Positions 1 through 64,000 of a stretch of 64,000 nt of DNA are shown in pieces. Where the stretch lies: positions 179,404 through 243,403 of the IMG/VR virus record IMGVR_UViG_3300010399_000031. One strand, written 5' to 3'. Under the pieces are notes generated by a model. It was given only the letters and a program-made list of their open reading frames with translations. It ran no database searches and was not told where the DNA came from. How positions within the stretch are numbered: position 1 is the stretch's first letter; each line of letters begins with the position of its first letter. The position numbers were made by a program, and so were the translations under genes.

Positions 1-1
1 G

Positions 2-352
2 AATCGCCCGTGGTTATTCAATGTATCAAACGGCCACAGTCACCCAGTATAGCGGAGTGCATCAATAGCAGACATTCACACAAGGTGGGTCAGTGTATCA
101 TGGAAAGTTAATTACCCATGGCATGAGAGTGTATTAGAGGATCAAAGACATCCAATCCCAAGCAATGTATCATAGTAGGGAATTCACCCAGTTGGAACAA
201 ATGTATCAAAATGTCGTATTCACCCATTCTTTGAAAATGCACCATCACCCCTTATTCATCCACCAAAAGGAAGTGTATCAAGAAGCACAACTCACCCATT
301 GGGTTGTAGTGTATCAACAGCAGCAATTCACCCAATGCGATACAGTGTCGCC
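2..352 (+). repeat. TIGR-like dual-repeat guide-RNA array (36-nt period; 9 complete units, likely truncated by the window edge)
   Basis: Repeat 1, consensus A(G/A)TG(T/C)ATCA, at 20, 56, 92, 128, 164, 200, 236, 272, 308 and (degenerate) 344. Repeat 2, consensus ATTCACCCA, at 2, 38, 74, 110, 146, 182, 218, 254, 290, 326. Every interval is a unique 9-nt spacer. Adjacent to a Nop-domain gene. Confidence 0.93.
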
Positions 353-409
353 CACCACGACACACTAAGAAACCATTTTTATTCGAACTAAAGAAAGGAA
401 TAGAGCACC

Positions 410-1663
410 ATGAGCCAAGAAACGATTATCCCCACATACAACCCGAACATCTCCGTGATTCGCACGATGGTGCGCTCAGCTTACGACATGCAACTGTTGC
501 GCATCCAGATGGGCAACCGCGTGACCGCCAGCTTCAAAGTCAAGCTCGGCCTTCGCCAAGACGGCATGAGTGAGAAGGACCTCGAAAAGCAAGAAAAGGG
601 TCTACTCGATCAGCTACGTGCTTCTTACGCCCGCATCACCGACGGCATCATCGAAGAGCATGGTGAAGACATCAAGGTCAAGAAGTTGCCGACTGAAAAG
701 AAGTTCGTCGGCGATGAGCTGATTACCCACTACAGCGAATTGTTGCTCGTAGATAACTACCTGGCTACGCTCAGGAATGAAGAGCGACATTTCAAGGACA
801 TGGAGAAGATCCTAAAGAAGATCCCGGTCTACACCGAGTTCCTCGAAAACGTTCGTGGTATTGGTCCAGCCATGGCGGGCGTGATCATCTCCGAGATTGA
901 CATCTACAAGGCGCAGTATCCGTCTAGCCTTTGGATGTTGGCAGGGCTCGATGTCGTTCACGTCGGTAAGTACACCGACGATAAAGGGGTCGAGCGCACA
1001 GTGCGGGGTTGGGAGATCGACCAATGGTACTCCAACGACCAGAACATCGATAAGGAGTTCCTCGCTGAAGGCAAGTACCCGGTTCACTTCGAAGCCCATG
1101 GTCGTTCGCGTAAAGAGTTTTGTCTCGTGCGACGCACCTACGTCAACAAAGCGGGTGAGCAAAGTGAGCGTGACTCAATCACGTTCAATCCGTTTCTGAA
1201 GACGAAGTTGGTCGGGGTGCTCGGCACGTCTTTCTTGCGTGCTGGTATCGCAACGGTTGATGGTAAGAAGACCGGTGGTGCGGCTCGCTTGGCACTTGCC
1301 AAGGCAGAAGGGTTCGATCCGAAGGATTACGTTGAGATGGACGAAGATCAAGCAGTGATCGTCTACCTACGTGCTAAGGGTCACGAGGTTGTGGTGGAGC
1401 CGAGCCCTTACTCGGTGATTTACAACAACTACAAGAACCGTCTGAACAACGATCCGCGTCACATCGAGAAGAGCGCGCTTCACAAGCACAACATGGCCAT
1501 TCGCTACATGGTCAAGCGTTTTCTGGTTGACCTCTATAACCACTGGCGTAAGCTGGAAGGTTTGGTTGTCGCCCCGGAGTATTCGGAAGGGGTACTCGGC
1601 AAAGTACACGGTGAAGCTAAGGAAGCTGGTTGGCAACATCCGCGCTATCGTAGGTCCGCTTAA
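410..1663 (+). CDS. tasA: Nop-domain / IS110-related RNA-binding protein lacking RuvC (TasA-like)
   Basis: Coiled coil with 'YDMQLLRIQMGNR', 'LENVRGIGPAMAGVIISEI', 'SSLWMLAGLDVV', 'FNPFLKTKL' and 'HNMAIRYMVKRFLVDLY'. No N-terminal DEDD RuvC domain and no IS110 catalytic SG loop. SD AAGGA upstream; directly downstream of the array. Confidence 0.85.
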   Translation: MSQETIIPTYNPNISVIRTMVRSAYDMQLLRIQMGNRVTASFKVKLGLRQDGMSEKDLEKQEKGLLDQLRASYARITDGIIEEHGEDIKVKKLPTEKKFVGDELITHYSELLLVDNYLATLRNEERHFKDMEKILKKIPVYTEFLENVRGIGPAMAGVIISEIDIYKAQYPSSLWMLAGLDVVHVGKYTDDKGVERTVRGWEIDQWYSNDQNIDKEFLAEGKYPVHFEAHGRSRKEFCLVRRTYVNKAGEQSERDSITFNPFLKTKLVGVLGTSFLRAGIATVDGKKTGGAARLALAKAEGFDPKDYVEMDEDQAVIVYLRAKGHEVVVEPSPYSVIYNNYKNRLNNDPRHIEKSALHKHNMAIRYMVKRFLVDLYNHWRKLEGLVVAPEYSEGVLGKVHGEAKEAGWQHPRYRRSA

Positions 1664-1690
1664 ATCCAGTCATTCAGAGAGGAATTTACC

Positions 1691-2065
1691 ATGAGCATCA
1701 AAGAACTTCTGGAACCGTTTCAAGTCGACGCTGAACAGCAACCGATTACACCCGAAGTGTTTTTTGCACGAAGCTTTCAAGTCGCATTGAGGGACCTGAA
1801 TATCACTTCGGTGAAATGGGACGAACTGATGTCGGCGTATCTGGAGAAACACTTCGCTGCACAAGGGGTGGTGGCAACTCGTGCAGATATTAAATCTGCA
1901 CGAGCAAACCTCTCGAAGCAACTGTGCGAACTGAACATGTCGTGGAAAGTCTATCTGAAGGGCATGGAAATGCTCGGCTTCGATATGGTCAATATCCGAC
2001 TTGCTGGCGTCAAGCAGGAAGAGGTCCAGACTACCTTGGGATTAGCGGTTAAGCTTCCTCAATAA
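1691..2065 (+). CDS. hypothetical protein, likely co-transcribed with the Tas-like gene
   Basis: ORF with SD GAGGA, 27 nt after the upstream stop; terminator follows. Confidence 0.75.
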   Translation: MSIKELLEPFQVDAEQQPITPEVFFARSFQVALRDLNITSVKWDELMSAYLEKHFAAQGVVATRADIKSARANLSKQLCELNMSWKVYLKGMEMLGFDMVNIRLAGVKQEEVQTTLGLAVKLPQ

Positions 2066-2087
2066 ACAAAAAGGATGGAATAGAAAC

Positions 2088-2117
2088 GAGAGCTTCGGCT
2101 CTCCCTTTTCTTTTTTT
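2088..2117 (+). terminator. intrinsic terminator
   Basis: GAGAGC-TTCG-GCTCTC followed by a T-rich tract. Confidence 0.8.
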
Positions 2118-2179
2118 CCCGAAATACCAGAAATCGAACCCCTCAACAAGCTACAGTAAGAAAATATAAGGGAAACAAA

Positions 2180-2521
2180 ATGAGTGAGAGAAAGTTGTTT
2201 GGAATCGGTCAACGTGTGACCCACTTCGACGGGGGTCCAGGTACGCATGGTAAAGGTACGATCGTCGCTTATAACGGTGTGAAGCCAGATAGCTATGCGG
2301 CTAAGAATCCCGCTAAGGCAGCTGAATTAGTGGCTGGGTGTTTTACTGACCCGAAACTGAAAGAAGCGATGGCGGGCGCTTTGGTCAACAGCTTCTACGA
2401 TGGTGATCGATATCCCTACGTCGTACAGTGGGATCCGCGTGTCGACGATAGCGACATCGCGCGGAAATACCCGAATGGGTACAAAGACGTCTACGGTGAC
2501 GAACTCAAACCCATCGAGTGA
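2180..2521 (+). CDS. hypothetical protein
   Basis: ORF with SD AAGGGA. Confidence 0.75.
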   Translation: MSERKLFGIGQRVTHFDGGPGTHGKGTIVAYNGVKPDSYAAKNPAKAAELVAGCFTDPKLKEAMAGALVNSFYDGDRYPYVVQWDPRVDDSDIARKYPNGYKDVYGDELKPIE

Positions 2522-2546
2522 AAAAATCTTCGATTGACGACATAAG

Positions 2547-2570
2547 TGGGGACTCCGTAAGGAGTCCCCA
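2547..2570 (-). terminator. hairpin between convergent genes
   Basis: TGGGGACTCC-GTAA-GGAGTCCCCA; CTTATGTC follows on the - strand. Confidence 0.7.
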
Positions 2571-2574
2571 AACG

Positions 2575-3324
2575 TTACTCTATCGACGTAACGCTCCAGA
2601 AGTCTTCAGCCAGATCTGGCGAAAGGACATAGTCGAAGGGCAGGTAGAAGTAACCATTTTCACCCCAGCCCGATCCCCAGCTATTCCTAATAATGAAGAG
2701 ACGCTTGATGCGATCGTAACCGACGATCAACACGGCGTGACCACCCAAGCATTGTTCCTTGTTCACATCGGGCATGGGTACCAAACCGCTGGCTGCCACT
2801 TCGTCCGATTCGAGCGAATCGTAGACGTAGATGCCAAAGGCGATCGGGTAACCCGATGCAAGCGCGTGCAAAAGGTCGTCTTCGGTTTGATTCACACGGC
2901 GGTACGCAATCGCTTTGTGTTTCAAAGCGTCGTTGTACGCTTCGAGCGAGGGCTTCAGTTTGAAGTTTTCCTCGACGTACGGACACAGCGTTTCGTTGCA
3001 GGTACCCAGCTGTGCGATCACTTTGATGCCGTCGCGGATCTCGGCACCCGAGTCTTCCGTGAGTGTGCCTTCGAGACCGCGCTCGCCGTAGTAGACGAAA
3101 AGGCGCGAGAGACGAATCGGTTGCTCACGCTGTTTGTTCTCGTCGTACTCCAGCGCCCCGACGATGGCGTGGGCCGTGCACGAACCCAACTCACCTTGGT
3201 CTTCGACCGGGGAGCAGCCAGGGCGCAAATCGATCTGGTCGGGAATATCGATCGGTGCAGCTGCCGAGTATTTGTGGTCACGCGGATCGTGTTTGTCTTT
3301 GACACGATTGTACAGTCGCTTCAT
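2575..3324 (-). CDS. papain-like cysteine peptidase (family C1A)
   Basis: Catalytic motifs DQGELGSCT, GGHAV and RNSWG..WG..GYF; 'IDLRP' start of the mature domain. Confidence 0.93.
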   Translation of the reverse strand: MKRLYNRVKDKHDPRDHKYSAAAPIDIPDQIDLRPGCSPVEDQGELGSCTAHAIVGALEYDENKQREQPIRLSRLFVYYGERGLEGTLTEDSGAEIRDGIKVIAQLGTCNETLCPYVEENFKLKPSLEAYNDALKHKAIAYRRVNQTEDDLLHALASGYPIAFGIYVYDSLESDEVAASGLVPMPDVNKEQCLGGHAVLIVGYDRIKRLFIIRNSWGSGWGENGYFYLPFDYVLSPDLAEDFWSVTSIE

Positions 3325-3402
3325 GTTTCACCTTAAGCGTAGCGTTGAAGTGGGATACTTCATACGATCGCATTAACTTTTTATATCGAGAAGGAACAAA
3401 TC

Positions 3403-3858
3403 ATGAGCGAGCATCAAACTCAGAATGTAGGTGAATCTTCCAGGACACGCGATGTTGTTCTGGCAATGAAGTCTGGAATGAAAGATGAATCGATTTGGGA
3501 GAAATTTAAAGATTGGGGAGAACAAGCTGAAAATCAGATGTATCGGCAGGCTGATGTCGATCTTCAAATCCCGAAAGAAAATTCACCCTACTCCTGCGAC
3601 ATCTGCATGGTTGCGATGCCGCATATTTTCCAAAGGAAGACAGACGAGTCTTGGGTGGTTGGATATCGGTTTATCATCGATCACATCTATTTTGATGGTG
3701 AAGAAAAAGAAGTCAAGCGCTATCAAGACTACTGCTTTTTAGTGTTAGCTGAAGGTAGCAGTTTTGCTGGAGTAGGACTCGGTAAAGACACCTTCATCGG
3801 TGAATTCATTCTTAAAGAAGACATCGAGAAATTCCAGTCGATGATCAAGACTCACTAA
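3403..3858 (+). CDS. hypothetical protein
   Basis: ORF with SD AAGGA, in a tightly packed + strand run. Confidence 0.7.
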   Translation: MSEHQTQNVGESSRTRDVVLAMKSGMKDESIWEKFKDWGEQAENQMYRQADVDLQIPKENSPYSCDICMVAMPHIFQRKTDESWVVGYRFIIDHIYFDGEEKEVKRYQDYCFLVLAEGSSFAGVGLGKDTFIGEFILKEDIEKFQSMIKTH

Positions 3859-3869
3859 AAATAAACGAG

Positions 3870-4235
3870 GTGTTTCAAATGCATGCAATCAAAGCAGATA
3901 CTCCGGAGATTCTGATCGACTGGATTCGAGACCACTGTGTCTCGGTCGAAGTGTTTCGGGAGATCAAAGACTGGACCATTCAAAAGCTCCAGCAAAGTTT
4001 GGATAATAACCCTCACGCCCATGATCAAATTTCTTACCTGATTTCACCGGTAAGAGCCACCCCAGCTGTGGGTGAGACGTTCGATGGATATTCGTTTGAA
4101 ATCATCATCGAGCATCCGAACGCCGATCCGGAGATGGCCATTACCTTCTTTCGCGCTGACACCATGGGGCGTATCGTCGGTACCCTGAGTCGCAAAGGAG
4201 TGCTCTCCTGGGTGACGGCTCAAGACGAGGAGTAA
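3870..4235 (+). CDS. hypothetical protein
   Basis: packed ORF; start may be the ATG at 3879. Confidence 0.7.
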   Translation: MFQMHAIKADTPEILIDWIRDHCVSVEVFREIKDWTIQKLQQSLDNNPHAHDQISYLISPVRATPAVGETFDGYSFEIIIEHPNADPEMAITFFRADTMGRIVGTLSRKGVLSWVTAQDEE

Positions 4236-4238
4236 GCT

Positions 4239-4811
4239 TTGAAGATCATTCGCAACCCCTATTGGCGCGATGAAGAGTTAATGATGCTCACCATCAAAGA
4301 CTTGGAACGCCGCCGACTACCCAGCATCGGAGTATTCGAGTGTAATCAATTGACTCGGGCAACACAAAAGGGTAGTAAGTTAAGATCGCCGATCACCTCG
4401 CTCTCTATCCTACCCGAGGATCTCCACGCATGTGTCACCATTGTGAGTGATCCAGAAGACGAGGGAAAGGAGATCGTCAGTATTCGGTTTTATCAAAAAG
4501 TGAAAGAATCACCTGATCTTGTTGTCTTAGAAGACTGGTGTATCTATATCCCTAAAGGGTTGACCCATCTTACGGAGATAGCGCACCGCGTTTCAAGTCG
4601 CTTTGCTCAATTCTTTTTCTATTACCGCGATGCATTTGATGACCCAGTATTCGTTAGAGATTGGGATCGTGTGATTTACGGTTCTTTTAGCGATACATCG
4701 GATAGTTTAGCTGTATTTTTGAAACACAAGCAAGAAGAGGAGCAGCAAAATGATCAAGAAGATAGCACCAGTGACGGGAGTGCTGGGAGGGATGGTTCTG
4801 GAGCAACTTAA
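4239..4811 (+). CDS. hypothetical protein
   Basis: packed ORF, TTG start after GAGGAG. Confidence 0.65.
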   Translation: MKIIRNPYWRDEELMMLTIKDLERRRLPSIGVFECNQLTRATQKGSKLRSPITSLSILPEDLHACVTIVSDPEDEGKEIVSIRFYQKVKESPDLVVLEDWCIYIPKGLTHLTEIAHRVSSRFAQFFFYYRDAFDDPVFVRDWDRVIYGSFSDTSDSLAVFLKHKQEEEQQNDQEDSTSDGSAGRDGSGAT

Positions 4812-4968
4812 GACGCGACTCGGTTTGATGACGAGCGATGAAGCGAAAGCCAAGGCTTCGCACTACGATGCGTGCATGCAGGCGCTTGCTCCGGATGATC
4901 CGATGCATGTGGATTACTCGATCAAATACTACGACTACGCGCTGTACGCGGATCTACTTGCCGCTTAA
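4750..4968 (+). CDS. hypothetical protein
   Basis: SD GAGGAG; overlaps the end of the previous ORF. Confidence 0.6.
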   Translation: MIKKIAPVTGVLGGMVLEQLKTRLGLMTSDEAKAKASHYDACMQALAPDDPMHVDYSIKYYDYALYADLLAA

Positions 4969-4974
4969 AAGGAG

Positions 4975-5355
4975 GTGGTCGTGAAAGCTGGCAAATTCAT
5001 CTTAGGGCTTCAGGCGTTGGAAGTGGTGGCTTCACATGCCAAAGACGTGCAGAACGCCAAGCTCTTTTTGGCATCCATTGCCATTGCCAAGACCAAGCAA
5101 CGCCAAGCTGAACTCGGGGTGCCGTGTGGTTCAACTTATCGGGCTCGGTTTGTAGAAGGGATCGAAAACATTGAGTTTGCCGGTTCAATCTCAATGGATG
5201 GTTTTCTCATCGAGTACAAGATCGGACCCAATCCACCGGTTGAGGACAGGTCGAAGTACGTTTATCTGCATTACTTCGGCCAAGTGGATGAGCAAAAAAT
5301 GCTTGTGCAGTTTTACAAGATCGACAATTTCCCAGAACTGGACGATTCAGAATGA
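4975..5355 (+). CDS. hypothetical protein
   Basis: SD AGGAGG; ATGA overlap with the next ORF. Confidence 0.7.
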   Translation: MVVKAGKFILGLQALEVVASHAKDVQNAKLFLASIAIAKTKQRQAELGVPCGSTYRARFVEGIENIEFAGSISMDGFLIEYKIGPNPPVEDRSKYVYLHYFGQVDEQKMLVQFYKIDNFPELDDSE

Positions 5356-5945
5356 AGATCAAGAACTTTGGTTTTGACGCGCCGCGTGAGACACAGACCA
5401 TGCAGCGCATTTTGAGTGACATCGAAAAGCGCGCGCCACTGCCGCAACTGAACCTCGTGTATCAGACTTCGTCATTACGTCTACCAACTGAGACGGGCGG
5501 ACAACGCATGATTCCTTGTATTTCGTGCACCGTCAACAACGAGAGCAAGGAAGCGTTTCATGCCGCAGTGGTCGATACCGATCCAACCAATGAAGAGTTG
5601 ACTGTACTGCTCACCCACACGAACGGTGGGTCGGTTGGTTTTCGCACAATCTACACGTTCAAACCCCAGGCGGCGGTTTTTATCTCGTTCGACATTTTGA
5701 AGTTCTTCTACGAACGCGTGCCGACGCTTGAAGCGCTCGATGAGGAAGGTAACACCTTGCCTAACCCACTTTTTCACAAACCGCTTGAAGTGGAAAACGC
5801 ACTGAAAGCGGCGTACAAGGATCTTCCGGAGAGCTACACCTGGAAGCTCAATGTCGAGGCACGCAAGCCCGATAACAAGCCAATTATCGTGTGGCACGCC
5901 GAGAAAGACGAAGATTCGCAATCGCCCACGGAGAGCGAGCAATGA
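5352..5945 (+). CDS. hypothetical protein
   Basis: translationally coupled ORF. Confidence 0.75.
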   Translation: MKIKNFGFDAPRETQTMQRILSDIEKRAPLPQLNLVYQTSSLRLPTETGGQRMIPCISCTVNNESKEAFHAAVVDTDPTNEELTVLLTHTNGGSVGFRTIYTFKPQAAVFISFDILKFFYERVPTLEALDEEGNTLPNPLFHKPLEVENALKAAYKDLPESYTWKLNVEARKPDNKPIIVWHAEKDEDSQSPTESEQ

Positions 5946-6358
5946 CGCATGAGTGTATCGAGTTAAATGGTCCGGAAGTAATTCACTTCATCCAAGAGAA
6001 TCAGATCAATCCTCAGCTATTGGAGGACTTGGCTCAAAGCGTGATGCGATTTGAAACTCGCTACAGCGGCGAGATGAACCAAGTGATCTCCTCCAGCACC
6101 GATCTGCGCGCCGTTACCGTTCGCACCGACGAAGGTGAGCATGACGGGTACATGGTCACGGTTCATTACTACAAACAAGCCGATCCGAAAGACCCATCGG
6201 GCTGGCACACCCGACTTTGGTTCTTGACCAAAACCGAAGAAGACAAGATCAACGGCATCTGGGAGTTGGGTGAAAACATCGAACAGGCGGATCTTAATGA
6301 ATCCGCACTCAAGATGACCAAGTACGACGTACCCTTATTCGTGCCGAAGGCTGATTAG
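5942..6358 (+). CDS. hypothetical protein
   Basis: ATGA overlap at 5942 favoured over the track start 5891. Confidence 0.7.
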   Translation: MTHECIELNGPEVIHFIQENQINPQLLEDLAQSVMRFETRYSGEMNQVISSSTDLRAVTVRTDEGEHDGYMVTVHYYKQADPKDPSGWHTRLWFLTKTEEDKINGIWELGENIEQADLNESALKMTKYDVPLFVPKAD

Positions 6359-6440
6359 AAACAATAAAAAACAATAAAAGGTATGAAGGGGTTGACCTTC
6401 CCTTCATTCTTAACCTTTACTGGAAGACCGAGAACCAAAC

Positions 6441-6878
6441 ATGAGCAGAGCGAAAAAGCTGTTCAGTGCCCTGATCGATGAATTCCAACGCATCGATATT
6501 CCGGGACTAAAGGACGCGATCAAAGAAGGGGCACTGCATCGCAACGGGGTAAGCGAGAAGACCATCGAAATCGCGTCGGCCCACATCGCGATCCACACAG
6601 AGCCATCGGGGGTGACCAATGTTACCGTATTTGATCGCCCGCAGGGCTATCCGTACAAACCCGGCGTTGGCATCACGTTCTTTCTTGAAGAAAGTGACGA
6701 GGTGCATGATCCAGCGCGCGTTGCACGCGATGTCCTGTACTGGATGAGCTTGCATGCAACTATATTCCGACAGCGATTTGATCTACATCGGATTGTGGAA
6801 GTTTTCAAAGAACTCGATTCGCCGACTTTACGTCACGAGTATTGGCGAACCCAGCGTAAAATTCCAGCCTACACGTAA
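6441..6878 (+). CDS. hypothetical protein
   Basis: ORF on the coding strand. Confidence 0.7.
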   Translation: MSRAKKLFSALIDEFQRIDIPGLKDAIKEGALHRNGVSEKTIEIASAHIAIHTEPSGVTNVTVFDRPQGYPYKPGVGITFFLEESDEVHDPARVARDVLYWMSLHATIFRQRFDLHRIVEVFKELDSPTLRHEYWRTQRKIPAYT

Positions 6879-6931
6879 AAGTGATGCTATGACACTGGGC
6901 AATATAGCCTAGGTCTAGCGGAGGAAGACCG

Positions 6932-7132
6932 ATGAATATGAGTCATTTAATCGCGGCTCTGGTGGTGTTGTGGGTGGTCGGGGTATTGGGGTGGATGTGG
7001 TTTTCAATGGTAAAAGGTGCTTCTAATCCGAATAGTTTGCAAGTTATTCGAGTTCGAATCGCAGTGGTCATCGGTGGCGTGGTTTCAATCTTGCTACTAT
7101 ATGGCAACGCCATGCTCACAAGTACGCCGTAA
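6932..7132 (+). CDS. small two-TM membrane protein
   Basis: two hydrophobic segments; SD GGAGGA. Confidence 0.7.
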   Translation: MNMSHLIAALVVLWVVGVLGWMWFSMVKGASNPNSLQVIRVRIAVVIGGVVSILLLYGNAMLTSTP

Positions 7133-7139
7133 GGATACG

Positions 7140-7169
7140 GGGGTTCCAAAAGGAACCCCTTTTATGCCC
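7140..7169 (+). terminator. hairpin + TTTTATGCCC
   Basis: GGGGTTCC-AAAA-GGAACCCC. Confidence 0.75.
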
Positions 7170-7340
7170 ACGGTTAATCAAGTCAGTTCATGGCACAAAA
7201 GTTGTTTTATACGTCGTCAGTAGATCATCTGGGTACGGGGGTTTAGTTGTTTAGTTGAGTAGTTGATAATCATTAGTCTAAAGACAGGATGAAACGCTGT
7301 TGTTTTTGTTTTCACTTTTTTAACATAAAGCGGAGATAAG

Positions 7341-7766
7341 ATGCGAATCAGAAAATCTAGACTACTGATGACCTTCGAGGCACTCTGTCATGAGTTAGAA
7401 AAAAGGTCACGCCGAGACATTGATGTGTGTGCTTTTCATACCCGATTAACGGGTAAAACAGCGTACGCACTTTCGATCTCAAAACACGGTCTCTTCGTGG
7501 TGTTATCCCACCCAGAGCAAGCCAAGTATATTCAACTTACCACCATGAAACTGACTGGTGGTGAGACGCGTTATTGTGCCCAAATCCATACCGTCGAAGA
7601 AAATAACGTTATGAAAATGGCGTACCTCACGATGGAATTCTTCTACGAGAGGTTATTTAATGGTAACCTGGGAGAGCTTCGTGACGCGTTTCCTGATTTA
7701 AACCGACACCAGGAAATTGTGACCATTCAATCCCAAGAATTGGACTTGACTGAGTTTCCGACCTGA
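7341..7766 (+). CDS. hypothetical protein
   Basis: SD GGAG. Confidence 0.7.
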   Translation: MRIRKSRLLMTFEALCHELEKRSRRDIDVCAFHTRLTGKTAYALSISKHGLFVVLSHPEQAKYIQLTTMKLTGGETRYCAQIHTVEENNVMKMAYLTMEFFYERLFNGNLGELRDAFPDLNRHQEIVTIQSQELDLTEFPT

Positions 7767-7795
7767 GTGTACGGTCAAACGGGGAGATAAGAAAA

Positions 7796-8218
7796 ATGAA
7801 GACGAACACAGCTTTAAACGTAGGAACGGATAACTTCTGGCAATATGTTTCTCGTAGCGATTACAAAATGGAAACATTTGATCGTGATCGCGCGATGGAG
7901 TATATCCGAAGAAATTGCTTTAATGCGCGCGTCTTTAAATTAGTACTGTTGGGGGCCAACATCGCGTTTAATCAGGTACGTAAAACGGATAAGGAAGTAT
8001 TGGGCTTTTTTGCTGACTTCCATCTAGAACTGGACCATCCTGAAATAGATCACCCAGTTAATCATCGAATCATGATGAAGATGGAAATTCGCCGAGAAGT
8101 CAAAGATTCTAAGGGAAAACTCCCTCCGGTATTTTACGAGATGGCACTCCTGATCAACCACGACGGAATAATCGTCGACGTCGATTATCAGCCATTGGAA
8201 CGTCAACTAGCGAAATAG
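7796..8218 (+). CDS. hypothetical protein
   Basis: SD GGAG. Confidence 0.7.
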   Translation: MKTNTALNVGTDNFWQYVSRSDYKMETFDRDRAMEYIRRNCFNARVFKLVLLGANIAFNQVRKTDKEVLGFFADFHLELDHPEIDHPVNHRIMMKMEIRREVKDSKGKLPPVFYEMALLINHDGIIVDVDYQPLERQLAK

Positions 8219-8249
8219 TCTTCTCGACTACTCCAATAGGGTACCCAAA

Positions 8250-8612
8250 ATGCTAGGTTTAATGCGACAAAGAAAACGTAAATTAAATGACACCGATCCG
8301 CCGCCTAAGCCTCGGTGTATTCCAGAAAACGTTTATATGTGGGGTGGATCATTTTGGGATCCATGGAGAAGTATCTCGACCCCATATGCGCAGCAGCAAA
8401 TGGACGAAGTGATTGCTCAATTTAAGCGTTCCACAAAAACCGCGTCACTGCGTTTCATTCGTTACGGTAGTACCTTAATTGCCGATGCAGGTCAGCGCAG
8501 CTTGCATCTGGAATTCGTTTGGGAAGGCGAACAAGTCGTTGAGATTATCAGTCGCTCACGTCGCTACCCAACGAATAACCAAGGCGATTATCGCACAGCT
8601 TGTTCCCCTTAA
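8250..8612 (+). CDS. hypothetical protein
   Basis: ORF on the coding strand. Confidence 0.6.
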   Translation: MLGLMRQRKRKLNDTDPPPKPRCIPENVYMWGGSFWDPWRSISTPYAQQQMDEVIAQFKRSTKTASLRFIRYGSTLIADAGQRSLHLEFVWEGEQVVEIISRSRRYPTNNQGDYRTACSP

Positions 8613-8638
8613 CTACCTTTAGGAAAAAAGGTTCTGAA

Positions 8639-8896
8639 ATGAAACCCTTGCAAGGACTTGTCCTCGCATTAACTGCTACCATCGTGAGCAGTTCGTATGC
8701 AGTCTCCAAAGATGAAGTAATCCAGGAGGCTGTTAAGAAAGGCGCAATTATCGTTGTGTGCGACAACGGTGTGTGCAAAGACTCTAAGACTCAGGAGATT
8801 TTGGGTCAAGGAGAAAACGGAACATTCCTCCTCTACCCGCCAGGTCATGAGCAGGAAGAAGCACAGACTGCGCGACTCTTAGCTCGCGCTGAGTAG
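8639..8896 (+). CDS. small secreted protein (signal peptide)
   Basis: MKPLQGLVLALTATIVSSSYA resembles a Sec signal peptide; start reassigned to 8639. Confidence 0.65.
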   Translation: MKPLQGLVLALTATIVSSSYAVSKDEVIQEAVKKGAIIVVCDNGVCKDSKTQEILGQGENGTFLLYPPGHEQEEAQTARLLARAE

Positions 8897-8951
8897 CGTT
8901 TATAGGGGTGGTGTTATCCACCCCTGTTATGCTCTTAAGTGAGGAATAACA

Positions 8952-9095
8952 ATGACACTTCCAGAAGAGACAAAAGCCGATAAGGCTTGGGGGCGCTTTG
9001 CGTCGTATTTCCTCTTAATCGTAGTGATGGCATCGGCTGGGGCCTTCTTCTCGTACCAACTCGTGCAATTGTTGTATCCCAGATTTCGTTTCTAA
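8952..9095 (+). CDS. 47-aa single-TM protein (not in the ORF track)
   Basis: SD GAGGA; MTLPEETKADKAWGRFASYFLLIVVMASAGAFFSYQLVQLLYPRFRF. Confidence 0.6.
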   Translation: MTLPEETKADKAWGRFASYFLLIVVMASAGAFFSYQLVQLLYPRFRF

Positions 9096-9210
9096 GCAAT
9101 ACCTTGACCGGTTAAAAGCACACTGGCCGAAAAGGTTGGTGTGCTTTTATGCCGTCAATTGTGTGTAGACTTATTTTTTTGTCTTTAACTATACACGATT
9201 CGGGGGTGGT

Positions 9211-9663
9211 ATGGGTCTGTGGAAATTCTTTAAGCGCTTCTGGCATGACCAGATCACTACTCCGAATGGCGACATCGATGGTTCACGAGTCGGTCTACTC
9301 ATTGTCCTTATTGGTGCTGCGTACTATATCTACTTTGCCTACTACGCTATCGTCATCAAAGGGCAAGCCTGGGATCCCAGTGCCTATGGTGATGGTTTGG
9401 TGAAGGTAGGGGCGGCCCTTTTGGCAGCAGCCACTGGAGTGGGTATTAAAAGTGGTGCGGAAGTGCCGTACAACCCTACTATCGCCGCAGCTAACTTCCC
9501 CAATGACCCAGGTGTACAAGCAGCGGTAAATGGCGCTGCACAAGGGGTACAAATGACCCTCGATGGTGTGAGTAACCTTGCTCAAGACGAGCTAAACCAA
9601 GCTCAAACCTTTGCTGGCAAGCTCAAGACCGTCTGGCAAGCTATCAAGGGTATTTTCAAATAG
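9211..9663 (+). CDS. membrane protein (2 TM, possibly holin-like)
   Basis: hydrophobic segments VGLLIVLIGAAYYIYFAYY and VGAALLAAATGVG. Confidence 0.6.
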   Translation: MGLWKFFKRFWHDQITTPNGDIDGSRVGLLIVLIGAAYYIYFAYYAIVIKGQAWDPSAYGDGLVKVGAALLAAATGVGIKSGAEVPYNPTIAAANFPNDPGVQAAVNGAAQGVQMTLDGVSNLAQDELNQAQTFAGKLKTVWQAIKGIFK

Positions 9664-9672
9664 GAGGATTTC

Positions 9673-9930
9673 ATGCCGTCCAAAACACCGGAGCAAGCCA
9701 AGTTCATGCGTGCGGCTTGTCACGATAAGAAAATCGCCGATGCACACCACATCAGACATGACGTGGCGTGTGAGTTTGTCAAAGCTGACCAAGCCAAAGC
9801 GCGAAGCGAGAAGGCCAAAGCAAGCACTGGCAAACCGGCGCGCGAGAGCATGACCGTTTCCCCGAGTGCCTCGGTCTCCAGCACCGGCTATGTTCAACCG
9901 AATGGCGCGCCGCCGTTCAAAACGTTTTGA
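9673..9930 (+). CDS. small basic protein, possible head cargo
   Basis: SD AGGAGG; MPSKTPEQAKFMRA start; ARE site and C-terminal PPFKTF. Confidence 0.7.
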   Translation: MPSKTPEQAKFMRAACHDKKIADAHHIRHDVACEFVKADQAKARSEKAKASTGKPARESMTVSPSASVSSTGYVQPNGAPPFKTF

Positions 9931-10017
9931 GGTTTACATGCATCCTTTGATCCAAGGTTGGTACATGTACGATTTCATGGTACGCAGCATGTTTGCTGCG
10001 TGCTGGGGAGTCTTCTA

Positions 10018-10434
10018 ATGGCTACTCCGCAAAAAGACGTGGCTGCTCTTTACATGCCGCCACGCGGTGCGCAGATCTACGGGATGACAGGCTACACAGC
10101 GTATAACTGCACCATCGTCAGTGTACTTGCCACTGGGGTGGAAAAACCCTTGGTGAATGCATTCGTGCGAGTACCAGCAGGTAGCGGTCCCTATTCGGTG
10201 TGGGTAACAGAACAAGTACCCTATGTGGATAGCGATACCGACACATCTCTTGTTCCCCCGAATGGCGGTTACGTGGCACCAGTTGGTTTTGTCATTCCAG
10301 CACCGCCTGTTGTGGAGCCAGTCACCGATTCGAACGGTAATGTGATTTTGCCCGATCAGAACATCTGGGCTCACCCGGACACAACACCGACCACGACAAC
10401 GCTCAATTCGCCAGTCGTGTTGCCGTACACCTGA
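10018..10434 (+). CDS. hypothetical Pro/Thr-rich protein, likely virion surface
   Basis: SD GGGGAG before the ATG at 10018. Confidence 0.6.
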   Translation: MATPQKDVAALYMPPRGAQIYGMTGYTAYNCTIVSVLATGVEKPLVNAFVRVPAGSGPYSVWVTEQVPYVDSDTDTSLVPPNGGYVAPVGFVIPAPPVVEPVTDSNGNVILPDQNIWAHPDTTPTTTTLNSPVVLPYT

Positions 10435-10497
10435 TTTTCCATTCCTACTTTCCGGTAGGCTCACGTAGTCCCCTCTTCTTATCTTTTTGAGGACATC

Positions 10498-11142
10498 ATG
10501 TCTGGAACCACCACCGCAGTGAACAACTCCGCCGCGCTGTTTTTCAAACAGTTCAAAGAAACTCCCATCACCGACCTCACCAAAGCACTGTCGTGTACGA
10601 TCGTCGACGTCAAGCCTGGCGGCAAGCGTGTCGATGTGATGGTGCGTGATACCACCAACGCAAAGAACGTGGCGGGTCAGTACGTCGTGCGTAACGTGCC
10701 GTTCATTGGCGACGGCTCGCCTTCGCCGAGCGAAGGTTATTTCGTGACCCCGACGGACTACACGTTCCCGGTGGCCGCCACGCCGCCGTCGAGTGTCGCT
10801 TTCGCAGCTGGTACGGCCGGTACGTTGGCAACCGCTACGTACGGATATCGCATCTCAGCGACGGACGCTTTCGGTGAAACGCTGGCTTCGACCGAAGTCA
10901 CCGTCGATGTAACTGGTCCGAACGGGAGCGCAACGGGTACGTGGACCAATTCGACGGGCACGACCGGTATCAAGGTGTATGGTCGCACGGCAGGTTCAGA
11001 GCAACTACTGGCCACGCTTGGCGCGGTCGAAACCTGGACCGATACGGGCGCTGGTACGCCCAGTGGTGCATTGCCCACGGCCGCGTCGCACACGCCGGCA
11101 CTCGGTAGCGTGAACCAAAACGGTACGAGCGTCGCCGAGTAA
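10498..11142 (+). CDS. putative virion decoration protein with beta-sandwich (Ig/FN3-like) C-terminus
   Basis: Thr/Gly/Ala-rich; 'YGYRISATDAFGETLAS', 'GIKVYGRT', 'WTDTG'; codon usage like the capsid gene. Confidence 0.6.
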   Translation: MSGTTTAVNNSAALFFKQFKETPITDLTKALSCTIVDVKPGGKRVDVMVRDTTNAKNVAGQYVVRNVPFIGDGSPSPSEGYFVTPTDYTFPVAATPPSSVAFAAGTAGTLATATYGYRISATDAFGETLASTEVTVDVTGPNGSATGTWTNSTGTTGIKVYGRTAGSEQLLATLGAVETWTDTGAGTPSGALPTAASHTPALGSVNQNGTSVAE

Positions 11143-11174
11143 GCTTTCACGTCTTTTGCGGTACGGGGGCAATC

Positions 11175-11456
11175 ATGTTGGGCAAACGTGTAGCTACAAA
11201 AGAGGATGGGTTCTTACCCAACCTCACCGAACCCGGTAGTTATGGCCGCGCCACCGCTAAGCGAGTCCAAGGTACTTTCGCCTCATGGTGGAACGTCGTG
11301 GCTCCTGATGGTAGCGTTGTAGAGTTAAACCCGGCCATCCACCAAGTCAACGAGCACGACGACGGCACCATTACGGTGTGGCCCTCGATTGTGACTCGCT
11401 CTTGGCATGGGTGGCTTATCGGCGGTGTTTGGAAAGAGCACAGACCCAGACAGTGA
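11175..11456 (+). CDS. DUF6527-like small protein
   Basis: 'DGTITVWPSI...WHGWLIGGVW' motif. Confidence 0.55.
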   Translation: MLGKRVATKEDGFLPNLTEPGSYGRATAKRVQGTFASWWNVVAPDGSVVELNPAIHQVNEHDDGTITVWPSIVTRSWHGWLIGGVWKEHRPRQ

Positions 11457-11465
11457 TCGTGCGAG

Positions 11466-11492
11466 AGGGGAGCTTCGGCTCCCCTTTTATTT
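11466..11492 (+). terminator. intrinsic terminator
   Basis: AGGGGAGC-TTCG-GCTCCCCT + TTTATTT. Confidence 0.8.
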
Positions 11493-11508
11493 CCCTAAGA
11501 GAGTTAGC

Positions 11509-11853
11509 ATGTATAAAACTGAAAAAGGACAAGTGGTAATAGCCGGGGATTGGCGACCCTTTCGTACCGCAATTGAAAAGGCGATGAAGGAAGAGGGAAT
11601 CGAGAAAGAAGTCTCGGAAGATGGCTCAAGCTCCAGTATCCCGCAACAGATTTGGAATATTGGCTGCTTAAGTATTCTGAACTACTTGGAGGCAAAGCAA
11701 CGCCACTGTGGGGATTGTAAGAAACCACTCACAGAAGGTGAAGACATCCGTTGTCTGGATTGTAAGTGGCTCATGTGTCCGGCATGTGCTGAAAGACACT
11801 TTTGGCCTAACGACCGACCCAAGGGAGAAACACATGGGATTGCGCCAAGGTAA
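11509..11853 (+). CDS. hypothetical protein with C-terminal zinc finger
   Basis: CxxC..CxxC..CxxC..H; start reassigned to after the terminator. Confidence 0.65.
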   Translation: MYKTEKGQVVIAGDWRPFRTAIEKAMKEEGIEKEVSEDGSSSSIPQQIWNIGCLSILNYLEAKQRHCGDCKKPLTEGEDIRCLDCKWLMCPACAERHFWPNDRPKGETHGIAPR

Positions 11854-12142
11854 GACCGTCTACGAGATGCGTGAGGGTATGTTCTATTTTGAATGCCCAG
11901 GATGTAAGTACGGTCACGCTTTTTATACCAAGAACGGACCCATTTCAAATGGGGTAGAACAGAACTGGACGTTTAATGGAGATCTGGATAAGCCGACCAT
12001 ACGACCCAGTCTTGATGTATGTCGAGATGACCCGACGCATCGATGTCACTCGTGGATTACTGATGGGAAAATTACCTTCCTCGGTGATTGTTTTCACAGT
12101 TTAAAAGGGCAGACTCTCGACATACCAGAGCTTGAAGATTGA
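11834..12142 (+). CDS. DUF6527-like zinc-binding protein
   Basis: FECPGC..H, WTFNGD..KPT..PS, CHSWITDG.I.FL.DC.H.L.GQT; SD GGGAG. Confidence 0.7.
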   Translation: MGLRQGKTVYEMREGMFYFECPGCKYGHAFYTKNGPISNGVEQNWTFNGDLDKPTIRPSLDVCRDDPTHRCHSWITDGKITFLGDCFHSLKGQTLDIPELED

Positions 12143-12226
12143 GAAATGAAAAACTATACACCAAGTTTATCCTCTGAAGGGACGAACTGTTCCCATTTCA
12201 GATTTTGAAGATTAGGAGAATCAAAA

Positions 12227-12337
12227 ATGCGATACGTCCAAGTGGCAATGGAAACGAACAAAGGTACTATCGTGCTCGAACTCGATCAAGAGAAAGCACC
12301 GAAGACGGTGGAGAACTTTCTAAAGTATGTCGAGTGA
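12227..12337 (+). pseudogene. 36-aa N-terminal fragment of a cyclophilin-type PPIase
   Basis: MRYVQVAMETNKGTIVLELDQEKAPKTVENFLKYVE matches the PpiA/PpiB N-terminus; SD AGGAG; stops before the active site. Confidence 0.75.
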
Positions 12338-12347
12338 CATCATCGAG

Positions 12348-12477
12348 AGATGGTTAAAAGCCGTCCGGGAGGTTTTCCCCAATGTAGGAACGGGAGAACC
12401 TCTTCGAACCATTCAAGAGGTCCGGGTCGCGCAAAAACCCCCGGTTGTCGATTCTAAACCGACTACGGCCGTCATCT
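12348..12477 (+). ncRNA. cloverleaf-like structured RNA
   Basis: closing GCCGT/ACGGC (12360/12465); internal hairpins CCTCTT/AAGAGG, CCGGG/CCCGG and GTCG-ATTCTAAAC-CGAC; no ORF. Confidence 0.5.
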
Positions 12478-12496
12478 TACCTTTCGTGAGAAAATC

Positions 12497-12808
12497 ATGA
12501 ATACAAAGCTCGATCGTGCAATTGATGCTTTCCTCAACGTGTACGGCGACTTGGAAGGGCTGGAGCGCGCGCAATTCCACGCGATTCTGGCCGACCATTT
12601 AGCCGACGCTATCTCGGATGCAGAGAATGCGGTACAAGCCGTTGCACTCACGGAGCATCGGCGTACGCTGCATACGGTACCGACAGCGCTTGATTGTCTT
12701 GCCAAAGAAGTCGTCGCACGACAAACCAACGCAGCAGTCGAATGGTTACTCAATGCGCATAACCCTGTCGGTTCTGAATTGGAATGCGCGCGGTTTATTT
12801 CTCATTGA
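12497..12808 (+). CDS. hypothetical protein
   Basis: ORF on the coding strand. Confidence 0.65.
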   Translation: MNTKLDRAIDAFLNVYGDLEGLERAQFHAILADHLADAISDAENAVQAVALTEHRRTLHTVPTALDCLAKEVVARQTNAAVEWLLNAHNPVGSELECARFISH

Positions 12809-12829
12809 ACCGGGTAGGAAGGAGACTTA

Positions 12830-13369
12830 ATGCTCACAATCGTCGAGCATCATTCTAGCAGTTATGGTCCAAGGACGTTTCATAACGCAAAAGCTGCTGA
12901 TTTGACAGTGGCCATTGCGGTGGATTACTCCACATTTGGTGAAAAGCTCACCATGAAAGCGGCAGGCTCGCACTTTATCGCTTGTCCGTTTAAGACGGAT
13001 GCTTTAACCAATGCCAGAGAGCTTTATAAGTCGCTGTACCGCTGGCGTGCCTCAGTACTCAATGTGGCCGGTAACGGGATGTCTACGTTTGTCAAACATG
13101 ACGTAACGCAAGAACAAGTGAATCAGTACATCTTTGATATCCTCTCGACTGTGCACAAACATTACCCTCTAGCTGGGATTGTATCTGGGGGTCAAACGGG
13201 TGCCGATATTGCAGGTGCAGCCGTGGGGTACAAGTTGGGCATTGCTACGACTGTGACATTGCCCCATGGGTTTAAACAGCGCGATACAACAGGTGTCGAT
13301 AGCAACCACACTCAAAAAGAGATTCGCCAGCAGATCCTTGATTTCGCAGAGAAAATTTACGCTGCGTGA
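12830..13369 (+). CDS. YpsA/SLOG-family (putative molybdenum-carrier-like) nucleotide-binding protein
   Basis: 'YGPRTFHNAKAADLT', 'VLNVAGN', 'IVSGGQTGADIAG'. Confidence 0.75.
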   Translation: MLTIVEHHSSSYGPRTFHNAKAADLTVAIAVDYSTFGEKLTMKAAGSHFIACPFKTDALTNARELYKSLYRWRASVLNVAGNGMSTFVKHDVTQEQVNQYIFDILSTVHKHYPLAGIVSGGQTGADIAGAAVGYKLGIATTVTLPHGFKQRDTTGVDSNHTQKEIRQQILDFAEKIYAA

Positions 13370-13395
13370 AATAATGTGCGAGAAACCATTGATGC

Positions 13396-13506
13396 GCAGT
13401 GTAGAGCCAGTGTACCCAGCTGAGGGAGAGGGGTTAAGCAGCTGGGGCGACTTGACACATGCTGATGCCCTCCATCATCATCGATGTTTCTGGGTAATAC
13501 CACTGC
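13396..13506 (+). ncRNA. structured RNA, unknown
   Basis: GCAGTG/CACTGC closing stem; CCCAGCTG/CAGCTGGG; TGATG/CATCA. Confidence 0.45.
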
Positions 13507-13527
13507 ACGGCTGCGGTGCAGGCGCAT

Positions 13528-13606
13528 GGGCGAGGGGTATCCACTCCCGGACGGAGAGTCTAGACAGTATAGGCTTTGTTGGGTTCGAATCCCAACCTTG
13601 GCCTCA
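13528..13606 (+). ncRNA. tRNA-like RNA with canonical T-arm
   Basis: GTTGGG-TTCGAAT-CCCAAC T-arm; acceptor-like GGGCGAGG/CCTTGGCC; non-canonical D and anticodon arms. Confidence 0.6.
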
Positions 13607-13625
13607 GCGACAGCAGAAGGATTGT

Positions 13626-13755
13626 GAGGAAGGCTAGGGAATCGATGATCCCAGCAGCGAATACCCCGTTTGCTGCCGAGTCGTAGTAACTGATCCTCGT
13701 GATGGGACGAGGTGTTGGTTGGCTCATTGCAGGTTCAATTCCTGCCCTTAACCTC
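13626..13755 (+). ncRNA. extended tRNA-like RNA with T-arm
   Basis: GCAGG-TTCAATT-CCTGC T-arm; GAGG-AAGG/CCTT-AA-CCTC closing stem; three internal hairpins. Confidence 0.55.
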
Positions 13756-13869
13756 GTTTTCTTTAGACCACTTAAGTGGCACATTGTTGGGTCTCGCCTT
13801 CACTGTTTCACTCCTGGGCGACTGCCATGACTTGACGATGCGCCAACCTAAGTAGTTTCTTGTAGTAGA

Positions 13870-13954
13870 CCCGAGGTAGCTCAGTCTGGTAGAGCGGCGT
13901 CTGTCCGGCCGGTAAAGACGCAGGTCGGTGGTTCAAATCCATCCCGAGGGGCCA
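13870..13954 (+). tRNA. aberrant tRNA (15-nt anticodon loop, encoded CCA; isotype undetermined)
   Basis: D-arm GCTC-AGTCTGGTA-GAGC; anticodon stem GCGTC/GACGC; T-arm GGTGG-TTCAAAT-CCATC; acceptor CCCGAGG/CCGAGGG; G73-CCA. Confidence 0.8.
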
Positions 13955-14013
13955 ATTTCGATAGTATCTGTAACACCCACGGCAGAGATGCCACTTACTA
14001 GGACTAGACCATC

Positions 14014-14304
14014 ATGTTGTATTTGAAAGTAATGTCGAATGAAGATTTACCGGATACCGATCCGCTTAAGGATTTCAGCATCATTCCGATCAATAACACT
14101 GATCGATTGGTGTTTGTGAAGGACCAGTCTTATCCTGAAACGGATGTGCACTGGTGTGCGCTGATTGGTCCTCACGCAGGGTCGAACCAGGATGGATTTG
14201 ACATTCCCAGTCACGACAAAGACCGAGTGGTCCCCTTAACTGGCAACGCCTATGTTTTGAACGAGCAAGGCAAAACCATCGCCAGTCACGGTGTCGTGAA
14301 ATAA
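14014..14304 (+). CDS. hypothetical protein
   Basis: 'MLYLKVMSNE...LTGNAYVLNEQGKTI'; SD AGGA. Confidence 0.75.
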   Translation: MLYLKVMSNEDLPDTDPLKDFSIIPINNTDRLVFVKDQSYPETDVHWCALIGPHAGSNQDGFDIPSHDKDRVVPLTGNAYVLNEQGKTIASHGVVK

Positions 14305-14950
14305 AGCTGTCTGATGAGCCGTGCAAGTCGGCAGATGAGAATCCAATACACGCGATACCTCGCCGCGTGTGGATTTCGTCGGGTGCAAAGCCCACGAAAT
14401 AACGAAGATCACATCGTGTGTCTTGGAAGGACCTCACGGTGGTAGGCCAGATTGCTTAGGACGTCGATGAGCCACTTTGACCGGTGGTGTCCCGAGAGCA
14501 TCTACCTTTTAGATCTTCGTGATTACAGCGGGCGCGCGATGCGTCAAGTTGTGACCTTCTAACCGAATGGAGGAAGGACGCAGCCTGTAAGAACCTATCT
14601 GGGTGAAAGCAGACACCCGTGGACTGACCTCCACGTGAGGTAACGACTGGTCAGAATCGTTATCGAAGATTTAGGTATCTTACGGGGTGCGGAAGTTATG
14701 AATCCGAACCGATGCCTCGCCGGCATTCGCCGAGGAGGGAGTCGCTTGATTCCCTCCTCACACTAGCCTTCATCTTCCCGCAGCTTCGAGTCACACCACC
14801 ATTCGTGTTCGGCAAATCCGAGCGAGTTGGGGCAATGTGCCTAGGCTGCGGGAAGATGTGGGTTGGTCGACCTTGCATCGATGCGCTTTGAGTTGATGGG
14901 TCATGGGAAGAGGGGCGGGGGAGGGCTAAAGCTCTCCCCCAATCCTTATT
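14305..14950 (+). ncRNA. large structured ncRNA (about 640 nt), class unknown
   Basis: many nested helices, a 14-bp perfect stem (14771-14784/14845-14858) and a candidate kissing loop CTGACC/GGTCAG; ends in hairpin 14917-14940. Confidence 0.7.
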
Positions 14951-14980
14951 TATGCCGGAAAAAAAGGATGAGATAAGAAA

Positions 14981-15436
14981 ATGAAATACTGGATTGATGC
15001 AGAATTCAACTCATACGGGGGTCAGTTGATTTCCCTTGGAATGGTGCGTGAAGACAATGAAAGTCTTTACCTGGTGTATAACCGACCGATGCACATTCAT
15101 CCCTGGGTGAAAGAGCATGTGATGCCGTATTTGGATTCAGTGCCAGATCATATTTCGATTCATCGGATCTTTCCCTCCAATTCAGCTAAGTACATCGAGA
15201 AGTTTATGGCGAGTGATGACAATCCTATCGTTATCACCGATTGGCCTGATGATATCTCGTTTTTCAGTGAGCTTCTTCTGACGGGGCCGGGCACGATGAT
15301 CAACATTCCACGGATATCATTTCGCATGCATCGTATAGATGCTTACCCCACGAAAGTCGAAGGTGCGGTGCAGCACAACGCCTGGTGGGATGCCGTGGCT
15401 CTGAAAGCTAAGTGCGAGGAGCTTGGCTTGGAATAA
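14981..15436 (+). CDS. DEDDh 3'-5' exoribonuclease (Rv2179c/RNase AS-like)
   Basis: IDAEFN..GG.LISLG (ExoI), WPDD (ExoII), HNAWWDA (ExoIII). Confidence 0.8.
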   Translation: MKYWIDAEFNSYGGQLISLGMVREDNESLYLVYNRPMHIHPWVKEHVMPYLDSVPDHISIHRIFPSNSAKYIEKFMASDDNPIVITDWPDDISFFSELLLTGPGTMINIPRISFRMHRIDAYPTKVEGAVQHNAWWDAVALKAKCEELGLE

Positions 15437-15463
15437 AGTAAAAAATACACCACTTTCTATTAT

Positions 15464-16020
15464 ATGCGAGAGTGCTCCGCCACAGTGGACGTCCGCCTTA
15501 ACGCTTTCTCCTTTCTGGCGTTTTAGGTCGATGACTGCAATGTTGTATCGATTGGTCGAGCACAATTTTCGCAAGCCGGAGTCGTTGTCCGGACGCGCTA
15601 ACTTTCCGTGTAGGCGCGAGAGCCTGGTTTCCGACACTTACTGGGATAGCGCCCGGCGTCGGATAAACGGAGCGGGTGGAGCTACGCTAGGCTCCATCAA
15701 GTTGTACGCATGAGTGACAGGTCGACGGCCACCCAGGAGTTCTGGTAGCCTGATAGATCGACCACCTACGGGACGCGGAGGTGCTTCCTCCAGAACACCG
15801 GTTCGCGCATCCCGACTCGTTCACTCACTGAGCGCGCAGCCTGCAATGCTGTTAGGACTGAATTCGAATAGGTCTTGATAGCATTGTGGGATGCTCGTTC
15901 GAAACGCAGATCCGCTAGTCGATTCACCAAACGACTCCACGCGCTAGGGAATTGACAATCGAACTAGGGTTTTGCTTTCGCGCATCGGTGTGGTAGGGGT
16001 GGCTTCGGCCACCCCGCTAT
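15464..16020 (+). ncRNA. large structured ncRNA (about 560 nt), class unknown
   Basis: 20-bp G-U-rich hairpin 15840-15890; long-range GGAGTCGTT/AACGACTCC; multiple stems; ends at GGGGTGGC-TTCG-GCCACCCC. Confidence 0.7.
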
Positions 16021-16049
16021 GCCGTCGTTTAAATGACTTAGGGACCATC

Positions 16050-16526
16050 ATGGACTTTCTCTACCACGGCTCAGCCTTTAAACAAGACGAATTGAAACCT
16101 GGCTTTCACCACACCGGTAAGAAAGTCAATTGGGATCAAACGGAAGCGAACATCTGGCTTTACGCCACTACGCTCCGAGAAGAAGCTATTAGCCTAGGTT
16201 TTGCTTCAGCAGTGGAAAAGCAGTACGATGTGAAGCGCTACCACACGGAAGGCAAAGACATTCACTTCGATGTAAGAAAGGGCGAGACACTCAAACCACA
16301 TGAGCTGAACGAAATCAAAGTTTATCTGTACACGATACAGTATGATAAACGTGATGGCTGGGTGAAAGTGAACAACCAGTTTAACGGGATTGACCAAGAG
16401 TACAAGACCACCCATGTCATCAAAGAGAACCTCTTTAAACGAGAGGAAATCAATGTTGAGCAATGGTTGAAAGACAAGAACTTAACCATCGCTACTGAGA
16501 GTATGCCGATCTGGGCAAAGTGGTAA
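16050..16526 (+). CDS. hypothetical protein, probable head cargo
   Basis: MDFLYHGS start; C-terminal ATE site and PIWAKW tail. Confidence 0.75.
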   Translation: MDFLYHGSAFKQDELKPGFHHTGKKVNWDQTEANIWLYATTLREEAISLGFASAVEKQYDVKRYHTEGKDIHFDVRKGETLKPHELNEIKVYLYTIQYDKRDGWVKVNNQFNGIDQEYKTTHVIKENLFKREEINVEQWLKDKNLTIATESMPIWAKW

Positions 16527-16636
16527 TGTAGATTATCTTGGTTATATATAACAGGAATGATGAAGCAAGGACTTCTTTTAGGGGCTGTCCATTTGGACAG
16601 CCTTTATGCCCTTAATTGGTAAAAGGAAGAATCACC

Positions 16637-16948
16637 ATGATCACTGAGTTTACTAGCGCTGATGAATTGGCTTGCGACCATGACAAAGCGGTCGCTTACT
16701 TGACTCCCCGCCAGACGGATCTGGAGAAATTCATGAAATCCATGAAATGGGAAGTTCGGAACACCTTCTCAATCCAGGCCGATGTCTATGGCAATCAGAT
16801 CGTGCATGAACTGAAGCCCCGCCAGTTGCACAGCTTCCCAGTGTGGGGGGAACTGTTCTGGAAGCCCGGTGCTTCTAAAATAGAAGAGCCCGTCATATTC
16901 CACTCGTTCGAAAACTTCGCGGCTTTTGTGATGGCGAAATGGTGGTAA
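16637..16948 (+). CDS. hypothetical protein
   Basis: SD AAGGA. Confidence 0.7.
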   Translation: MITEFTSADELACDHDKAVAYLTPRQTDLEKFMKSMKWEVRNTFSIQADVYGNQIVHELKPRQLHSFPVWGELFWKPGASKIEEPVIFHSFENFAAFVMAKWW

Positions 16949-16961
16949 TCAGGAGATCGAA

Positions 16962-17084
16962 ATGATCAAGTTCATGATAATCGGTGCTCTGATTCTTTAC
17001 ATCGGCATCAAAATTGGTCAGCACTCGAAAGCCAGCTGGATTGGTGGTATTTTTGAAAAGAAGGATGATCCACGACGTTGGTAA
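16962..17084 (+). CDS. 40-aa membrane peptide (not in the ORF track)
   Basis: SD AGGAG; MIKFMIIGALILYIGIKIGQ... Confidence 0.6.
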   Translation: MIKFMIIGALILYIGIKIGQHSKASWIGGIFEKKDDPRRW

Positions 17085-17219
17085 GAATTTAGCTGTTCGA
17101 TCAATCAAGTAGGTCGTAGTACAGAGCGCTGTAGCGCGTGGAGCCAGTTGACACGTATTGGGCGACGACTGGGCAGCACGGGGAGACCAGCTCCCCTCTT
17201 ACTGATCATTGAGGTATTC

Positions 17220-17534
17220 ATGGATGAGTACGTAGTGGTATCAAAAGAGATGTCTTTCGAGAAACTGCTGACATACTTCAGAAGCTCGATTCCCATGACA
17301 GAGCGGATGGGTGGTGTCGTCCGTATTTCAAAACCGATCGTCGAGAAAATCATCGAGACGCAAGACATGGTGGAAATCAACAATGTAGTTCGTGAGTTAC
17401 TCGCGATCTATCAGAGTGTGAATCCAAAGTCGTTCGATTATGTTTCAGCGAGTCTACTACGTTCTATTTTAGGTGAGACTGTGCGAGACGCAATTGTCGG
17501 TCGATGTCGTGATCTTCTTGTCTTGGCTTCCTAA
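17220..17534 (+). CDS. hypothetical protein
   Basis: SD GAGGT before the ATG at 17220. Confidence 0.65.
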   Translation: MDEYVVVSKEMSFEKLLTYFRSSIPMTERMGGVVRISKPIVEKIIETQDMVEINNVVRELLAIYQSVNPKSFDYVSASLLRSILGETVRDAIVGRCRDLLVLAS

Positions 17535-17593
17535 GTTGAAATGCGTAGCACTTAAAAACATATCCATAAACTACATTTGAAGCGAGGTTTGTA

Positions 17594-18883
17594 ATGGGTG
17601 TTAAAATCGAATACCTGTTTCACAAGGACATGTCCTTTAACGAAATGATTCCGAAGATCGCCGAGGCGTATCGGAAGATCGTGAAAGAAAATGAGGAGTT
17701 GGGGTTTCCCGCCTTTGAAGTGTGTGCACCGATTCCTTTCCTCGAACGCATGCTCCAAACTGGTTCGAGAACGGTGATTCATGAGGCAGTGATGGATTTG
17801 CTCAATGTTCTCACCGAATTCAAAACGGTGAATGCGGAGAGTTTGAAACAACTCACCGATATCGCGAACAGCAACAAGCTCGACGAGATCGACGCTATTG
17901 CCAAGAAGATGATCGTGGATTGCGAGAAATCGTTCGAACTGGCTTCCACGCCGTCTTCCAACACCACCCCGTGGAGGAAACACGTCTTTTCCGGGGACAA
18001 GCCGACATTTTCCTACCGCGCCGAGATTCTCGCATCGCAAGATGATGCATCGGGTTTGGAGCGCCGACCAATGATCCAGGCGGATTTGTCACGCATTCAT
18101 GCGTTGGATTACGTCGACGATGGTTGGAGACGTGAAATAGGACCGGATGGTTTCACCGGTTACATGGTCAAGGTACGACCGAATCATCCGATGGATCCTA
18201 TCCTCGCTGCCGAGTTGGCCAAACAAACCCCTGAATCGCCGAAAGCCGGAGAACCTCAGGGAGCGGGTGTGAGGGTGAAAAAACAGCCGGACCCTGAAGG
18301 CGAACATTTGCATATCTTTGGTCGCTTGCCGGTAGCATTAAGCGAGGAGACAAAGAAGAAGATGCAAGACTTGTTGGATAGTCGCGACGCAGCCAAGGAA
18401 CTGCTGTCTAAGAAACAAGAGCCGACCACGCCGATGGATATCGCGGCAGCGAAAGTGCTGAAAGCACACAGCGATGCCGGTACGCTTGAATCGGTCTCTG
18501 ACGAGCAGTTGGCGCAGCAGGTGAGTGATCAGTATTTCGAAGACTGGGAGAGGTCTTTACCTCCCCAAGACGGTCAGGAATGGGATCGCAATTCACCTGA
18601 ACAGCGCATTACGGTTGAGGAAATCGCGGCTGAGCACGACATTGATCCTTCGGAAGTGTTGGATCTAAGGGGTGTGAAACCGGTGCAAGATCTGGCGGAG
18701 ATCATTCAAGATCCTGGCGTTTCGATATTTTCACCTGTTGGTGTCAATCGACTCGCATTGTTAATGCGAAAACACGGCGTCACCGGTTACATCTATGCGG
18801 ATGGTCAAATCGCATTGACTGATGGAAGATCGATGACAACCGATGAGTTGATCAAGGAGTTGGAAGGAAAACAAAAGAAGTAA
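17594..18883 (+). CDS. hypothetical protein
   Basis: 429-aa ORF with SD GAGGT. Confidence 0.8.
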   Translation: MGVKIEYLFHKDMSFNEMIPKIAEAYRKIVKENEELGFPAFEVCAPIPFLERMLQTGSRTVIHEAVMDLLNVLTEFKTVNAESLKQLTDIANSNKLDEIDAIAKKMIVDCEKSFELASTPSSNTTPWRKHVFSGDKPTFSYRAEILASQDDASGLERRPMIQADLSRIHALDYVDDGWRREIGPDGFTGYMVKVRPNHPMDPILAAELAKQTPESPKAGEPQGAGVRVKKQPDPEGEHLHIFGRLPVALSEETKKKMQDLLDSRDAAKELLSKKQEPTTPMDIAAAKVLKAHSDAGTLESVSDEQLAQQVSDQYFEDWERSLPPQDGQEWDRNSPEQRITVEEIAAEHDIDPSEVLDLRGVKPVQDLAEIIQDPGVSIFSPVGVNRLALLMRKHGVTGYIYADGQIALTDGRSMTTDELIKELEGKQKK

Positions 18884-18960
18884 AGCTGTTGTAGGTAAGG
18901 CTAGGAGTTTTCCCGACTCCTAGTTCTCTTGTGTTGTTTTCATTAGAAGGAATATTCCAG

Positions 18961-19458
18961 ATGGCAGCCAAGCAAGAAAAGAAAGAAGTGCGCGATTTCA
19001 TCAAAGAGTATCTGGACCTCGCGTATGAAAAATGCATGAAGAGCAAACACCACGCACAGGTTCACCTGGATCACTACCAAAACATCACGCTCGTGACCGT
19101 CACCATCTACGACCGCAAGCAAACGGCCTGGTTCGTCGACGGCCTGCCCAACTTCGCCTACTGGCTTACGCAAGAGCAGCGTATCCCGTTCGTGGCGAAG
19201 ATGTGGAAGGAAGGTATCACGGGCACCACGATCGCCAAGATGCTTGGCTTTTCTCCCTCGACCATCTACAAGGATCTGAAGTACCTGCGCGAGGTCTCGC
19301 CCTTCCAGATCGAAGGTCGTTTCACGAAGGAACTCATCAAGCCGTCCAAGACGATTCTGCCCGAGGGCGAGATGCGCATGATCGCCCTGAACGCGATGTC
19401 GCAACGTCAGCAGTTGGATTCGGCCTTCAAGTCGGTTCGCAACATGACGTTGCAGTAA
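18961..19458 (+). CDS. helix-turn-helix DNA-binding protein
   Basis: 'GITGTTIAKMLGFSPSTIYKDL' HTH; strongly biased codons. Confidence 0.75.
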   Translation: MAAKQEKKEVRDFIKEYLDLAYEKCMKSKHHAQVHLDHYQNITLVTVTIYDRKQTAWFVDGLPNFAYWLTQEQRIPFVAKMWKEGITGTTIAKMLGFSPSTIYKDLKYLREVSPFQIEGRFTKELIKPSKTILPEGEMRMIALNAMSQRQQLDSAFKSVRNMTLQ

Positions 19459-19467
19459 GGAGGGTAT

Positions 19468-19665
19468 ATGGATGATGTAATCGAAGCGTCTTACGCCAAA
19501 GCAAAAGCATTACTGGATAAGGCGCAATCTGGTGTTTGGACCAAAGAAGACGGCGAGGAGTTTGATCGACTCGCCGAAATCTTGGCTGATGATCCTCATC
19601 CGACGCGTTTTGCAGAACTGATCGCCAGGATGGAAACCATGGACATCAAAAAGCAACAGCAGTAA
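19468..19665 (+). CDS. hypothetical protein
   Basis: SD AAGGAGG. Confidence 0.7.
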   Translation: MDDVIEASYAKAKALLDKAQSGVWTKEDGEEFDRLAEILADDPHPTRFAELIARMETMDIKKQQQ

Positions 19666-19805
19666 AGTCAACCCCAAAGAAAGGGACACGGAGGAGCATT
19701 ATGCTCCTCCGGTTATGTTGAGTTTTTCACACCACCGCTTCCTTCGTATGAAGTGTAATCAAGAATTAGAAGTAATGACTTAGGCCATTTTCAAAGGGGT
19801 TCATC

Positions 19806-20108
19806 ATGAGTGCTGTCGCAGTCAAATGGAAGAACGAGATCTTTCAAGGATTTTGGTTTTTGACCAACTTCCTGCGTGGAGAAGGGCTGCAAGAAGATGC
19901 AGTGAAAGAAGTCATCGCCGACCTGACGCAACAGTACGATAAGTACCGGGGTCCAATGGGTAAGGATTTTTGTCCGACCTTTCTGGCAACGACGGTGCGT
20001 GATAACCTCGGCGACATCGAGATGTTTCAACCGATCAGCGAAGAGAAGATCGGATCGACCACGTTCGTCCTTGAAAACGATGGTTGTATCCTGATCTGTC
20101 CGTTTTAA
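19806..20108 (+). CDS. hypothetical protein
   Basis: ORF; shares AVKWKNE with the next gene. Confidence 0.7.
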   Translation: MSAVAVKWKNEIFQGFWFLTNFLRGEGLQEDAVKEVIADLTQQYDKYRGPMGKDFCPTFLATTVRDNLGDIEMFQPISEEKIGSTTFVLENDGCILICPF

Positions 20109-20179
20109 AGAACAAACACGTTGGGGGCCGGAGGATCTACTCCGGCTTTATGCCCTTAAAGTAACTTTGGAGAAAAGAA

Positions 20180-21460
20180 ATGACTTCAGTTCCAGCGGAA
20201 TATGTAGAACTCGAAAAGTTCGTCGCGCAAGCACCGTACACGACCAGTGAGTTGGTGGATAAACTCGTTCCAGTCACCTGTGATCAAAGCGATCCGGTCA
20301 AGATCTTCAATAAGCTACGGGAGAACGCGTCGAACTTGACCGATCAAGAGTTTCAAGACCTCAAGTGGGGTGCGCGCTATTTAGGCGATGAAACCTTTGC
20401 TTTGATTTGTCAGGAAGCCACTGACGACAACAACGCTCACGCTTTTAACGTGACATATCCGATCATACTTTTCAATGGTCAGGCGCGCATAGATGCTTCG
20501 GTATGTATCGCAGTCAAGTGGAAGAACGAAAGTCAGGAATCGATATCTGTTTTTGCTCCGATCCCGACAAGAAAGGAAGCAGATTACTCAGCCATCGACG
20601 AATTAGTCGCGGGTTCTCCTTATCCGACGGTCAATACTTTTAGCTCGGTGTCAAGTACAAAACCCTCACTCAAAGCGATACTCGCTGAGTGCGCTTGGAA
20701 TGGAGATCAACTTCTGCGCGAACTCGATCTCCACATCGAACAAAAATACAAAACGAATCTGTGGAAGTATCAAAACACGGCGTGGGCTGTGGAATATGCT
20801 TCTGCGGATAAGCGCATACTCAAAGTGTCGACGCCGACGGTGGCCACAGGTTATTGGATCTTTTACTTGGTCTTGACCGAGCGAGCAGGAGCGGTTCGAA
20901 TCGAACGACCAATCGACCACTATGGAAAGCCGACGGGGTATCGTGGAGCAGATGAAGGAACTCGCACTTCCCCGCCTTTCAGCCATCCTAGTCTTGGGAT
21001 GTATGAAGCAAGGGAGAACTTTAACCCAGGCATGGCGTATGGTCCTGGCCCGCAGAGTATGGCGCCTGAGCAGCCCTGGCCGGGATATCCTTCTGGCGGC
21101 CCGCAATCCAGGCAATTTAACATACCACCGGTGCGTGGGAACAACGAGATCAGGATGATCTTCCATACGCTCGACGAGATCGAACCGCATTTGGTCACGC
21201 TTCGCGAGCGTTTTCCCGATCAGGTCAAATTGTTGACAACAGTAACCGACTTGGTGAATAACACCGCCGCAGAAGGACGAGTTTTCACGATCCATCTTTT
21301 CGGCGACTGGAGTAAGACAGAGGCCAAGTGGGCTAAAATCTACCTCGTCGCTGGGGATGAAAGAACGCGAGATGTTTCAGTCAATCTGGAACTGACCCTA
21401 ACTACCCGCATCAATCATCAGTATCAACCCAATCATCAACCAGGCAGCTATCGCTGGTAA
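20180..21460 (+). CDS. hypothetical protein
   Basis: 426-aa ORF, SD GGAG, Pro-rich linker. Confidence 0.8.
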   Translation: MTSVPAEYVELEKFVAQAPYTTSELVDKLVPVTCDQSDPVKIFNKLRENASNLTDQEFQDLKWGARYLGDETFALICQEATDDNNAHAFNVTYPIILFNGQARIDASVCIAVKWKNESQESISVFAPIPTRKEADYSAIDELVAGSPYPTVNTFSSVSSTKPSLKAILAECAWNGDQLLRELDLHIEQKYKTNLWKYQNTAWAVEYASADKRILKVSTPTVATGYWIFYLVLTERAGAVRIERPIDHYGKPTGYRGADEGTRTSPPFSHPSLGMYEARENFNPGMAYGPGPQSMAPEQPWPGYPSGGPQSRQFNIPPVRGNNEIRMIFHTLDEIEPHLVTLRERFPDQVKLLTTVTDLVNNTAAEGRVFTIHLFGDWSKTEAKWAKIYLVAGDERTRDVSVNLELTLTTRINHQYQPNHQPGSYRW

Positions 21461-21487
21461 GTCAATCAAATCTGGAGGTATCAAGTC

Positions 21488-21859
21488 ATGGAAGCTACCC
21501 AAGAAACACTGGCCAGCGTGGCCGAAGACGTTCGTTTTCAACAACGCACGAACGTTCTGAAGTGGTTCGCCAAAACCGGGAAGGTTCTGGGCATCCCGAA
21601 TTTACCCATCTTCGAAGCGGGTGGGATGATTCCCGATGGCGTGACGCTCGGTTTTTTCGTACAGGAAATGGGTCGTATAGTTCCGGAATCGTGCGTTGAG
21701 ATTCACCGGACAATCGGAGAGGGAGCCTATCATTTTGCTTCACAAGTGACCCCGCCGCGACAGTTCAAACAAATCAAAATCACTGGTTTGGTCTACCAGT
21801 ACATGGATCACCCTGACAAAGACATGCGGGTCGAGATCCAACTCTGGGATCTCGACTGA
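21488..21859 (+). CDS. hypothetical protein
   Basis: SD GGAGGT. Confidence 0.7.
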   Translation: MEATQETLASVAEDVRFQQRTNVLKWFAKTGKVLGIPNLPIFEAGGMIPDGVTLGFFVQEMGRIVPESCVEIHRTIGEGAYHFASQVTPPRQFKQIKITGLVYQYMDHPDKDMRVEIQLWDLD

Positions 21860-21883
21860 CATCTGGATGCGATTACGAAAGAG

Positions 21884-22582
21884 GTGTTGGTTAATGAATT
21901 CAAGGATCTGTATTCCCCAGGCATTGGTAAACCAGAACTTGTCTTAACGTTTACATTGAGTCAAACACCTCACCAAACAACAAGGAAGACGATCTGGACG
22001 TTCAAAGGAGTGAAAATTGGTCGTGAGGAGTGGCCTGAAATGCTGACGAAGATTCCCGAGGAGATAGTTCAACAACCCATTTCAAACGAAACACCCGCAC
22101 CGCAAGGTCTTTTCTTGCCGACCGGCCAAACCTACGTGAAGATCAAGGAACCAGAAAAAATGGAAGAAGACACGCTCTATTTATTCGGCGTAGATCCGAA
22201 AATCCTCGGGCGATCACTGTCCAAATCCAATCTTGAGGAGAAAGTCAAACTGCTTCTCGAACGTGGTACGAGAATGTCAGAAGAGGATCTCGCTTCGGTG
22301 AAGAAAATGAAGGTCAACTTCCAAAAGAAAGACGATATCAAATTCTTCCTCGATGAAGTTCTCCGCGTGGGTAACCTTTGGTTGTATAACGCCATCTGTC
22401 ATTTGTTGAAAGAACACGAACCAGCAGTGGAAGCTGATAGGGGCGATGTGTGTTTCAAGCTATCGGTCAAAGGGAACTGGCAAGAATATCGAGACAGTGT
22501 CGATGCTTTTGTCAAGGTTAAAGTGTACCTACCCAAGACGCTGACGGAAGTCGCAATGGTCTCCGGCAGCATGAGTATCTAA
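21884..22582 (+). CDS. hypothetical protein
   Basis: packed ORF. Confidence 0.7.
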   Translation: MLVNEFKDLYSPGIGKPELVLTFTLSQTPHQTTRKTIWTFKGVKIGREEWPEMLTKIPEEIVQQPISNETPAPQGLFLPTGQTYVKIKEPEKMEEDTLYLFGVDPKILGRSLSKSNLEEKVKLLLERGTRMSEEDLASVKKMKVNFQKKDDIKFFLDEVLRVGNLWLYNAICHLLKEHEPAVEADRGDVCFKLSVKGNWQEYRDSVDAFVKVKVYLPKTLTEVAMVSGSMSI

Positions 22583-22600
22583 GTAGTTAAGGGCATAAAG

Positions 22601-22644
22601 CCGGAGGGATTTCTCCCTCCGGTCTTACGCCTTCTTTTTTTTTT
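22601..22644. terminator. bidirectional terminator
   Basis: CCGGAGGG-ATTTCT-CCCTCCGG between convergent genes; T-tract on +, CTTTATGCCC on -. Confidence 0.75.
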
Positions 22645-22648
22645 GTCT

Positions 22649-24172
22649 TTAGGAAGACTTTTGTCGATATGATTCCAGCATACCGAGGATGTGATCGAGT
22701 TGACGAATGGCAAAATCGTCCTTGACTTCTTTTCGATCTACCCCATCTTCAATCAGTGCCAAGGCAAACTTAAGCCTTGCTTGACTGGCAACGAAATACA
22801 AGTAATGCGCAGCTGCATTAAGCGACTTCCAGTATTGCTGAAACTGCATGTCGATCTGCATAAGTGCACCGATCAAGTTGCGAATATCAGTCAATACCTT
22901 CTTACCGTGCTTAGCCAGGTTAGCGTCAAAACCCGTCGATTTACCTTCATCGTGTTCCTTCTGCGTTTGACTGTAGAAGGTTTGCGATTCAGCAATTTCT
23001 GCTCTGAGCTTTTCCAACTCCGGGATCAGCGCCTCTCGCGTGTGAGCGTAATACAAAATTTCACGAGCCTGCACCGCTTGAGCAAACACTCGGAGTGCTT
23101 GGTGAAACTCCTCCGGCACGGCAGGCGCACCCCGGTTCAATTCCACTGCCTTAGCACTTAGTCTTTGAAGACTCTCAACGCACAGTTGATAGACTTTCCT
23201 GGGTGAGTCCATCAAGCGTTCAAACTGCTGAGCCAGACCATCGAGATACTGCTGCTGCTTGGTGGGATCAGCTTCGCGCGCCGCTGCTTCATCGCGGTGT
23301 CCTGCCAAGAGCATCGTTTTGTACGCTTCACGGGTATCGGCGAGCACCTTTGCAGGGTGGGCATCGTCGACTTCCTTTAGTGTCTGAACCATGATCTTGC
23401 TATACTCACCACGGGTGAGATGGTCCCGTTGAAGCGAGGTGAGAGGCCGAATGTAGCCCGGTGCGTTTTGCGGTTTGACCGCCTCACCTTGATGCTCGGG
23501 GTGTGTTTTCGGCACCTCCCAACCTGTGGTGTCGGTGCTGTACTTATACGAGGTGGAGTCTTCAGTTGCCACCTGGTTGCGCTTACCGCGCGGGTTCACC
23601 TTCAACTCCTTGGTAGAAGCTTTACCGGTGGAACCCGCTTGCATTTCTTCATTCAATGCTTGCGCCACTTCACCAGAAATTTCTGCGCACTCTAGTACCC
23701 CGGCAGTGGCTGACCACTCTTTGAACGTATTGGTGGAAGTACCACTTTTTAAACCGTTTTCAACTGCTTGACCCTTGTAGTGTGCGATCAAATGCACAAT
23801 CAAACTACCTAAGGCGGCTGCAATTGCAGCGATCAGTAAGGCCAAACCACCACTGATCGCTTCCATGGCGATGTCATACTTTTTTTGTTCTTCTTCATCG
23901 CAAAAGCAAGTTTTGAGCACTACCCCGTCCTCCATCACCGCATCGCATTCCAACGCGATATGAGGGGTAAGCATCTTTGCTTCTTCCAAAGCCGTACGGT
24001 ACTGCAAGAGCTTGCCGTATTTTTCTTCCATCGAACCGATGTTATTGAAAAGCACGCGAACTTGTGCGTACTGATCCATTCGTTCGTCTTCGACAACGAG
24101 CTTACCGAACGTCGTATCCAGGTAACTTGTCACTTGTGGTACCGGATACTGGGGGAGATTCACTACTTCCAT
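22649..24172 (-). CDS. internal head (ejection) protein, paralogue A
   Basis: ALE/AME head-protease sites followed by the hydrophobic segment GLALLIAAIAAALGSLIV, as in phiKZ-like head paralogue families. Confidence 0.7.
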   Translation of the reverse strand: MEVVNLPQYPVPQVTSYLDTTFGKLVVEDERMDQYAQVRVLFNNIGSMEEKYGKLLQYRTALEEAKMLTPHIALECDAVMEDGVVLKTCFCDEEEQKKYDIAMEAISGGLALLIAAIAAALGSLIVHLIAHYKGQAVENGLKSGTSTNTFKEWSATAGVLECAEISGEVAQALNEEMQAGSTGKASTKELKVNPRGKRNQVATEDSTSYKYSTDTTGWEVPKTHPEHQGEAVKPQNAPGYIRPLTSLQRDHLTRGEYSKIMVQTLKEVDDAHPAKVLADTREAYKTMLLAGHRDEAAAREADPTKQQQYLDGLAQQFERLMDSPRKVYQLCVESLQRLSAKAVELNRGAPAVPEEFHQALRVFAQAVQAREILYYAHTREALIPELEKLRAEIAESQTFYSQTQKEHDEGKSTGFDANLAKHGKKVLTDIRNLIGALMQIDMQFQQYWKSLNAAAHYLYFVASQARLKFALALIEDGVDRKEVKDDFAIRQLDHILGMLESYRQKSS

Positions 24173-24184
24173 TGCTCACCTCTT

Positions 24185-25630
24185 TTATTTTGCTCTTTGA
24201 CGAAAATTGCTCAATGCGTGAATGACGCGATCCATCTGTTGCACCGATGTGTTAGACAGTACAGCATCGCGAGCTTGACCTTTTTGCTTCAAATCAATGA
24301 TCAACTGATGGCGCGCCGTGGTGGCTACCCAATACAAGTAATTGGCACACGTATCGAGCGACTTCCAATAGCGCTGAAAAAGCATGTCCGCTTTGATCAT
24401 CACTGCCAGCAAGGCATGCACCTGCGCCAATACTTCCCGACCGTGTTGGTCAACTCCACCTTGAACCTTGTTAGCTTCGGTGGTGCTTTGCAAAGCTTGC
24501 GCTTCTTTACGCATGCGCTCCAGTTCCAGCGCGATCTCTTTGCGCTCGTTGGCATACGAGACGATATTGCGCTCGGTGACAGCGCCGACGAAGTTGCGCA
24601 AAGCGTGATTGATGTCTTTAGGCAACTGAACTTGACCAGCATCAAGTCGGTCTTTCTTATCGTTCAGTTTGCTAATTTGCTCCATCAACAATCGATGTGT
24701 TTCACGCGGTTTAGCCAAGAGCTGATAGTAGCGCTCTTTGAGCGAATTGGTTTCACCGTTTTGCCCTTGCTTGGGGTCAGCTTTACTTGCAGCGACCATT
24801 TCCCGGTAAGCAAGGCGTGCGTCTTGCAGCACTCCGATCGGGTGGATCTCATCGATGGTTTTAAGCAACTGCCCCATGAGTGCGCTATATTCACCCGTTG
24901 CAAGGTGATCCATCTCAAGCGCATTGAGTTGCTTGGCAAAGGGGGTGTGGTCCGGTGTATCGGAGTGAAGCTCTTGAGCAACGTTGCGCCCTTCTCGTCT
25001 AGCTTTAATGTCAGCTTTAGCTTGCTCTGTTAGCTGCATCGCTTTGTTAAGCGTCTGAAGCGCTTCGGGAGATAACTGATTAGCCGATGACTGTGCCAGT
25101 AGCGCCATCTCCTGTTTATGTTTGATGATTGCCGAATTATCCACCGAAGGGATAGCTTGGTCATTCTTACCCGCAAAGTACGCAATAGCGGCCGTAATCG
25201 CCGCTAGAACGGCTCCGACGATCGCAGCAATACCAAGAGCCATCCGGCCATTGATAGACTCCATAGCGAGCGTGTATTTCTTTTGCTTACTCTCCCCGCT
25301 GAAGTAGAGATTGCCCAAATCGGACCCTCCAAGAAGAAGGTCTGCTTCCAGGGCAATTTCCATCGTCAGGACTTTGTGCTCTTCAAGTGCAGCGCTCAAT
25401 TCAAAGAGCGCATCGAGCTTTTCCATCGAGAAGTGTTCACTTGACTCTTGAGTCTCGATGTCAACCGAGTAAGGTAGCTCGGTCGTAAATTCATTCGGAT
25501 AAGTGGGGTTACTCTGTGTCATGCTCTTTTCCAGTGAGAAGAACTGCGTGTCCTCATCGCGGGGTGTGTTCGGAGAGGACGGCTTACTCTGGTAAAAATT
25601 AGCGGGTGGTAAGGGGTTCAGATAAGCCAT
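24185..25630 (-). CDS. internal head (ejection) protein, paralogue B
   Basis: SLE/SME/ALE/AME sites plus hydrophobic segment; collinear with the neighbour (DHL.TGEYS/DHLTRGEYS, DM.FQ.YWKSL). Confidence 0.7.
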   Translation of the reverse strand: MAYLNPLPPANFYQSKPSSPNTPRDEDTQFFSLEKSMTQSNPTYPNEFTTELPYSVDIETQESSEHFSMEKLDALFELSAALEEHKVLTMEIALEADLLLGGSDLGNLYFSGESKQKKYTLAMESINGRMALGIAAIVGAVLAAITAAIAYFAGKNDQAIPSVDNSAIIKHKQEMALLAQSSANQLSPEALQTLNKAMQLTEQAKADIKARREGRNVAQELHSDTPDHTPFAKQLNALEMDHLATGEYSALMGQLLKTIDEIHPIGVLQDARLAYREMVAASKADPKQGQNGETNSLKERYYQLLAKPRETHRLLMEQISKLNDKKDRLDAGQVQLPKDINHALRNFVGAVTERNIVSYANERKEIALELERMRKEAQALQSTTEANKVQGGVDQHGREVLAQVHALLAVMIKADMLFQRYWKSLDTCANYLYWVATTARHQLIIDLKQKGQARDAVLSNTSVQQMDRVIHALSNFRQRAK

Positions 25631-25654
25631 CAGTCCTCTCCTGGTTAAATTCCA

Positions 25655-26320
25655 TCACACGTGAAGCCAGCCGGCAGTGAGAAATCCGTGCCAGTCACGC
25701 AGCATCAAAGAACCCGCTCCTGCTGAACACGTATTGCCATTTTTATCGACCGTCACCTCCCCAGTGCTGGGGTCACCGTGCCGACACCAGCACTTATGGA
25801 CCGAATCATCGGGTTTGGTGCAATTACTCGCTCTACCATCAACGTGCCAATCTTGACTCCCGTGGACTTTGACGACCAAAGCGTGTCCATCTAACCCGCA
25901 CCACTCGGGGTACTTTTCGTACCAAGTGGCGAAATACATCGCACCCACTGGGGCATCGCGCAAGGTATAACGCACACTGGAATTGTCACGGCGCATGTAG
26001 ATCGATTTGCGACGATGACCGTACTCATCGGAGTCGGTGTATCGATAGCCACAGGCGCACTGGGTGGGGAATTTATCCAACCCGTAACGCTGCACCTGCT
26101 TGCTCGATAGCGTCCCTCCTGCGATCACCTCGCCGTTTTCATCGTGGTCCTTTTCGACCCCGAACATCACGGCGGTGAAATGTCCACCACCATAGCTGCT
26201 ATTGGGACAGACCATTTTGACACGATAGTCCGATGAGCGATATAGTTCCACTTCACAATCGCCCGTCGGCTCGATGAAAAAACACTTGATCCGGTTTGGA
26301 TCGGCTTGCCAATTGCGCAT
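25655..26320 (-). CDS. Cys/His-rich protein with DUF6527-like C-terminus
   Basis: 'WH.DGRASNC','HKCWCRHGDP..VTVDK..GAGS..WHGFLTAGWL'; start reassigned to follow the helicase stop. Confidence 0.65.
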   Translation of the reverse strand: MRNWQADPNRIKCFFIEPTGDCEVELYRSSDYRVKMVCPNSSYGGGHFTAVMFGVEKDHDENGEVIAGGTLSSKQVQRYGLDKFPTQCACGYRYTDSDEYGHRRKSIYMRRDNSSVRYTLRDAPVGAMYFATWYEKYPEWCGLDGHALVVKVHGSQDWHVDGRASNCTKPDDSVHKCWCRHGDPSTGEVTVDKNGNTCSAGAGSLMLRDWHGFLTAGWLHV

Positions 26321-26324
26321 GGTT

Positions 26325-28547
26325 TCACCAATTTGTCCACGACGGATGAACGGGTTCGTCGTACTCCAACTTTCCACTGAAGTCCGATTCATACCCCTCT
26401 ATTTCTGCGAAGTCTTCAATCCCTAAGAAAGCGCCTGCGAAGACTTCCCGACGATCACCATCCCCACTCGTTTCACTAAAGTCCTCCAACGCCAACATGT
26501 ATCCTTCTAGCGCGGCTTGCGGACCTAAGGAACCAGCACCCAAAATCTGTTCGACTTGATCCTTACTCCACTGCATGATGTCATGTGAGCGGGTCGAGAT
26601 ATTGGGTTGACCGTTCGTATCTAACTTAACGTTCCAGATATGAACGGCTGAGTCCTGACCATTGCGATCCGTGCGAGCTACGGCTTGCTCGTACTCATAC
26701 GAGCGAAACGGCACGTTCATCATGATCGTGCTATTGGCCATCACAAGTGGCACTGCCGTGGATAGTGACGCGAAGGTCGCGATGAGGGGGTTGATGTCGG
26801 GGTTCTTCTCAAACGAACCCACGTGAGCCGCCAACTCGTTGTTGGTTTTCCCGTAAACGAGAATCGGATGAAACCCTTGATCACGAAAGAACTTAGCTGC
26901 CGCATCTACTACAGGCACATAACTCGTAAAGAAAATCGTTTTCTTGAGTGAGTGCTCGATAATTTGTGCGGGCGACATTGGAACCATGACCTCATGACCG
27001 TCTTTCTTGACTTCCTCGAACCACTTGCCCTTGAGCATATCTTCATGGCATTTCACCCTGTCTTGGCCCAGTACTTTACCCAAAGCCTCACCTTGGACTT
27101 TGAGCATGTAGTACTTCACGATGGATCGCACTTCTTTGAAGTTATCTCGCAACTCCTTAGGTAGCACCGGCATAATCACGGTTTTTTCGTAATGATTGCA
27201 ATAAGCACTCATCTCACGCATGGTGCGAGGATCAAAACCCTTGCGAATCTGTGCGATGTAGTGTTTATACAACTCGAAGGCTTTACGCTTATCATCCGAG
27301 GTGTGACCTGTCACCACTGTGACTAATCCAGCCGCAACCGATTGCTTAGGCAGATAGACGCGTTCAAAATACGCTAAGATGTCTTGATACATCTGGACAT
27401 AATTGCGCATGTTCTTTTGGTAGTAAGCCACACGCGCTTTGACGTACTCCACCATCCTATCTCGCACTGCATCAAGTGTGTAGTACTCGCCGTTGGCCAT
27501 CTCCACTTCGATGACATGGGTGTGGACTTCGGTTTTCACCACACTGCGTTTACTCACATGGAAGTGCACTTTCCCCATGCGGTGATGCAAGATGTCATTG
27601 GCGGTCGAGGAGGACTTACCGTAGATTGTTTGGAAACGCTTTTGCGCATCTTCATCAAAGAACGGATCGATCGTGGAGAACAAGGGCGTGGCTTCCCGAC
27701 CCACGGCTTTAATCGGCGTACCCGAGGACCACACCACGTGTTGACTCTTGGTGTAGCGGCACAACTCACGAAAGAGTTCCGAGCGCAGCGATTCAAACTC
27801 GTTTAACCCGTGTGACTCATCAAGTGCCACCATCACACGAGAAGGTACACCAATCTGATGCAAGTGATGCAACAGGGTTTCAAGCGCATCGAAGTGACAG
27901 ATGAGGTACTTATCTTGTCGGGTAGGGGCGCGATCCATGAGCGAGTGCCAGTAATGCGGCACTTTGTGAAAGCGCTCCTCGTACGTTTGCATCCAGACGC
28001 GCTCGACCGCGTTTTTCGGGCACACGGTAATTAAGACTTCAACCCCCAGGCACAAGGACAAACCAATGCACATAAGGGTCTTACCCGTACCGGGGTCAGC
28101 CCCGAGTAGGTAACCTTTGAGTTGATACTTCGGGACGACCTCGTTGTAGATACCAAAAAACTGCATCTGGTGATCTTGCATCGTGACGTTAAGCTCGGAG
28201 AGGTGTCCGTAGTTCAGAATGTCAGGATGCTGCTCTTGGGTGCTTTTTAACCACGTATTTTGAAAGAGCAATTCCAGCGTTCTTTTCAACGCCCGGATGT
28301 TGTGTCCTTTGTGGTCTTCGTCGACGATACGTTGCAAGATGTACGCCACATCGACTGCAAAAAAGCGGTTAAAGACCACTTCGCTGTTGCTGATATGCGT
28401 GAATACATTATCAGCAATCTTGCGAGTATTCCAAATTTCGTAGATGGAGCGCTGGACGGTGTCGCCTGGCAGCCCCGAGATGGTGATCAGGTCTCCTGAT
28501 TCTCGCACTGAGATGAGTCCGATCAACCGTCGCAGGCTCGAAAACAT
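26325..28547 (-). CDS. superfamily 2 (SNF2/DEAD-like) helicase
   Basis: Walker A DPGTGKT, DESH, SGTP, QAVARTDRNGQ; start 28547 has SD GAGGT. Confidence 0.9.
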   Translation of the reverse strand: MFSSLRRLIGLISVRESGDLITISGLPGDTVQRSIYEIWNTRKIADNVFTHISNSEVVFNRFFAVDVAYILQRIVDEDHKGHNIRALKRTLELLFQNTWLKSTQEQHPDILNYGHLSELNVTMQDHQMQFFGIYNEVVPKYQLKGYLLGADPGTGKTLMCIGLSLCLGVEVLITVCPKNAVERVWMQTYEERFHKVPHYWHSLMDRAPTRQDKYLICHFDALETLLHHLHQIGVPSRVMVALDESHGLNEFESLRSELFRELCRYTKSQHVVWSSGTPIKAVGREATPLFSTIDPFFDEDAQKRFQTIYGKSSSTANDILHHRMGKVHFHVSKRSVVKTEVHTHVIEVEMANGEYYTLDAVRDRMVEYVKARVAYYQKNMRNYVQMYQDILAYFERVYLPKQSVAAGLVTVVTGHTSDDKRKAFELYKHYIAQIRKGFDPRTMREMSAYCNHYEKTVIMPVLPKELRDNFKEVRSIVKYYMLKVQGEALGKVLGQDRVKCHEDMLKGKWFEEVKKDGHEVMVPMSPAQIIEHSLKKTIFFTSYVPVVDAAAKFFRDQGFHPILVYGKTNNELAAHVGSFEKNPDINPLIATFASLSTAVPLVMANSTIMMNVPFRSYEYEQAVARTDRNGQDSAVHIWNVKLDTNGQPNISTRSHDIMQWSKDQVEQILGAGSLGPQAALEGYMLALEDFSETSGDGDRREVFAGAFLGIEDFAEIEGYESDFSGKLEYDEPVHPSWTNW

Positions 28548-28593
28548 AGAGACCTCGTTAGCTGGTAGAGTATTGATAGCACAAGATTTCGCA

Positions 28594-28632
28594 AATAAAA
28601 AGGCTAGAGGCGGGCTTACCCGTCCTCTAGCC
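28594..28632 (-). terminator. intrinsic terminator
   Basis: on the - strand: GGCTAGAGG...CCTCTAGCC followed by TTTTTATTT. Confidence 0.75.
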
Positions 28633-28878
28633 AAATATGTCATCATTTCTGAGAAGAATAAACATGGTGGACGATAGTTGGATTTTCACCACCGGCCCTT
28701 TAACCGAATGCGGCTATGCCCAAACCGGGTAGGCGTGCTATTCGGTCCCAATGCCGCGCACACTGGCTCGCTGATCGTCCGTTGATCACGATTTCATGAG
28801 GACTTGCCGAGCAACCTGCGATTCCAGATCTCCGGCGTCAGCAGTCCCCGACCGACCGGGAACGGTTTCGGTAACTTG

Positions 28879-29229
28879 TCAGTCATTGATGATCTCCGTC
28901 AGCGTCTGAATCCACTCGTCGTAGACTCCACTATCGAGTGGAGGTGTATCTTCCCGATTGCGCTTCTGTTCAAAACGGAACTTTAGAATCGCCGCAAGCG
29001 CTGCATCTGTGATGCCGAACGGACAAATAACATCTCCGTTGAACCAGCGCTTGAAATCCATCGACATGATGGACTGATGGTTCGGATGAACCGTTTCGAT
29101 GATGACGCGCTCACCGGGCTCCAACACCATCTCTCCGCCATTCACGTTCACCTTTAGAATGGTGGAAACACGAATGTCATCTTCTTCGTAGATAACCTTC
29201 TCGTTGGGTTTCTCGTCGATGGCACTCAT
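28879..29229 (-). CDS. hypothetical protein, possible divergent Tad1 paralogue
   Basis: 'DFKRW..GITDAALAAILKFRF' echoes 'FFQDG..GLTTEALLVIAIHR' of the neighbour; ATGA overlap. Confidence 0.6.
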   Translation of the reverse strand: MSAIDEKPNEKVIYEEDDIRVSTILKVNVNGGEMVLEPGERVIIETVHPNHQSIMSMDFKRWFNGDVICPFGITDAALAAILKFRFEQKRNREDTPPLDSGVYDEWIQTLTEIIND

Positions 29230-29672
29230 GGTTTCAGGTGTCCTTCCACCCCGCGTGCTTTGCGCTTTTCCGTACGGGTGTTGAACCAATCGAGAGCTTT
29301 TTTCATGTGGAGAATCGCCAGTTCATTCTCTTCACACGGGAACTTGCTGTTCAGCGTCGAGGTGCGGTGGATAGCAATCACCAGCAGTGCCTCGGTGGTC
29401 AAACCCGTAACGCCTTCTTCCGGAATCGGACCATCTTGGAAGAACACCCAGCGTTTTTCTTTCTCCCCGTTCTTGTTGACCCAGCGCACTTCGTAGTAAT
29501 GGCCCAGTGCAAACGTGTCATCGTTAAGCCCGGTCATCTCGTAGACTTCCAGACCCGAGTCGTTACTGTAGACGGGCGTCTCGTTGTAAGTGAAAATGGG
29601 TGGTGAACCATTTTTCCACGTCTCGGAAATTGGGGCGTACCACGGATTGATATTAAATTTGACTTCAGCCAT
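29226..29672 (-). CDS. tad1: Tad1-like (Acb2/Tad1 family) anti-defence signal sponge
   Basis: H.Y.V..FQDGP..GVTG.T.EALL.I..HR..FPC.EN.LA..H...AL.W...RT..R..RGVEG pattern of Tad1 proteins. Confidence 0.75.
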   Translation of the reverse strand: MAEVKFNINPWYAPISETWKNGSPPIFTYNETPVYSNDSGLEVYEMTGLNDDTFALGHYYEVRWVNKNGEKEKRWVFFQDGPIPEEGVTGLTTEALLVIAIHRTSTLNSKFPCEENELAILHMKKALDWFNTRTEKRKARGVEGHLKP

Positions 29673-29688
29673 TTATTCTTCTCCTTAC

Positions 29689-31257
29689 TTAGTGCGCCAT
29701 TTCCGCCATCTGGAAATCATTGGGTACGCCATCCCAGAAGGGGAATTCTTCCCCTGATCCTACCGGTCCACCACCGACTTTCTTCAGTGAACTATCCGGT
29801 CCATTGATGTCGGGTCGCAACCCGCCGATCTTGTGCAACTCCAGAACAAGGTATTTATCGACCTCATCCATCACGGGCATCCCACGGTGTTTGCCACGCA
29901 TGATAGTGAGGAACGAGCGGCCATTCATCTTCTCGATGTGGATGTACAACTCCCCATCGACTTCCTGAGATAGACGCTTACATCCATCCCAGTAATTCTT
30001 CTCGGCAATGTCGCGGACAAAGTCCACGGCCCCCTCCCGTATCTTACCCATGGCCTCTGAGGAAAGCTGATGCGGGGTGATAAGCAAAATCTTGCGAGGA
30101 GTGCAAAAGTTCTTCATCCGACGGAACAAGTCCCGGATATCATCTCCAATGGAGCCTTGCGCCAATCCCTTCTTATTGATCAGTGCCAGGTAGTCCAAGA
30201 ATAAGCAATGGATTTCAAAGCCTTCAGCTTCAAACTCCATGCACTTGTTGATGATGTTCTGGTAATTCCACTGCGTGGGGTCAACGTACATCACGCGTAG
30301 TTTGTAGCCGGACGCTTGCAGACGTGTGGTCACATACTGCGCGATGTCTTCGGCTGATCTGGACTTCATGTGCTCCTTGGTGCACTTCAGTCCCGTTTCG
30401 TTTTCATACAGGTGTTCGTAGATAAAGCGCATATTCTGCTCCGCTGTATCTTCGAACGTGATGCGCAAAATCATGGGTCGCTTAGTGGCGTCCAACATGT
30501 GCGGCACATTGTAAAGTGGGATTGTGTCAAAAATTGACAGGTTCATCCCAGTCTTGTACTTGTGCTGAAGGGCCCCGATGACCCATTCCTCTCCCCGGCG
30601 AAAGCCGCCTTGCAGCATTCGGTTTATACCCTGGTAGCCCGTTTTCATGACACCGAAACCCATGTCCATTTCTTTGACGTTTTCAAACGCCTTGGCCACG
30701 GAGTCGATATTGCCAAAGTCCACATCTGAGACGATGGCAGGATCACGGAGAATAGCGTCGACCTGAAACGGTTCCAGCTTGGTCATAGCCTCCGAGATAA
30801 ACTTACCCAGATCAGGGATCGAGTCGGGGCGGAACATGAAGGTGGAAGAAATATCCCGGATGATCTGTCCTAACTCCACCCGTCGGAAATGATCGTGAAT
30901 CTGCTTTTTTTTGGTGAGAATGAGTTTCTTTAGCTTCGATTGAGGGATCTCGCTACCGATACCTTTCTCGAATGCCTGAAATAGATCGGTGTCGTCCTTG
31001 GTATCGACCTTCAGGCGAACTAATAAGTCCTCTGCTTCGTACTCGGTAGTAAATGGTTGATCGCACATCCAAACAGCGGTGTTTTTCAGTGCTTGCAGGA
31101 TTTCTCGACTATGGTCAAGACCGATCGAGACTTCGGGCAACTTTGCTTCCAGAATAATCCGGCGCACCAAATTCGACGAATTCTCGCTTTTGGTGTCGAG
31201 CTGACTTTCCAGATACAAAAGTGTGATCCCGGTGGTCAACAGCAACTTGTGGTCCAT
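29689..31257 (-). CDS. dnaB: DnaB-like replicative helicase (phiKZ gp118-like)
   Basis: TGYQGINRMLQGGFRRGE, ALQHKYKT, LDYL, TPHQLS, RGKHR; divergent from the capsid gene as in phiKZ. Confidence 0.9.
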   Translation of the reverse strand: MDHKLLLTTGITLLYLESQLDTKSENSSNLVRRIILEAKLPEVSIGLDHSREILQALKNTAVWMCDQPFTTEYEAEDLLVRLKVDTKDDTDLFQAFEKGIGSEIPQSKLKKLILTKKKQIHDHFRRVELGQIIRDISSTFMFRPDSIPDLGKFISEAMTKLEPFQVDAILRDPAIVSDVDFGNIDSVAKAFENVKEMDMGFGVMKTGYQGINRMLQGGFRRGEEWVIGALQHKYKTGMNLSIFDTIPLYNVPHMLDATKRPMILRITFEDTAEQNMRFIYEHLYENETGLKCTKEHMKSRSAEDIAQYVTTRLQASGYKLRVMYVDPTQWNYQNIINKCMEFEAEGFEIHCLFLDYLALINKKGLAQGSIGDDIRDLFRRMKNFCTPRKILLITPHQLSSEAMGKIREGAVDFVRDIAEKNYWDGCKRLSQEVDGELYIHIEKMNGRSFLTIMRGKHRGMPVMDEVDKYLVLELHKIGGLRPDINGPDSSLKKVGGGPVGSGEEFPFWDGVPNDFQMAEMAH

Positions 31258-31371
31258 TATTAGTGCATTTCTATGAGTAACGAATTCGGTTGCGGGAATC
31301 TCTTTCATAGAGATCGACGCCGCGCGTATTTTTAGTCAACAAAACTTTTCTGACCCTTTCAGGAGTGTCTT

Positions 31372-31968
31372 GTGAACGAAGCCAAAAGAGTCATCCTGAT
31401 CCCGCATTGGGTTCATGAGACACTGACCCGCCATCAACTGCCAATCAGTGAAGCTTTGAATTTCAACACGTTGCATCGCCTCGTGTCGGCGAACGATTTG
31501 GCAGGTTTCATTTTGCTTAATCGCTACGCACACCATACTGGTATCGAAGAGCGCAAACCGGGTGCTCAGAGTGCTGACATCATGGGTGGCGTTTTTATAA
31601 ATTGCGCCAACCTCGAACGAGACCACGAGCAATACCTCTTTGATGTTGTATATCCTTTGACGAATATGCAACAATTCCAGGAAGAGTTGGTCGATCGGCT
31701 TTTCTCCCCCGATGCTCGCAGTAGTAATGGCGGTGGCGGTATCTACGAAAAACCCTTCAATATCTATGACCTATCCCCTGAATACCAGGGCGTTGTCATT
31801 TATCCCGGATTTTTTACCGGGGAAGCAGGATCCGAACACCATGAGTTTAATCTGGTGGAGGAAGTTGTAAAAGCATTGTATGTGTACGCTCCTTTACACG
31901 AGGTTGCAAGCACGGCTGTGTTTCTTCGATATCTCGGCCTGTTGTCCAAGAAACGGATTATGGTCTGA
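31372..31968 (+). CDS. conserved phiKZ-like protein preceding the capsid gene
   Basis: position between DnaB and the capsid gene; SD AGGAG. Confidence 0.65.
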   Translation: MNEAKRVILIPHWVHETLTRHQLPISEALNFNTLHRLVSANDLAGFILLNRYAHHTGIEERKPGAQSADIMGGVFINCANLERDHEQYLFDVVYPLTNMQQFQEELVDRLFSPDARSSNGGGGIYEKPFNIYDLSPEYQGVVIYPGFFTGEAGSEHHEFNLVEEVVKALYVYAPLHEVASTAVFLRYLGLLSKKRIMV

Positions 31969-32015
31969 GGTTCACACCCCAGAAGCATTTTCTAAAACGC
32001 ACCAATGAGGTAATA

Positions 32016-34274
32016 ATGTCTGCTCTGACCCTTTTCCGGCATAAGGCCCCGAAAGCAACGCCGTCCGCAACCGCATTGGACGATTTCGCCCAGCAACTGC
32101 GTCAACACATCGACGGCGCTGGTGCAACGTTCAAAGATCCCTCGCTTGGCGCGGCTGCTGTTGCGATGGAGAACTTCAACGAAGACGTCGCGGGTCGCAT
32201 GACCGACACGCTGCAAGAGTTGAATGTCGCGCTCGAATCGGTGCTGCAAAACATCGGCATGCCGCTCGCTTCGGCAAACGACAAAGAAGATCCGTATCAC
32301 AAGTTTGGCGTTACCAAGACGCAGATGGAGTCCGCTATCGCTGCCGGCATCATGGCCTCGAACGTGGAAGCCGCGCTCGGCGCAACATATGCGGCCGAAT
32401 CGATGCGTGTTCAGCCGGACACGGCGTTCCGCACGACGAAGGTGATGGATGTGTTCGCGCCGGACCAAGTCTCGCCGGACAAGCGTCTTGCGCTCGAAGC
32501 GTACGACGAGAAGGACAACAAGAACGCGATGGTGTATTCGGTCGCGTACAACATGCAAGCGGCCAAGCAAGACGCGTTTGCTGAAATGTTCTTCCCGACG
32601 GTCGTCGTCACGCCCGATCAGGTTGGCTTCACGATGTCGATCCGCCTGATCAACGTGTACAACGAAGTGCGCCGCGACATCTCGGGCAAGCCCAGTCAGA
32701 ATTTCAACAAGCGCAACATCGTCCAGGCCGTGATCGACCCGACGATTCTGCGCAACGACACGACCCGTATGTACCCGGTCGTGCGTCCGGAAAGCACCGC
32801 CATGTTCGTTTCGTCGGGCGACGTCGCTCCGCGCAACATCACGCTGGATGACGGACAGGTCATCACGACTGCGCCGTTGGCGATGCAAACGGAACTCTCG
32901 CTGATCGCGATTTCGCAGACCGATGCCCTGCTTCAGACCGGCATCATGGATTCGACCGATGCGATCGATACGGCAATCGGCCTGGACAACCTGTACTTGA
33001 AACTCTCGGGTACGGTCAGCGGTACACCCACGACCGAAGTCGTGAAGTTCTCCACGCGGCGTCTGCCCCTTGCGACGTTCAACTACGCTCCGCAAGGCAA
33101 CTACCGCACGATGCTGCTGAACTTCAGCACGACGAGCCTGCTCGTAAACGGCACGACGACGAAGGTCGACGGCTCGACTTCGCAGCTGCTCACGTTGCTC
33201 CAATCGGGCAACTACAACGTGCGACTGGGTGTGTACGTCTCGGGTCAGGTGAACTGCGAACTGGGTGACACCAACATCATGGCGTCGAAGGTTTCGGTGC
33301 AATCGGTGCGCAATGCCGCCGGAGAAGCGCTCGATCTGACGACGGGCGACGGTGCAACGATCGTTGCTCTGTTTGCCAACGCCACGATGATCGGTTACGA
33401 TCTCGAAGCGCGCCGTACGAACAGCAACCGCCGTGAACGCGGTCAGTTGCTCGACACGACGTTCTACAACCAAGTGTACGCAGTGCCGCTGCGGGCTCCG
33501 ATCACGATTCCGCGTCCGCTCACGATCGGCGATGCCAACGATTCGAGCGATCTTGCCGCTCTGATCACGGCAACGCACGTGCGTACGACGAACGCGGCGA
33601 TCGACGAGCTGCTTAATGCAGCGAACGTACTTGAAGCATACGTCTCGAATCTCGACCCGCTCGGTACGATTCCGGACGTGCTCGGTGTGACGCGTTTCCT
33701 CGTGACGCCGTTCTTCGAGCGCAAGACGATCGACGTGGCTGCGGTCATCAACAACCTGACGTCGCAAAATCGTCCGGCGGATCTGTCGGCTGTGATCGTG
33801 AACTACCTGCGCGACACGGTCTACCGCATGTACACGGCGTCGGGCTACAAGGCTGCGGCTGACGCGCTCGCTGGCGGTATCGGTCCGGTTCCGACGGTCA
33901 TCATCGGTACGGATCCGACGATCGCACGCTACATCAATGTGGAAGGCGATCTGCGCACGCTCGGCGGCTCGTTCAACGTGCGTGTTGAGTCGACGCTGAA
34001 CACGAACATGGCTGGTAAGATCGTCGTGTCGTTCGGCGAATTCGGTACGGGCAAGGAAGGTGTGCCCAACCCGATGCACTTCGGTAATATGGCGTGGAAG
34101 CCGGAACTCACGCTCGTGCTGCCGCTGCACCGCAACGGCGCAAACAGCAAGGAACTCACGGTTCAGCCGTCGTTCCTGCACGTCGTGAACCTGCCGGTGA
34201 TGGCCATGTTCGACGTCGTGAACTTGTCGGCCGCTGCGACCGACAAGATCGCTATCGACTTCCACAACGTCTGA
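32016..34274 (+). CDS. major capsid protein precursor (phiKZ gp120-like)
   Basis: 752 aa; 'ALEAYD' maturation site, 'QDAFAEMFFPTVV', 'TNSNRRERG'; extreme codon bias. Confidence 0.93.
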   Translation: MSALTLFRHKAPKATPSATALDDFAQQLRQHIDGAGATFKDPSLGAAAVAMENFNEDVAGRMTDTLQELNVALESVLQNIGMPLASANDKEDPYHKFGVTKTQMESAIAAGIMASNVEAALGATYAAESMRVQPDTAFRTTKVMDVFAPDQVSPDKRLALEAYDEKDNKNAMVYSVAYNMQAAKQDAFAEMFFPTVVVTPDQVGFTMSIRLINVYNEVRRDISGKPSQNFNKRNIVQAVIDPTILRNDTTRMYPVVRPESTAMFVSSGDVAPRNITLDDGQVITTAPLAMQTELSLIAISQTDALLQTGIMDSTDAIDTAIGLDNLYLKLSGTVSGTPTTEVVKFSTRRLPLATFNYAPQGNYRTMLLNFSTTSLLVNGTTTKVDGSTSQLLTLLQSGNYNVRLGVYVSGQVNCELGDTNIMASKVSVQSVRNAAGEALDLTTGDGATIVALFANATMIGYDLEARRTNSNRRERGQLLDTTFYNQVYAVPLRAPITIPRPLTIGDANDSSDLAALITATHVRTTNAAIDELLNAANVLEAYVSNLDPLGTIPDVLGVTRFLVTPFFERKTIDVAAVINNLTSQNRPADLSAVIVNYLRDTVYRMYTASGYKAAADALAGGIGPVPTVIIGTDPTIARYINVEGDLRTLGGSFNVRVESTLNTNMAGKIVVSFGEFGTGKEGVPNPMHFGNMAWKPELTLVLPLHRNGANSKELTVQPSFLHVVNLPVMAMFDVVNLSAAATDKIAIDFHNV

Positions 34275-34281
34275 ACGCAGG

Positions 34282-34398
34282 GCATGGTGAACGTGCATGA
34301 CCTCAATGGCTTCACGCCATACTCGGGGTGACGCTTGGAGTTGAGGTCGTCAGAAGTAAGTAGAGTTTAAGCTTCTGACGCGTTCACCCGAGCCATGC
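34282..34398 (+). ncRNA. structured three-way-junction RNA in the capsid 3' region
   Basis: GGTGAACG/CGTTCACC, TGACCTCAA/TTGAGGTCG, GTCAGAAG/CTTCTGAC, GCATGG/CCATGC. Confidence 0.55.
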
Positions 34399-34463
34399 AG
34401 TGCCGAGCCTAGCGTTTAAGACAGCGTGTTGCGCTGTACGTGAAGTGATCCTCAGCTGTACCT

Positions 34464-34504
34464 GCCCTGCCCCCGGTCACAAGCTGGGGCAGGGCTTTAT
34501 GCCC
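34464..34504 (+). terminator. hairpin + TTTATGCCC ending the capsid unit
   Basis: GCCCTGCCCC...GGGGCAGGGC. Confidence 0.8.
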
Positions 34505-34598
34505 TTAGTCGACTGAAAATATTTGAAAATATATATCATCTTTAAGACGAAAGTAACCGATCGTCTTCAGTTAAGGTCGCAATGTAAGAGAGTGGTCT

Positions 34599-35753
34599 AT
34601 GACTTCTTCCGCTCAAATTGAGGTACCATCGGTCTTTGGTGAACCCGTCATCACTGGCGATGGTGTATTTAAAACAAGTAAGCAAAAGAAGTATGTCGAG
34701 GTGAGGACAGCGGCGCTGAACTTCACCTCTCAGGATCTGTCCATAGCCTATCGGAACGGGCTAAAGTTTAACCTACCTAGGCAATGGGATCCAGATCACC
34801 AAGGGCAGCTCATCATCCGAACCGACATTTTGCTAAGTCAATTAGTAGAAATTAACGTCGACCATCTATTAAGTGTGGTGGAAGAGCATTGTACACCGGA
34901 AATGAGACTGGTGCGAACAGCCATCGGTCCTCAGGGTGAAACGAACGTTTATAGGAGACCATTCGAGGCACAGACCATCACGATTGACTACTCGATCTCG
35001 ATTCCGGAGTTACGGAATTATGGGGGGAGTGTGTATTTTCACGATGTGGATTTAATGGTAAGTCAATTACCAATTCATCGTGCGCCTGAACATCCGTTCT
35101 CGGAGCAAGGCATGTTGAAAGCGCAATGCGTGGACCTACACCGACAAACCGGAGGTCGCTTTGGTTTCTCCATTGAAATCGTCGATAACCAAGGTGCGAT
35201 TGGTGATCGATACATCAATCTTGGTGGTCATATTTCACGCATTAGTGCAATAACCAACTATCGAAAGATGGATGGGGTGTACGTTAGTTGGAATCACTCG
35301 GTCTGCGGGAAGCTTGACTTACCCGACACGCAGGTACGATGTTATCCATTCGAGGAAGCTGATTTGGAGTTTAAGTTGTTCCGGACGTACCACGAAGCCG
35401 AGCGCTTTGGTAACGGGGATGACGTCAGGAAGAAGGAAATCGCAGACATCGAGCATGATACCGCTGTGCTCAAGGCGAAGATGCAGGCTGAGAAAGTCGA
35501 GGTCGATCGAAAGAATCTAGAACTCGACTCCGCTTTGAAGTCGCTTACACATCAGTACGAGATGCTTAAGACTGAGCGCGATGAGTTGATGGGTCGCCAA
35601 TCCCACACTTTGGAGATCGAAAAGCAAAAACTAAGAGATTATTACGAGTCTAGATCATACGAGCGCAAAGATCGCAATGAGGTGGTCAAGTTTTTACCCA
35701 GTGTGATCATGGGTATAGGTGCTCTAGTACTCGCAGTTCGTGCGTTCTTTTGA
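34599..35753 (+). CDS. conserved phiKZ-like protein (gp122-like) with C-terminal coiled coil and hydrophobic tail
   Basis: synteny between capsid and RNAP genes; 'YYESRSYERKD..E..KFLP'. Confidence 0.7.
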   Translation: MTSSAQIEVPSVFGEPVITGDGVFKTSKQKKYVEVRTAALNFTSQDLSIAYRNGLKFNLPRQWDPDHQGQLIIRTDILLSQLVEINVDHLLSVVEEHCTPEMRLVRTAIGPQGETNVYRRPFEAQTITIDYSISIPELRNYGGSVYFHDVDLMVSQLPIHRAPEHPFSEQGMLKAQCVDLHRQTGGRFGFSIEIVDNQGAIGDRYINLGGHISRISAITNYRKMDGVYVSWNHSVCGKLDLPDTQVRCYPFEEADLEFKLFRTYHEAERFGNGDDVRKKEIADIEHDTAVLKAKMQAEKVEVDRKNLELDSALKSLTHQYEMLKTERDELMGRQSHTLEIEKQKLRDYYESRSYERKDRNEVVKFLPSVIMGIGALVLAVRAFF

Positions 35754-35831
35754 TAACTGGACGGAATCAACCTAAGAAGGGTTTCGTTCAAATCACCCGA
35801 TGGAGAGTTTAAAATCGACTCCTCTCTTAGC

Positions 35832-37433
35832 ATGTTAGTTGATGCTGACACGCCACCACTGAATGACTTGGTGGCCAATGGCATTGCTGTGCGCGATATG
35901 AAACACGCCGAGAAGTATATCGACGATGTTTGGCGATCAGTTGAAAAGGAATTTCCCCCGGAGTTTAAGTATCTGGGGTGTGAGCGTTGTCCTTTTCCGG
36001 AAGAGTATCGGGAAACCATCCGCAAACGTACAGTGCGTCCTTCGTACGACATTGCAGAGTCAAACTTTTACATGGTGAAGTATTATTTTAGCTTTAAGGG
36101 AGAGAAGCTAAAACCGAAGTACATTTATCTACCGTACGTCACTGAGAACTGCACCATCCACATCAGCAACGGTCGATATCTGGTCTCGCCTGTGTTAGCG
36201 GATCGCGTGATTTCTATCGGATTGAACTACGTGTTCATTCGACTGTTGCGTGATCGGATGACGTTTGAGAAGTTGAACCATCACTTTAAAGTGGATGATG
36301 TTCGGGAAACAGTGTCAGTGGTGTGGTCCAATGTGTATCACAAAACGGAACAGATGAAAAAACTCAAGAATCCCTTGAGTAAAATGAAGTGTACTCTCGC
36401 GCACTATCTCTTTTGCAAGTATGGCTATACGGAGGCAATGCAACGTTTTGCCCACACCACTCCGGTTGTGGGAGACCACACCACGATCGACGTGCATCAA
36501 TATCCACCTGATCAGTGGGTAATCTGCAAGAGCAATCAAACTAAACCCAAAGGTGTCGGGTTCGGTCCATGGTTACCCTCGAATTTGCGCATCGCCATTC
36601 GCCGGGAAGACTTTGAACGTACGCGAATGGCGAAGAATCTCACAGCGGGTCTGTTTTATGTGGTCGATCACTTTCCAGAGTTTTTTGAAAACCCGGCTAA
36701 TGCGAATGATTCGCGCTGGATGATGATTTTGATGGGGCAGATCATCTGGGCCCCGTCAGTGCCTTATGGTCGCTTGCAAAACGATACAGCTGCCCATATC
36801 GCTTCCTTGGACGATTATATCGACAGTATCATGATCGATAAGTTCAAGCAGATCGAGAAACCCATCACCGATCTGTATCAGCTCTTTGCGCTACTGGTCG
36901 ATAACTTTGATCAATGGTTACTCGATGGTGCTGATAAAGTGAATAGCATGTACGATAAGGAGCTAAACGTCATCGGTTTCTTGCTGGAGACGCTCACCTT
37001 TTTGATTGTACGGCTGAACTTTCGACTCAAAGCGGCGGCTAAAAAGGAGTTGAAGTTACGTGATGTAGAAAACGCCTTGCAACAAGTCAAGCAAGGTGCG
37101 CTCTTTAGTCTTGTGAAAACATCGGGGTGTCTGTCTACTACTAGTAGCCCAGGGGATAATAAAGCGTTCAAACTCACGACTATTTTGATTCCGCAAACCG
37201 CCAGTCAAAAGGGAGTGGGTAAGAGTGATCGAGGCTCCACCACCGATGCAACCAAACGACTACACGTGTCGGTGGCAGAAATTGGAGGTTACTCCAATGT
37301 ACCTAAGTCCGAACCAAGTGGGCGTGCACGCCTTAATCCGCACGTTCTACTGGATGAGTGCGGTATGGTGCAACGTCATGAAGATTTACGTGAGTTGTTA
37401 GACCAAGTCGAGTCGCAGATCAAACGCTTATAA
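35832..37433 (+). CDS. non-virion RNA polymerase beta-like subunit (phiKZ gp123-like)
   Basis: 'YLGCERC','IYLPYV','SPVLADRVIS','RLLRD','LHVSVAE.G..PKSEPSG..RLNP'; synteny; true start may be the ATC at 35814. Confidence 0.85.
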   Translation: MLVDADTPPLNDLVANGIAVRDMKHAEKYIDDVWRSVEKEFPPEFKYLGCERCPFPEEYRETIRKRTVRPSYDIAESNFYMVKYYFSFKGEKLKPKYIYLPYVTENCTIHISNGRYLVSPVLADRVISIGLNYVFIRLLRDRMTFEKLNHHFKVDDVRETVSVVWSNVYHKTEQMKKLKNPLSKMKCTLAHYLFCKYGYTEAMQRFAHTTPVVGDHTTIDVHQYPPDQWVICKSNQTKPKGVGFGPWLPSNLRIAIRREDFERTRMAKNLTAGLFYVVDHFPEFFENPANANDSRWMMILMGQIIWAPSVPYGRLQNDTAAHIASLDDYIDSIMIDKFKQIEKPITDLYQLFALLVDNFDQWLLDGADKVNSMYDKELNVIGFLLETLTFLIVRLNFRLKAAAKKELKLRDVENALQQVKQGALFSLVKTSGCLSTTSSPGDNKAFKLTTILIPQTASQKGVGKSDRGSTTDATKRLHVSVAEIGGYSNVPKSEPSGRARLNPHVLLDECGMVQRHEDLRELLDQVESQIKRL

Positions 37434-37477
37434 GTTTTGAGCAAGTAAGAAATAAGTTTAGATAAGGAAACCGAAAG

Positions 37478-39571
37478 ATGTACTCTCAACCTTCTCTTCC
37501 CTTCGATCCAACGCGGCCAACCCAACCGCCTATGCAGATCGATATCAACAATCCCCCCTTCGTTCCGGATTATCGATGCGAAGACGGTCTGATGCCGTTT
37601 CGACCGTATATCGCGGGATTATTGATTCTGGAGATTCAAAACGGATTGGCCCGCCAAAATCCGTTAAGAATCTTTGCCTACAACCTCTTCTCAGCTAATG
37701 GTTGGAGAAACGACGATTTTGCAGGAATCTTCGGTAAGGTATGCGACTACATTGTGTTGTCGCTTGTCAATCGAGAATTTCGTGCTCCGGATGAAGCTGC
37801 GATTCAACTTATCCCGCGCTTCGTGAAGATGGTCGTGGCTGAAAACACGAACCACTTTCAGGAGTTAATTCGATATATTGATCAGGAGCAATGGGCTGCC
37901 GTTCAGCAGCAATGTGCCCTTTGGGCGCGAGTCAAAGGTACCATCGACTTGTTTCGGTCTCGTAATCCGATTTGGGGGTATGGTCAACAACCGCAAATGC
38001 AACGACCGTACATGCACCCGCAGCAACCTCCGATGGGGGATCCGCGCGCAGCGTATCGTTCAATGGCCGCACATCAACTGGGAGTAGCTGCGGGGGGAAT
38101 GGGTACGCCATCCATACAACCTTCGTACGGTGGTTCCAACATTGATCCGCGTTTGTTGGGCGCCAGTGTCTCTGAGCCGATTGTCTCGGCTAAACGTGAT
38201 AACCCGTATGCCCGAATGCTGGCTGAGGAGCAACAAGCCGAAGCTAACCAAGTCAAGCAAGCGGCGGAAGCACTACGCCCGCCTTTTACCGCTCGCACTC
38301 AAAAGGAAGAATTTGCCATGCAACAAGAAAACGTCTCTGCTCAAGTGAATGAATTGGAGGACGGCAGCATTCTCATTCCCGAGGTCACCAGCACCTATTT
38401 CTGGAAACCGACGGAAGAACAACCGGCCAGACCCGCTTATCACCCCTCGACCCAAGAGCGCTTCCATCGCGTTATGCCAGATGGAACGGTCTTTATCGAG
38501 GTTCACGACAAACTGAGCCAATCGAACATGGACTTCGAAGAACACAACCTGCCGCACAGCATCTTCGGCAAAGCGCGCGAAGGTGTGTCTTACGACATCG
38601 CGCGTGCAAATCAGGCGTTTGGTCGTGGCGCGCAAGAGTTCGCTCACCGAATGGATTGGACGATCAAAGCCCGGCAGCTGGGTGACACCGATGAAGGTCG
38701 ACAAGCGCAGGAAAAAGCCAATGAAGAACCGGTATCAGTTGTCACAGACGAAGATGGCTGGCTCTGTGAAGTTTCGGAAGTGAGCTTGATGGTTACGGTC
38801 GGTGTCTCACGAGCCGAGTATGCAGCCAAAACACAGAAGTCGCCTGACGTTTTCCGTCGTTACGCGTTCATCTCCGAACCGGTGATCTGCGAGACCGACC
38901 AATCGGATTTCATCCGTCGACTGGCCGACTCCCGTACGTGGTTGGAATTGGCCGGCAAGATCGAAGCTGGTCTGAAGGAAAACGACATCGGGTTTGTCGA
39001 AGCGGTCACGCGCCGCGCGATCGTCACGCTGAACCGGGTGCTCGCTTTGCACATGTCGGTGCCACCGGATATGATTTGTCTGGGTACGGACTTCGATGTT
39101 GCCACGATTCAAGAACTGGAATCGGCGCTAGAGAGTATGTTCTCCAGCGTCTTTGTGAGTGCGTATAAGAAGCATCAGCGCAACCACATTCTTTCCATGT
39201 TCCAGTCGATTGGCGACGCGGAGGTCGAAAAGACGCTGCGCGATTCGTTCATCGATCCGAGTAAATTCCCGGAAGGTAAAACACCTTGGTTAGGTTTGCT
39301 CACGAGCTGTGTATCGTTTACCACGTTGGACATGTACGCACGCGACCTGGATCTCGAACTCGATCCGGATACCGGATCGATGCTGACGAAGGAAAATAGT
39401 GGTGATCTGCATACGGTGATGGCTGATCTTTATAGCCGTTTGCCTAAGGATCGCACTTTCGCCAAGCATCTGTTCCAGACCAACGATGGTGTATTGCTCG
39501 AAGTGGTCGAAGGCGATCTCGTGCCGGACGCTTACATGCTTGCCCGTGTACCGCAGGTGTGGTTCGGTTAA
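37478..39571 (+). CDS. conserved phiKZ-like hypothetical protein
   Basis: 697-aa ORF following the RNAP subunit; Q/P-rich linker. Confidence 0.8.
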   Translation: MYSQPSLPFDPTRPTQPPMQIDINNPPFVPDYRCEDGLMPFRPYIAGLLILEIQNGLARQNPLRIFAYNLFSANGWRNDDFAGIFGKVCDYIVLSLVNREFRAPDEAAIQLIPRFVKMVVAENTNHFQELIRYIDQEQWAAVQQQCALWARVKGTIDLFRSRNPIWGYGQQPQMQRPYMHPQQPPMGDPRAAYRSMAAHQLGVAAGGMGTPSIQPSYGGSNIDPRLLGASVSEPIVSAKRDNPYARMLAEEQQAEANQVKQAAEALRPPFTARTQKEEFAMQQENVSAQVNELEDGSILIPEVTSTYFWKPTEEQPARPAYHPSTQERFHRVMPDGTVFIEVHDKLSQSNMDFEEHNLPHSIFGKAREGVSYDIARANQAFGRGAQEFAHRMDWTIKARQLGDTDEGRQAQEKANEEPVSVVTDEDGWLCEVSEVSLMVTVGVSRAEYAAKTQKSPDVFRRYAFISEPVICETDQSDFIRRLADSRTWLELAGKIEAGLKENDIGFVEAVTRRAIVTLNRVLALHMSVPPDMICLGTDFDVATIQELESALESMFSSVFVSAYKKHQRNHILSMFQSIGDAEVEKTLRDSFIDPSKFPEGKTPWLGLLTSCVSFTTLDMYARDLDLELDPDTGSMLTKENSGDLHTVMADLYSRLPKDRTFAKHLFQTNDGVLLEVVEGDLVPDAYMLARVPQVWFG

Positions 39572-39618
39572 GTTCTTGCATGCCGAGCCCTAGGAATGAT
39601 CACAGGGCTTGACTTTTT

Positions 39619-39646
39619 AGAGAGGACTTCGGTCCTCTCTTTTTTT
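39619..39646 (+). terminator. intrinsic terminator
   Basis: AGAGAGGAC-TTCG-GTCCTCTCT + T tract. Confidence 0.85.
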
Positions 39647-39718
39647 GTCATTTATTTCACCTATATTTTTTTTGTCCTGATCACGTTGATATGACCCAAC
39701 TTAAGGCACTAAAAAGTC

Positions 39719-40054
39719 ATGAATACGAGCACGACATTAGACTCCTTGACCGCAGCGATTCGAATCACTGTTGAACCCATTGTCGGGACAACTACGCTGA
39801 AGGTAACTTCTGGTAATCTTTACCGTGCCTATGCCTTAATAGGGGTGGGTGCGCCAACAGCGCGCATGCCCTATGGTCGTTATCAAGTCCATGTCATGGC
39901 GCAACGTGATAGCAGCAAAGCGGTCGTAATCTTTAACGATTACGGGGTCAGTCAAAGCGGAGCAAACAGCACGCGCAGCAACGTCGACTTGGCTAGTCTG
40001 TCTGAAGTCGCTGATCAACTCGGACAGTTTCTCTTATCCGGAAAAAGAGGCTAG
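39719..40054 (+). CDS. hypothetical protein
   Basis: ORF; 'IFNDY..LGQFLL' resembles 'IAEND..AAFFLL' of the next gene. Confidence 0.65.
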   Translation: MNTSTTLDSLTAAIRITVEPIVGTTTLKVTSGNLYRAYALIGVGAPTARMPYGRYQVHVMAQRDSSKAVVIFNDYGVSQSGANSTRSNVDLASLSEVADQLGQFLLSGKRG

Positions 40055-40057
40055 GCA

Positions 40058-40540
40058 ATGTTCATGGTGGAACAGAAGGTGGACCAACACCCCGCAGTCA
40101 AAGCCGTTTGTCAATTCAACAATGAACAAGAACGCATGGGGTTAGGGGTATTTCACATGCTTCGCGCGCTTTACAAAAAGGAGTTAAAGAAAGAAGAGTG
40201 TTTTTGGGCCGCATCACTAGAACCAGTTGTCTCACCGAACACAGGGGTTTGGCGTTACACCCAGATTTATATCACGCATGAAGATCCTCATTTAACCAAT
40301 GTGTTTGATCTTCACCCCAAACGCGCGGTAATCATCGCAGAAAATGATGCCTACGAGGAGTTAACGCTCATCTATCTGCTTAACGATGTGGCGCATGTTG
40401 CACCGCCCAATGATCGAATTCATTATTTCGATTTCGATCAAGCGGTCACCCGCGCAGCTTTCTTTTTGCTACGCGGGCGTCCGATGAATCAAGCAGATGC
40501 ATTGTACCAAGCGATGAGTGTTGATGGTCACTTGCAATGA
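40058..40540 (+). CDS. hypothetical protein
   Basis: packed ORF. Confidence 0.7.
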   Translation: MFMVEQKVDQHPAVKAVCQFNNEQERMGLGVFHMLRALYKKELKKEECFWAASLEPVVSPNTGVWRYTQIYITHEDPHLTNVFDLHPKRAVIIAENDAYEELTLIYLLNDVAHVAPPNDRIHYFDFDQAVTRAAFFLLRGRPMNQADALYQAMSVDGHLQ

Positions 40541-40548
40541 AGTAAACA

Positions 40549-40597
40549 GCATAAAGGGAGAGCCAAACGGCTCTCCCTAATATGTTCTTCTTTTTTT
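40549..40597. terminator. bidirectional terminator
   Basis: AGGGAGAGCC-AAAC-GGCTCTCCCT; its reverse complement is identical to 49632-49660 over 29 nt. Confidence 0.75.
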
Positions 40598-40614
40598 GTG
40601 GTCAATTAGGTGTT

Positions 40615-43600
40615 TTATTCCGGGGGAGTTTGTTCATCCGTTCCTTCACCTTCTGCCCCACCTTCACCACCCGCTTCTTGTCCACTCTCCCCACCACCAG
40701 CCTCAGGTCCGCCGAGGTTCGGTTCACCACCTGCGCCGCCTTCCTCGCCAGTAGCAAACTCATCGGTACCACCTGTAGCTTCACCTCCACCCAGACCACC
40801 ACCACCTTCCGGGGTTGCCCCCGTCTTGTTCAGGATTTCTTCCGAGTTGTTCTTGATCACGGAGAGCTTTACGATGTTTTCCGTAAAGCTCTTGACCAAA
40901 CCCTCCAAGTGAACCTTTTGAGCTTCAAAGAGGTTTACAGCCGGATTACCTGATTCGTCTTGTGCGGTAAGCTCAGACAGTTCTGTGAAGATCCCGTTTT
41001 CCGCCATGAACTTACGCTGGTAGAGTGCACGCACTGAAGCGCGGATCGCATCGACATCCTGACTGATCGTGCCGACTGTATCGCTCGTGAAGAACGTCGA
41101 GCTAATCCATGCGTCCAGTGCTTTGTCCAGACCCTCCACGTACTTATCGTACGCAGTCATCTGATTTTCCAGCGTGACCGTATTGGGTTTGGGTAAACTC
41201 ACTTCCAGGGTGGAAATAAATTGCATCAAGATTTGTTCCACAACAAAACGCTTCTTGTGCTCTTGTACTGTATTTTCCTTCTTCACACTGGATGTAGGTT
41301 GAGTTGGTTTGGCTTCCTCCGGACTGGTGACGGCATACGGAACACCACCCATATTGCTTGGTTGTGTAGTCGTTTGGTTTTCCTCAGGCGGTGTTTCGGT
41401 TGTGGTGCCTGGTGCGGTAGTACCTTGGTTTTTCTGTTGGATGGCTTTACGGGCAGCCGTAACAAAATCATCATGGTCATCTGTGTTGACCTGTTGCTGC
41501 ACTGCCTCTTTAGCCTTCTCTTCGTTTTGGACGCTATCGCGTTTATCCTGCACGAGTTCGTCGTAATTATCGATGAGAATCTGGCGCAAAGCTTCCAACA
41601 AATACTGCGAAGCCAAGGTGTACTTACGACAGTGATCCGACAGTAGTTCAGAAAAACGGGTTTGATACTTAAGCACTCGCTTAGAGAGCAGAAGATTATT
41701 CTGCACAATCGAAGTCGCAAACTCCGCGTGGAAGGCAGCGTCGATATTCTCTGGCGAAAGACCCGTGGCCATGATCGCTTTCTTATCAAGCGACTCGACC
41801 AATTCCGTATCAGGTTTGGTGTACTCAGAATGCTTTTCGGAGAAGTTAATCTCCAGCGAAGGTACTTCCGGGTGACCCTTAAAGGTGAACTCCAGGCCCG
41901 AGCGTTGCAACCAATCGACCAGATCTGTTGGTGAATTCATCCCCAACGGAAAATACTGTTGACGACTGCGTACGATTTCATGCGAAGCAATTTCGATGGT
42001 CTTTTTCGGATCCGGATCTTCCGGATCGAGTACCAATTCAACGTTCGTGCGACCAATCGAATTTTTCACACCCGCCATGGTCTGTGCAAACATGAGCATG
42101 GCGCGCATCGAGTTGAGTACCTTCATGTCGTCAAGTAACGACTCACCCACGCCATCGGGGGTATAATTGAAGGCGAAATACGTCATCAACTCAACTGGAA
42201 TGAAAAGGAGTTGCGTATATTGCTTAGCCAACGTACGTGAAAGCATGATGCGGTAGACTTCTTCACGCCGCGCCAGGGCGACGCCATTACCGTAGTAACC
42301 ATTGCGCAAGCGTGCCAAGAGATCGGCTTCCACGATTTCTTGATAATAGCGCACCGAGTAATCGGTCAGGTTAGCATTGATCGATGGGAACCCCCCCATC
42401 ATCGAGCGCGTTTTAGTAAGCATCGCGGACGGAAACGAACCATTGGCATTAAGCCGTGAGCTGAGTTCTTGATAGTAATCGGTGTTACTCGTACGTGACA
42501 CCGGATTTCCATCTTGATCAACCAAGACGAAAAAGCCAATCTGCTCTTGCGGAGTTCCAGGAATAAACACCGGAATCACTGACTCACTCGGTAGATGCAA
42601 CACAAGTGGATTGCCCACAGTGCGGCGACTGAGTTGCTCTTGTGTCTTGAGCGATGTGATTGAATTGTACCCGTACTGCTTGTTTTTGTAGACCAACTGG
42701 GTAAGTTCCCGATCAGTCAGCTTACTCATTCCTTCTTTTTCCATGGCGCGAGACATTTCACTTTCCAGCGCCATGAGGTTATCATTGACTCCCAACATTG
42801 AGCGAATCCGAGATTCACGGATTTTTTGATTGATTTGAGGGATCTTAAGGACATGGGGGTTATCTGTCACGACCAAGTAGGTATCCGGATGGGGTTTCTC
42901 CATGATCCCTTCAAAAGTCACGCGACCTTCCACCGCTTCAGGAACATGACTATTGAATGCCTCCATGGCCAGTCCCGGACCTTGGCGCTCCATCGTCCCG
43001 ATGTTTTTGACTGAAGGCCCCAAAACTCCCCGATTACGCATCATCCCGGTACGAGTATCGAAGTGATCAGCAAACGCTTCCATTGACATATGACGAGGAG
43101 AATTGATCACATCGTCGATCGAGTTTTCCGGAATCACCGCTATGGCATAACTCCCAGTTTTACCCAGCATGTCCGTCAAAATCTCGGAACACTTCGACTG
43201 AATGTTATAGTCTTGTTCAAAATGCTGCCGAATGCGGGTGAGCATTGCCCCTTGGACTTGGGGCGGCAAGAGATCTTCTGCCGAAGTGAAAATCAACTCA
43301 CTGGTTGTCAGATCTTTCGGTGACAAAATGGAACTCACCAAAATCTCAATGGCGAGTTTCATGTCCGGCAGGATCTGCATCACAGTCTCGGCGTCGCCGA
43401 TGTTCTGAGCAGTGTGCTGGGAGATGTTTTTGAACGCGTTGATTTGTGGCGCAGTCGGTGCGCGTTGACCCTTGTTATCGTACGTCGGTGGTAAGGTCGG
43501 AGCAACCAATTTACTGATGGTTGCGGCCAACTCCGGGTCGGAGCGAACCAAGGACAGCGCCGAGACCTTGCGGCCTGAATTTACGAGTGCAATCGTTTTC

Positions 43601-43617
43601 CTGATCGCGTCTTTCAT
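40615..43617 (-). CDS. portal protein (phiKZ gp129-like)
   Basis: 'LPD..LA..ILVSSILSPKD','GSYAIAVIPE','LPSESVIPV','YFAF.Y...GVG.SL'; acidic Gly-rich tail; head-to-head with a gp128-like gene. Confidence 0.8.
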   Translation of the reverse strand: MKDAIRKTIALVNSGRKVSALSLVRSDPELAATISKLVAPTLPPTYDNKGQRAPTAPQINAFKNISQHTAQNIGDAETVMQILPDMKLAIEILVSSILSPKDLTTSELIFTSAEDLLPPQVQGAMLTRIRQHFEQDYNIQSKCSEILTDMLGKTGSYAIAVIPENSIDDVINSPRHMSMEAFADHFDTRTGMMRNRGVLGPSVKNIGTMERQGPGLAMEAFNSHVPEAVEGRVTFEGIMEKPHPDTYLVVTDNPHVLKIPQINQKIRESRIRSMLGVNDNLMALESEMSRAMEKEGMSKLTDRELTQLVYKNKQYGYNSITSLKTQEQLSRRTVGNPLVLHLPSESVIPVFIPGTPQEQIGFFVLVDQDGNPVSRTSNTDYYQELSSRLNANGSFPSAMLTKTRSMMGGFPSINANLTDYSVRYYQEIVEADLLARLRNGYYGNGVALARREEVYRIMLSRTLAKQYTQLLFIPVELMTYFAFNYTPDGVGESLLDDMKVLNSMRAMLMFAQTMAGVKNSIGRTNVELVLDPEDPDPKKTIEIASHEIVRSRQQYFPLGMNSPTDLVDWLQRSGLEFTFKGHPEVPSLEINFSEKHSEYTKPDTELVESLDKKAIMATGLSPENIDAAFHAEFATSIVQNNLLLSKRVLKYQTRFSELLSDHCRKYTLASQYLLEALRQILIDNYDELVQDKRDSVQNEEKAKEAVQQQVNTDDHDDFVTAARKAIQQKNQGTTAPGTTTETPPEENQTTTQPSNMGGVPYAVTSPEEAKPTQPTSSVKKENTVQEHKKRFVVEQILMQFISTLEVSLPKPNTVTLENQMTAYDKYVEGLDKALDAWISSTFFTSDTVGTISQDVDAIRASVRALYQRKFMAENGIFTELSELTAQDESGNPAVNLFEAQKVHLEGLVKSFTENIVKLSVIKNNSEEILNKTGATPEGGGGLGGGEATGGTDEFATGEEGGAGGEPNLGGPEAGGGESGQEAGGEGGAEGEGTDEQTPPE

Positions 43618-43648
43618 TTAAACCTCGTCAGCTTAAGAGGCAGTCGTT

Positions 43649-45934
43649 ATGGCCAGCCAAAATTATTACGATCTGTATGTCCAATCGGTCATTCAGCTCG
43701 CAGAAACTATCGTCATCAAGTCAGTAGACACCGCTGACGGGCTTAACAACTACGTCGCAAAAGAATTGGGTGGTGCGGTCGACTCATTGAACCCAACCAC
43801 CTGGAAGTACTACATGAATATTTCGGGCGAATATCATCCGACCGACACGATGATGTCCGTGACCTCAATGGATACCTTGGAGCAAATTAATTTCACCAAG
43901 GAAAATCTCCAAATTCACTTGGCCACGGCAAAGGGATATCAGTACGGGACAACCTCCTATCAAGATCTGGTCTCGCGCTACCCAAATCAAGAAATGCTCA
44001 TCTTGGGTATCCTCTACCCAGCCGATATCGATCAAGCAATCGCGGCGACAGATGGAACGATTCTCGCTTATCCTCCTAACCTGGTGGAAAATAACGAGTA
44101 TTCCTTGATTTACAAGCTACAAGAGTGGATCTACGGCTACAAAGAACGTTGGGTCAATCGTCAATTTAACTTAAGCGATCCGCTTTACCCGTACGTTAAT
44201 CACGGGATCATGTATCTGTTGATTTTGCTTCAGATTCTAAACATTCGTTTAGCTGCGTGTAAGACGAATGAAGCACATTCGTATCACGTGCGAATGTACC
44301 TCGCCTCACACTTGGGTCTGGATCAATTCTTGGATTTCATGACCACCAAACAGGCGCTTTGGTTCTATCGGAATATTTGCTACATCGAGCGCAACACAGG
44401 GCAGCGCCAGATTTTCAACTTGCTCCTTGAGCATATCATGACCGAGCGCAGCTTGCCAATGGCCGAGTACCGCATGGCGCATGATATCTCGCAAATGCCA
44501 GGTCAGCTTGACCCCACGGTTACGTTTGTGCGCACCCCTCTTAATCTCGGGGGAAATGATGACAGCAATAATGTCATCGACTTGGAGCAGATGCTCGATA
44601 AAGAACAGAACGCTGCACGCGATAACATCGCCTATCAGGGGGATATGGAGCCAGCAATTTTAGAAGCAATGCAAAATTCGCTCTCCAGTTCCTTGATGAC
44701 CAAAGTTGTGTCTAGTGAGATGATCGATTATTCGAACAGCTCCCTCTACACTCTTTCGGATACTTTACTCAACCACTGGCTTTGGTTAGCCAGTAACGGT
44801 TCTTACCAAGCATTTGTAACTACCACCAACCCACAAACGGGTGAGGCGATTCCGCTCTCAGTTAAAGATGCTTGGACGCTTATGTGGTATTGTTGGATGA
44901 CGTCCAACGGGATTGATTTGTCTGAGCAAGTGATCCCTGAGATGTTTGCCAATCGAGTGCAGCGTATCCCGACACCCCCTGTGTCAGATTTAATGAGTGT
45001 TGTTGACCCCACGTTAGTGGATGTATCGGTTGCACAAACAGCACTCTCGTTGCAACCAAGAATCACCCCGCTCCTCTCGACCGAGGCGTTTTACCAAACG
45101 TGCGTGCAGATTACGCAAGCGGCGAATATGCAACTTAACTTAATCGCCTTCATGGAGCACAAAGATCGACGGGCTTACGTGCAAGCGATGGTCGAGCGCA
45201 TTTACTCAGATAACGTAGTCTATACCGCTGATGTGGGTCAGACGTACCAGACGTGGTTTGCTCAGCGTAACTTGAATGTCTCCACCTTTAGCAACGACCA
45301 GCTTAATCTGATGTATCTGGATTTGGTTAAACAAGCTACGGGTTTGAGCCTTGTAAATTCACAAAGTTTGTCGAGTTTGCAAGCGGCCATGGTAGCCATG
45401 TTTGAGCGACTATCGAGTTACTCCATTCAGTTCACAAGTAAGATCAATTCCTCCCCAATACGCAATCTGAATGGTCCGGCAATTCGAGTAGGTGATATCT
45501 TAGGCCATGGTTCAACCGAAGTGTGGTTGCCTGATTCCACGGTCAATCCACGTCACCGGCAAGCACATGCGGACGTAGAAATTACACTCGATATCAATCA
45601 TCCGGTGCCACGTGAAGATTACTATTTTCACGTGAATGTGTTGGAAAGTATCGAGATGTTGGCTCGACCACAGATGGGTCTACATAGTTGGGAATTAAGC
45701 TATACTGCACCTACCGCTACACGGGTGAAGTTAGGTAACCCCCCCGATGTCGGTGACACGGGATTGGCCACTATTCCAGGAATGGATGCATGGCTGGCTT
45801 TACCCGATGATGAGAAATATCGATTCGTGGACTTATGGGGTAATTCCAATTATTACCATACTCCACCTGTCGAAGAGCCCCTGGACGAAGCCGTTACAAA
45901 TAAGACTTTGAACGGTTTAGTTTGGCTCGGTTAG
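43649..45934 (+). CDS. virion structural protein (phiKZ gp128-like)
   Basis: 'TWKYYMNISGEYH..D..M.V.S.DTLE.I.FT.ENL..H','RYP.QE.LI.GILYP'; synteny. Confidence 0.75.
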   Translation: MASQNYYDLYVQSVIQLAETIVIKSVDTADGLNNYVAKELGGAVDSLNPTTWKYYMNISGEYHPTDTMMSVTSMDTLEQINFTKENLQIHLATAKGYQYGTTSYQDLVSRYPNQEMLILGILYPADIDQAIAATDGTILAYPPNLVENNEYSLIYKLQEWIYGYKERWVNRQFNLSDPLYPYVNHGIMYLLILLQILNIRLAACKTNEAHSYHVRMYLASHLGLDQFLDFMTTKQALWFYRNICYIERNTGQRQIFNLLLEHIMTERSLPMAEYRMAHDISQMPGQLDPTVTFVRTPLNLGGNDDSNNVIDLEQMLDKEQNAARDNIAYQGDMEPAILEAMQNSLSSSLMTKVVSSEMIDYSNSSLYTLSDTLLNHWLWLASNGSYQAFVTTTNPQTGEAIPLSVKDAWTLMWYCWMTSNGIDLSEQVIPEMFANRVQRIPTPPVSDLMSVVDPTLVDVSVAQTALSLQPRITPLLSTEAFYQTCVQITQAANMQLNLIAFMEHKDRRAYVQAMVERIYSDNVVYTADVGQTYQTWFAQRNLNVSTFSNDQLNLMYLDLVKQATGLSLVNSQSLSSLQAAMVAMFERLSSYSIQFTSKINSSPIRNLNGPAIRVGDILGHGSTEVWLPDSTVNPRHRQAHADVEITLDINHPVPREDYYFHVNVLESIEMLARPQMGLHSWELSYTAPTATRVKLGNPPDVGDTGLATIPGMDAWLALPDDEKYRFVDLWGNSNYYHTPPVEEPLDEAVTNKTLNGLVWLG

Positions 45935-46054
45935 GTGTAATTTCAGTTTGAACAGGCGAATTCATTAGCCTGCGTGCTTGATATGAAACTGCCAATTTCT
46001 TAATTGGATTGTCTGGTAATAAATAAACAGGATTTTTTTTCTAAGGACTAGGTT

Positions 46055-46909
46055 ATGGAGCAGATGACTCGAACTCTCTACTCGGCTGTATTGCAAACGG
46101 CTCTGTACTTGAACGAACCGGTACCAATCAAACCGAACTCGACCCTGAACGAGCGTTTCTCCATTCAAGCGGGGGTGCTGCCGACCATCGATAACCCGCC
46201 ACGGGCGCGTTATTACTCGCTGGGTAACGGAGGTCATACTTTCACGGTCGGTGCAGATATGATCCCCAAGCCCGAGCCGATTCAACACCGAGCAACGGAC
46301 GCGGCCGCATTCAAACCGCTACCGTTCGTGTTGCGTCTACCAGCAAACGACCTGGATCCGGCCACACGCGCCAACTACGCCTTGCGACGTATGGAAGTGT
46401 GGCAGGGGGTAACGTATGTGGCGTACTACCTCAAGCGTATCGATTTCACCGGTGTGACGGTCGACATGCAGTACAAGACGACCGATCCGACCACGGGCGT
46501 GGTGACAACCACCGAGTTCGTACCCGACTCGTCGAATTTGAACCCCACCCCGCCGGTACTCTCCAGCGATAGCGTGAACCTGACCGACGGCACGTATGTG
46601 GCCGCTGACGCGCGCATCGATCTGTCACTCACCCCGTTTGACTGCACTGAGTTGCTCAATGTTGCACAAGTGATTTGGGGTGACCCGGCTTACGCGATTG
46701 TCTCGGAGATTTTGTTCTGCTCCGGCGTCGACCAGATGGTCAGCGTATCCTCGGGCGTGGGTAACGGCACGTTCAACTTCATGGAAGCGATTGCTTCTCA
46801 AGTGATGACGTTCGTCTCGGGTTTCATCCCGGTGAATTTCATGAACAACGGTGTGGATATCTTACTGGATGTGGGCGCGACCGAACCGCTACTGAACCTG
46901 AACGGTTAA
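46055..46909 (+). CDS. virion structural protein
   Basis: 'NSTLNE.F.I','GNGGH','LPFVLR','YYLKRI','GATEPL' pattern of phiKZ-like virion proteins. Confidence 0.7.
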   Translation: MEQMTRTLYSAVLQTALYLNEPVPIKPNSTLNERFSIQAGVLPTIDNPPRARYYSLGNGGHTFTVGADMIPKPEPIQHRATDAAAFKPLPFVLRLPANDLDPATRANYALRRMEVWQGVTYVAYYLKRIDFTGVTVDMQYKTTDPTTGVVTTTEFVPDSSNLNPTPPVLSSDSVNLTDGTYVAADARIDLSLTPFDCTELLNVAQVIWGDPAYAIVSEILFCSGVDQMVSVSSGVGNGTFNFMEAIASQVMTFVSGFIPVNFMNNGVDILLDVGATEPLLNLNG

Positions 46910-46941
46910 TCGGGTACGAGAACGCAAAAGGAGTGTGTAGT

Positions 46942-47550
46942 ATGCTGACGATGCCGGACGGGGGGGACCCGTTCGCGTCAATCCTCGCCATCGATCCTGG
47001 TACGGATACCCTTGGACTTGCGTGTATTCAGTTCGATTGTCGAACTGGACTCATTGTGGGGTCTGAGGCGCAAACGTATAAAGGTTCAAGAATGGCCAAA
47101 CACAGCTGGGTCGGGGACGTGCATGGTGATCGTTTTGCAAGAATCAATGCTCACCGTATCAACCTCGCACGTCTTTTGAACACCATCCAGCCGGCGTTTC
47201 TTGCATCAGAGTCACCGTTTTTCTCCCGAGCCCAACCACAGGCTTATGGAGCATTAACGGAAGTCGTCTATGCACTGAGGTTGACGATTTTCGAATATGA
47301 TCCACTCATGGAGGTTCAGCTCATCGACCCTCCGTCAGTTAAAAATGCAGTAGGAGCCAAAGGAAATGCTGATAAAGAAAGTGTACGTGCCTATGTACTT
47401 TCTTTAGATGATTTAAAATACAAGGGTCGAGTGCCGATTGATGTGTTAGATGAGCATTCAATCGATGCACTGGCGGTGGCTTATGCGATGTTACTCATGA
47501 TCCGGGTCAATTATTTGTTCTGGAAAGACGGGCGTCTTGAGCCACTTTAA
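46942..47550 (+). CDS. ruvC: RuvC-like Holliday junction resolvase
   Basis: ILAIDPG, ESPF, P.SVKNAVG..G.ADK, EHSIDALAVA. Confidence 0.85.
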   Translation: MLTMPDGGDPFASILAIDPGTDTLGLACIQFDCRTGLIVGSEAQTYKGSRMAKHSWVGDVHGDRFARINAHRINLARLLNTIQPAFLASESPFFSRAQPQAYGALTEVVYALRLTIFEYDPLMEVQLIDPPSVKNAVGAKGNADKESVRAYVLSLDDLKYKGRVPIDVLDEHSIDALAVAYAMLLMIRVNYLFWKDGRLEPL

Positions 47551-47567
47551 ACTACACGGTGAGAGAA

Positions 47568-48041
47568 ATGTTTGAAAACATTAAACTTGACGCCAGACTG
47601 ATCGGCGCGGGGATTTTCGTTACCATCTGTTTGGTTGTCATCGGGGTTATCTGGTTTCAACATCGGGAAGTAAAGAAGCTTAATGTACAAGCGGGTGCGG
47701 CGAGTGCAACTATTGCGGCCCAAGTGGCTGCCGCTAGTGAAGCCAGCAGTGTAATCGTCAATCAACAGAAAAGTGCTGCGATTACCGATGCAGGTAATCA
47801 GGCGATTATCGCTGCCCCGGTTCAAAATCAGGCCAAGCAAGACGCTATTCAAAGTAAAACAGATACAGCAGTAAACCAAATTCAACAACAATATAACACC
47901 CAGCCAAAAACAGATACCAATACAAAGGCTGAGGACGTTGCGATTGCCACGGTTCAGATCGATGGATTGTGGCAAACTTATTGCGCCATGTCGGGAGACA
48001 CCACTGATCCGAACTGCGCGCCACAAGCGTCGCAACAATAA
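47568..48041 (+). CDS. i-spanin-like (Rz) membrane protein
   Basis: N-terminal TM, Ala/Gln-rich coiled coil, terminal cysteines. Confidence 0.65.
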   Translation: MFENIKLDARLIGAGIFVTICLVVIGVIWFQHREVKKLNVQAGAASATIAAQVAAASEASSVIVNQQKSAAITDAGNQAIIAAPVQNQAKQDAIQSKTDTAVNQIQQQYNTQPKTDTNTKAEDVAIATVQIDGLWQTYCAMSGDTTDPNCAPQASQQ

Positions 48042-48055
48042 AGAGGGCCTGTACC

Positions 48056-48433
48056 ATGAAAAAGAATCTACTCATCGTAGCCGCTATCGTCGCACTTGCT
48101 GGTTGTGCCGCTCAACCACCTGTGACGGTGACCAAGTATCAAAATGTAGTGGCGGTGGTTCCCAAAAGCTACACCGGTCACTGCGCGATGCCCAAACCCC
48201 CGACCAAGGATACCTACGTTCGAGCCAGCAAGGATGAGCGCATTAACATGCTACTCAAAGCCAATGGTTCACTCATGAAGGTTATCAAGGACTGTAATGA
48301 TCGGTGGGATCAAGTCGATATTTGGAATGAGAAGGAGTTGCAACTCTTTTCCAATGACCCGATTGCTGTTTTTCCTGGACAAGCCCCGGCTGCGCCTGCC
48401 CAAGGAGCATCGAGCGCTGTACCCAATAAGTAA
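48056..48433 (+). CDS. o-spanin-like (Rz1) lipoprotein
   Basis: lipobox LAGC; C..P.PP, CN.R. Confidence 0.75.
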   Translation: MKKNLLIVAAIVALAGCAAQPPVTVTKYQNVVAVVPKSYTGHCAMPKPPTKDTYVRASKDERINMLLKANGSLMKVIKDCNDRWDQVDIWNEKELQLFSNDPIAVFPGQAPAAPAQGASSAVPNK

Positions 48434-48446
48434 AGGAGGGTAGCGC

Positions 48447-48911
48447 ATGGGTCTCGTAAAAGAAGTCTTAAGTGGTGTGTCGGATACCCGGCTGTTAGCC
48501 GATCATTCACCAGGACACTCTCCACTTAAGACCCTTATTCAAACTTATCGTGAAAAGGCTTTACACAACGATAATGCACCAAATCTAACGGCTGGTTCAA
48601 CAGGATTGGACTTGAAAGAAGGAATCGAGAAACTGTCGATCGAGGACCAAGTCTCGATATTGTACGTGTACTTGATTGACAGCAAACGCATTGTTCCGAT
48701 GGAAACACCCGATCAATTAGAAGACCGTAAGTTTCGCCGTTGGACGCTAAAGGCAATCGTTTGGGTCATTGCTTTTATGTCCGTGACTCTGTTCGGGGCC
48801 GTGGCGGCCATCGCTTATCGGTCAGGTGCAATTCCATCGAACGAAGTGATCAGCGCTTTTTTAGAGTTCGCTGGCGAGATCGTGCATCTCATCTTTGCGG
48901 GTCCCGGCTAA
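48447..48911 (+). CDS. membrane protein (holin candidate)
   Basis: C-terminal hydrophobic helices; next to the spanins. Confidence 0.5.
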   Translation: MGLVKEVLSGVSDTRLLADHSPGHSPLKTLIQTYREKALHNDNAPNLTAGSTGLDLKEGIEKLSIEDQVSILYVYLIDSKRIVPMETPDQLEDRKFRRWTLKAIVWVIAFMSVTLFGAVAAIAYRSGAIPSNEVISAFLEFAGEIVHLIFAGPG

Positions 48912-48928
48912 TCACTAACGGAGAAATC

Positions 48929-49621
48929 ATGTCGAGTGTATGGTACAAAGCTTTGACTCGCAGCCATATTGCCTTAGAAGGTGAAGCAGATGGTAAGCTC
49001 CGAAAGGAAAATGAACATCTGTGGTTTGCAGAAATGATTTCCGATGGAATTCATTTTCCAGAGTTGAAGAAAGCCACTTCTTGGGAATTCCACGACCAGT
49101 GGGGTATCAAGATCGGCAAGACCGAGAAGAATGCGGCGGCAGGTCAAGTGCGCGTGCGTGGCACCTATCCGGGGGGTGAAGGTTTCATGAATCTTGGAGA
49201 CCCGGCGTTCACGCACGCCGTGAAGATCAACGCAGCTGATGGTGGTGCCTACGAAAACGAGATTGAAGTGACGAAGGAGTACTTCGAGACGTTCCGGTAC
49301 CTGGCTGATAACGGTATGCAGAAGGATCGTTACTTCTTTCCTGTTGACGGTGGTGTGTTTGAAGTCGACATGTTTCTGTTACCTGGTTTGGCAGAAGCAC
49401 GACTTCAAGGCATGAAGAATCGCGGACGCGACTATCACTTCTGGTGCAAGATCGACTACGAGGTGATGAACTTCGACGCCACCATTCCGGAGATGCCGTT
49501 CAAGGTCAAACGACTCATCAAGGGTGGTCGTGGGATTCAGAACACCCAAGAAGAAACGTCGCTGCTCGACAAGCTATTCAAAGAGGTCTACACGACCCCG
49601 AATCCACTGCTTAAGAAGTAA
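48929..49621 (+). CDS. CYTH-like (triphosphate tunnel) protein
   Basis: ENE, RVR, ENEIEV, KDRY, FEVD motifs; N-terminal ALE site. Confidence 0.6.
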   Translation: MSSVWYKALTRSHIALEGEADGKLRKENEHLWFAEMISDGIHFPELKKATSWEFHDQWGIKIGKTEKNAAAGQVRVRGTYPGGEGFMNLGDPAFTHAVKINAADGGAYENEIEVTKEYFETFRYLADNGMQKDRYFFPVDGGVFEVDMFLLPGLAEARLQGMKNRGRDYHFWCKIDYEVMNFDATIPEMPFKVKRLIKGGRGIQNTQEETSLLDKLFKEVYTTPNPLLKK

Positions 49622-49631
49622 CGGTATATTT

Positions 49632-49661
49632 GGGAGAGCCGTTTGGCTCTCCCTTTATGCC
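49632..49661 (+). terminator. hairpin + TTTATGCC
   Basis: GGGAGAGCC-GTTT-GGCTCTCCC. Confidence 0.75.
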
Positions 49662-49667
49662 TACAAT

Positions 49668-50228
49668 TTAAACCGGTGCCACGTCCTTAAAACCACTAAG
49701 GTTACCCATGGAGAGCATAACGTTGACCGGGTCAAACCCACCTAGCGATATCACTGGAGTAGCGGCGGCCAGATCTAACACGACATTGACATTGATCTGT
49801 CCCTCCCAGGCGAGTGAATTACTCGACGCTTGCATCGTGTACGGTCCGTTTCCAGCCACGTAATTGGCGTCGATAATATCACTTGTCTCCAGATTTGTTC
49901 CATAAAGGTTGTTGATCTGGGAAAGGATGGATGACAGGCTAAACGCTGCATCCAGTGTCATCAAAATCCCACTGACATTCATCGGGGTGAGTCGACCCAA
50001 ATCCATACGTCGATAGTAAAGCCATTTAGAGCCCGTATCACCCCCGTAGAGGGTTTGTGGCATACTCACCAGTACGGCAGTATCATTTTGGGTTAGATCG
50101 TCTGTATTCGGCGTTAAAGCCTTAGGGATACCAAACGTTGCTTGTGCGGGAAGATGAAACCCGTTCACTGCAAAAATCAGATCCCGTAAAAGTTGCTCTG
50201 AGGCAGAGACCACTGGCGGTGTACTCAT
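49668..50228 (-). CDS. virion (tail-associated) protein
   Basis: 'YYRRMDL','IN..YGTNL..DI','A...SLAW.G' domain common in jumbo phage tail proteins. Confidence 0.65.
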   Translation of the reverse strand: MSTPPVVSASEQLLRDLIFAVNGFHLPAQATFGIPKALTPNTDDLTQNDTAVLVSMPQTLYGGDTGSKWLYYRRMDLGRLTPMNVSGILMTLDAAFSLSSILSQINNLYGTNLETSDIIDANYVAGNGPYTMQASSNSLAWEGQINVNVVLDLAAATPVISLGGFDPVNVMLSMGNLSGFKDVAPV

Positions 50229-50417
50229 TTTACTTCCCTTGCATGGATGTTCAGCGCGCCCCAAAAATCAGCTAAATGGTTTAAAAGCTATCCCAGTTAT
50301 CCCCGAACCACACTGAATACCCGTGGTGATTTCTCTTGTTATATCTTGCGTATTCATGATCTAATCCTTAAAGTAGACATAGACACGGACGGGGGTGAGC
50401 CGTCCGTGTCTCTCACC

Positions 50418-52037
50418 TCAAGTTTTTAACTGATCGAGGTAGTCTTGATACTCCCTCATCCACTTCAGATTCATGTTCAGCATTTGCCGATCCACCACAA
50501 AATCATGAACTTGCTGATCCCATTTAATCTGGTGGTAATCATACCCAAATTCATTAATGAACGCGCTAACAACATAGCCGTTCACAATCACAGGTGAGCC
50601 TTCCACCACTGGAATAAACACCTGTGTATCCGGATCATAGTTTGGTACCACCACTGGGGTGCGTTTAACAAAACCATGTAATGAGGCAAACTCAGCTGGT
50701 CCCTTTAAGAAACTGTGAGGGTCCTTCAAACCTCGAATCAAACCCATTTCAATTTCTTTGTGAATTTGCACATGATCGTGTACCCACCACCAATCTTTAC
50801 CATCTTGCCTCACCCAGTGCGGATGTTCAGCCGACCACTGGTGGTGTGGATCTTCCTCAAACATCAACAACTTTCGCTCCTCACCCACCCGTGAAACGTG
50901 TAAATGTTTAACCGTGGCTGGACCGGTTGGTCCCATGACTATATCGCCTGCCTGGATCGTCTGAATTTGTTTCCACGACCGATCCGCCATAAGGACGAGT
51001 GATCCCGCCACAAAACACGAAGCACCACCACCACCGCCCGCAGCACCCGTAACAGTCCCAACAAAGATACCGTTCCATTTCACCACAGTTTTATTACCAC
51101 CTGAATCACTGGGCGCACCACCATAGAACAGGGTAAGGTTTAAAGTGAGGTCTTTAAATCGCGGACCCATAATCGGTCGACCATTGATCATGGCAAAAGC
51201 ACACTGATTCCAATCTCCACCCGTATAGATATTACCATTGCGGTCCACCATACCGTTTGCAATGGTAAATCCATTAAAGGTGTATCCCGTTTGTGAATCA
51301 AGAAAGTTAGTGTACTGGTTCCCTGAGAAAGAAAGCTGATTCAAATCAACAAAGACACACGCAATAAATGTGTGAGCGGACGAGCCGGCGAAATCTAAGT
51401 ACCAAAGACTACACTGCCAGTTATTACTGGAGTTAGGTTGAATCGCCGACCAAGGGGCGCCGATGTCGTCGCCGGACCCACTAACTGAAAAAGCACAGTT
51501 ACCCTGGGTGGCCAAAAGATATCCGTTAAGATCGTTTCCGCCGTACGCACGCGTCCAAGACATTTGGGAAATGTCAAGACCATACCCCCAATTACCAGGC
51601 GTATACGCCATGGAGTACGGGGTATTGAAATACGAGTACGAATCGATATACGTTCTTGCGTCGGTCGTTCCCCCGTTTGCCAAATCATAAAACGGGTAAG
51701 CGTTATTGATGGTTCCCTGACCATCTGGGTTTCCGGTGTTGGCTGGGTAAGAACCCGCGGGGGTGTTATCGCTCGGTGTACCTTTAGCCATCGTAGTGAG
51801 GTTAAAGGCAATGTAGGCGCCATTATCGCAATTGAGATCGAAAGCGGCAATCGTCGCCCCGTGAACTGGAGCGACGCCAAAACTCTTCCCGTACCAATAA
51901 CTCCAAGCGTAACGTTGCCCAGGACTTACACCCGCCAATCTTGACAAGAGCGTATTTCCAGCATCAATTGTTCCGCTCTCACGACATTCGGCTTGAGCCT
52001 GACCGATACTGATCGCGCCAGACGTTTGCATCGTCAT
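50418..52037 (-). CDS. tail-fibre-associated protein with C-terminal Hint domain
   Basis: N-terminal 'MQTSGAISIG' fibre-attachment-like motif; GGGGGAS|CFVAGSLVLMAD, SAEHP, VIVNGYVVS. Confidence 0.8.
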   Translation of the reverse strand: MTMQTSGAISIGQAQAECRESGTIDAGNTLLSRLAGVSPGQRYAWSYWYGKSFGVAPVHGATIAAFDLNCDNGAYIAFNLTTMAKGTPSDNTPAGSYPANTGNPDGQGTINNAYPFYDLANGGTTDARTYIDSYSYFNTPYSMAYTPGNWGYGLDISQMSWTRAYGGNDLNGYLLATQGNCAFSVSGSGDDIGAPWSAIQPNSSNNWQCSLWYLDFAGSSAHTFIACVFVDLNQLSFSGNQYTNFLDSQTGYTFNGFTIANGMVDRNGNIYTGGDWNQCAFAMINGRPIMGPRFKDLTLNLTLFYGGAPSDSGGNKTVVKWNGIFVGTVTGAAGGGGGASCFVAGSLVLMADRSWKQIQTIQAGDIVMGPTGPATVKHLHVSRVGEERKLLMFEEDPHHQWSAEHPHWVRQDGKDWWWVHDHVQIHKEIEMGLIRGLKDPHSFLKGPAEFASLHGFVKRTPVVVPNYDPDTQVFIPVVEGSPVIVNGYVVSAFINEFGYDYHQIKWDQQVHDFVVDRQMLNMNLKWMREYQDYLDQLKT

Positions 52038-52049
52038 GATATCTCTCCT

Positions 52050-53447
52050 TTAAGCAGGTATTGATACCGCCATGACATCTGTGACATCCAATTCAGCTAA
52101 CACTTTCCCCCAACCATTGCGTTTAAGGGATGTGATGAGCGTGTCCACTTTTTTGTCAAGCGATTTGACCGCTTCAACGGTGAGGGCGACCATTCTATCG
52201 TACTGTAAAGTGCGATAGTTTTCACCTGAAATGGATAAACCTGTGTGAGGGTCTCGATCCAACACAGCCAGACCTGTGAGTTCTGGAGTCACCTTATAAG
52301 CGTCGCCAGCCAATAAACCCATGTGTCGCCGGGTCGTGTCAGTCCCGGTAAGTTTGGCGGCCAGCTCGTTGTGACGATAAGTCACCCCATTAAGGTGGTG
52401 AATCTTGCTTAACGGATTGGTGATCGGTTCAATATCTTCTTTAAGCCTCTCATCTGACCAATATGCCCAGATATCGTTTGCGCAGTAAATCGTTCCATTT
52501 ACATGAACGTCGCCCAAGGTAACTGTTTGCCCGGCGGCTGCATAAACGTAACCTCCGCTTCCCGGATTGGCTGGAGCCTTCCCGTTGATCTGGTTTTGCA
52601 AAGACGTGGTGGTGCTGTCAATTTGGCTGGAGGTGTATGTACCAACCTGCGTCGCTGTCACCAGGTGGGGATTAGACGTATTGTTTTCATGCGTGGTGAG
52701 TGCTGAGTTCACCGTGTTGATGTTATTCTGAAGCGTGGTTTGCGCCGCGCTTAAATTCGCATCAGACTGCGCCGTGGTGTATGCACCCACTTGCGCTGCT
52801 GTCACTTTGTGCGGGTTGTTAAAATCCGCCAGGTGGTTATTCAATGCGTTTTGCAACGCTTGAATTTGTGAAGCAATCGACGTAGTTCCTAGATCGATAT
52901 ACTTGTAGATCGCATCGTGGGACGCTTCATCGCCTAAGAGGATTGCTTTCGAAATCCGGTCGAGCGCTGCCACCGTGTATTCAAAACCGATCAGGTCTCC
53001 CGCGTCGTGTAGGTGAGCGCTCGGTGCAAACGCAGCGGGTTTGCCGATAATGACAGGCCAAGCCGCAGGGCGATCATCCAGATTCAGATTGTAAATCTGA
53101 TCAATAATTGCTTGCGCCGAAGCTGAATACTCACCCCCAACCACCTGATATTGAAGCGAGATGTTGGCCGACACCGTCTGGTCAGTGATCATGATGATAC
53201 GCATGATCTCCAACCCAGTTTCCACACTCGCCATCGTCTCCAATTCAGCGCAGTAGAACTGATCGGGGGCGAGTGACAAGTTGGTCGCCATATCGGTGAT
53301 GACCAACCCTTGCGTGTAAAACGGACCGTACTCCGGGGCCACCGCTCGAATCTTGCGAGCGGGCATCGACTGAAGTTCCCCGACTACGAGGTTATTCGGA
53401 TTGACGCCCGTCGGATCAAACGGATAGCGGATTACTGGCGTGCTCAT
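52050..53447 (-). CDS. tail fibre protein with intramolecular chaperone (peptidase S74) domain
   Basis: YPFDPTG N-terminus, NPH.VTA.QVG repeats, W|SDERLKEDI autocleavage motif. Confidence 0.85.
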   Translation of the reverse strand: MSTPVIRYPFDPTGVNPNNLVVGELQSMPARKIRAVAPEYGPFYTQGLVITDMATNLSLAPDQFYCAELETMASVETGLEIMRIIMITDQTVSANISLQYQVVGGEYSASAQAIIDQIYNLNLDDRPAAWPVIIGKPAAFAPSAHLHDAGDLIGFEYTVAALDRISKAILLGDEASHDAIYKYIDLGTTSIASQIQALQNALNNHLADFNNPHKVTAAQVGAYTTAQSDANLSAAQTTLQNNINTVNSALTTHENNTSNPHLVTATQVGTYTSSQIDSTTTSLQNQINGKAPANPGSGGYVYAAAGQTVTLGDVHVNGTIYCANDIWAYWSDERLKEDIEPITNPLSKIHHLNGVTYRHNELAAKLTGTDTTRRHMGLLAGDAYKVTPELTGLAVLDRDPHTGLSISGENYRTLQYDRMVALTVEAVKSLDKKVDTLITSLKRNGWGKVLAELDVTDVMAVSIPA

Positions 53448-53471
53448 GTTTTAAACTCCGTTATTCATTAC

Positions 53472-55208
53472 TCACGCGGTTAAGACAGAAGCCTTGAAGT
53501 TCTCGAATGCAGTTGCCATGGTTTGCAGACCGTTGGCCACATCCGAGGCGCGCGCAAAGCTGTCTTCGACCACATAAGTGATCCCTGTGGGTTCAGTTGC
53601 CACCGGTGCAACTGCATTGCTAAGAAACGTTCCGTTAGGGGACAATTCTGTCGAAGCAATGAAATTGGCATTGCCGGATGTTTTTACCCAGATATCGAGG
53701 GTTGGATTACTTTGCGAATCGACTCCAGCTGCCCATCCGAATTCGCAATTATTCACCCCGCCGGTCAGATTTAACACTGTCATGGCGGGTGTTTGCCCGT
53801 TACGTCCCGATGACAGGGTGATTAAATACAAACCAGAGACGTTGTCACTAACACCATCTCCGCCCGAAACGATGATTTGTGCGTCCGGATACATCGTGTT
53901 GTTCTGAGCAGAATTTGCCGGTCTAGCCGAACCGACGCGAGTCCACAGATTCGCGTTTTGCGAGATCGACTGAGTCAACGCCATTTGCGAAGCAAAACTG
54001 CCTGAGCTACTTTGTGCAGCGGCGATGATCTCTTGGGCCGTCAGTGAGCCAAGCGTGTCAGAATCGCTCGCGTGATCAGCATTGGTGGCATTGTTTACCT
54101 TCAATGTCACCATCAAATCTTCAATTTGTTGCAACGTCTGACCCGCCAACTTGGCCGAATCTACAGCTTGCGCCGTCGCATCGAGTTTAGCAGCAAGGAG
54201 TTGATCGGTTTCCGCAGTCGTATAAGAACCCACTTCTTGCGCTGTCACGCGGTGCGGGTTGGTGTAATCATCCTCGTGGTTAGCGAGATCTTGACCGAAC
54301 CCAGCGCTCAGAAGCGCAGCCGTTTTAAGCGGCGTCATGAAGACATCGTCGCGCGTAGCCGCTTGCGCGTCGGCAGTAGAGGCCGCACCATAGTTCGGAA
54401 CGTTCCCCAAACCCACTTGCGTGGCCGTGACTTGGTGAGGATTGGTGTGGTCTGCTTCGTGCGTAGCCAAACCACCACTGGGTAGCACCGAGATAGCGGC
54501 AGCTGTCGCTGCCGGCGTCATGTACAGATCGTTTCGCACTCCCGTTTGTGCATCGGTTGTCGAAGCGATAGCGAAGTTTTGCACCAATCCCAAACCCACT
54601 TGAGTAGCAGTGACCAAGTGGGGGTTATCGTGATCTGCTTCGTGTACAGCTAACCCCGTAGAACCCGTCTGCGCGAGCATGTTGGTGATGTCGTTGAGCG
54701 AGGTAACCACATCGCTCATTCCAACGAGGTCCACCAAGTTCCACTCGTGATCGATCACCGGGAACGTCACCGGTTGCTCAGTGACTTGCTCCCACGTCGT
54801 AATGCGAGGGTTATGCAGACGATCGGCTAGAATTTGGGTAATCGTCGCCGTATCGATGGTCCAGATACCGCCAAGCGTTTGATACTTCAGTTGCGCTACA
54901 CCCGTGAGCAAGGTGTTGTAAAAACTGATCGAACCGGCGATCGGCGTTGCGCACGCCAGCGATGCATCATGAAAGACGTGGGTGCAAATGTAATCCACGC
55001 CTTCGGTAAGGATTTTGACATTACCGTCCGTATCTTTGTACGTCACGACGAGCGAGTCGACGAAGTACGGAGCAAAGACCGGAACAAGGAGGTGATAATC
55101 TTGATAATTCTGAGCCGTCAAAATCTGCTGCTCAGACGGGATCAAATTCGAGGCCAACTGACCCGTCGGATCAAACGGATAAGTCGTCCCAACGATGGGT
55201 GTTGACAT
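53472..55208 (-). CDS. tail fibre protein
   Basis: YPFDPTG N-terminus and three NPH.VTA.(Q/E)VG repeats; paralogue of the neighbour. Confidence 0.8.
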   Translation of the reverse strand: MSTPIVGTTYPFDPTGQLASNLIPSEQQILTAQNYQDYHLLVPVFAPYFVDSLVVTYKDTDGNVKILTEGVDYICTHVFHDASLACATPIAGSISFYNTLLTGVAQLKYQTLGGIWTIDTATITQILADRLHNPRITTWEQVTEQPVTFPVIDHEWNLVDLVGMSDVVTSLNDITNMLAQTGSTGLAVHEADHDNPHLVTATQVGLGLVQNFAIASTTDAQTGVRNDLYMTPAATAAAISVLPSGGLATHEADHTNPHQVTATQVGLGNVPNYGAASTADAQAATRDDVFMTPLKTAALLSAGFGQDLANHEDDYTNPHRVTAQEVGSYTTAETDQLLAAKLDATAQAVDSAKLAGQTLQQIEDLMVTLKVNNATNADHASDSDTLGSLTAQEIIAAAQSSSGSFASQMALTQSISQNANLWTRVGSARPANSAQNNTMYPDAQIIVSGGDGVSDNVSGLYLITLSSGRNGQTPAMTVLNLTGGVNNCEFGWAAGVDSQSNPTLDIWVKTSGNANFIASTELSPNGTFLSNAVAPVATEPTGITYVVEDSFARASDVANGLQTMATAFENFKASVLTA

Positions 55209-55292
55209 AAAAACACTCCCGCATGAAGAAGCTAATGTTGTGATTCAAAGTCAAACGACTATACTATTTGATCTTCTTTAAGGCGAACTCCC

Positions 55293-56576
55293 ATGAGTTA
55301 TTCACTCCTCTCGGCAATTGGCAAACCCGTTGGCGGCGGGGGGCGCTGGGTGTCGGTTGACATCTCCAATATGTCGTTTACCGATATTTTCCAGAACTAT
55401 ATTCGGGTGATTGCAACGCTGTCTAACCCGTACGATTCCAGCAATACCGCACTCGATTTGGCAGACATCGAATTTACGGAGGGCGATCCTTCGATGACGT
55501 TTAGCCAGTATCTGTTAAGTATCGGTAATGCTGCATTGCCGACTACCGCGAACCTGCCTGTACTAGATACAGTCTATGCAAAATATAACGATGCGTGGAA
55601 TGCAGGTTACATGGTCACCCCGATCGCGCCCGATGCAGCCATTGATTCACCTTTACCGGACGCCGATAAGACATGGCTTAAACTTACCGATTATGATGAT
55701 CCCACTAATCCTGAAGTCATGCCAGTGGATTTTACGTTATTTGGAAAAAGCTGCATGGTTTCTGTCAATGGTTACTGGCATTATCTGGCTACCGACAACA
55801 CTGGAGCGTACATTCGTGATGGTAATACTTCATGCGTGAAAAGCAAGCGCAACACCATCGGAATCTATTCTCTAGCTTCTTTGGGTTCGATTCAGTATAT
55901 CGATCTCACAGCAGATATGATCTACAAACAAGATCCTAGTAATACGCTATCCAATGGGGTATATATCGACATTGGACAAAGCTTATCGGGTAAAACGGTA
56001 TTACTCGTGATTGCCGGATATTTGCACGTGATGGATGGTTTAACATTTAACCGAGTGGGTGATCAGTTAATTAAAATTGACTGGCCGAACTTCCCGTATT
56101 TCGACCGCTATTTCGAACAAGTCGACGCGATCGATTTGTCTTCGATGAATCTAAGTCACACGGTGAATAACCCTTCTCAAGTGGCGGTGAGTGAACTACT
56201 TAGCGACACTGCGATCACTGCGTACTGCTCGCTATCTCAGTCGTTCATCGTTTTACTCGACAACGAAGAAGTCTTTGTTGATTTTAAAGATGTGGCTGAC
56301 ACGGGAGTGCCGGGAATGTATGTTTCGGCGGAAGAGCCTAATTGGCCCTTGATTACCGGTCACGGTAAAGTCAGTGAATGGTGGAGTGTCGAGGAAGATG
56401 GTCAATGGGCGATATTGACCCAAACGCCTGATGCTCTTATGGATCGTCGTGTGTACTACACCACCGACCCTAAGCAGTTAAATAGCCTCGCTTCTAACCG
56501 CGTTCCAGCAAGACCGAGCATCCTTAGCGCTGCGCGGTTTATCAAACTGGGAACCGATGTGAACTTCACTTCGTAA
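55293..56576 (+). CDS. virion structural protein
   Basis: 'MVSVNGYWH','LLVIAGYLH','LSQSFIV' pattern; divergent from the fibre genes. Confidence 0.65.
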   Translation: MSYSLLSAIGKPVGGGGRWVSVDISNMSFTDIFQNYIRVIATLSNPYDSSNTALDLADIEFTEGDPSMTFSQYLLSIGNAALPTTANLPVLDTVYAKYNDAWNAGYMVTPIAPDAAIDSPLPDADKTWLKLTDYDDPTNPEVMPVDFTLFGKSCMVSVNGYWHYLATDNTGAYIRDGNTSCVKSKRNTIGIYSLASLGSIQYIDLTADMIYKQDPSNTLSNGVYIDIGQSLSGKTVLLVIAGYLHVMDGLTFNRVGDQLIKIDWPNFPYFDRYFEQVDAIDLSSMNLSHTVNNPSQVAVSELLSDTAITAYCSLSQSFIVLLDNEEVFVDFKDVADTGVPGMYVSAEEPNWPLITGHGKVSEWWSVEEDGQWAILTQTPDALMDRRVYYTTDPKQLNSLASNRVPARPSILSAARFIKLGTDVNFTS

Positions 56577-56599
56577 GCCGTTGACGGTATAAAGACATA

Positions 56600-56643
56600 A
56601 GACCCCCATACTACCCCGACTCCAACGGGTAGTATGGGGGTCT
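56600..56643. terminator. long bidirectional hairpin
   Basis: AGACCCCCATACTACCC/GGGTAGTATGGGGGTCT 17-bp stem between convergent genes. Confidence 0.75.
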
Positions 56644-56668
56644 ATGCTCTTACCACGTAATACAAAAC

Positions 56669-57130
56669 TCATGCAGTGAGAATTTGCCGATGAACCAACA
56701 ACTGACGAACGTCTTTCTCGATGTCTTCCGGTCGACCATAGCGTAGCCACTTGGGCATAGCCATGATGATCTGCTTGGTGGCATGCTCGATCATGTCGGG
56801 ACTGGTTTGGTCCGCAAGAATCGATTCGCCGCAGATATCGGTCAGTGTCTTGCCACGCCAGATTGCTTTGGATAGATGAATCGGCAACTTCAGCGCGGAA
56901 TCGGATTTGCTTAACTGCATCAAGCGGTTAAGTTTCTCCAATACGGGGTCGTCGATCTGGGGTTCGCCCTCGACTTGTCCGTCTTTGACACGTGCGAAAA
57001 ATGAGGCCAGAAACATCAAGCGCTTGGTGCGTCGAGGAAGATAGCGATCAAGAAACTGAACGCTATACTGCCTTAATGCCTCTGAGGCTCGACTCATAAC
57101 GAAACTCCTGCTGGTTTGCGTGGTCATCAT
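56669..57130 (-). CDS. hypothetical protein
   Basis: ORF downstream of RNase H. Confidence 0.7.
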   Translation of the reverse strand: MMTTQTSRSFVMSRASEALRQYSVQFLDRYLPRRTKRLMFLASFFARVKDGQVEGEPQIDDPVLEKLNRLMQLSKSDSALKLPIHLSKAIWRGKTLTDICGESILADQTSPDMIEHATKQIIMAMPKWLRYGRPEDIEKDVRQLLVHRQILTA

Positions 57131-57174
57131 TGTCGGTTGTTAAAGACCACGCGGCTAGGGGTGGTGGAAAAGAC

Positions 57175-58803
57175 TTAAGATGCGGGTACCGACGTCTTCA
57201 TCGAAACAACTCGGATGTTGCTATACATCCCCGCCCAAATGCCAATCGCATCATTGACCTGAATGACGGTTGCATGCCGAAAAGCCAATTCGCTTTCCAT
57301 CCACGTAACAAGACTAACCTTCGGATTGAGCTTCTCCAGACGCCGTAGTCCATTACGATCCAGCATGTCAATGCCAAGAGTGAGTTTAAGCGACTCTTGA
57401 TAAAGTTCACCCGTTGCAGCGTCTGGCTTATAGTTAGCCAGTACGTCTAATGCCGCGAACCCGACGCAGTAATCATCCTTGAGCACGGTAAGTGTCGTGG
57501 ATTCCTTCTTACTGGTCTTGACAACTGTCTCATAAAGAATAGGTGTCAAATCCGTAATTGCTAACTCGGATACCCCAGACAGATACTGTTCGAGTTTCTG
57601 TCCGAGAAATGCAATGTTCTCCACGGCCCGATAAGCGAGCTTTGCGGGACGAAATTGCGTGGTGAGTGGTTCGGCATCTGCTCCCACCAAATCCAGCAAA
57701 TATGGATTGGATCGATAGGTGGCAAGATGACCGTAGTTGCTCAACTCCTTGTGAACCACACTGCTAAAGACATTGCCGATCAACATCTTCATGAGGTTAT
57801 CGGTGTTATCCGCCAAATTCGATTGATGATCGAAAATCGTCTCGATCACCGGGTCAGGCGTATGTAACCGAACCACGGCAAAGGCGCCATCGGCTGAACG
57901 CATGCCATGTTCTCCGTCTTCCTTACCATGATTTCCCAAGTAGTATTCACCTGGCGTCAGATGTGTGCGACGGGTATTGAAGTACAGATTTTGATGAGAG
58001 ATAAACGGGTGCTTGTTCGACTCGTACCCCCAGTAGCCCTCGGGTGCACTCACGATCACTTCATTTTTTACGATTCCAGACAGCGAGTGGTTAGTACCGA
58101 TGGCGGCCCAACGATCGGCTTTGACATTACCCAGAATATCCGAGTGAGCCCGCACCCAACCAAACTTCACAGTGATACCTTTAGCACGCAATTCATCGGT
58201 GAGATCCGAGAGCTTGCGCCAGTATTTCAGATTGGTGATCTCACTACCATCGGATCTTTTCCACCCATGGCGTTTCCAACTCCCAACCCAGCTTTCCATA
58301 CCTTTACGGACGTACTCGCTGTCAGTGAAGATGCTCACTTGCTTGATAGCAAACTGCTCGGCGTGACGCAAACCATGGTAGGCGGCATCTAGCTCTGCAA
58401 TGTTGTTCGACACTTTGATACCGCGCGCCATGTCGATTTCGTACGAACCGAAACCGTCGATATAATGCAGCGGTGTGACGGCATTGACGCTATCGTCTTC
58501 TCCAAGGGTTTTGAGTTGCGCAACCTCAATCTTGGTCATGTAACCGTCAGAGGTAAGAATATGGTCGGGGTTACCTGAACCTTTTTTCGGTACTTCAAAC
58601 GAGTAGAGATACCCGTGTAGTCCCCAACCACCGTAACCGGGATTGGGGATGCAAGAGCCATCGGTCCACAGACACATACCTTGCAACACAACGGGTGCAG
58701 GCTGCTCTTGTTTGGATTCAGATGCGGCTTTGCGCTCTGCTTCAACAGCGGCGATATCATCGGGATGATTCGACTGATGGTATCCTTGTTCTTTATTACA
58801 CAT
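57175..58803 (-). CDS. rnhA: ribonuclease HI with C-terminal extension (phiKZ gp155-like)
   Basis: WTDGSC.PNPG.GGWG, NNIAEL, TDSEYV, WVRAH..GN..AD. Confidence 0.9.
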   Translation of the reverse strand: MCNKEQGYHQSNHPDDIAAVEAERKAASESKQEQPAPVVLQGMCLWTDGSCIPNPGYGGWGLHGYLYSFEVPKKGSGNPDHILTSDGYMTKIEVAQLKTLGEDDSVNAVTPLHYIDGFGSYEIDMARGIKVSNNIAELDAAYHGLRHAEQFAIKQVSIFTDSEYVRKGMESWVGSWKRHGWKRSDGSEITNLKYWRKLSDLTDELRAKGITVKFGWVRAHSDILGNVKADRWAAIGTNHSLSGIVKNEVIVSAPEGYWGYESNKHPFISHQNLYFNTRRTHLTPGEYYLGNHGKEDGEHGMRSADGAFAVVRLHTPDPVIETIFDHQSNLADNTDNLMKMLIGNVFSSVVHKELSNYGHLATYRSNPYLLDLVGADAEPLTTQFRPAKLAYRAVENIAFLGQKLEQYLSGVSELAITDLTPILYETVVKTSKKESTTLTVLKDDYCVGFAALDVLANYKPDAATGELYQESLKLTLGIDMLDRNGLRRLEKLNPKVSLVTWMESELAFRHATVIQVNDAIGIWAGMYSNIRVVSMKTSVPAS

Positions 58804-58842
58804 GGTTCGGTCCTGTTTGTTCGCTTAACCTCTCTAGATGAT

Positions 58843-59343
58843 CTACCGACCCAATGAATTCTGAGTGCCAGAATTTGTCGTAATGTAGCTTTGGCAATCC
58901 TTCAGATACTGCTGATGACTTTCTCGGATCGTGTGTTTTATTTGACCGATATATTGGTAGAGCATTGTGATTTGCTTTTCAGCTACTTGATCGAAATCGC
59001 GAGGGTCGTTGGATTTCCTTAACTTGTCGAGTTGATCGTAAGGGAGATCCGGGGCAGAACCCAAATCGGGTAAACGATAAACTGGACAAGACACGGGAAG
59101 GGTGGTTTTTTTGGCATCTGGTGTTTCTAAAGGAACGGACGGATGGGACCCCGTTGCACTGTCAGAATGAATTTTCTCATCACTGAGACTGGCGCTTTCT
59201 AGTGCAGCGGCTGCACTGGCTTTATGCGGTGCATTTGCTACGTCGCTATCTCCCCAATTGTAGAGTTCGTAATGATTAAACGAATGACAAGAAGAAAGCC
59301 CTATCCATGCGAACAGAACAATACAGACGCGTGTGATTTTCAT
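58843..59343 (-). CDS. putative lipoprotein
   Basis: signal peptide ending in LSSC. Confidence 0.6.
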   Translation of the reverse strand: MKITRVCIVLFAWIGLSSCHSFNHYELYNWGDSDVANAPHKASAAAALESASLSDEKIHSDSATGSHPSVPLETPDAKKTTLPVSCPVYRLPDLGSAPDLPYDQLDKLRKSNDPRDFDQVAEKQITMLYQYIGQIKHTIRESHQQYLKDCQSYITTNSGTQNSLGR

Positions 59344-59368
59344 GATGAACCACTTTCTTTATCAATAC

Positions 59369-59950
59369 CTACTGATTACTAGAATTATCCCCGGTGTTAC
59401 CGTGTTCTTCCCGATACTCCTGGCTGCGAATAGCATCAAGTGTACGTTTCCATTCGTTGTACCGTACCGACGAAGAAGACACAGGTGGTTCACGCCGTCC
59501 ACGCGGTGGATAGTAGCGACGCTTTTCACGTTTAGAAGGCTCGGGAGGGATATCCGCCGCCGGAGGCGGGGTATCCTGGGAAGGATTTGGCGGAGGTGTT
59601 ACCGGTTGATCGGGTGACGCTGGTGTATTGACAAAACTAGTGGATTCGTCAGGTTTTACGTTGATGGTTGGTTTTTCTGGTTTAGTGGTAGGTTTGCTAA
59701 CAGGTTGAGAAGATAATTTGCTGGGGTGCTGACCCATTTCCTTGTATTTACGATCGAGAATCACGTAATCGGCAGAGATCTTCACCAATTTCGGGATAAA
59801 CACGATATTCAAAAAGAAGGAAAGAAGAATCAAACCAATGAGGAACACCCGTACCTTGTTGGTTCTGATAGCTTCCTGAACAGTCTTCTCACCGAGTATC
59901 ATTTCCTTGATAAAAGGAAACAAAAAGGCGATGAGTTTAAAGGATGACAT
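59369..59950 (-). CDS. membrane-anchored Pro-rich protein
   Basis: TM VFLIGLILLSFFLNIVFI followed by a Pro-rich region. Confidence 0.7.
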   Translation of the reverse strand: MSSFKLIAFLFPFIKEMILGEKTVQEAIRTNKVRVFLIGLILLSFFLNIVFIPKLVKISADYVILDRKYKEMGQHPSKLSSQPVSKPTTKPEKPTINVKPDESTSFVNTPASPDQPVTPPPNPSQDTPPPAADIPPEPSKREKRRYYPPRGRREPPVSSSSVRYNEWKRTLDAIRSQEYREEHGNTGDNSSNQ

Positions 59951-60050
59951 AGAAGGTCCTTAGTTCATTTTATAGCTTCAAGGTTACCATACTCGGTAAC
60001 AAAATGCAAGAATTCTTCTCTTTTTTGTTATTTCTCGCTCGGAGAGATCC

Positions 60051-61388
60051 ATGTATGTGTTAAAAGGCTTTATCGTCAACCCGACGTTTGCAAACAACGC
60101 GCCGGGTCAGACATCGGTCATGGGCGAGTTGACGACGCAATCGGCAACTTTCTCGATTGAGAAGGGGTGGTATCAGAACGACACGATCTCACCGGATATT
60201 CAGATGGTCACATTCACCAGCGCAACGGACGGTGTTGCTGCTGCGGTGACTAATGATCTACGTGATCGGGTGTTGGCGATCGCCAAATGGGTGTATGATC
60301 AAGTCAACACGAATGTTCAGCTCTACGCTGATCAACTTTTGCAGGACATTCTCACACAATTTCAATCCACAGCGGGTACCTTTGCCTGTGGCAACATCGT
60401 CACCGATGGTAATAGTCATTGGTGTCCGGAATGGGTCAGTTGGGTCGACAATACACTCACCGCAGCAGCAACACCCAATCAGATCAAACTCTGGTTTGCC
60501 GATGCGTCGTTTCAAGATGAGTTCGATGATTACTCGTTCAAGGTAGTCGCTCCCCTCACACCGTTGGATAACTTTTTCCAGACGGGGCAACAAGTAGCTA
60601 CCGCTATCGCAGCTCGTACGCTTCCGCAGCTTTTTGACCAAATCACGGTGATACGCGCCAGTGACCCCGAGACGATTCAAGTTGCACTTACGTACAACTA
60701 CATCGATCCGAACAATGCAACCAACATCGTACCGACAGAGTGGATTGTGCTCGGTTACGGTGCGGCCGGTAATACGATCGATACGATCAACGATGCACTT
60801 GTCAATTACATCCTGGCCAATTCGACCCATACGCGCGACGACTGGGTCAAGATTTTGCCTGACTTATTCAAACGTACTGAGTTTATTCTGGTACCTTTGG
60901 AAGACCAGTACGCTATCGAGGCCAATCCGTTACAAGGTACGGGTATTTACGCCACCATCACTAATTTGGCTCGGGTGAACACTCTGTATAAGAGTGTCGT
61001 ACCGTCGTATCCCTCGGCTCATATCGATAGCCATCTCTCACTCATGGCTCACCCGTACAAGAATCTGCAAATCGCGGTGGTGGGTTCGATTGATAATCGA
61101 AATAATTGGTACGAGTTGCAACAGGTGTTTCCTGATTTGTTGGCCGTTTCCACTACGTCGTCAGATTTTGGTCGCATGTCGCAAGACACGCAGGGACTTT
61201 TACAGCAATTGGCAACGATGCTACCAATTGCAGAGACGATGGGTCCGTTCACGGATATTCCGCACGGATACACTCGGGTCACACGTGACGGGAAGTTATA
61301 CCTCGTGGTCAATTACGAGAACATCAACTACTTGGTGTGTGCAAAGCAAAATCTGACACAAGTTATCCCGCCGCTCAACGGAGGTTAA
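60051..61388 (+). CDS. virion structural protein
   Basis: 'MYVLKGF..NN.PG..S..GEL','W..ILPDLFK.TEF','DF.RMS..TQ' pattern of a phiKZ-like virion protein. Confidence 0.7.
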   Translation: MYVLKGFIVNPTFANNAPGQTSVMGELTTQSATFSIEKGWYQNDTISPDIQMVTFTSATDGVAAAVTNDLRDRVLAIAKWVYDQVNTNVQLYADQLLQDILTQFQSTAGTFACGNIVTDGNSHWCPEWVSWVDNTLTAAATPNQIKLWFADASFQDEFDDYSFKVVAPLTPLDNFFQTGQQVATAIAARTLPQLFDQITVIRASDPETIQVALTYNYIDPNNATNIVPTEWIVLGYGAAGNTIDTINDALVNYILANSTHTRDDWVKILPDLFKRTEFILVPLEDQYAIEANPLQGTGIYATITNLARVNTLYKSVVPSYPSAHIDSHLSLMAHPYKNLQIAVVGSIDNRNNWYELQQVFPDLLAVSTTSSDFGRMSQDTQGLLQQLATMLPIAETMGPFTDIPHGYTRVTRDGKLYLVVNYENINYLVCAKQNLTQVIPPLNGG

Positions 61389-61392
61389 GTAA

Positions 61393-62058
61393 ATGGCCGA
61401 TATGCTTCCGATGTTGGGTGCAGCGGGCATTTACACGCTGAAAGCACCGTTTAACACCGATCTACTGGCAAATACGCAGTATACCTGTGTGGCTATCCGT
61501 AAATTGGTTGAGATTGTCGCAGGGGGAGGCGATCCCTTTACGGATTACTACGTCCCGAAGAGTTTGGATAAATCGACCTATACTACCGATTTAACCAACG
61601 ATGTTTCCATTGTTACGCTACAAGCTGCTGATAACTCGTTGGTTCCAGTGCCGTCGAGTTATTTGGCCGCTTACCCGGACGGGGGTGGAATTCCTTATCG
61701 GGTAATCATCGTTTCTGGTAATTTGGGAGCAATTCCCGATTCACTGGATCTCTCTCCGATTCAGCAAAAAATCCAAGACGATATTGCAGCCATTTTGGGT
61801 ATCCAAGATGTCACGATCCGTGTATCGGCGGTGTCCAATGTCAAGTTGCTCGATACAGCTACCGCGCAAGGGTTGGAAAGCGCGCGGCAAGCCAATATCA
61901 CCAACAACACGACGGACTACTCTATGCTTGTACAAGTGACTGCTCAACGCGATCAAGCTTTGCAACGGATCACGGAGTTGGAAAACTACATCTTGAGTAA
62001 CAACGGGTTACCTCCTGTGGAAAATCCGGATGGCAGTTCACCGAATACCACCGCGTAA
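61393..62058 (+). CDS. conserved virion-associated protein
   Basis: 'G.YTLKAPF','VPSSYL..YP', C-terminal coiled coil. Confidence 0.65.
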   Translation: MADMLPMLGAAGIYTLKAPFNTDLLANTQYTCVAIRKLVEIVAGGGDPFTDYYVPKSLDKSTYTTDLTNDVSIVTLQAADNSLVPVPSSYLAAYPDGGGIPYRVIIVSGNLGAIPDSLDLSPIQQKIQDDIAAILGIQDVTIRVSAVSNVKLLDTATAQGLESARQANITNNTTDYSMLVQVTAQRDQALQRITELENYILSNNGLPPVENPDGSSPNTTA

Positions 62059-62066
62059 CGGCATAC

Positions 62067-62090
62067 ACCCCAGGGGACGTCCCCTGGGGT
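62067..62090. terminator. perfect 24-bp palindrome between convergent genes
   Basis: ACCCCAGGGGACGTCCCCTGGGGT. Confidence 0.7.
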
Positions 62091-62099
62091 AATATGTCC

Positions 62100-63113
62100 T
62101 CAATTATACTGGAGATTAGGTGCCGTAATACTGGTGGTAGCTTCAATGGTGACAGCTTTCATATCTCCTTCGATATTCATGTCACCCTTAAGTAATGCTT
62201 GTCCAGCGATCGTGATTTTACCCGAACCGCCACCTGTATCATTACTTCCCTCAGCCGTGGTCATATCACCATTTAGCTGATAAGGTCCGTTTTCTGTCCA
62301 GGGGCCATTGTGGGTGGCATTGCCACTTGTCATCTGAAGCGACTGCTGTTGGATGGTCGCTTGACCAAAGGTCCAATCTACATTCTGAGCATTGACTTTC
62401 CACGTACCAGGAACTTGGAAATTCAAATCCTTTTTGTCTAGCTGTACCACCGCGTGATCGGCCGTTTGCATGGTCAGGATTCGATTAATGGCATCTAAGA
62501 AAAAGAAATTGCCAATATCGTCTTGAATCTGAAGGGTGCCGGTACCAGGGTTGATCTGAATATCGAAACTACACACTTCGCCGTTGACTTTGGAGGTGTG
62601 TAAATGCATCAATTTGTTGTGGGTCGATACTTCGAAGAAATAGGACGAATCGGTATTGCCTGCGCTGGAATCATCCGTATTACTTTGTGCACCTGTCTGC
62701 GCCGTACTGGCACTCCACGCATAGATCACTGTCTCTAGCTTACGCAGATGTAGGTCATCGGTGAGTGTCATCCAATAGTACTTATCCGAATCCCCCATGC
62801 GCCAAAGCATCAAACGCTCACCCGCGCGGATATTGGGTGGCGTCATTCGGTTGCTACTGCCCATGGGTAGCCATTCAGCTGGTTTAGAGGGACTTTGCAA
62901 GATACTGTCTGAATAGTTCTGCCCTTGTGCGTTCACACCTGTTGCTTGGTATTGATTGGCGTTATTGCTGAGAGTACCCGAGAGCATTGGGAATTCTTCC
63001 ACCGGTATGACTTCTAGAATCTTGGAGTTTAACGGCAAATCGTTTGCTGCCACGCCAAAACTGTGAGCGTGTAATTTGGAAAGCGTGGGTTCGTTTTTCG
63101 GTAACGTTTGCAT
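62100..63113 (-). CDS. baseplate central spike (phiKZ gp164-like)
   Basis: 'AEWLP...NRMTPPNIR.GE','YYW','LRKLET', C-terminal beta-helix-like repeats; divergent from SbcC as in phiKZ. Confidence 0.75.
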   Translation of the reverse strand: MQTLPKNEPTLSKLHAHSFGVAANDLPLNSKILEVIPVEEFPMLSGTLSNNANQYQATGVNAQGQNYSDSILQSPSKPAEWLPMGSSNRMTPPNIRAGERLMLWRMGDSDKYYWMTLTDDLHLRKLETVIYAWSASTAQTGAQSNTDDSSAGNTDSSYFFEVSTHNKLMHLHTSKVNGEVCSFDIQINPGTGTLQIQDDIGNFFFLDAINRILTMQTADHAVVQLDKKDLNFQVPGTWKVNAQNVDWTFGQATIQQQSLQMTSGNATHNGPWTENGPYQLNGDMTTAEGSNDTGGGSGKITIAGQALLKGDMNIEGDMKAVTIEATTSITAPNLQYN

Positions 63114-63183
63114 AGAAAACCTTCTGAATCAAAAAACACTGCTCGAAGTAATCGTCTGATAACCCCGTACGTAAGAAACCAAC

Positions 63184-64000
63184 ATGCGAATACTCGGCAT
63201 CGAACTCGTAGGTTACATCCCTTTGATGGGAAACACCGTAGCAATGTTCCGTATGAACCTTGCCCAAAAGATCCAATTGATCCTTGGTACCAATGGTAGC
63301 GGTAAGTCCTCCCTTATGTCGGAGTTGACTCCGTTACCGGCTGACGGCAGTGCTTTTCACAAAGGCGGCGGTAAAACCATAACCATTAGCCATCGCGGTC
63401 AACACTATACATTGATTAACCGATTTGACACTCAAAAGGGTTGGCACAGCTTTGCGCGCAATGGAGAGGAGCTTAACGCCTCGCATTTGCAGACGACGCA
63501 ATACGAACTGTGTCGACAAGAGTTTGGCTATACCGAGAATGTTCGGAAACTTCTGCAAGGTAAGATTCGTTTCTCGCGGATGAAGCCAAAAGACAGACGC
63601 GAATGGCTCACGTATCTGTCGGATGTCGATTTTGATTACGCTATCGGTGTGTATGATCGTCTACGTAAAGAGGCGAGTGCTTCCTCTGGGTTTTTGCGTC
63701 GACAACGCGAACGCTTAGTGGTTGAGCAGCAAAAGATCATCACCGGTGAAGAGCAGCAGCGTCTAAAGACTGAAGTCGATGCAATTCACCAAGAGTTATC
63801 TAAACTCTTAGCGGTGAGAAAACCGATTGAGCATGATCTTGCTGATCTGGAGAATCACCATCAGAAGGGTTTAGTGCAGCTAGAAGAAATGGCCACGACT
63901 TTGATGAGGATGCGCATTCATGCACCTTTATCAGCCTATGGTGGTCCGGAAAAGTATCGAGACGAATGGGGTCAGCTGCAAGCGCCAATCTTTAACCACC
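63184..64000 (+). CDS. sbcC: SbcC/Rad50-like SMC ATPase, 5' part (runs off the window; not in the ORF track)
   Basis: MRILGIELVGY...QLILGTNGSGKSSLMSELTPLP Walker A followed by coiled coil. Confidence 0.85.
   Translation, partial: MRILGIELVGYIPLMGNTVAMFRMNLAQKIQLILGTNGSGKSSLMSELTPLPADGSAFHKGGGKTITISHRGQHYTLINRFDTQKGWHSFARNGEELNASHLQTTQYELCRQEFGYTENVRKLLQGKIRFSRMKPKDRREWLTYLSDVDFDYAIGVYDRLRKEASASSGFLRRQRERLVVEQQKIITGEEQQRLKTEVDAIHQELSKLLAVRKPIEHDLADLENHHQKGLVQLEEMATTLMRMRIHAPLSAYGGPEKYRDEWGQLQAPIFNH

Follow-up and report, generated by a model that had tools for sequence, protein, structure and literature searches.

A large, modular, structured RNA of phiKZ-like soil jumbo phages, possibly a new class analogous to GOLLD and ROOL

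The bacterial and phage RNAs longer than 500 nt that have a conserved complex fold and no known function are few, namely GOLLD, ROOL, OLE, raiA and the HEARO-type RNAs, and all of them have proved rewarding to study; recent work has shown that GOLLD and ROOL assemble into giant cages made of RNA alone. GOLLD, which lies near phage tRNA islands, combines a universal 3′ region with a variable 5′ region and contains covarying kissing loops that were later shown to be intermolecular (PMC12286853). ROOL, a multi-pseudoknotted RNA of ~580 nt, is encoded by phages and by prophages, in many cases close to tRNA islands; its conserved kissing loop, at first taken as a tertiary contact, was later found to connect the molecules of an octameric cage (PMC12286853). 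Stable RNAs of the T4 tRNA cluster (species 1 and 2) are co-transcribed with tRNAs and freed by the tRNA-processing machinery; their function is unknown.

The RNA described here, RNA1, adds an example to the very small set of giant phage RNAs with an unknown job. It was analysed within a stretch of 64,000 nucleotides of the IMG/VR virus record IMGVR_UViG_3300010399_000031, referred to as the window, whose coordinates are used throughout (Table 1). Our best reading, to which we assign as a whole a probability of roughly 0.6, is that RNA1 represents a new class of stable phage non-coding RNA that is cut from a tRNA operon transcript and is analogous to GOLLD and ROOL. The same estimate covers the propositions that RNA1 is a stable, trans-acting, highly structured RNA of an undescribed family, and that this family is confined to one clade of phiKZ-like soil jumbo phages and absent from curated libraries. 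Function and oligomeric state are inferred by analogy only.

Table 1. Features of the RNA1 locus (window coordinates)
Feature	Coordinates	Strand	Details or basis
RNA1, whole large non-coding RNA	14305-14951 (3′ end approximate)	+	~645 nt
5′ domain	14306-14529	+	Closed by GCUGU (14306-14310)/ACAGC (14525-14529); invariant CUGAUGAGCCGU...AGUCGGCA; hairpin 14348-14370; GCAA-loop hairpin 14375-14400; helix 14404-14410/14512-14518; UUUGACC loop 14476-14482
Linker hairpins	14531-14577	+	GGCGC/GCGUC (14531-14545); single-stranded AAGUUGU (14546-14552); CCUUCU...AGGAAGG (14555-14577) with GAAU/GAAA loop
Central four-way-junction module	14579-14692	+	Outer helix CGCA.CCUGUAAGAACCUAUCU with 3′ partner; inside it hairpins A 14601-14618 (loop AAAGCAGA), B 14619-14634, C 14639-14664
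Loop of hairpin B, CUGACC (kissing partner 1)	14624-14629	+	Exact 6-nt complement of loop C
Loop of hairpin C, GGUCAG (kissing partner 2)	14649-14654	+	
12-bp hairpin, GCUU loop	14732-14759	+	Compensatory changes
Universal 3′ domain	14764-14865	+	22-bp helix 14764-14786/14843-14865 and apical part; invariant helix base CAGCCU.UAUCU/AGAUGUGGGUUG; apical conserved CAC-ACCACC and GGGGCAAUG
Intrinsic-terminator-like GC hairpin (14917-14940) and U-rich tail	14917-14951	+	Terminator scan
TTTATGCCG, promoter-like motif for downstream gene, outside RNA1	14949-14957	+	Recurrence
Degenerate tRNA-like element	13870-13951	+	Counterpart by position of tRNA-Asn(GTT) in L005 and L006
151-aa exoribonuclease-like gene, syntenic anchor of the RNA family	14981-15436	+	phrog_2259, E = 7e-31

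RNA1 lies in a gap (14305-14980) between a 96-aa ORF (14014-14304) and the 151-aa ORF of the exoribonuclease-like gene. No + strand ORF longer than 59 aa and no conserved ORF was found in this gap, and all 11 indels between RNA1 and its counterpart in L005 have lengths that are not multiples of three. The nearest IMG/VR relatives, L005 and L006, share 81% nucleotide identity with RNA1 and 90-100% in its core, versus 55% identity for the neighbouring protein and ~55-70% for the flanking coding DNA. Conservation sets in abruptly at 14305, directly past the TAA of the upstream ORF, and stops past the terminator. The stretch is non-coding, and its conservation is far above that of the surrounding genes. 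Its minimum free energy is -296.5 kcal/mol on the + strand (z = -9.7 against dinucleotide shuffles) and -242.6 on the - strand (z = -5.9). Both flanking ORFs are complete when compared with PHROG profiles (phrog_10337, positions 2-92 of 99; exoribonuclease, residues 1-148). A second large structured RNA, RNA2 (~15466-16020), lies just downstream and is far more abundant than RNA1.

RNA1 is built of three modules, whose helices are retained through compensatory mutations. From 5′ to 3′ these are the 5′ domain, the four-way junction in the centre and the universal 3′ domain, behind which stands a terminator hairpin. The evidence includes a test free of circularity, in which the minimum-free-energy fold of the window sequence alone was scored in L005: 20 of the 22 pairs changed on both sides remain paired, whereas slid controls keep 2-9. 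In the same test, 17 G·U-type single changes were tolerated on the + strand versus 5-9. The + strand is the likely strand of RNA1, as judged by this tolerance, by the scores of a covariance model of the 3′ domain (R1; 64-115 bits on the + strand versus 24-38 on the - strand), and by the strand of the terminator.

For the 5′ domain, RNAalifold with six lineages predicted 61 pairs, with 90.7% of cells paired; 19 pairs carry changes on both sides, versus 2-8 in slid controls, and none of 500 shuffles reached the observed value. Its 5′ end has CUGAUGAG and a GCCG/CGGC hairpin (14311-14332); the next nucleotides are AGAU (window) or AAAC (relatives), not GAAA. A helix that would close the whole RNA by pairing GUCGGCA (14327-14333) with UGCCG (14953-14957), past the terminator, was rejected because the 3′ word belongs to the recurring promoter-like motif. 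In the linker, the first local hairpin covaries (GGCGC/GCGUC in the window, GACGC/GCGUC in L005, GCGAC/GUCGC in L093). The word CAAGTTGT has just two copies in the window, one in the linker of RNA1 and one in RNA2.

The four-way-junction architecture was predicted independently in the window, L005, L006, L093, L084 and L086. Its outer helix covaries at the first pair (C-G, U·G, U-A) and further in (GUAAGA/UCUUAC versus GUAACA/UGUUAU). The central module of L094 is reduced to hairpin A, hairpins B and C being absent, and L088 looks the same, as judged from the alignment only; B and C thus co-occur, either both present or both absent. The complementarity of the neighbouring loops B and C is maintained through paired changes: CUGACC/GGUCAG in the window and L005 corresponds to CUGACA/UGUCAG in L093, GACC/GGUC in L084 and GGCC/GGCC in L086. 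The chance of six contiguous pairs between two random loops is ~8e-4. Since these loops sit on neighbouring arms of a single junction, contact within one molecule only is no less plausible than contact between molecules. Moreover, the contact is not essential to the core function of the family, because L094 and L088 lack both hairpins.

The 3′ half gives the strongest statistics in the 22-bp helix of the universal domain, which is found in all members, including the minimal relative L096. Across ten lineages, 99.1% of the cells of this helix are paired and seven covarying pairs show changes on both sides. None of 500 shuffles reached the observed value for paired cells, for both-side-changed cells or for the covariation score, and two reached the covarying-pair count. 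For the 3′ domain overall, 92.9% of cells are paired and the covariation score is 0.374, versus 0.173 in shuffles (0/500 reaching). It should be noted that the invariant parts of this domain give no covariation, so that pairing there is unproven. In the segment of the preceding 12-bp hairpin, 12 of 19 predicted pairs have compensatory changes (eight lineages; 0/500 shuffles reach the observed value). The terminator hairpin has ten pairs, eight of them G-C, and a T-rich tail, and meets the criterion for an intrinsic terminator; it covaries across lineages, in all of which a T-rich run follows it. Another RNAalifold helix, pairing UUAUGAAYC (~14696) with GGUUCAUGG (~14898), was not adopted; its 3′ strand is near-invariant and the changes in its 5′ strand are uncompensated.

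These results bear on an earlier note, made from sequence alone, which had described a ~640-nt ornate RNA with a candidate kissing loop, GOLLD- or ROOL-like and perhaps of a new class. That claim is supported in each part, and its proposal to collect homologues and look for covariation yielded ~10 lineages with compensatory changes in most of the helices it listed. The helix ACACGCG/CGCGTGT (14348/14364), GGGTG/CACCC (14601/14614) and the 12-bp hairpin all held, each with compensatory changes. A helix placed at 14402/14512 held as GAAGATC/GATCTTC (14404/14512), also with compensatory changes, and a supposed 14-bp stem (14771/14845) proved to be the 22-bp helix. The exact complementarity of loops CTGACC and GGTCAG held and is both conserved and covarying. 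Two proposed helices failed and are present merely as complementary words: the CTGTAA of TTACAG/CTGTAA is part of CTGTAAG, which pairs with CTTACGG in a covarying helix (14584-14592/14676-14685), while in TGCGTC/GACGCA it is with the upstream GGCGC that GCGTC pairs, in the covarying local hairpin. The tRNA-cluster setting of its comparison with GOLLD and ROOL held in the relatives; the window itself has only a degenerate tRNA-like element.

RNA1 homologues were recovered, via the neighbouring protein, in ~10 lineages of phiKZ-like soil jumbo phages; this is the whole sample, and several lineages are partial. They always lie upstream of the same small 3′-5′ exoribonuclease-like gene, with other genes intervening in L084 and L094. 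The RNA is present in every upstream-reaching contig that has an exoribonuclease relative of at least 54% identity, except L098 and L099; these two RNA-less contigs represent a different phage type. Neither tblastn nor Pfam detected chimallin in the window; the relatives L084 and L092 have it. A phiKZ-type RNAP beta fragment is encoded in the window, and the nearest cultured relatives infect Burkholderia and Ralstonia. The family ranges from a core of ~190 nt to ~840 nt and is modular, the 3′ domain being universal and the 5′ and central domains variable. Thus, L096 (~190 nt) consists of the 3′ domain only and lacks the 5′ domain, and in L084 and the metatranscriptome variant X24 234 nt of the centre are swapped for a larger insert.

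Searches beyond this clade gave no further members. Neither blastn nor megablast matched RNA1, or the 12 kb around it, in GenBank phages, and the cultured phages phiCbK, Brevundimonas Gurke and Burkholderia FLC9, which encode the same exoribonuclease, have neither a gap upstream of it nor the RNA. Profile (nhmmer) and covariance-model searches found no RNA1 in 73 IMG/VR loci with nuclease relatives of at most 52% identity, and model R1 had no further matches among 104 loci. When exact words were sought in IMG/VR, JGI metagenomes and GTDB genomes, the matches were the same three phage contigs and L083, which was rejected as a relative, its 24-nt identity being to a tRNA 3′ end only; the word used for the metagenome scan spanned position 14821, which varies in other lineages, and sensitivity was reduced accordingly. 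The gapped motif GGGGCAAT-N15-18-AGATGTGGGTT gave two new IMG/VR and nine MAG matches, which we attribute to chance (~17 expected by our own arithmetic from database size); they show no covariance-model signal and no flank similarity.

The genomic neighbourhood connects the family with tRNA genes. A genuine tRNA lies 9-23 nt upstream of the RNA in L006, L094 and L093, and tRNAs are nearby in L088, L096 and L005. L006, L094, L093 and L096 lack the upstream ORF and have a tRNA ahead of the RNA. In the window, the tRNA-like element scores 39.9 bits with the Rfam tRNA model, has a 15-nt anticodon loop with CCGGCCGG and two acceptor mismatches, and is ~71% identical as aligned to the L005 region with tRNA-Asn; ARAGORN found no tRNA. 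The product of the downstream gene is labelled 'RNase H' in PHROGs, yet is closest to DEDD-type 3′-5′ exoribonucleases, its best PDB matches being 3′-5′ exoribonuclease entries (6s0m; Rv2179c, 4oke; E = 7e-4 to 2e-3). The gene that follows the RNA differs in L084 and L094, and in L094 and L095 the RNA is directly followed by a NUMOD3 homing-endonuclease gene.

Behind the terminator, TATGC.G is invariant regardless of the gene that follows. In the window, TTTATGCC[CG] occurs in gaps only, mostly just upstream of + strand ORF starts (7161, 9146, 16603, 20147, 34496), and once on the - strand (22591). The late promoters of phiKZ have a TATG consensus, with G as the start site (PMC4666361). We consider it likely that TTTATGCCG is a recurring phage promoter-like motif belonging to the downstream gene and not to RNA1, an inference from sequence alone.

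Relatives of RNA1 occur in metatranscriptome assemblies, three of which (X17, X23 and X24) were found to contain them; transcript ends are unmapped and no experiment has been done. The X17 contig, of 557 nt, falls entirely within the RNA1 span, and the X24 contig joins the RNA to the upstream ORF, consistent with co-transcription. No contig contains a joint that excises RNA1. Depth in RNA libraries is modest (~8-13), ~200-fold under that of RNA2 of the same phage, and carry-over of DNA cannot be ruled out, the relatives' flanking genes being too diverged to map on the window. The Logan contigs carry no strand or end information.

RNA1 matches no RNA class described in Rfam. The cmscan searches against Rfam 15 that the earlier note had suggested (13700-15200 and 12900-16100; E ≤ 10 and E ≤ 5, lax filters) returned for the window no family matching RNA1 at E ≤ 10, weak miRNA-type matches being due to chance. 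At the gathering score, the window and the loci of ten relatives gave tRNAs only. At E ≤ 10 there was no match to GOLLD (RF01998) or ROOL (RF03087), to group I or group II intron, hammerhead, twister, pistol or HDV-like models, or to bacterial RNase P RNA, tmRNA, SRP or 6S models; ARAGORN likewise found no tmRNA. Look-alikes picked by eye (hammerhead, K-turn, group II domain V, RNase P CR-I, SRP) each fail at a defining nucleotide or in Rfam.

In the reading we prefer, RNA1 would be the terminal portion of a phage tRNA operon transcript; no promoter motif of its own was found. Its 5′ end would be released by the nucleases that mature the upstream tRNA, and its 3′ end would be set by the intrinsic terminator and perhaps trimmed by the next-door exoribonuclease. 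The universal 3′ domain, with its invariant G·U-rich helix base, may carry the core function, presumably partner recognition, the 5′ and central domains being accessory. The contact between loops B and C may clamp the four-way junction in cis or join molecules. The mechanism we favour is a self-assembling RNA-only particle like those of GOLLD and ROOL, made late in infection and tied to tRNA or translation supply, with RNA1 a member of neither family; assembly rests on analogy alone, and we regard this more specific proposal as tentative, with the odds slightly against it.

The alternative that survives best is a ribonucleoprotein scaffold or decoy, in which the 3′ domain binds the neighbouring exoribonuclease or a sequestered host translation or defence factor and the kissing loop serves as an internal clamp. 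Y RNAs, which tether Ro to an exonuclease, offer a precedent, and OLE shows that a large ornate RNA can act together with proteins (PMC12286853). This explanation is supported by the synteny of the RNA with an exoribonuclease-like gene in every lineage, by invariant 12-nt and 9-nt stretches of the 3′ domain that resemble a recognition surface, and by the position of loops B and C on neighbouring arms of one junction together with their dispensability in L094 and L088. However, the exoribonuclease family is common in phiCbK-like and other phages without the RNA, and the protein therefore needs no RNA; genes are inserted between RNA and nuclease in L084 and L094; and no RNA-binding protein gene tracks the presence of the RNA in the data examined. 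The explanation remains possible.

A ribozyme or intron-like mobile RNA (self-cleaving, self-splicing or tRNA-processing) is very improbable. Its size, ornate fold, invariant unpaired nucleotides, abrupt boundaries and tRNA-cluster setting would suit such an RNA, as would the NUMOD3 genes and the CUGAUGAG and hairpin at the 5′ end, which are akin to half a hammerhead core. However, none of the intron, self-cleaving ribozyme or RNase P models matched at E ≤ 10, and after the hairpin an A-rich stretch (AAAC or AGAU) takes the place of the GAAA required in a hammerhead, so that the essential G12 of the hammerhead core is lost. Moreover, RNA1 interrupts no gene and its flanking ORFs are intact, the endonuclease gene occurs in one lineage only and beyond the terminator, and the metatranscriptome contigs show no excision joint.

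Equally hard to sustain is a cis-acting role, as the 3′ UTR of the 96-aa ORF or as a leader or attenuator of the exoribonuclease gene. RNA1 does lie between two + strand genes, with a terminator-like hairpin before the second, and the X24 contig is continuous with the upstream ORF. However, the upstream ORF is absent from four relatives and the downstream gene differs in two, as noted above, the downstream gene has its own promoter-like motif past the terminator, and a covarying multi-domain structure of ~645 nt exceeds known leaders by far. Finally, conservation acting on DNA (a replication origin, packaging or recombination site, with hairpins as incidental inverted repeats) can be all but excluded: inverted repeats are many and the - strand also beats shuffles, but compensatory changes go via G·U intermediates that only the + strand tolerates, selection acting on DNA offers no reason for loop-loop covariation, the covariance model favours the + strand by ~70 bits, relatives occur in RNA libraries, and the window contains no repeated iterons and no second copy of RNA1.

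A bolder reading, which we consider unlikely, is that RNA1 and RNA2, together with the exoribonuclease gene between them, constitute a single conserved 'RNA island' whose product is a particle or compartment based on RNA, either a cage or a ribonucleoprotein containing both RNAs. RNA1 and RNA2 share short modules, AAGUUGU and a GCAGCCU...GGG helix, which would then be their common building block. An unrestricted duplexfold of RNA1 with RNA2 paired both whole sequences and was uninformative. If true, the bolder reading would mean that nucleus-forming jumbo phages use such a structure in the cytoplasm for dealing with tRNAs, ribosomes or exported transcripts, a functional class new for viruses.

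Under the preferred reading, the RNA1 family is an independent case of a giant phage RNA in another virus group, the phiKZ-like, probably nucleus-forming soil jumbo phages. The recurrence of a tRNA-island context, of conserved 3′ and variable 5′ halves, and of a covarying kissing loop suggests a general, unexplained need of large phages. The natural modularity of the family provides ready deletion variants for structure and function work, and RNA1, the abundant RNA2 and the exoribonuclease gene would, in our opinion, be a tractable three-component system, given an isolated host-phage pair or by reconstitution in vitro.

Among known systems, the T4 stable RNAs differ in form from RNA1, being only ~120-140 nt and not ornate multi-domain RNAs. 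OLE resembles RNA1 in being an ornate RNA of ~600 nt with long invariant stretches, and it forms a homodimer (PMC12286853); it differs in residing on the chromosome of extremophilic Bacillota, with no link to phages or tRNAs, and in acting at the membrane with dedicated Oap proteins, and it has no Rfam match in RNA1. ROOL (RF03087) shares with RNA1 its size, genomic context and a covarying kissing loop, whereas the secondary structure of RNA1 is different and clearly modular, with the ~190-nt form made of the 3′ domain only in L096. GOLLD (RF01998) differs from RNA1, which has no Rfam match even at E ≤ 10 and with which no common sequence motifs were found, also in its hosts (Lactobacillales, mycobacterial and aquatic phages versus phiKZ-like soil jumbo phages) and in its 14-mer cage, none being known for RNA1. 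GOLLD and RNA1 are alike in being large (>600 nt), ornate phage RNAs located beside tRNA genes or downstream of them; both combine a conserved 3′ half with a variable 5′ half, both have covarying loop-loop contacts and an unknown function, and the family of RNA1 meets the GOLLD criterion of being phage-borne and tRNA-adjacent with a conserved 3′ and a variable 5′ region.

RNA1 is a genuine RNA gene, conserved and structured, whose family has not been described, and the earlier note's proposal of an ornate RNA of about 640 nt, possibly of a new class, is consistent with this. The element occupies the longest stretch of the window that holds no gene, and its + strand folds with a minimum free energy (MFE) of -296.5 kcal/mol (z = -9.7 against dinucleotide shuffles), as against the weaker -242.6 kcal/mol (z = -5.9, same control) of the - strand. 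The same element lies at the same place in two other IMG/VR contigs (L005 and L006), to which its DNA is 81% identical (core, 90-100%); the adjoining protein is just 55% identical, and nearby coding DNA about 55-70%. The conserved block begins immediately after the upstream ORF's stop codon and ends past a GC-rich hairpin and T-run. None of the 11 indels separating RNA1 from L005 is a multiple of three, which rules out a decayed gene. A scan of the gap against Rfam 15, run with lax filters and a limit of E <= 10, matched no family; the nearest Rfam match is the tRNA-like element upstream, with nothing else nearby.

The parent contig of the window, UViG_3300010399_000031 (243 kb), belongs to a phage whose closest cultured relatives are Burkholderia and Ralstonia jumbo phages (36-44% identity); among the products encoded in the window are virion proteins of the phiKZ type and a fragment of a multisubunit RNA polymerase, likewise phiKZ-type. 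A DNA-level search of GenBank phages with the gap gave zero matches. Two observations elsewhere in the window should be recorded. Its sole 58-60% G+C stretch holds a pair of ORFs, each about 760 aa long, that overlap completely on opposite strands; neither has a Pfam or PHROG match. In a 539-aa ORF, residues 340-393 give weak Hint/homing-endonuclease-Hint hits (E about 1e-4, short of the Pfam threshold), and this ORF may contain an intein.

Coordinates of features in the window and, where a locus is named, in related contigs
Feature	Position	Strand	Details
T-arm-like patch	13487-13650	+	within nominal ORF 13266-13637
T-arm-like word	13729-13746		GCAGGUUCAAUUCCUGC
tRNA-like element	13870-13951	+	Rfam tRNA 39.9 bits; 15-nt anticodon loop; two acceptor-stem mismatches
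Upstream ORF	14014-14304		96 aa; phrog_10337
RNA1	14305-~14951	+	~645 nt
5' domain	14306-14529		61 pairs in 6 lineages; 90.7% paired; compensatory changes at 19 pairs
Central module	14579-14692		four-way junction; outer helix covaries; hairpins A, B, C inside
Loop B	14624-14629		CUGACC
Loop C	14649-14654		GGUCAG
12-bp hairpin	14732-14759		strong covariation
3' domain	14764-14865		10 lineages; covariation
TTTATGCC[CG]	7161, 9146, 14949, 16603, 20147, 34496	+	
TTTATGCC[CG]	22591	-	
Downstream ORF	14981-15436	+	151 aa
RNA2	about 15466-16020	+	aligned across 12 loci (alignment A5)
UCCUUUC site of RNA2	about 15500-15515		invariant
RNA2 core	15567-15707		nearly invariant
Overlapping ORFs	31992-34298; 32016-34274	-; +	~760 aa each
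Hint-like ORF	50418-52037	-	539 aa
tRNA-like stretch, L096	about 330-435		
Extra gene, L094	5387-6004		NUMOD3-type homing endonuclease
Extra gene, L095	249-866		NUMOD3-type homing endonuclease
Extra gene, L084	5521-5997		158-aa ORF without known function
Metagenome word match, L083	42-65		24-nt identity

To avoid circularity, the MFE structure was derived from the window sequence alone and then scored in L005, where 20 of the 22 pairs changed on both sides remain standard (slid controls, 2-9). In the 3' domain, paired cells make up 92.9% across the 10 lineages (36-52% with slid partners), 13 pairs show changes on both sides, and the covariation score of 0.374 (0.173 in shuffles) was reached by 0 of 500 shuffles. 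The long helix of this domain, 22 bp, is paired in 99.1% of cells, and a single position can show as many as four pair types. The 5' domain is closed by an invariant helix, GCUGU/ACAGC. Most of the helices listed in the earlier note held up; the exceptions, TTACAG/CTGTAA and TGCGTC/GACGCA, were not confirmed, as they clash with the central helix CCUGUAAG/CUUACGG and the local hairpin GGCGC/GCGUC, both of which covary.

The candidate kissing loop proposed there also held as regards complementarity, and its decisive support comes from comparison across relatives. Loops B and C are perfect complements; the chance of this for two random loops of this size is about 8e-4, and that of at least one such pair among the 13 MFE hairpins is estimated at about 6%. 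The pair is retained in L005, and reads CUGACA/UGUCAG in L093, GACC/GGUC in L084 and GGCC/GGCC in L086, i.e., two independent compensatory events. L094 has lost hairpins B and C together, and the alignment indicates the same for L088. Their neighbouring position on one junction favours a clamp in cis, but sequence cannot settle whether the contact forms within or between molecules; the covarying kissing loops of ROOL and GOLLD, initially taken as tertiary contacts, turned out to be intermolecular (PMC12286853). A UUUGACC loop in the 5' domain could form 5 nt of pairing with loop C; this contact was given no weight because UUUGACC is retained in members that lack loop C.

Further lineages were found by protein search with the neighbouring 151-aa gene, followed by contig look-ups. 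RNA1 is full or nearly full in L088/L089, L093 and L094/L095 and truncated by contig ends in L086/L087, L090, L091 and L092; in L084/L085 the neighbouring protein is 79% identical. Every member keeps the 3' domain together with the segment that follows it and the terminator, with invariant words including CAGCCU.UAUCU, GGGGCAAUG and AGAUGUGGGUUG. L096, the minimal form, consists of this common part only (about 190 nt), directly 3' of tRNA genes. The central 234 nt are swapped for a larger insert (about 320-424 nt) in L084 and in a variant from metatranscriptome run X24, and the centre is reduced in L094 and L088. Loci whose neighbouring protein is <= 52% identical, phiCbK-like phages included, yielded no RNA1 with an nhmmer profile or a 3'-domain covariance model, and the matches obtained when IMG/VR and GTDB genomes were scanned with a gapped motif were all due to chance. 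The family is therefore small and restricted to one clade. Chimallin is encoded ~4.4 kb downstream in two relatives; a search did not find it in this 64-kb window. A 20-nt word of the 3' domain has a sole extra metagenome match (L083), in a sequence that by eye resembles a tRNA's T-arm and the 3' strand of its acceptor stem. The match is either fortuitous or a remnant of tRNA ancestry at the 3'-domain apex; the apex it touches is not conserved across the family.

No promoter for RNA1 itself was recognisable. tRNAs end only 9-23 nt before its start in L006, L094 and L093 (tRNA-Asn, tRNA-Ser and one cut by the contig end) and lie somewhat further upstream in L088, L096 and L005. From these two observations we infer that RNA1 would be co-transcribed with a tRNA operon, its 5' end presumably being freed by the nucleases that process tRNAs. 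At the 3' end stands a GC hairpin that covaries and is followed by a U-run. The window's tRNA-like element, the positional counterpart of tRNA-Asn(GTT) in L005/L006, is not accepted by ARAGORN; its anticodon loop carries an 8-nt palindromic insertion, CCGGCCGG, and it is possibly a decayed tRNA or a processing signal. T-arm-like words occur further upstream, one (GGGUUCGAAUCCC) within a patch 93% identical to L005 and present in RNA contigs (depth about 5 in X17, about 9-20 in X23); no tool calls a tRNA at either site. In L096, a tRNA-like stretch with D-arm and T-arm words lies between tRNA-Asn and the minimal RNA, and is called by neither ARAGORN nor Rfam because of a long insertion.

Relatives of RNA1 were found in three metatranscriptome runs: a 557-nt contig wholly inside the RNA1 span in X17 (depth 7.9), two contigs of about 190 nt in X23, and an 818-nt contig in X24 that takes in the final 46 nt of the upstream ORF and continues through RNA1. 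These contigs agree with expression and co-transcription without proving either: they are strandless, DNA may have been carried over, and the relatives' flanking genes have diverged too far for use as a silent control on the window.

An invariant TTTATGCCG comes after the RNA1 terminator. It is not part of RNA1, because the motif TTTATGCC[CG] recurs in the window in gaps only, mostly directly upstream of + strand ORF starts, because it follows the terminator whichever gene is next, and because it matches the TATG consensus of phiKZ late promoters, in which G is the start site (PMC4666361). From recurrence and consensus match, it looks like a phage promoter of this type.

The 151-aa gene that follows is labelled 'RNase H' in PHROGs and GenBank records. 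Among solved structures it comes closest to DEDD-type 3'-5' exoribonucleases (6s0m; Rv2179c, 4oke; E = 7e-4 to 2e-3) and is more like these than its label suggests; the activity is inferred from similarity. In some relatives an extra gene separates it from RNA1, each time after the terminator and promoter motif. In all relatives the exoribonuclease-like gene lies between RNA1 and a second gene-free stretch of 420-630 nt, a further large and conserved non-coding RNA (RNA2), which starts with an invariant ATTATATGCGAGAG (a TATG-type start/promoter), terminates in its own GC hairpin and has no Rfam match. Its core is extremely abundant in the same three metatranscriptome runs (depths of 1536, 218 and 21), where RNA1 stands at about 8-13. 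Both RNAs share CAAGUUGU, with just two copies in the window, and a GCAGCCU...GGG helix. Thus, RNA1 is one half of a conserved RNA island. The UCCUUUC site of RNA2 lies in CUCCUUUCUGG in the window and reads ACCUCCUUUCUGG in some relatives (L005 and L094 rows of A5, columns 79-92). The latter resembles the anti-Shine-Dalgarno 3' end of 16S rRNA; on this resemblance alone, RNA2 could conceivably act as an SD sponge or 16S-tail mimic.

As to what RNA1 does, the leading reading, that it is a self-assembling RNA particle of the GOLLD/ROOL kind, is by analogy only, both assembly and function being inferred, and we would put it below even odds (~0.35-0.4). Next ranks a role as a scaffold or decoy for proteins, which remains possible. 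That RNA1 is a ribozyme, a cis-leader or a DNA element is, in each case, unlikely. RNA1 is not filed under GOLLD or ROOL because it fails to match the curated model of either, the sole testable membership criterion. RNA1 has its closest analogues in these two, by size, ornateness, genomic context, 3'-conserved/5'-variable layout and a covarying kissing loop; like GOLLD, its family combines a universal 3' region with a variable 5' region.

Follow-up and report, generated by a model that had tools for sequence, protein, structure and literature searches.

A new large structured non-coding RNA in nucleus-forming jumbo phages

We find that a 613-nt gap between two genes of a phiKZ-like, chimallin-encoding jumbo phage from soil encodes a discrete structured non-coding RNA of about 555 nt, whose function is unknown and which we did not find described in the literature we could search. 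The RNA lies at 15466-16023 on the + strand of the analysed window, a 64,000-nt stretch of DNA that forms the last 64 kb of a 243-kb IMG/VR virus record. It is conserved in 13 related phage lineages (506-572 nt in the relatives, 558 nt here), its sequence is present in soil and root RNA libraries, and it lies directly downstream of a DEDDh 3'-5' exoribonuclease gene in all 12 lineages where that side is visible. A preliminary description, made from the sequence alone, had proposed a structured RNA of roughly 560 nt that acts at the RNA level on the + strand, begins at a TATG (a possible late-promoter motif) and ends at a UUCG hairpin. Every element that it listed is in the sequence and its interpretation is supported, with the exception that a pairing it proposed over a range of 350 nt shows conserved complementarity without covariation and remains a hypothesis.

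The genes of the window include a phiKZ-type virion structural protein and an SNF2 helicase, and a close relative carries chimallin about 3 kb downstream of the region and a phiKZ-type major capsid protein nearby. The nearest cultured phages are the Pseudomonas phages Noxifer and pPa_SNUABM_DT01, with 47-49% amino-acid identity for the gene at 16050-16526, and we therefore consider the element to be a nucleus-forming jumbo phage from soil. The gap itself (15437-16049) separates two + strand genes. The locus and the parts of the RNA are as follows, in window coordinates.

14981-15436 (+): the linked upstream gene, a DEDDh 3'-5' exoribonuclease of the RNase AS / Rv2179c type.
15459-15467 (+): the conserved putative promoter block ATTATATGC, with TATG at 15463-15466 and a predicted transcription start at G15466.
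15466-16023 (+): the structured non-coding RNA.
15466-15572 (+): the 5' domain, closed by helix P1 (15466-15473 with 15565-15572).
15500-15522 (+): a hairpin presenting the conserved apical loop YCUCCUUUCU (loop 15506-15516), which resembles the anti-Shine-Dalgarno sequence.
15570-15712 (+): a highly conserved core of four hairpins, at 15576-15592, 15594-15618, 15630-15663 and 15667-15705.
15576-15592 (+): the first core hairpin, whose loop and upper stem (GGAGUCG, 15578-15584) are complementary to 15932-15938.
15711-15827 (+): a variable central domain, made of a closing stem plus two hairpins (a three-way junction).
15829-15901 (+): a long G-U-rich hairpin.
15918-15956 (+): a hairpin carrying the invariant GACUCCAC in its apical region.
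15969-15975 (+): an invariant GUUUUGC segment.
15987-16023 (+): the 3' terminal stem with a UUCG-capped GC hairpin (15996-16015), fused to TATGCC (16018-16023), the putative promoter of the next gene.
16050-16526 (+): the downstream gene (phrog_13483, function unknown).

To obtain homologs, we looked up relatives of the two flanking proteins and fetched their contigs, which yielded 12 further lineages (labeled here with L numbers, such as L002) whose flanking proteins are 54-85% identical to those of the window and which all carry a homologous gap of 506-572 nt. Other searches added little. A DNA similarity search of the INPHARED phage collection with the gap (614 nt) gave no match. Among about 45 IMG/VR and JGI contigs that carry the downstream-gene family at 36-49% identity, BLASTN and a model of the core found the RNA only in the closest lineage. 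A search of twenty-one chimallivirus records with the core model returned only the three known records, together with two hits in pPa_SNUABM_DT01 (19 and 15 bits), the stronger of which lies inside a baseplate gene on the opposite strand; we treat both as chance. A scan with a 17-mer gave one chance hit (L007), and a gapped pattern found nothing new in viral contigs and nothing in one genome per GTDB species. The RNA is absent from 18 other chimallivirus records (16 from IMG/VR, plus Noxifer and pPa_SNUABM_DT01), from the phage collection and, by this conserved pattern, from the GTDB genomes.

We next tested whether the structure exceeds chance. The minimum free energy of the single sequence gave z = -3.8 on the + strand and z = -2.2 on the - strand, and the homolog in lineage L002 gave z = -6.0. 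The decisive evidence is comparative. The consensus folding energy of the 13 aligned sequences (RNAalifold) was -103.7 kcal/mol on the + strand, against -34.9 +/- 5.7 for column shuffles (z = -12.1), while the - strand gave z = -1.2. The consensus contains 102 pairs, with 95.9% of cells paired and 37 covarying pairs, whereas sliding the 3' partners by 1-3 columns left 36-43% of cells paired and 12-17 covarying pairs. There are 264 G-U cells, which would be A-C on the other strand. In the core model (15570-15712), 97.8% of cells are paired and eight pairs are compensatory, a result reached by 0 of 500 shuffles, with 30-39% paired in the slid controls. Separate folds of the 5' domain (12 sequences) and the 3' domain (13 sequences) showed compensatory changes in 12 of 22 and 18 of 54 pairs, respectively. 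The covariation rests on 13 related sequences, as the family was found only in this clade.

The same alignments show a slowly evolving core with fast-evolving peripheral domains that keep their shape. P1 (GCGAGAGU) has four of eight covarying pairs, and the helices nested within it differ in sequence between clades while sharing one architecture in per-sequence folds. The stem at 15500-15522 covaries, with four pairs changed on both sides, while its 11-nt loop is conserved in 11 of 12 lineages as YCUCCUUUCU (UUCUCCUUUCU here; CACCUCCUUUCU in L002, L074 and L065). The core is 94%, 91%, 80% and 65% identical to L061, L002, L073 and L067, compared with 59-81% DNA identity for the flanking genes, and the core model scores 62-176 bits in all lineages. 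Within it, the UCCGAC/GUCGGA helix (15630-15637 with 15658-15663) has four covarying pairs, while the stem at 15576-15592 is invariant. The central domain, closed by UGAGUGA/UCACUCA (15711-15717 with 15821-15827), is not alignable between clades and carries indels of 10-38 nt, yet every lineage folds into the same closing stem plus two hairpins. The long hairpin is larger than the 20 base pairs first described: it joins 15829-15859 with 15871-15901 through 26 pairs, of which 12 covary, with 94% of cells paired and 72 G-U cells across lineages, and the window copy has 5-7 G-U pairs. The hairpin at 15918-15956 has eight stem pairs, 100% paired, and its GACUCCAC is invariant in 13 of 13 lineages. 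The 3' terminal stem, which contains GGGGUGGC-UUCG-GCCACCCC, has 12 pairs, five of them covarying.

Long-range contacts are less certain. The complementarity between GGAGUCGUU (15578-15586) and AACGACUCC (15930-15938), which joins the apical regions of two hairpins, has a 7-bp core (GGAGUCG 15578-15584 with CGACUCC 15932-15938) that is kept in 10-12 of 12 lineages. However, it is kept only through invariance and two G-U-compatible changes, with one mismatch and a break or register shift in L067, so the pairing is plausible but not proven. The GUUUUGC segment, invariant in 13 of 13 lineages, can pair with the 5' end GCGAGA or with GAAAC at 15902-15906, and neither option shows covariation; the long-range closing helices are ambiguous. 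A different helix suggested by a 7-sequence fold (15622-15628 with 15963-15970) did not hold in the 13-sequence alignment (72% paired, no covariation), and we regard it as an alignment artefact. Pairing of the CUCCUUUC loop with a GAAAGGAG segment of the neighboring upstream RNA was not supported by inspection, as the segment is not conserved in L061 or L064.

The region is not coding. Every reading frame has at least three stops in every lineage, substitutions are spread evenly over the three codon phases, and indels are mostly 1-2 nt, with only 1-4 of 10-24 per pairwise comparison (and none of five for L061) being multiples of three. We also compared the RNA to known families. A covariance-model scan of the whole window with all 4227 Rfam 15 families found nothing on this RNA at gathering score, including ROOL, GOLLD, OLE and the intron and ribozyme models, and at E up to 10 on 13300-16300 it found only chance microRNA and CRISPR-repeat hits of 15-21 bits. 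ARAGORN found no tRNA or tmRNA in the window. A survey of IMG/VR structured RNAs reports motifs averaging 67 nt and does not mention this RNA (PMC10690425).

Similarity between lineages begins abruptly at ATTATATGC, which is present in all 12 lineages that include the 5' end, and ends at TATGCC. Late promoters of phiKZ, used by the non-virion RNA polymerase, have the consensus TATG with the final G as +1 (PMC4666361); here, that G would be 15466, exactly the first base of P1, although TATG alone is known to be insufficient. The motif TATGCC recurs 11-178 nt before seven gene starts in the window, four of them at 30-32 nt, and a module consisting of a GC-rich hairpin followed at once by (TT)TATGCC occurs at eight sites, one of which is the 3' end of the RNA. 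We read this module as a terminator fused to the next gene's start, though the 3' hairpin lacks a good U-tract in most lineages. In L032, L065 and L066, small ORFs are inserted right after the module, and in L071 and L072 an unrelated 131-aa gene replaces the downstream gene. The RNA is therefore a self-contained unit.

We then turned to RNA libraries. One rhizosphere metatranscriptome (X5) holds 55% of the RNA's sampled words and, across 13000-17500, gives a single 364-nt contig at 15484-15847 (99%+ identical, one difference) and nothing on the flanking genes. Three root metatranscriptomes (X14-X16) hold contigs of a relative, identified by their loose ends as the L061 lineage, that lie on this RNA and on the neighboring non-coding block. 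In X15, word depth is 20.8 over the core, against 4.6 over the junction with the next gene. Three of these contigs begin at positions equivalent to 15480-15485, within about 20 nt of the predicted start. Because the assembled contigs (Logan) carry no strand and their ends are set by the assembler, these data show presence and relative abundance only. Two contigs run from the RNA's 3' part about 95 nt into the downstream gene, so some read-through occurs.

The upstream gene is labeled 'Rnase H' by PHROGs (phrog_2259, E = 7e-31), but it is not an RNase H. The residues D6, E8, D87 (with D90 and D91), H132 and D137 are invariant in 20 homologs, and a profile search of the PDB hits 6s0m, 4oke and 4hec at E = 1e-7 to 3e-7, matching the solved 3'-5' exoribonuclease Rv2179c (RNase AS) at E = 1e-7; the NCBIfam RNase_AS model matches only weakly (E = 0.0017, below its cut-off). 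Further upstream lie a second conserved structured RNA at 14305-14980 (alifold z = -18), a small ORF and the phage's tRNA locus, which holds tRNA-Ser and tRNA-Asn in L002 and a tRNA-like element at 13870-13951 in the window, 1.2-1.6 kb upstream of the RNA. The locus is a stable-RNA island.

We are highly confident that this is a real, expressed, structured non-coding RNA of a new family. Its mechanism is inferred, without direct evidence for function, and we hold it only tentatively; taken as a blend of the two, the overall account is somewhat more likely than not. In this account, the phage's non-virion RNA polymerase transcribes the RNA late from the conserved TATG, transcription ends at the UUCG-capped GC hairpin, and the neighboring exoribonuclease trims the 3' end up to that hairpin, as RNase T-type enzymes do for stable RNAs. 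The RNA then acts in trans as a compact particle, and not as a leader. Its working surfaces would be the conserved unpaired elements, namely the anti-Shine-Dalgarno-like apical loop and the complementary pair GGAGUCG / CGACUCC, which could form a kissing contact within one molecule or between molecules.

In kind, the RNA most resembles the large ornate phage RNAs ROOL and GOLLD, as it exceeds 500 nt in length, has a multi-domain fold supported by covariation, is phage-borne, lies near tRNA genes and appears highly expressed. ROOL (RF03087) averages 581 nt, is ornate and multi-domain, is encoded in phages and prophages, often near tRNA islands, is very abundant, has no known protein partner and has conserved kissing loops that matter for its assembly (PMC5737381, PMC12286853). 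It shares no sequence or structure match with the present RNA and comes from rumen, Firmicutes and others, whereas this RNA is found in chimallin-encoding jumbo phages of soil and has a strictly linked exoribonuclease gene. GOLLD (RF01998) is a large phage-borne RNA next to tRNAs that rises late in infection and has one conserved and one variable region, comparable to the conserved core and variable domains here, but it is 800 nt or longer and has an unrelated fold; its cage formation has been shown, which is not the case for this RNA. Non-coding transcripts of the nucleus-forming phage phiKZ were found by Grad-seq (PMC8545117), including one of about 100 nt between PHIKZ297 and PHIKZ298. The present RNA was found neither by the DNA similarity search, which covers phiKZ, nor by the core model, which covers PA7, Noxifer and 16 other chimallivirus records.

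Among alternative explanations, the best surviving one, though unlikely, is that the RNA and the exoribonuclease are a dedicated pair, in which the RNA is made as the 3' part of the exoribonuclease mRNA or from its own start, and then binds, inhibits, guides or is matured by that enzyme, instead of being an autonomous particle. Their adjacency is strict in 12 of 12 lineages even when the downstream gene changes, no terminator separates the gene from the RNA, and the enzyme family acts on RNA 3' ends. However, the family is widespread in phages that lack this RNA, for example Caulobacter, Brevundimonas and Ralstonia phages, and the conserved TATG and the RNA-only contig in X5 argue for an independent and far more abundant transcript.

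Less likely still is a cis-acting leader or attenuator that senses a signal and decides whether transcription passes the 3' hairpin. The RNA lies upstream of, and on the same strand as, the next gene, the hairpin has a weak U-tract, and contigs bridge the junction. In contrast, the downstream gene differs or is separated by inserted ORFs in five records (L071, L072, L032, L065 and L066), it has its own TATGCC start like other genes, the same gene in phiKZ, PhiPA3 and Noxifer has no such leader, the RNA is far larger than known leaders, and RNA depth over the core exceeds that over the junction. A similarly doubtful, more speculative possibility is that the RNA is a translation-directed decoy. 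Its apical loop (CAYCUCCUUUCUGG, with a second CACCUCC in one clade) equals the CCUCC core of anti-Shine-Dalgarno elements, as found in riboswitches and sRNAs, and probably the 3' tail of many 16S rRNAs, although here it sits in a 555-nt trans RNA and not next to a ribosome-binding site, and no target was identified. This abundant late RNA, possibly as an RNA-only multimer held by the kissing pair, would capture Shine-Dalgarno regions of mRNAs or a factor that binds the 16S 3' end, and thereby re-program translation in the infected cell.

A divergent self-splicing intron, another ribozyme or a relic of one is very unlikely: the RNA is large with a complex fold, and homing-endonuclease genes (GIY-YIG/NUMOD3) lie nearby in L065 and L074, but no Rfam intron or ribozyme model matches even at E up to 10, it interrupts no gene, it occupies the same place in all lineages and there are no flanking exon halves. 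Although the region is a long gap in a densely coded genome, overlapped by mechanical ORFs of 54-106 aa, a DNA-level element (origin, packaging site) or a set of small protein genes is disfavored by the strand-specific fold, the presence in RNA libraries and the lack of any conserved ORF or codon periodicity.

Only a handful of classes of large (over 500 nt), elaborately folded non-coding RNA are known in bacteria and phages, namely rRNAs, group II introns, GOLLD, ROOL and OLE, and two of them were recently shown to form RNA-only cages of unknown purpose. The RNA described here is a new, unrelated class with the same ecological signature, being phage-borne, next to tRNA genes and abundant, and it occurs in nucleus-forming jumbo phages, where RNA must cross a protein shell to reach ribosomes. 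It offers a fresh system for asking what such RNAs do, with a defined candidate protein partner in the exoribonuclease and concrete conserved loops, and it is evidence that jumbo-phage genomes hold sizeable RNA genes that protein-centered annotation misses.

We next examined the sequence surrounding the structured RNA, where additional elements were observed on the same strand. In the window, the elements on the upstream side are as follows.

12830-13369 (+), a gene encoding a cpYpsA (circularly permuted SLOG) domain protein.
13487-13635 (+), a 149-nt conserved stretch.
13870-13951 (+), a tRNA-like element.
14305-14980 (+), a second large non-coding block.
14306-14333 (+), the first 28 nt of that upstream RNA.
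14981-15436 (+), a gene encoding a DEDDh 3'-5' exoribonuclease.

The second large non-coding block, at 14305-14980, is presumably the 'first' RNA implied by the preliminary description, which had numbered the RNA studied here as the second. It is 81% identical to L002, a related phage lineage, over 680 nt, and RNAalifold on 5 lineages gives z = -18.3 on the + strand and -13.4 on the - strand. The block is covered by a relative's contig in the root metatranscriptome X15, with a 234-nt variable part replaced by 424 other nucleotides, and it ends in a GC hairpin followed by TTTATGCC, like the RNA studied here. The first 28 nt of this upstream RNA (GCUGUCUGAUGAGCCGUGCAAGUCGGC; also found in the phage records L012, at 2101-2128, L064, at 68-93, and L067, at 2229-2256) are 93-96% conserved, even in a phage whose flanking protein is only 44% identical. 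The CUGAUGA followed by a short hairpin recalls a hammerhead core or a C/D-box K-turn. However, no GAAA follows the hairpin, and no Rfam ribozyme model matches.

The tRNA-like element at 13870-13951 scores 39.9 bits with the Rfam tRNA model, but it has a 15-nt anticodon loop and is not called by ARAGORN. It is the only tRNA hit in the whole 243-kb record. In contrast, the L002 lineage has ordinary tRNA-Ser(GCU) and tRNA-Asn(GUU) genes at the corresponding place. The 149-nt stretch at 13487-13635 is 93% identical to L002, well above the 58-68% amino-acid identity of the two flanking proteins. It contains a T-arm-like GGUUCGAAUCCCAAC and overlaps the mechanical ORF 13266-13637, and it may be a third conserved RNA and not a protein-coding region. 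The cpYpsA domain protein borders the RNA island in every lineage seen (the window and the related phages L061, L067, L070 and L074).

The gene at 14981-15436 that PHROGs labels 'Rnase H' (phrog_2259) is a DEDDh 3'-5' exoribonuclease of the RNase AS / Rv2179c type, a family that is common in Caulobacter, Brevundimonas, Ralstonia and Burkholderia jumbo phages. In two lineages, homing-endonuclease-like genes (GIY-YIG / NUMOD3) are inserted just upstream of the exoribonuclease gene (L065:184-870 and L074:2387-3004), and this part of the genome appears to be a hot spot for insertions. On the other side of the RNA, one or two small ORFs (80-83 aa) are inserted between its 3' hairpin and the phrog_13483 gene in some lineages (L032:~520-830, L065:2017-2268 and L066:485-982), which was useful for fixing the RNA's 3' boundary. 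In the closest relative, L061, a protein with an RNA polymerase alpha C-terminal-domain hit (PF03118) lies just downstream of the phrog_13483 gene, and chimallin lies about 3 kb further on (L061:4594-5184 and L061:7343-8477).

Finally, we found a recurring module in which a GC-rich hairpin is followed at once by (TT)TATGCC, with eight copies on the + strand of the window, at 7163, 9148, 14951, 16018, 16605, 20149, 34498 and 49656. Seven of the eight copies lie 11-178 nt upstream of a gene start (four at 30-32 nt), while no + strand gene start was identified after the copy at 49656. The module looks like a fused terminator and late-type promoter, and could be used to define this phage's transcription units.

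What the first reader, a model, noticed from the sequence alone, without database searches (positions are those of the whole stretch)
28879..29672. Tad1-like sponge translationally coupled to a divergent look-alike
29226-29672 has the Tad1 pattern. Established: Tad1 sequesters Thoeris gcADPR and some CBASS signals. The coupled downstream ORF retains an F....G(I/L)T.(A/E)AL..I...R core but lacks the C-terminal arginine-rich helix. Inference: a hetero-oligomeric or altered-specificity sponge, located next to DnaB in the core genome.
Basis: partly seen in the sequence, partly recalled or inferred. Interest (0 to 1): 0.6.

Follow-up and report, generated by a model that had tools for sequence, protein, structure and literature searches.

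The report
Tad1 sponge gene with divergent paralog
A soil jumbo phage carries a recognisable Tad1 immune-signal sponge gene followed, with overlapping stop and start codons, by a very divergent copy of the same fold that has lost the known ligand pocket; in related phages this spot holds a changing array of two to five such copies, which may be sponges for other or unknown bacterial alarm molecules.

Summary
ORF A (29226-29672, minus strand, 148 aa) is a Tad1-family protein: phmmer E 2.4e-11 and profile E 4.5e-16 to solved CmTad1. It keeps three of the four gcADPR/CDN pocket residues. It has lost both cyclic-trinucleotide contacts (Arg to Glu, Thr to Leu).

ORF B (28879-29229, minus strand, 116 aa) starts inside an ATGA overlap with A's stop codon. 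It matches nothing by plain sequence search. Other evidence places it as a diverged Tad1-fold paralog:
- Profile-profile alignment to the A family is collinear (E 3.3e-5, score twice the shuffled controls).
- An AlphaFold model built only from B relatives (pLDDT 83) finds Tad1 first in three structure libraries.
- B stops before Tad1's pocket arginines and lid.
- B is under purifying selection (dN/dS about 0.12).

The pair sits in a hypervariable islet between core divDnaB and SNF2 helicase genes of a PhiKZ-capsid-type jumbo phage clade. Relatives carry two to five Tad1-fold paralogs there, including chimeras, a fusion and gene-sized indels.

A-B hetero-oligomer: weak support only (ipSAE 0.41, best control 0.03). 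B-like genes also occur without A. The most likely reading is that B binds something different on its own, but its ligand is unknown.

The parts
29226..29672 (-). ORF A, 148 aa: Tad1-family sponge gene
   Evidence: phrog_2428 E 2e-32. phmmer to CmTad1 8kbb E 2.4e-11 and to PhiKZ gp184 E 1.5e-7. Family profile to 8kbb E 4.5e-16 and to CbTad1 E 1.5e-7. Precomputed PF24729 Acb2_Tad1_hairpin hit. dN/dS 0.14-0.29.
28879..29229 (-). ORF B, 116 aa: divergent Tad1-fold paralog without the canonical pocket; net charge -10
   Evidence: No Pfam, PHROG, PADLOC or PDB sequence hit. hhalign to the A family E 3.3e-5, score 34 against a control maximum of 16.6. AF2 pLDDT 82.9. Tad1 ranks first in PDB, BFVD and Atlas fold searches. 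dN/dS 0.12-0.29. Charge.
29226..29229 (-). ATGA overlap: A's stop TGA shares bases with B's start ATG (translational coupling)
   Evidence: Read directly from the sequence. The same 4-nt overlaps occur between successive islet genes in relatives.
29364..29441 (-). Shared core motif in A (residues 78-103: strand 4, loop, start of helix 1, ending in the conserved Arg103)
   Evidence: These positions are invariant in the A family.
28975..29043 (-). Shared core motif in B (residues 63-85, ending in the conserved Arg85)
   Evidence: G72, T74, D75, A79 and R85 are invariant across the 9-member B family.
29241..29336 (-). Helix 2 and C-terminal lid of A (residues 113-144), carrying the ligand residues: N116, R133 and R137 are kept; E114 and L121 replace the cyclic-trinucleotide contacts
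   Evidence: phmmer alignments, mapped onto the residues named in Li et al., bioRxiv 10.1101/2023.11.15.567273.
28794..28886 (-). 30-codon remnant of a third islet gene (the 'RGMTS' family, 134-180 aa in relatives); its ATG overlaps the end of B
   Evidence: Translation. blastn shows the window lacks the stretches L014 7164-7559 and 7715-8168, i.e. two whole paralog genes.
29689..31248 (-). Upstream core gene: divergent DnaB-like helicase, whose stop lies 16 nt before A's start
   Evidence: PF20307 divDNAB E 2e-119.
26325..28547 (-). Downstream core gene: SNF2-family helicase, the other border of the islet
   Evidence: PF00176 E 5e-9. The same borders are seen in all relatives.

Best explanation
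ORF A is a Tad1-family signal sponge. Its gcADPR/cyclic-dinucleotide pocket is largely intact, so it most likely sequesters Thoeris-type gcADPR and possibly some CBASS dinucleotides. It probably does not bind cyclic trinucleotides in the known way, because the phosphate-binding Arg is Glu and the partner Thr is Leu.

ORF B arose by duplication and deep divergence of the same fold. It keeps the beta-sheet, the strand-4/helix-1 junction and a shortened helix 2. It has lost the pocket Asn and Arg residues and the lid.

A and B are co-translated from one message that also carries the DnaB-like helicase gene. In the phage clade as a whole they are two modules of a rapidly reshuffled array of Tad1-fold paralogs.

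I infer that B works as its own (probably homo-oligomeric) anti-defence binder with a different ligand or target, not as an obligate subunit of A.

Shown: homology, fold likeness, coupling, purifying selection and islet dynamics. Inferred: sponge activity of A, any activity of B, and B's oligomeric state.
For: A is Tad1:
- Sequence and profile matches.
- Pocket mapping: CbTad1 F82, N92, R109, R113 correspond to A's L107, N116, R133, R137. The trinucleotide contacts R90 and T97 correspond to E114 and L121.

B is a Tad1-fold paralog:
- hhalign is collinear over 72-74 columns. E improves from 0.0074 with 5 sequences to 3.3e-5 with 8. Reversed and shuffled controls score at most 16.6 against 34.
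- The B-family HMM scores 29 bits on a canonical Tad1-like protein encoded directly upstream of a B/108-family chimera on a related contig (L020_135).
- B links to the 108-aa family (E 1.4e-7), which links to the A family (E 1.6e-7).
- An AF2 model made from B relatives only reaches pLDDT 82.9.
- The top 17 of 350,542 PDB chains are all Tad1, with TM 0.52-0.61.
- Tad1 chains are the only full-length matches by VIA-align (Z 6.0-6.5 over about 100 residues).
- The top ESM Atlas cluster is 90% PF24729 (TM 0.61).

B acts independently:
- A B-like gene occurs without canonical A in L008.
- A paralog is inserted between A and B in L012-L014.
- There are two B modules in L019, one fused to another paralog.

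B is functional: dN/dS 0.12-0.29.

Literature: known sponges are homo-oligomers (bioRxiv 10.1101/2025.08.24.671296).
Against: - No binding or anti-defence data exist for A or B.
- B has no direct HMMER hit to solved Tad1.
- The structural Z-scores are middling, and helical hairpins of unrelated proteins score as high over about 45 residues.
- The A+B complex model passed its controls, though weakly, so a heteromer is not excluded.
- B follows a Tad1-fold gene directly in every islet seen.
- A's F82-equivalent is Leu, so even gcADPR binding is not assured.
Confidence: 0.55

Rival explanations
1. A and B form a mixed oligomer. B replaces some Tad1 protomers in the dimer or hexamer, changing the number or specificity of pockets or regulating A.
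For: - The ATGA coupling favours equimolar co-synthesis.
- A directly followed by B with the same overlap recurs in four distinct relatives.
- The complex model scores ipSAE 0.41 against 0.03 for the best of 3 controls, with partner pLDDT at least 68 and 78% of contacts shared between runs. The tool's verdict is 'weak support'.
- Both proteins share the Tad1 fold, whose pockets lie at protomer interfaces.
Against: - A pass at this level is more often wrong than right according to the tool. It can arise from memory of solved Tad1 homo-oligomers.
- B-like genes occur without canonical A (L008, L009).
- In L012-L014 another gene separates A from B.
- 4-nt overlaps join all genes of the array, not just A and B.
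Confidence: 0.2
2. B has left the sponge function. It uses the Tad1 scaffold as an acidic protein-binding inhibitor or decoy against a host defence protein, or serves some other non-sponge role.
For: - B has net charge -10 and pI 4.6, with only 3 Lys/Arg in its last 30 residues.
- All known pocket residues and the lid are absent.
- The residues invariant in the B family coincide with the structural core shared with Tad1 rather than with ligand contacts.
Against: - The strong acidity is not conserved across the B family (net -2 to -12).
- No target is known.
- Sponge families are known to evolve new pockets (Tad2 and Acb2).
Confidence: 0.2
3. B is unrelated to Tad1. The shared motif and predicted fold are coincidence, or B is a decaying pseudogene-like copy.
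For: - BLASTP between A and B finds nothing.
- There is no HMMER hit to PDB Tad1.
- The first AF2 model was poor (pLDDT 53.6).
- VIA Z is only about 6.
Against: - Three independent fold libraries rank Tad1 first.
- Profile scores are twice the controls.
- Natural chimeras join B halves to other Tad1-like paralogs (P0020, P0018).
- dN/dS is 0.12, and B is more conserved than A between the window and L012.
Confidence: 0.05

Closest known systems
Tad1 (Thoeris anti-defense 1; CbTad1 7UAV/7UAW, CmTad1 8KBB, SBSphiJ7 Tad1)
   Same: A matches in sequence from strand 3 to the C-terminal lid. It shares the 'FQ.GP...G.NG.T.E.L' junction, the '.EN' start of helix 2, the pocket Asn and two Arg residues, and the 'RGVEG' lid. 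B shares the overall fold: N-terminal antiparallel sheet plus a two-helix hairpin.
   Different: A has Glu and Leu at the cyclic-trinucleotide contacts, a substitution class seen in about 6% of Tad1 homologs according to Li et al.. A also has Leu for the aromatic F82. B is about 12% identical in structural alignment, ends near CbTad1 residue 109, and has no pocket Asn or Arg and no lid.
PhiKZ gp184 / Tad1 (8Y6V chain I), the capsid-packaged, injected Tad1 of a jumbo phage
   Same: It comes from a jumbo phage with a PhiKZ-type capsid protein. Its C-terminal 70-115 residues align with A (E 1.5e-7 by phmmer, 1.3e-12 by profile). It shares A's 'CEEN' variant, with Glu at the trinucleotide Arg position.
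   Different: gp184 is 230 aa. Its N-terminal part is wedged in the capsid vertex and cleaved by the head protease (PMC11297242; bioRxiv 10.1101/2025.11.23.690004). A is 148 aa, lacks that extension and sits in a helicase operon, so it is probably made after infection rather than injected (inference). No paralog array is reported for PhiKZ.
Acb2 (anti-CBASS 2)
   Same: It shares the helical hairpin recognised by Pfam PF24729 Acb2_Tad1_hairpin. It is also a small homo-hexameric sponge.
   Different: No Acb2 chain appears among the PDB sequence or fold matches of A or B. Acb2 lacks the N-terminal beta-sheet that both A and B have.

Membership tests
Tad1 (ORF A) | Significant sequence similarity to experimentally solved Tad1 proteins | tested here: met
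   phmmer to 8kbb E 2.4e-11. Profile to 8kbb E 4.5e-16 over 97 positions, and to 7uav E 1.5e-7.
Tad1 (ORF A) | Pfam Acb2_Tad1_hairpin (PF24729) domain | tested here: inconclusive
   The precomputed PF24729.3 hit is listed for A and all 13 relatives. The local Pfam scan and the own-genome search with PF24729.2 did not report it.
Tad1 (ORF A) | gcADPR/CDN pocket polar residues (CbTad1 N92, R109, R113) and C-terminal lid | tested here: met
   They map to N116, R133 and R137, all invariant in the A family, with the RGVEG lid present.
Tad1 (ORF A) | Aromatic pocket residue (CbTad1 F82) | tested here: not met
   It aligns with L107. This position is Leu, Met or Ile across the A family.
Tad1 (ORF A) | Cyclic-trinucleotide site (CbTad1 R90/T97; CmTad1 R88/T95) | tested here: not met
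   These align with E114 and L121. The positions equivalent to CmTad1 Q98/E99 are K124/K125, which may be a compensating charge swap in the hexamer interface (inference).
Tad1 (ORF A) | Beta-sheet plus two-helix fold, hexamer, ligand sequestration, rescue from Thoeris/CBASS | not tested
Tad1 (ORF B) | Sequence similarity to solved Tad1 detectable by HMMER | tested here: not met
   No Tad1 chain at E up to 10 with the single sequence or with the 5- and 9-sequence profiles.
Tad1 (ORF B) | Remote homology to the Tad1 family by profile-profile comparison | tested here: met
   hhalign probability 72-84%, E 3.3e-5 to 7.6e-6, 72-74 collinear columns, controls at most 16.6 against 34. The B-family HMM scores 29.4 bits on the canonical Tad1-like L020_135.
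Tad1 (ORF B) | Tad1 fold (N-terminal antiparallel sheet followed by a two-helix hairpin) | tested here: met
   AF2 pLDDT 82.9 from B relatives only. Foldseek top 17 PDB chains are all Tad1, TM 0.52-0.61. VIA Z 6.0-6.5 over 97-103 residues. Top Atlas cluster is PF24729. This is a prediction, not a solved structure.
Tad1 (ORF B) | Known ligand-pocket residues and lid | tested here: not met
   B ends at residue 116, which aligns near CbTad1 residue 109 (range only). There is no counterpart of R113 or of the lid. Helix 2 carries Asp/Glu rather than Asn/Arg.
Tad1 (ORF B) | Oligomerisation and signal sequestration | not testable with these tools
   Only the A+B pair was modelled, with weak support (0.41 against 0.03).

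The most novel reading that the evidence does not exclude
The islet is a battery of diversified Tad1-fold sponges, each tuned to a different immune signal. The B family and its sister families (108-aa, 'FQF' and 'RGMTS' types) would have built new pockets on the old scaffold and would capture signalling molecules that known sponges do not, possibly ones not yet discovered. A subset might co-assemble into mixed oligomers.
Probability: 0.3. Interest if true: 0.75.

Novelty: new variant of a known kind. Interest (0 to 1): 0.55.

Why it matters
Sponge proteins have been the tool that revealed new bacterial and plant immune signals; Tad1 gave 3'cADPR and 2'cADPR, and Tad2 gave His-ADPR. About a quarter of tested sponge homologs inhibit none of the known systems.

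A clade of jumbo phages that keeps two to five diverged Tad1-fold copies in one recombining islet, only one of which retains the known pocket, offers ready-made baits for unknown ligands. It is also a natural experiment in how a sponge scaffold is re-tooled.

A 2026 review states that Tad1 is so far the only anti-defence protein described in jumbo phages (PMC13282480), so further families there would add to a thin list. If B proves to be just a structural relic or a partner subunit, the finding is a modest extension of Tad1 biology.

Tried and rejected
Searches on B that found nothing:
- Pfam, PHROGs and PADLOC.
- PDB sequence searches with the single sequence and with profiles.
- tblastn against 50,697 phage records.
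- ESM Atlas search by features and by its own low-confidence model.

Limited or failed attempts:
- megablast of the region against phages found no match.
- The first AF2 model from 5 near-identical sequences was too poor to use (pLDDT 53.6).
- The exhaustive search of 1.84 billion representatives found only 6 true relatives. Two further hits, P0021 and P0024, are repeat proteins matching the 'LEPGE..IEET' hairpin by composition and were rejected.
- The own-genome search with PF24729.2 missed A itself and gave one chance hit with an internal stop.
- Searches of viral and metagenome contigs with the helicase returned only the same two or three relatives.

A+B complex: weak support only (0.41 against a best control of 0.03; 58 of 80 solved complexes and 2 of 110 mismatches reach the mark, but passes at 0.60 or under are more often wrong than right). 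It is not used as evidence of binding.

Other checks:
- The sigma-70 promoter and terminator scan found no more sites than shuffled sequence, and is not informative for a PhiKZ-like phage.
- Sequencing runs holding the locus are soil DNA metagenomes only, with no RNA.
- The Tad1 neighbourhoods of three unrelated phages (ABMM1, FLC9, PspYZU05) showed no paralog neighbours.
- The pseudogene idea for B was rejected on dN/dS.

Full report
**Source of the window.** The window is the last 64 kb of a 243,403-bp IMG/VR virus record with a CheckV completeness estimate of 81%. The major capsid protein at 32016-34274 (+) is of the PhiKZ type (PF25620, E 2e-190). The two genes flanking the finding are a divergent DnaB-like helicase (PF20307, E 2e-119) and an SNF2-family helicase. 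The same or a nearly identical phage occurs in soil metagenomes from several studies, as DNA only.

**The observation.** Both ORFs lie on the minus strand.
- ORF A (29226-29672, 148 aa) has AAGGAG 8 nt before its ATG. It begins 16 nt after the helicase stop.
- ORF B's mechanical ORF starts at a TTG at 29289. All homologs begin at the ATG at 29229-29227, which shares bases with A's TGA stop, giving an ATGA overlap. B is therefore 116 aa (28879-29229).
A loosened form of its helix part matches only these two of 1,354 ORFs in the genome.
- B has 3 Lys/Arg in its last 30 residues against 8 in A, and a net charge of -10.

**ORF A is a Tad1 homolog.**
- It matches phrog_2428 (E 2e-32).
- It matches CmTad1 8KBB (E 2.4e-11), PhiKZ gp184 8Y6V (E 1.5e-7) and CbTad1 (E 1e-3).
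- A profile of 15 family members raises these to 4.5e-16, 1.3e-12 and 1.5e-7, and extends coverage to about 97 positions.
- The collection's precomputed Pfam hit is PF24729 Acb2_Tad1_hairpin. The local Pfam copy did not report it.

**Ligand residues of A.** I mapped the residues given by Li et al. (bioRxiv 10.1101/2023.11.15.567273) through the phmmer alignments.
- The gcADPR/CDN pocket residues of CbTad1 are F82, N92, R109 and R113. They correspond to A's L107, N116, R133 and R137. The three polar residues are invariant in the A family.
- The cyclic-trinucleotide contacts are R90/T97 in CbTad1 and R88/T95 in CmTad1. They correspond to E114 and L121.
- The positions of CmTad1 Q98/E99, which pair with R88 across the hexamer interface, are K124/K125 in A. 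PhiKZ gp184 shows the same 'CEEN' variant with a basic residue at the E99 position. I read this as a charge swap that could keep the hexamer while abolishing phosphate binding. This is inference.
- Li et al. report that only about 6% of Tad1 homologs have substitutions in the trinucleotide site and about 12% in the CDN/gcADPR site.

**ORF B by sequence.** B matches nothing directly: Pfam, PHROGs, PADLOC, PDB and phage tblastn all returned no hit, and BLASTP against A finds nothing.
- Its relatives are very few. There are three close ones in 5.8 billion clusters and two viral contigs.
- A profile search of 1.84 billion representatives found six true relatives.
- Those six include a 283-aa fusion (P0019). 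They also include two natural chimeras, P0018 and P0020, whose N-terminal parts come from other islet families.

**ORF B by profile comparison.** Profile-profile comparison gives the same collinear alignment each time, from the first strand to the end of helix 1.
- E is 0.0074 with 5 B sequences.
- E is 7.6e-5 with 9 sequences.
- E is 3.3e-5 with the chimera removed, at a score of 34.1. Reversed or column-shuffled controls score at most 16.6.
- The B-family HMM scores 29.4 bits on L020_135, a canonical Tad1-like protein encoded directly upstream of a B/108-family chimera on a related contig.

**ORF B by fold.** An AlphaFold2 model made from the nine B-family sequences alone, with no Tad1 sequence in the alignment, reaches pLDDT 82.9 and pTM 0.69. 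It shows a beta-sheet over residues 10-69 and helices at 75-91 and 97-115.
- Foldseek against 350,542 PDB chains returns 17 Tad1 chains as the top 17, with probability 1.00, TM 0.52-0.61 and about 113 aligned columns. Below them TM drops under 0.25.
- Foldseek E-values are only 5e-3 to 3e-2. VIA-align Z is 6.0-6.5 at rmsd 3.2-4.4 over 97-103 residues.
- Unrelated helical hairpins reach the same Z over about 45 residues, but the Tad1 chains are the only full-length matches, including in the Foldseek-independent search of 48,161 representatives.
- BFVD returns Acb2/Tad1-hairpin phage proteins.
- The top ESM Atlas cluster is 90% PF24729 (TM 0.61, 104 residues aligned, rmsd 3.3).
- Together with the profile evidence, I put the probability that B is a Tad1-fold paralog at about 0.85-0.9.
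- B's C-terminus aligns near CbTad1 residue 109 (ranges only). R113 and the lid therefore have no counterpart, and helix 2 of B is acidic.

**The islet.** The spot between the two helicase genes is hypervariable.

| Source | Gene order between divDnaB and SNF2 |
|---|---|
| Window and L015 | A, B, 30-codon remnant |
| L012, L013, L014 (84% identical helicase) | A, 108-aa gene, B, 151-aa 'RGMTS' gene, 134-aa 'FQF' gene |
| Contig of P0003 | A (125 aa), B, 180 aa, 134 aa |
| L007 | A, gap, 101 aa, B-like (129 aa), 85 aa |
| L019 | A, B-like (127 aa), 108-type (127 aa), 'RGMTS'::B fusion (283 aa), 86 aa |
| L008 and L009 | 96-aa lipoprotein-like gene, 'RGMTS' (134 aa), 'FQF' (131 aa), B-like (131 aa); no canonical A |

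- The 108-aa and 'FQF' families are themselves Tad1 relatives: hhalign to the A family gives E 1.6e-7 and 3.5e-8.
- The 'FQF' profile hits CbTad1 directly (E 6e-5, nearly full length).
- The 108-aa family's HMM hits the Tad1-like proteins of unrelated phages.
- B aligns to the 108-aa family at E 1.4e-7 and to 'RGMTS' at 4e-6.
- blastn shows that the window phage lacks two whole paralog genes present in L014, as well as the 108-aa gene. The remnant at 28794-28886 keeps only the first 8 codons of the 'RGMTS' gene.
- Successive islet genes are usually joined by 4-nt overlaps.
- In three unrelated Tad1-bearing phages, no neighbour of the Tad1 gene matched any of the family HMMs.

**Selection.** Between the window and its relatives, dN/dS is 0.14-0.29 for A and 0.12-0.29 for B. 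B is the more conserved of the two against L012 (dN 0.095 against 0.195). B is therefore a functional gene.

**Heteromer test.** A and B were folded together with their alignments.
- Median ipSAE is 0.41 and the best of 3 controls is 0.03.
- Partner pLDDT is at least 68, and 78% of contacts are shared between runs.
- The tool's verdict is 'weak support'. The mark is reached by 58 of 80 solved complexes and 2 of 110 mismatched pairs. Passes at 0.60 or under are more often wrong than right, and they can come from memory of solved homologous complexes.
- Because Tad1 homo-oligomers are solved and B has the Tad1 fold, the score mostly restates the likeness.
- The comparative data argue against an obligate A-B pair: B occurs without A, a gene is inserted between them in some relatives, and B is duplicated and fused elsewhere.

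**Mechanism.**
- A is most likely a gcADPR and possibly CDN sponge without the trinucleotide site. It is made from the helicase operon after infection. Unlike PhiKZ gp184/Tad1, it lacks the N-terminal capsid-anchoring part.
- B is most likely an independent, probably homo-oligomeric anti-defence binder on a Tad1 scaffold, with a different and unknown ligand or target.
- A mixed A-B oligomer and a protein-binding role are the live rivals.

**Known and new.**
- Tad1 in jumbo phages is known, and A is a new member of that kind.
- I found no report of Tad1-fold paralog arrays or of the B family in the searched literature.
- The large sponge survey describes sponges as homo-oligomers and does not mention tandem copies.
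- I therefore rate the finding as a new variant of a known kind, of moderate interest.

Noticed in passing
window 28794-28886 (-): A 30-codon ORF whose ATG overlaps the end of B. It is the truncated 5' end of a 134-180-aa 'RGMTS'-motif gene that is intact in relatives. Relative to L014, the window phage has lost that gene, a 134-aa 'FQF' gene and a 108-aa gene by gene-sized deletions.
   Followed up: yes
L019:3463-4314 (P0019); P0018; P0020: Natural mosaics among the islet families. P0019 is a 283-aa fusion of an 'RGMTS' module to a B-like module. P0018 is a B-like protein carrying the 'RGMTS..FHIDEL' N-terminus. P0020 has a 108-family front and a B-family back. This points to recombination between paralogs.
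   Followed up: partly
L008:2877-3167: In one relative the islet begins with a 96-aa protein bearing a lipoprotein-like signal (hydrophobic stretch ending in Ala-Cys). It is unrelated to the Tad1-fold families.
   Followed up: no
window 29226-29672 versus PhiKZ gp184 (8y6v_I): Both A and PhiKZ gp184/Tad1 have 'CEEN' at the start of helix 2, with Glu where CbTad1 and CmTad1 have the trinucleotide-binding Arg. Both also have a basic residue where CmTad1 has E99. This may be a compensating charge swap typical of jumbo-phage Tad1.
   Followed up: partly
window 31992-34298 (-): A 768-aa antisense ORF, rich in Arg, His and Val, runs opposite the PhiKZ-type capsid gene (32016-34274, +). It is almost certainly a non-coding shadow of the capsid gene.
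   Followed up: no
window 29689-31308 and 26325-28646 (-): The mechanical ORFs of both helicases are longer than their orthologs. Relatives start the DnaB-like protein at 'MDHKLLL' (window 31248) and the SNF2 protein at 'MF.SLRRLIG' (window 28547).
   Followed up: partly
ORF A, Pfam PF24729: The precomputed hit is to PF24729.3. The local Pfam scan and the PF24729.2 genome search did not detect A at E up to 10, so detection of this family depends on the model version.
   Followed up: partly
L017:1784-2800 (Burkholderia jumbo phage FLC9): A 338-aa protein whose last 85 residues or so are Tad1-like, resembling the PhiKZ gp184 layout of an N-terminal extension plus a C-terminal Tad1 module. It may be another packaged Tad1.
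   Followed up: no
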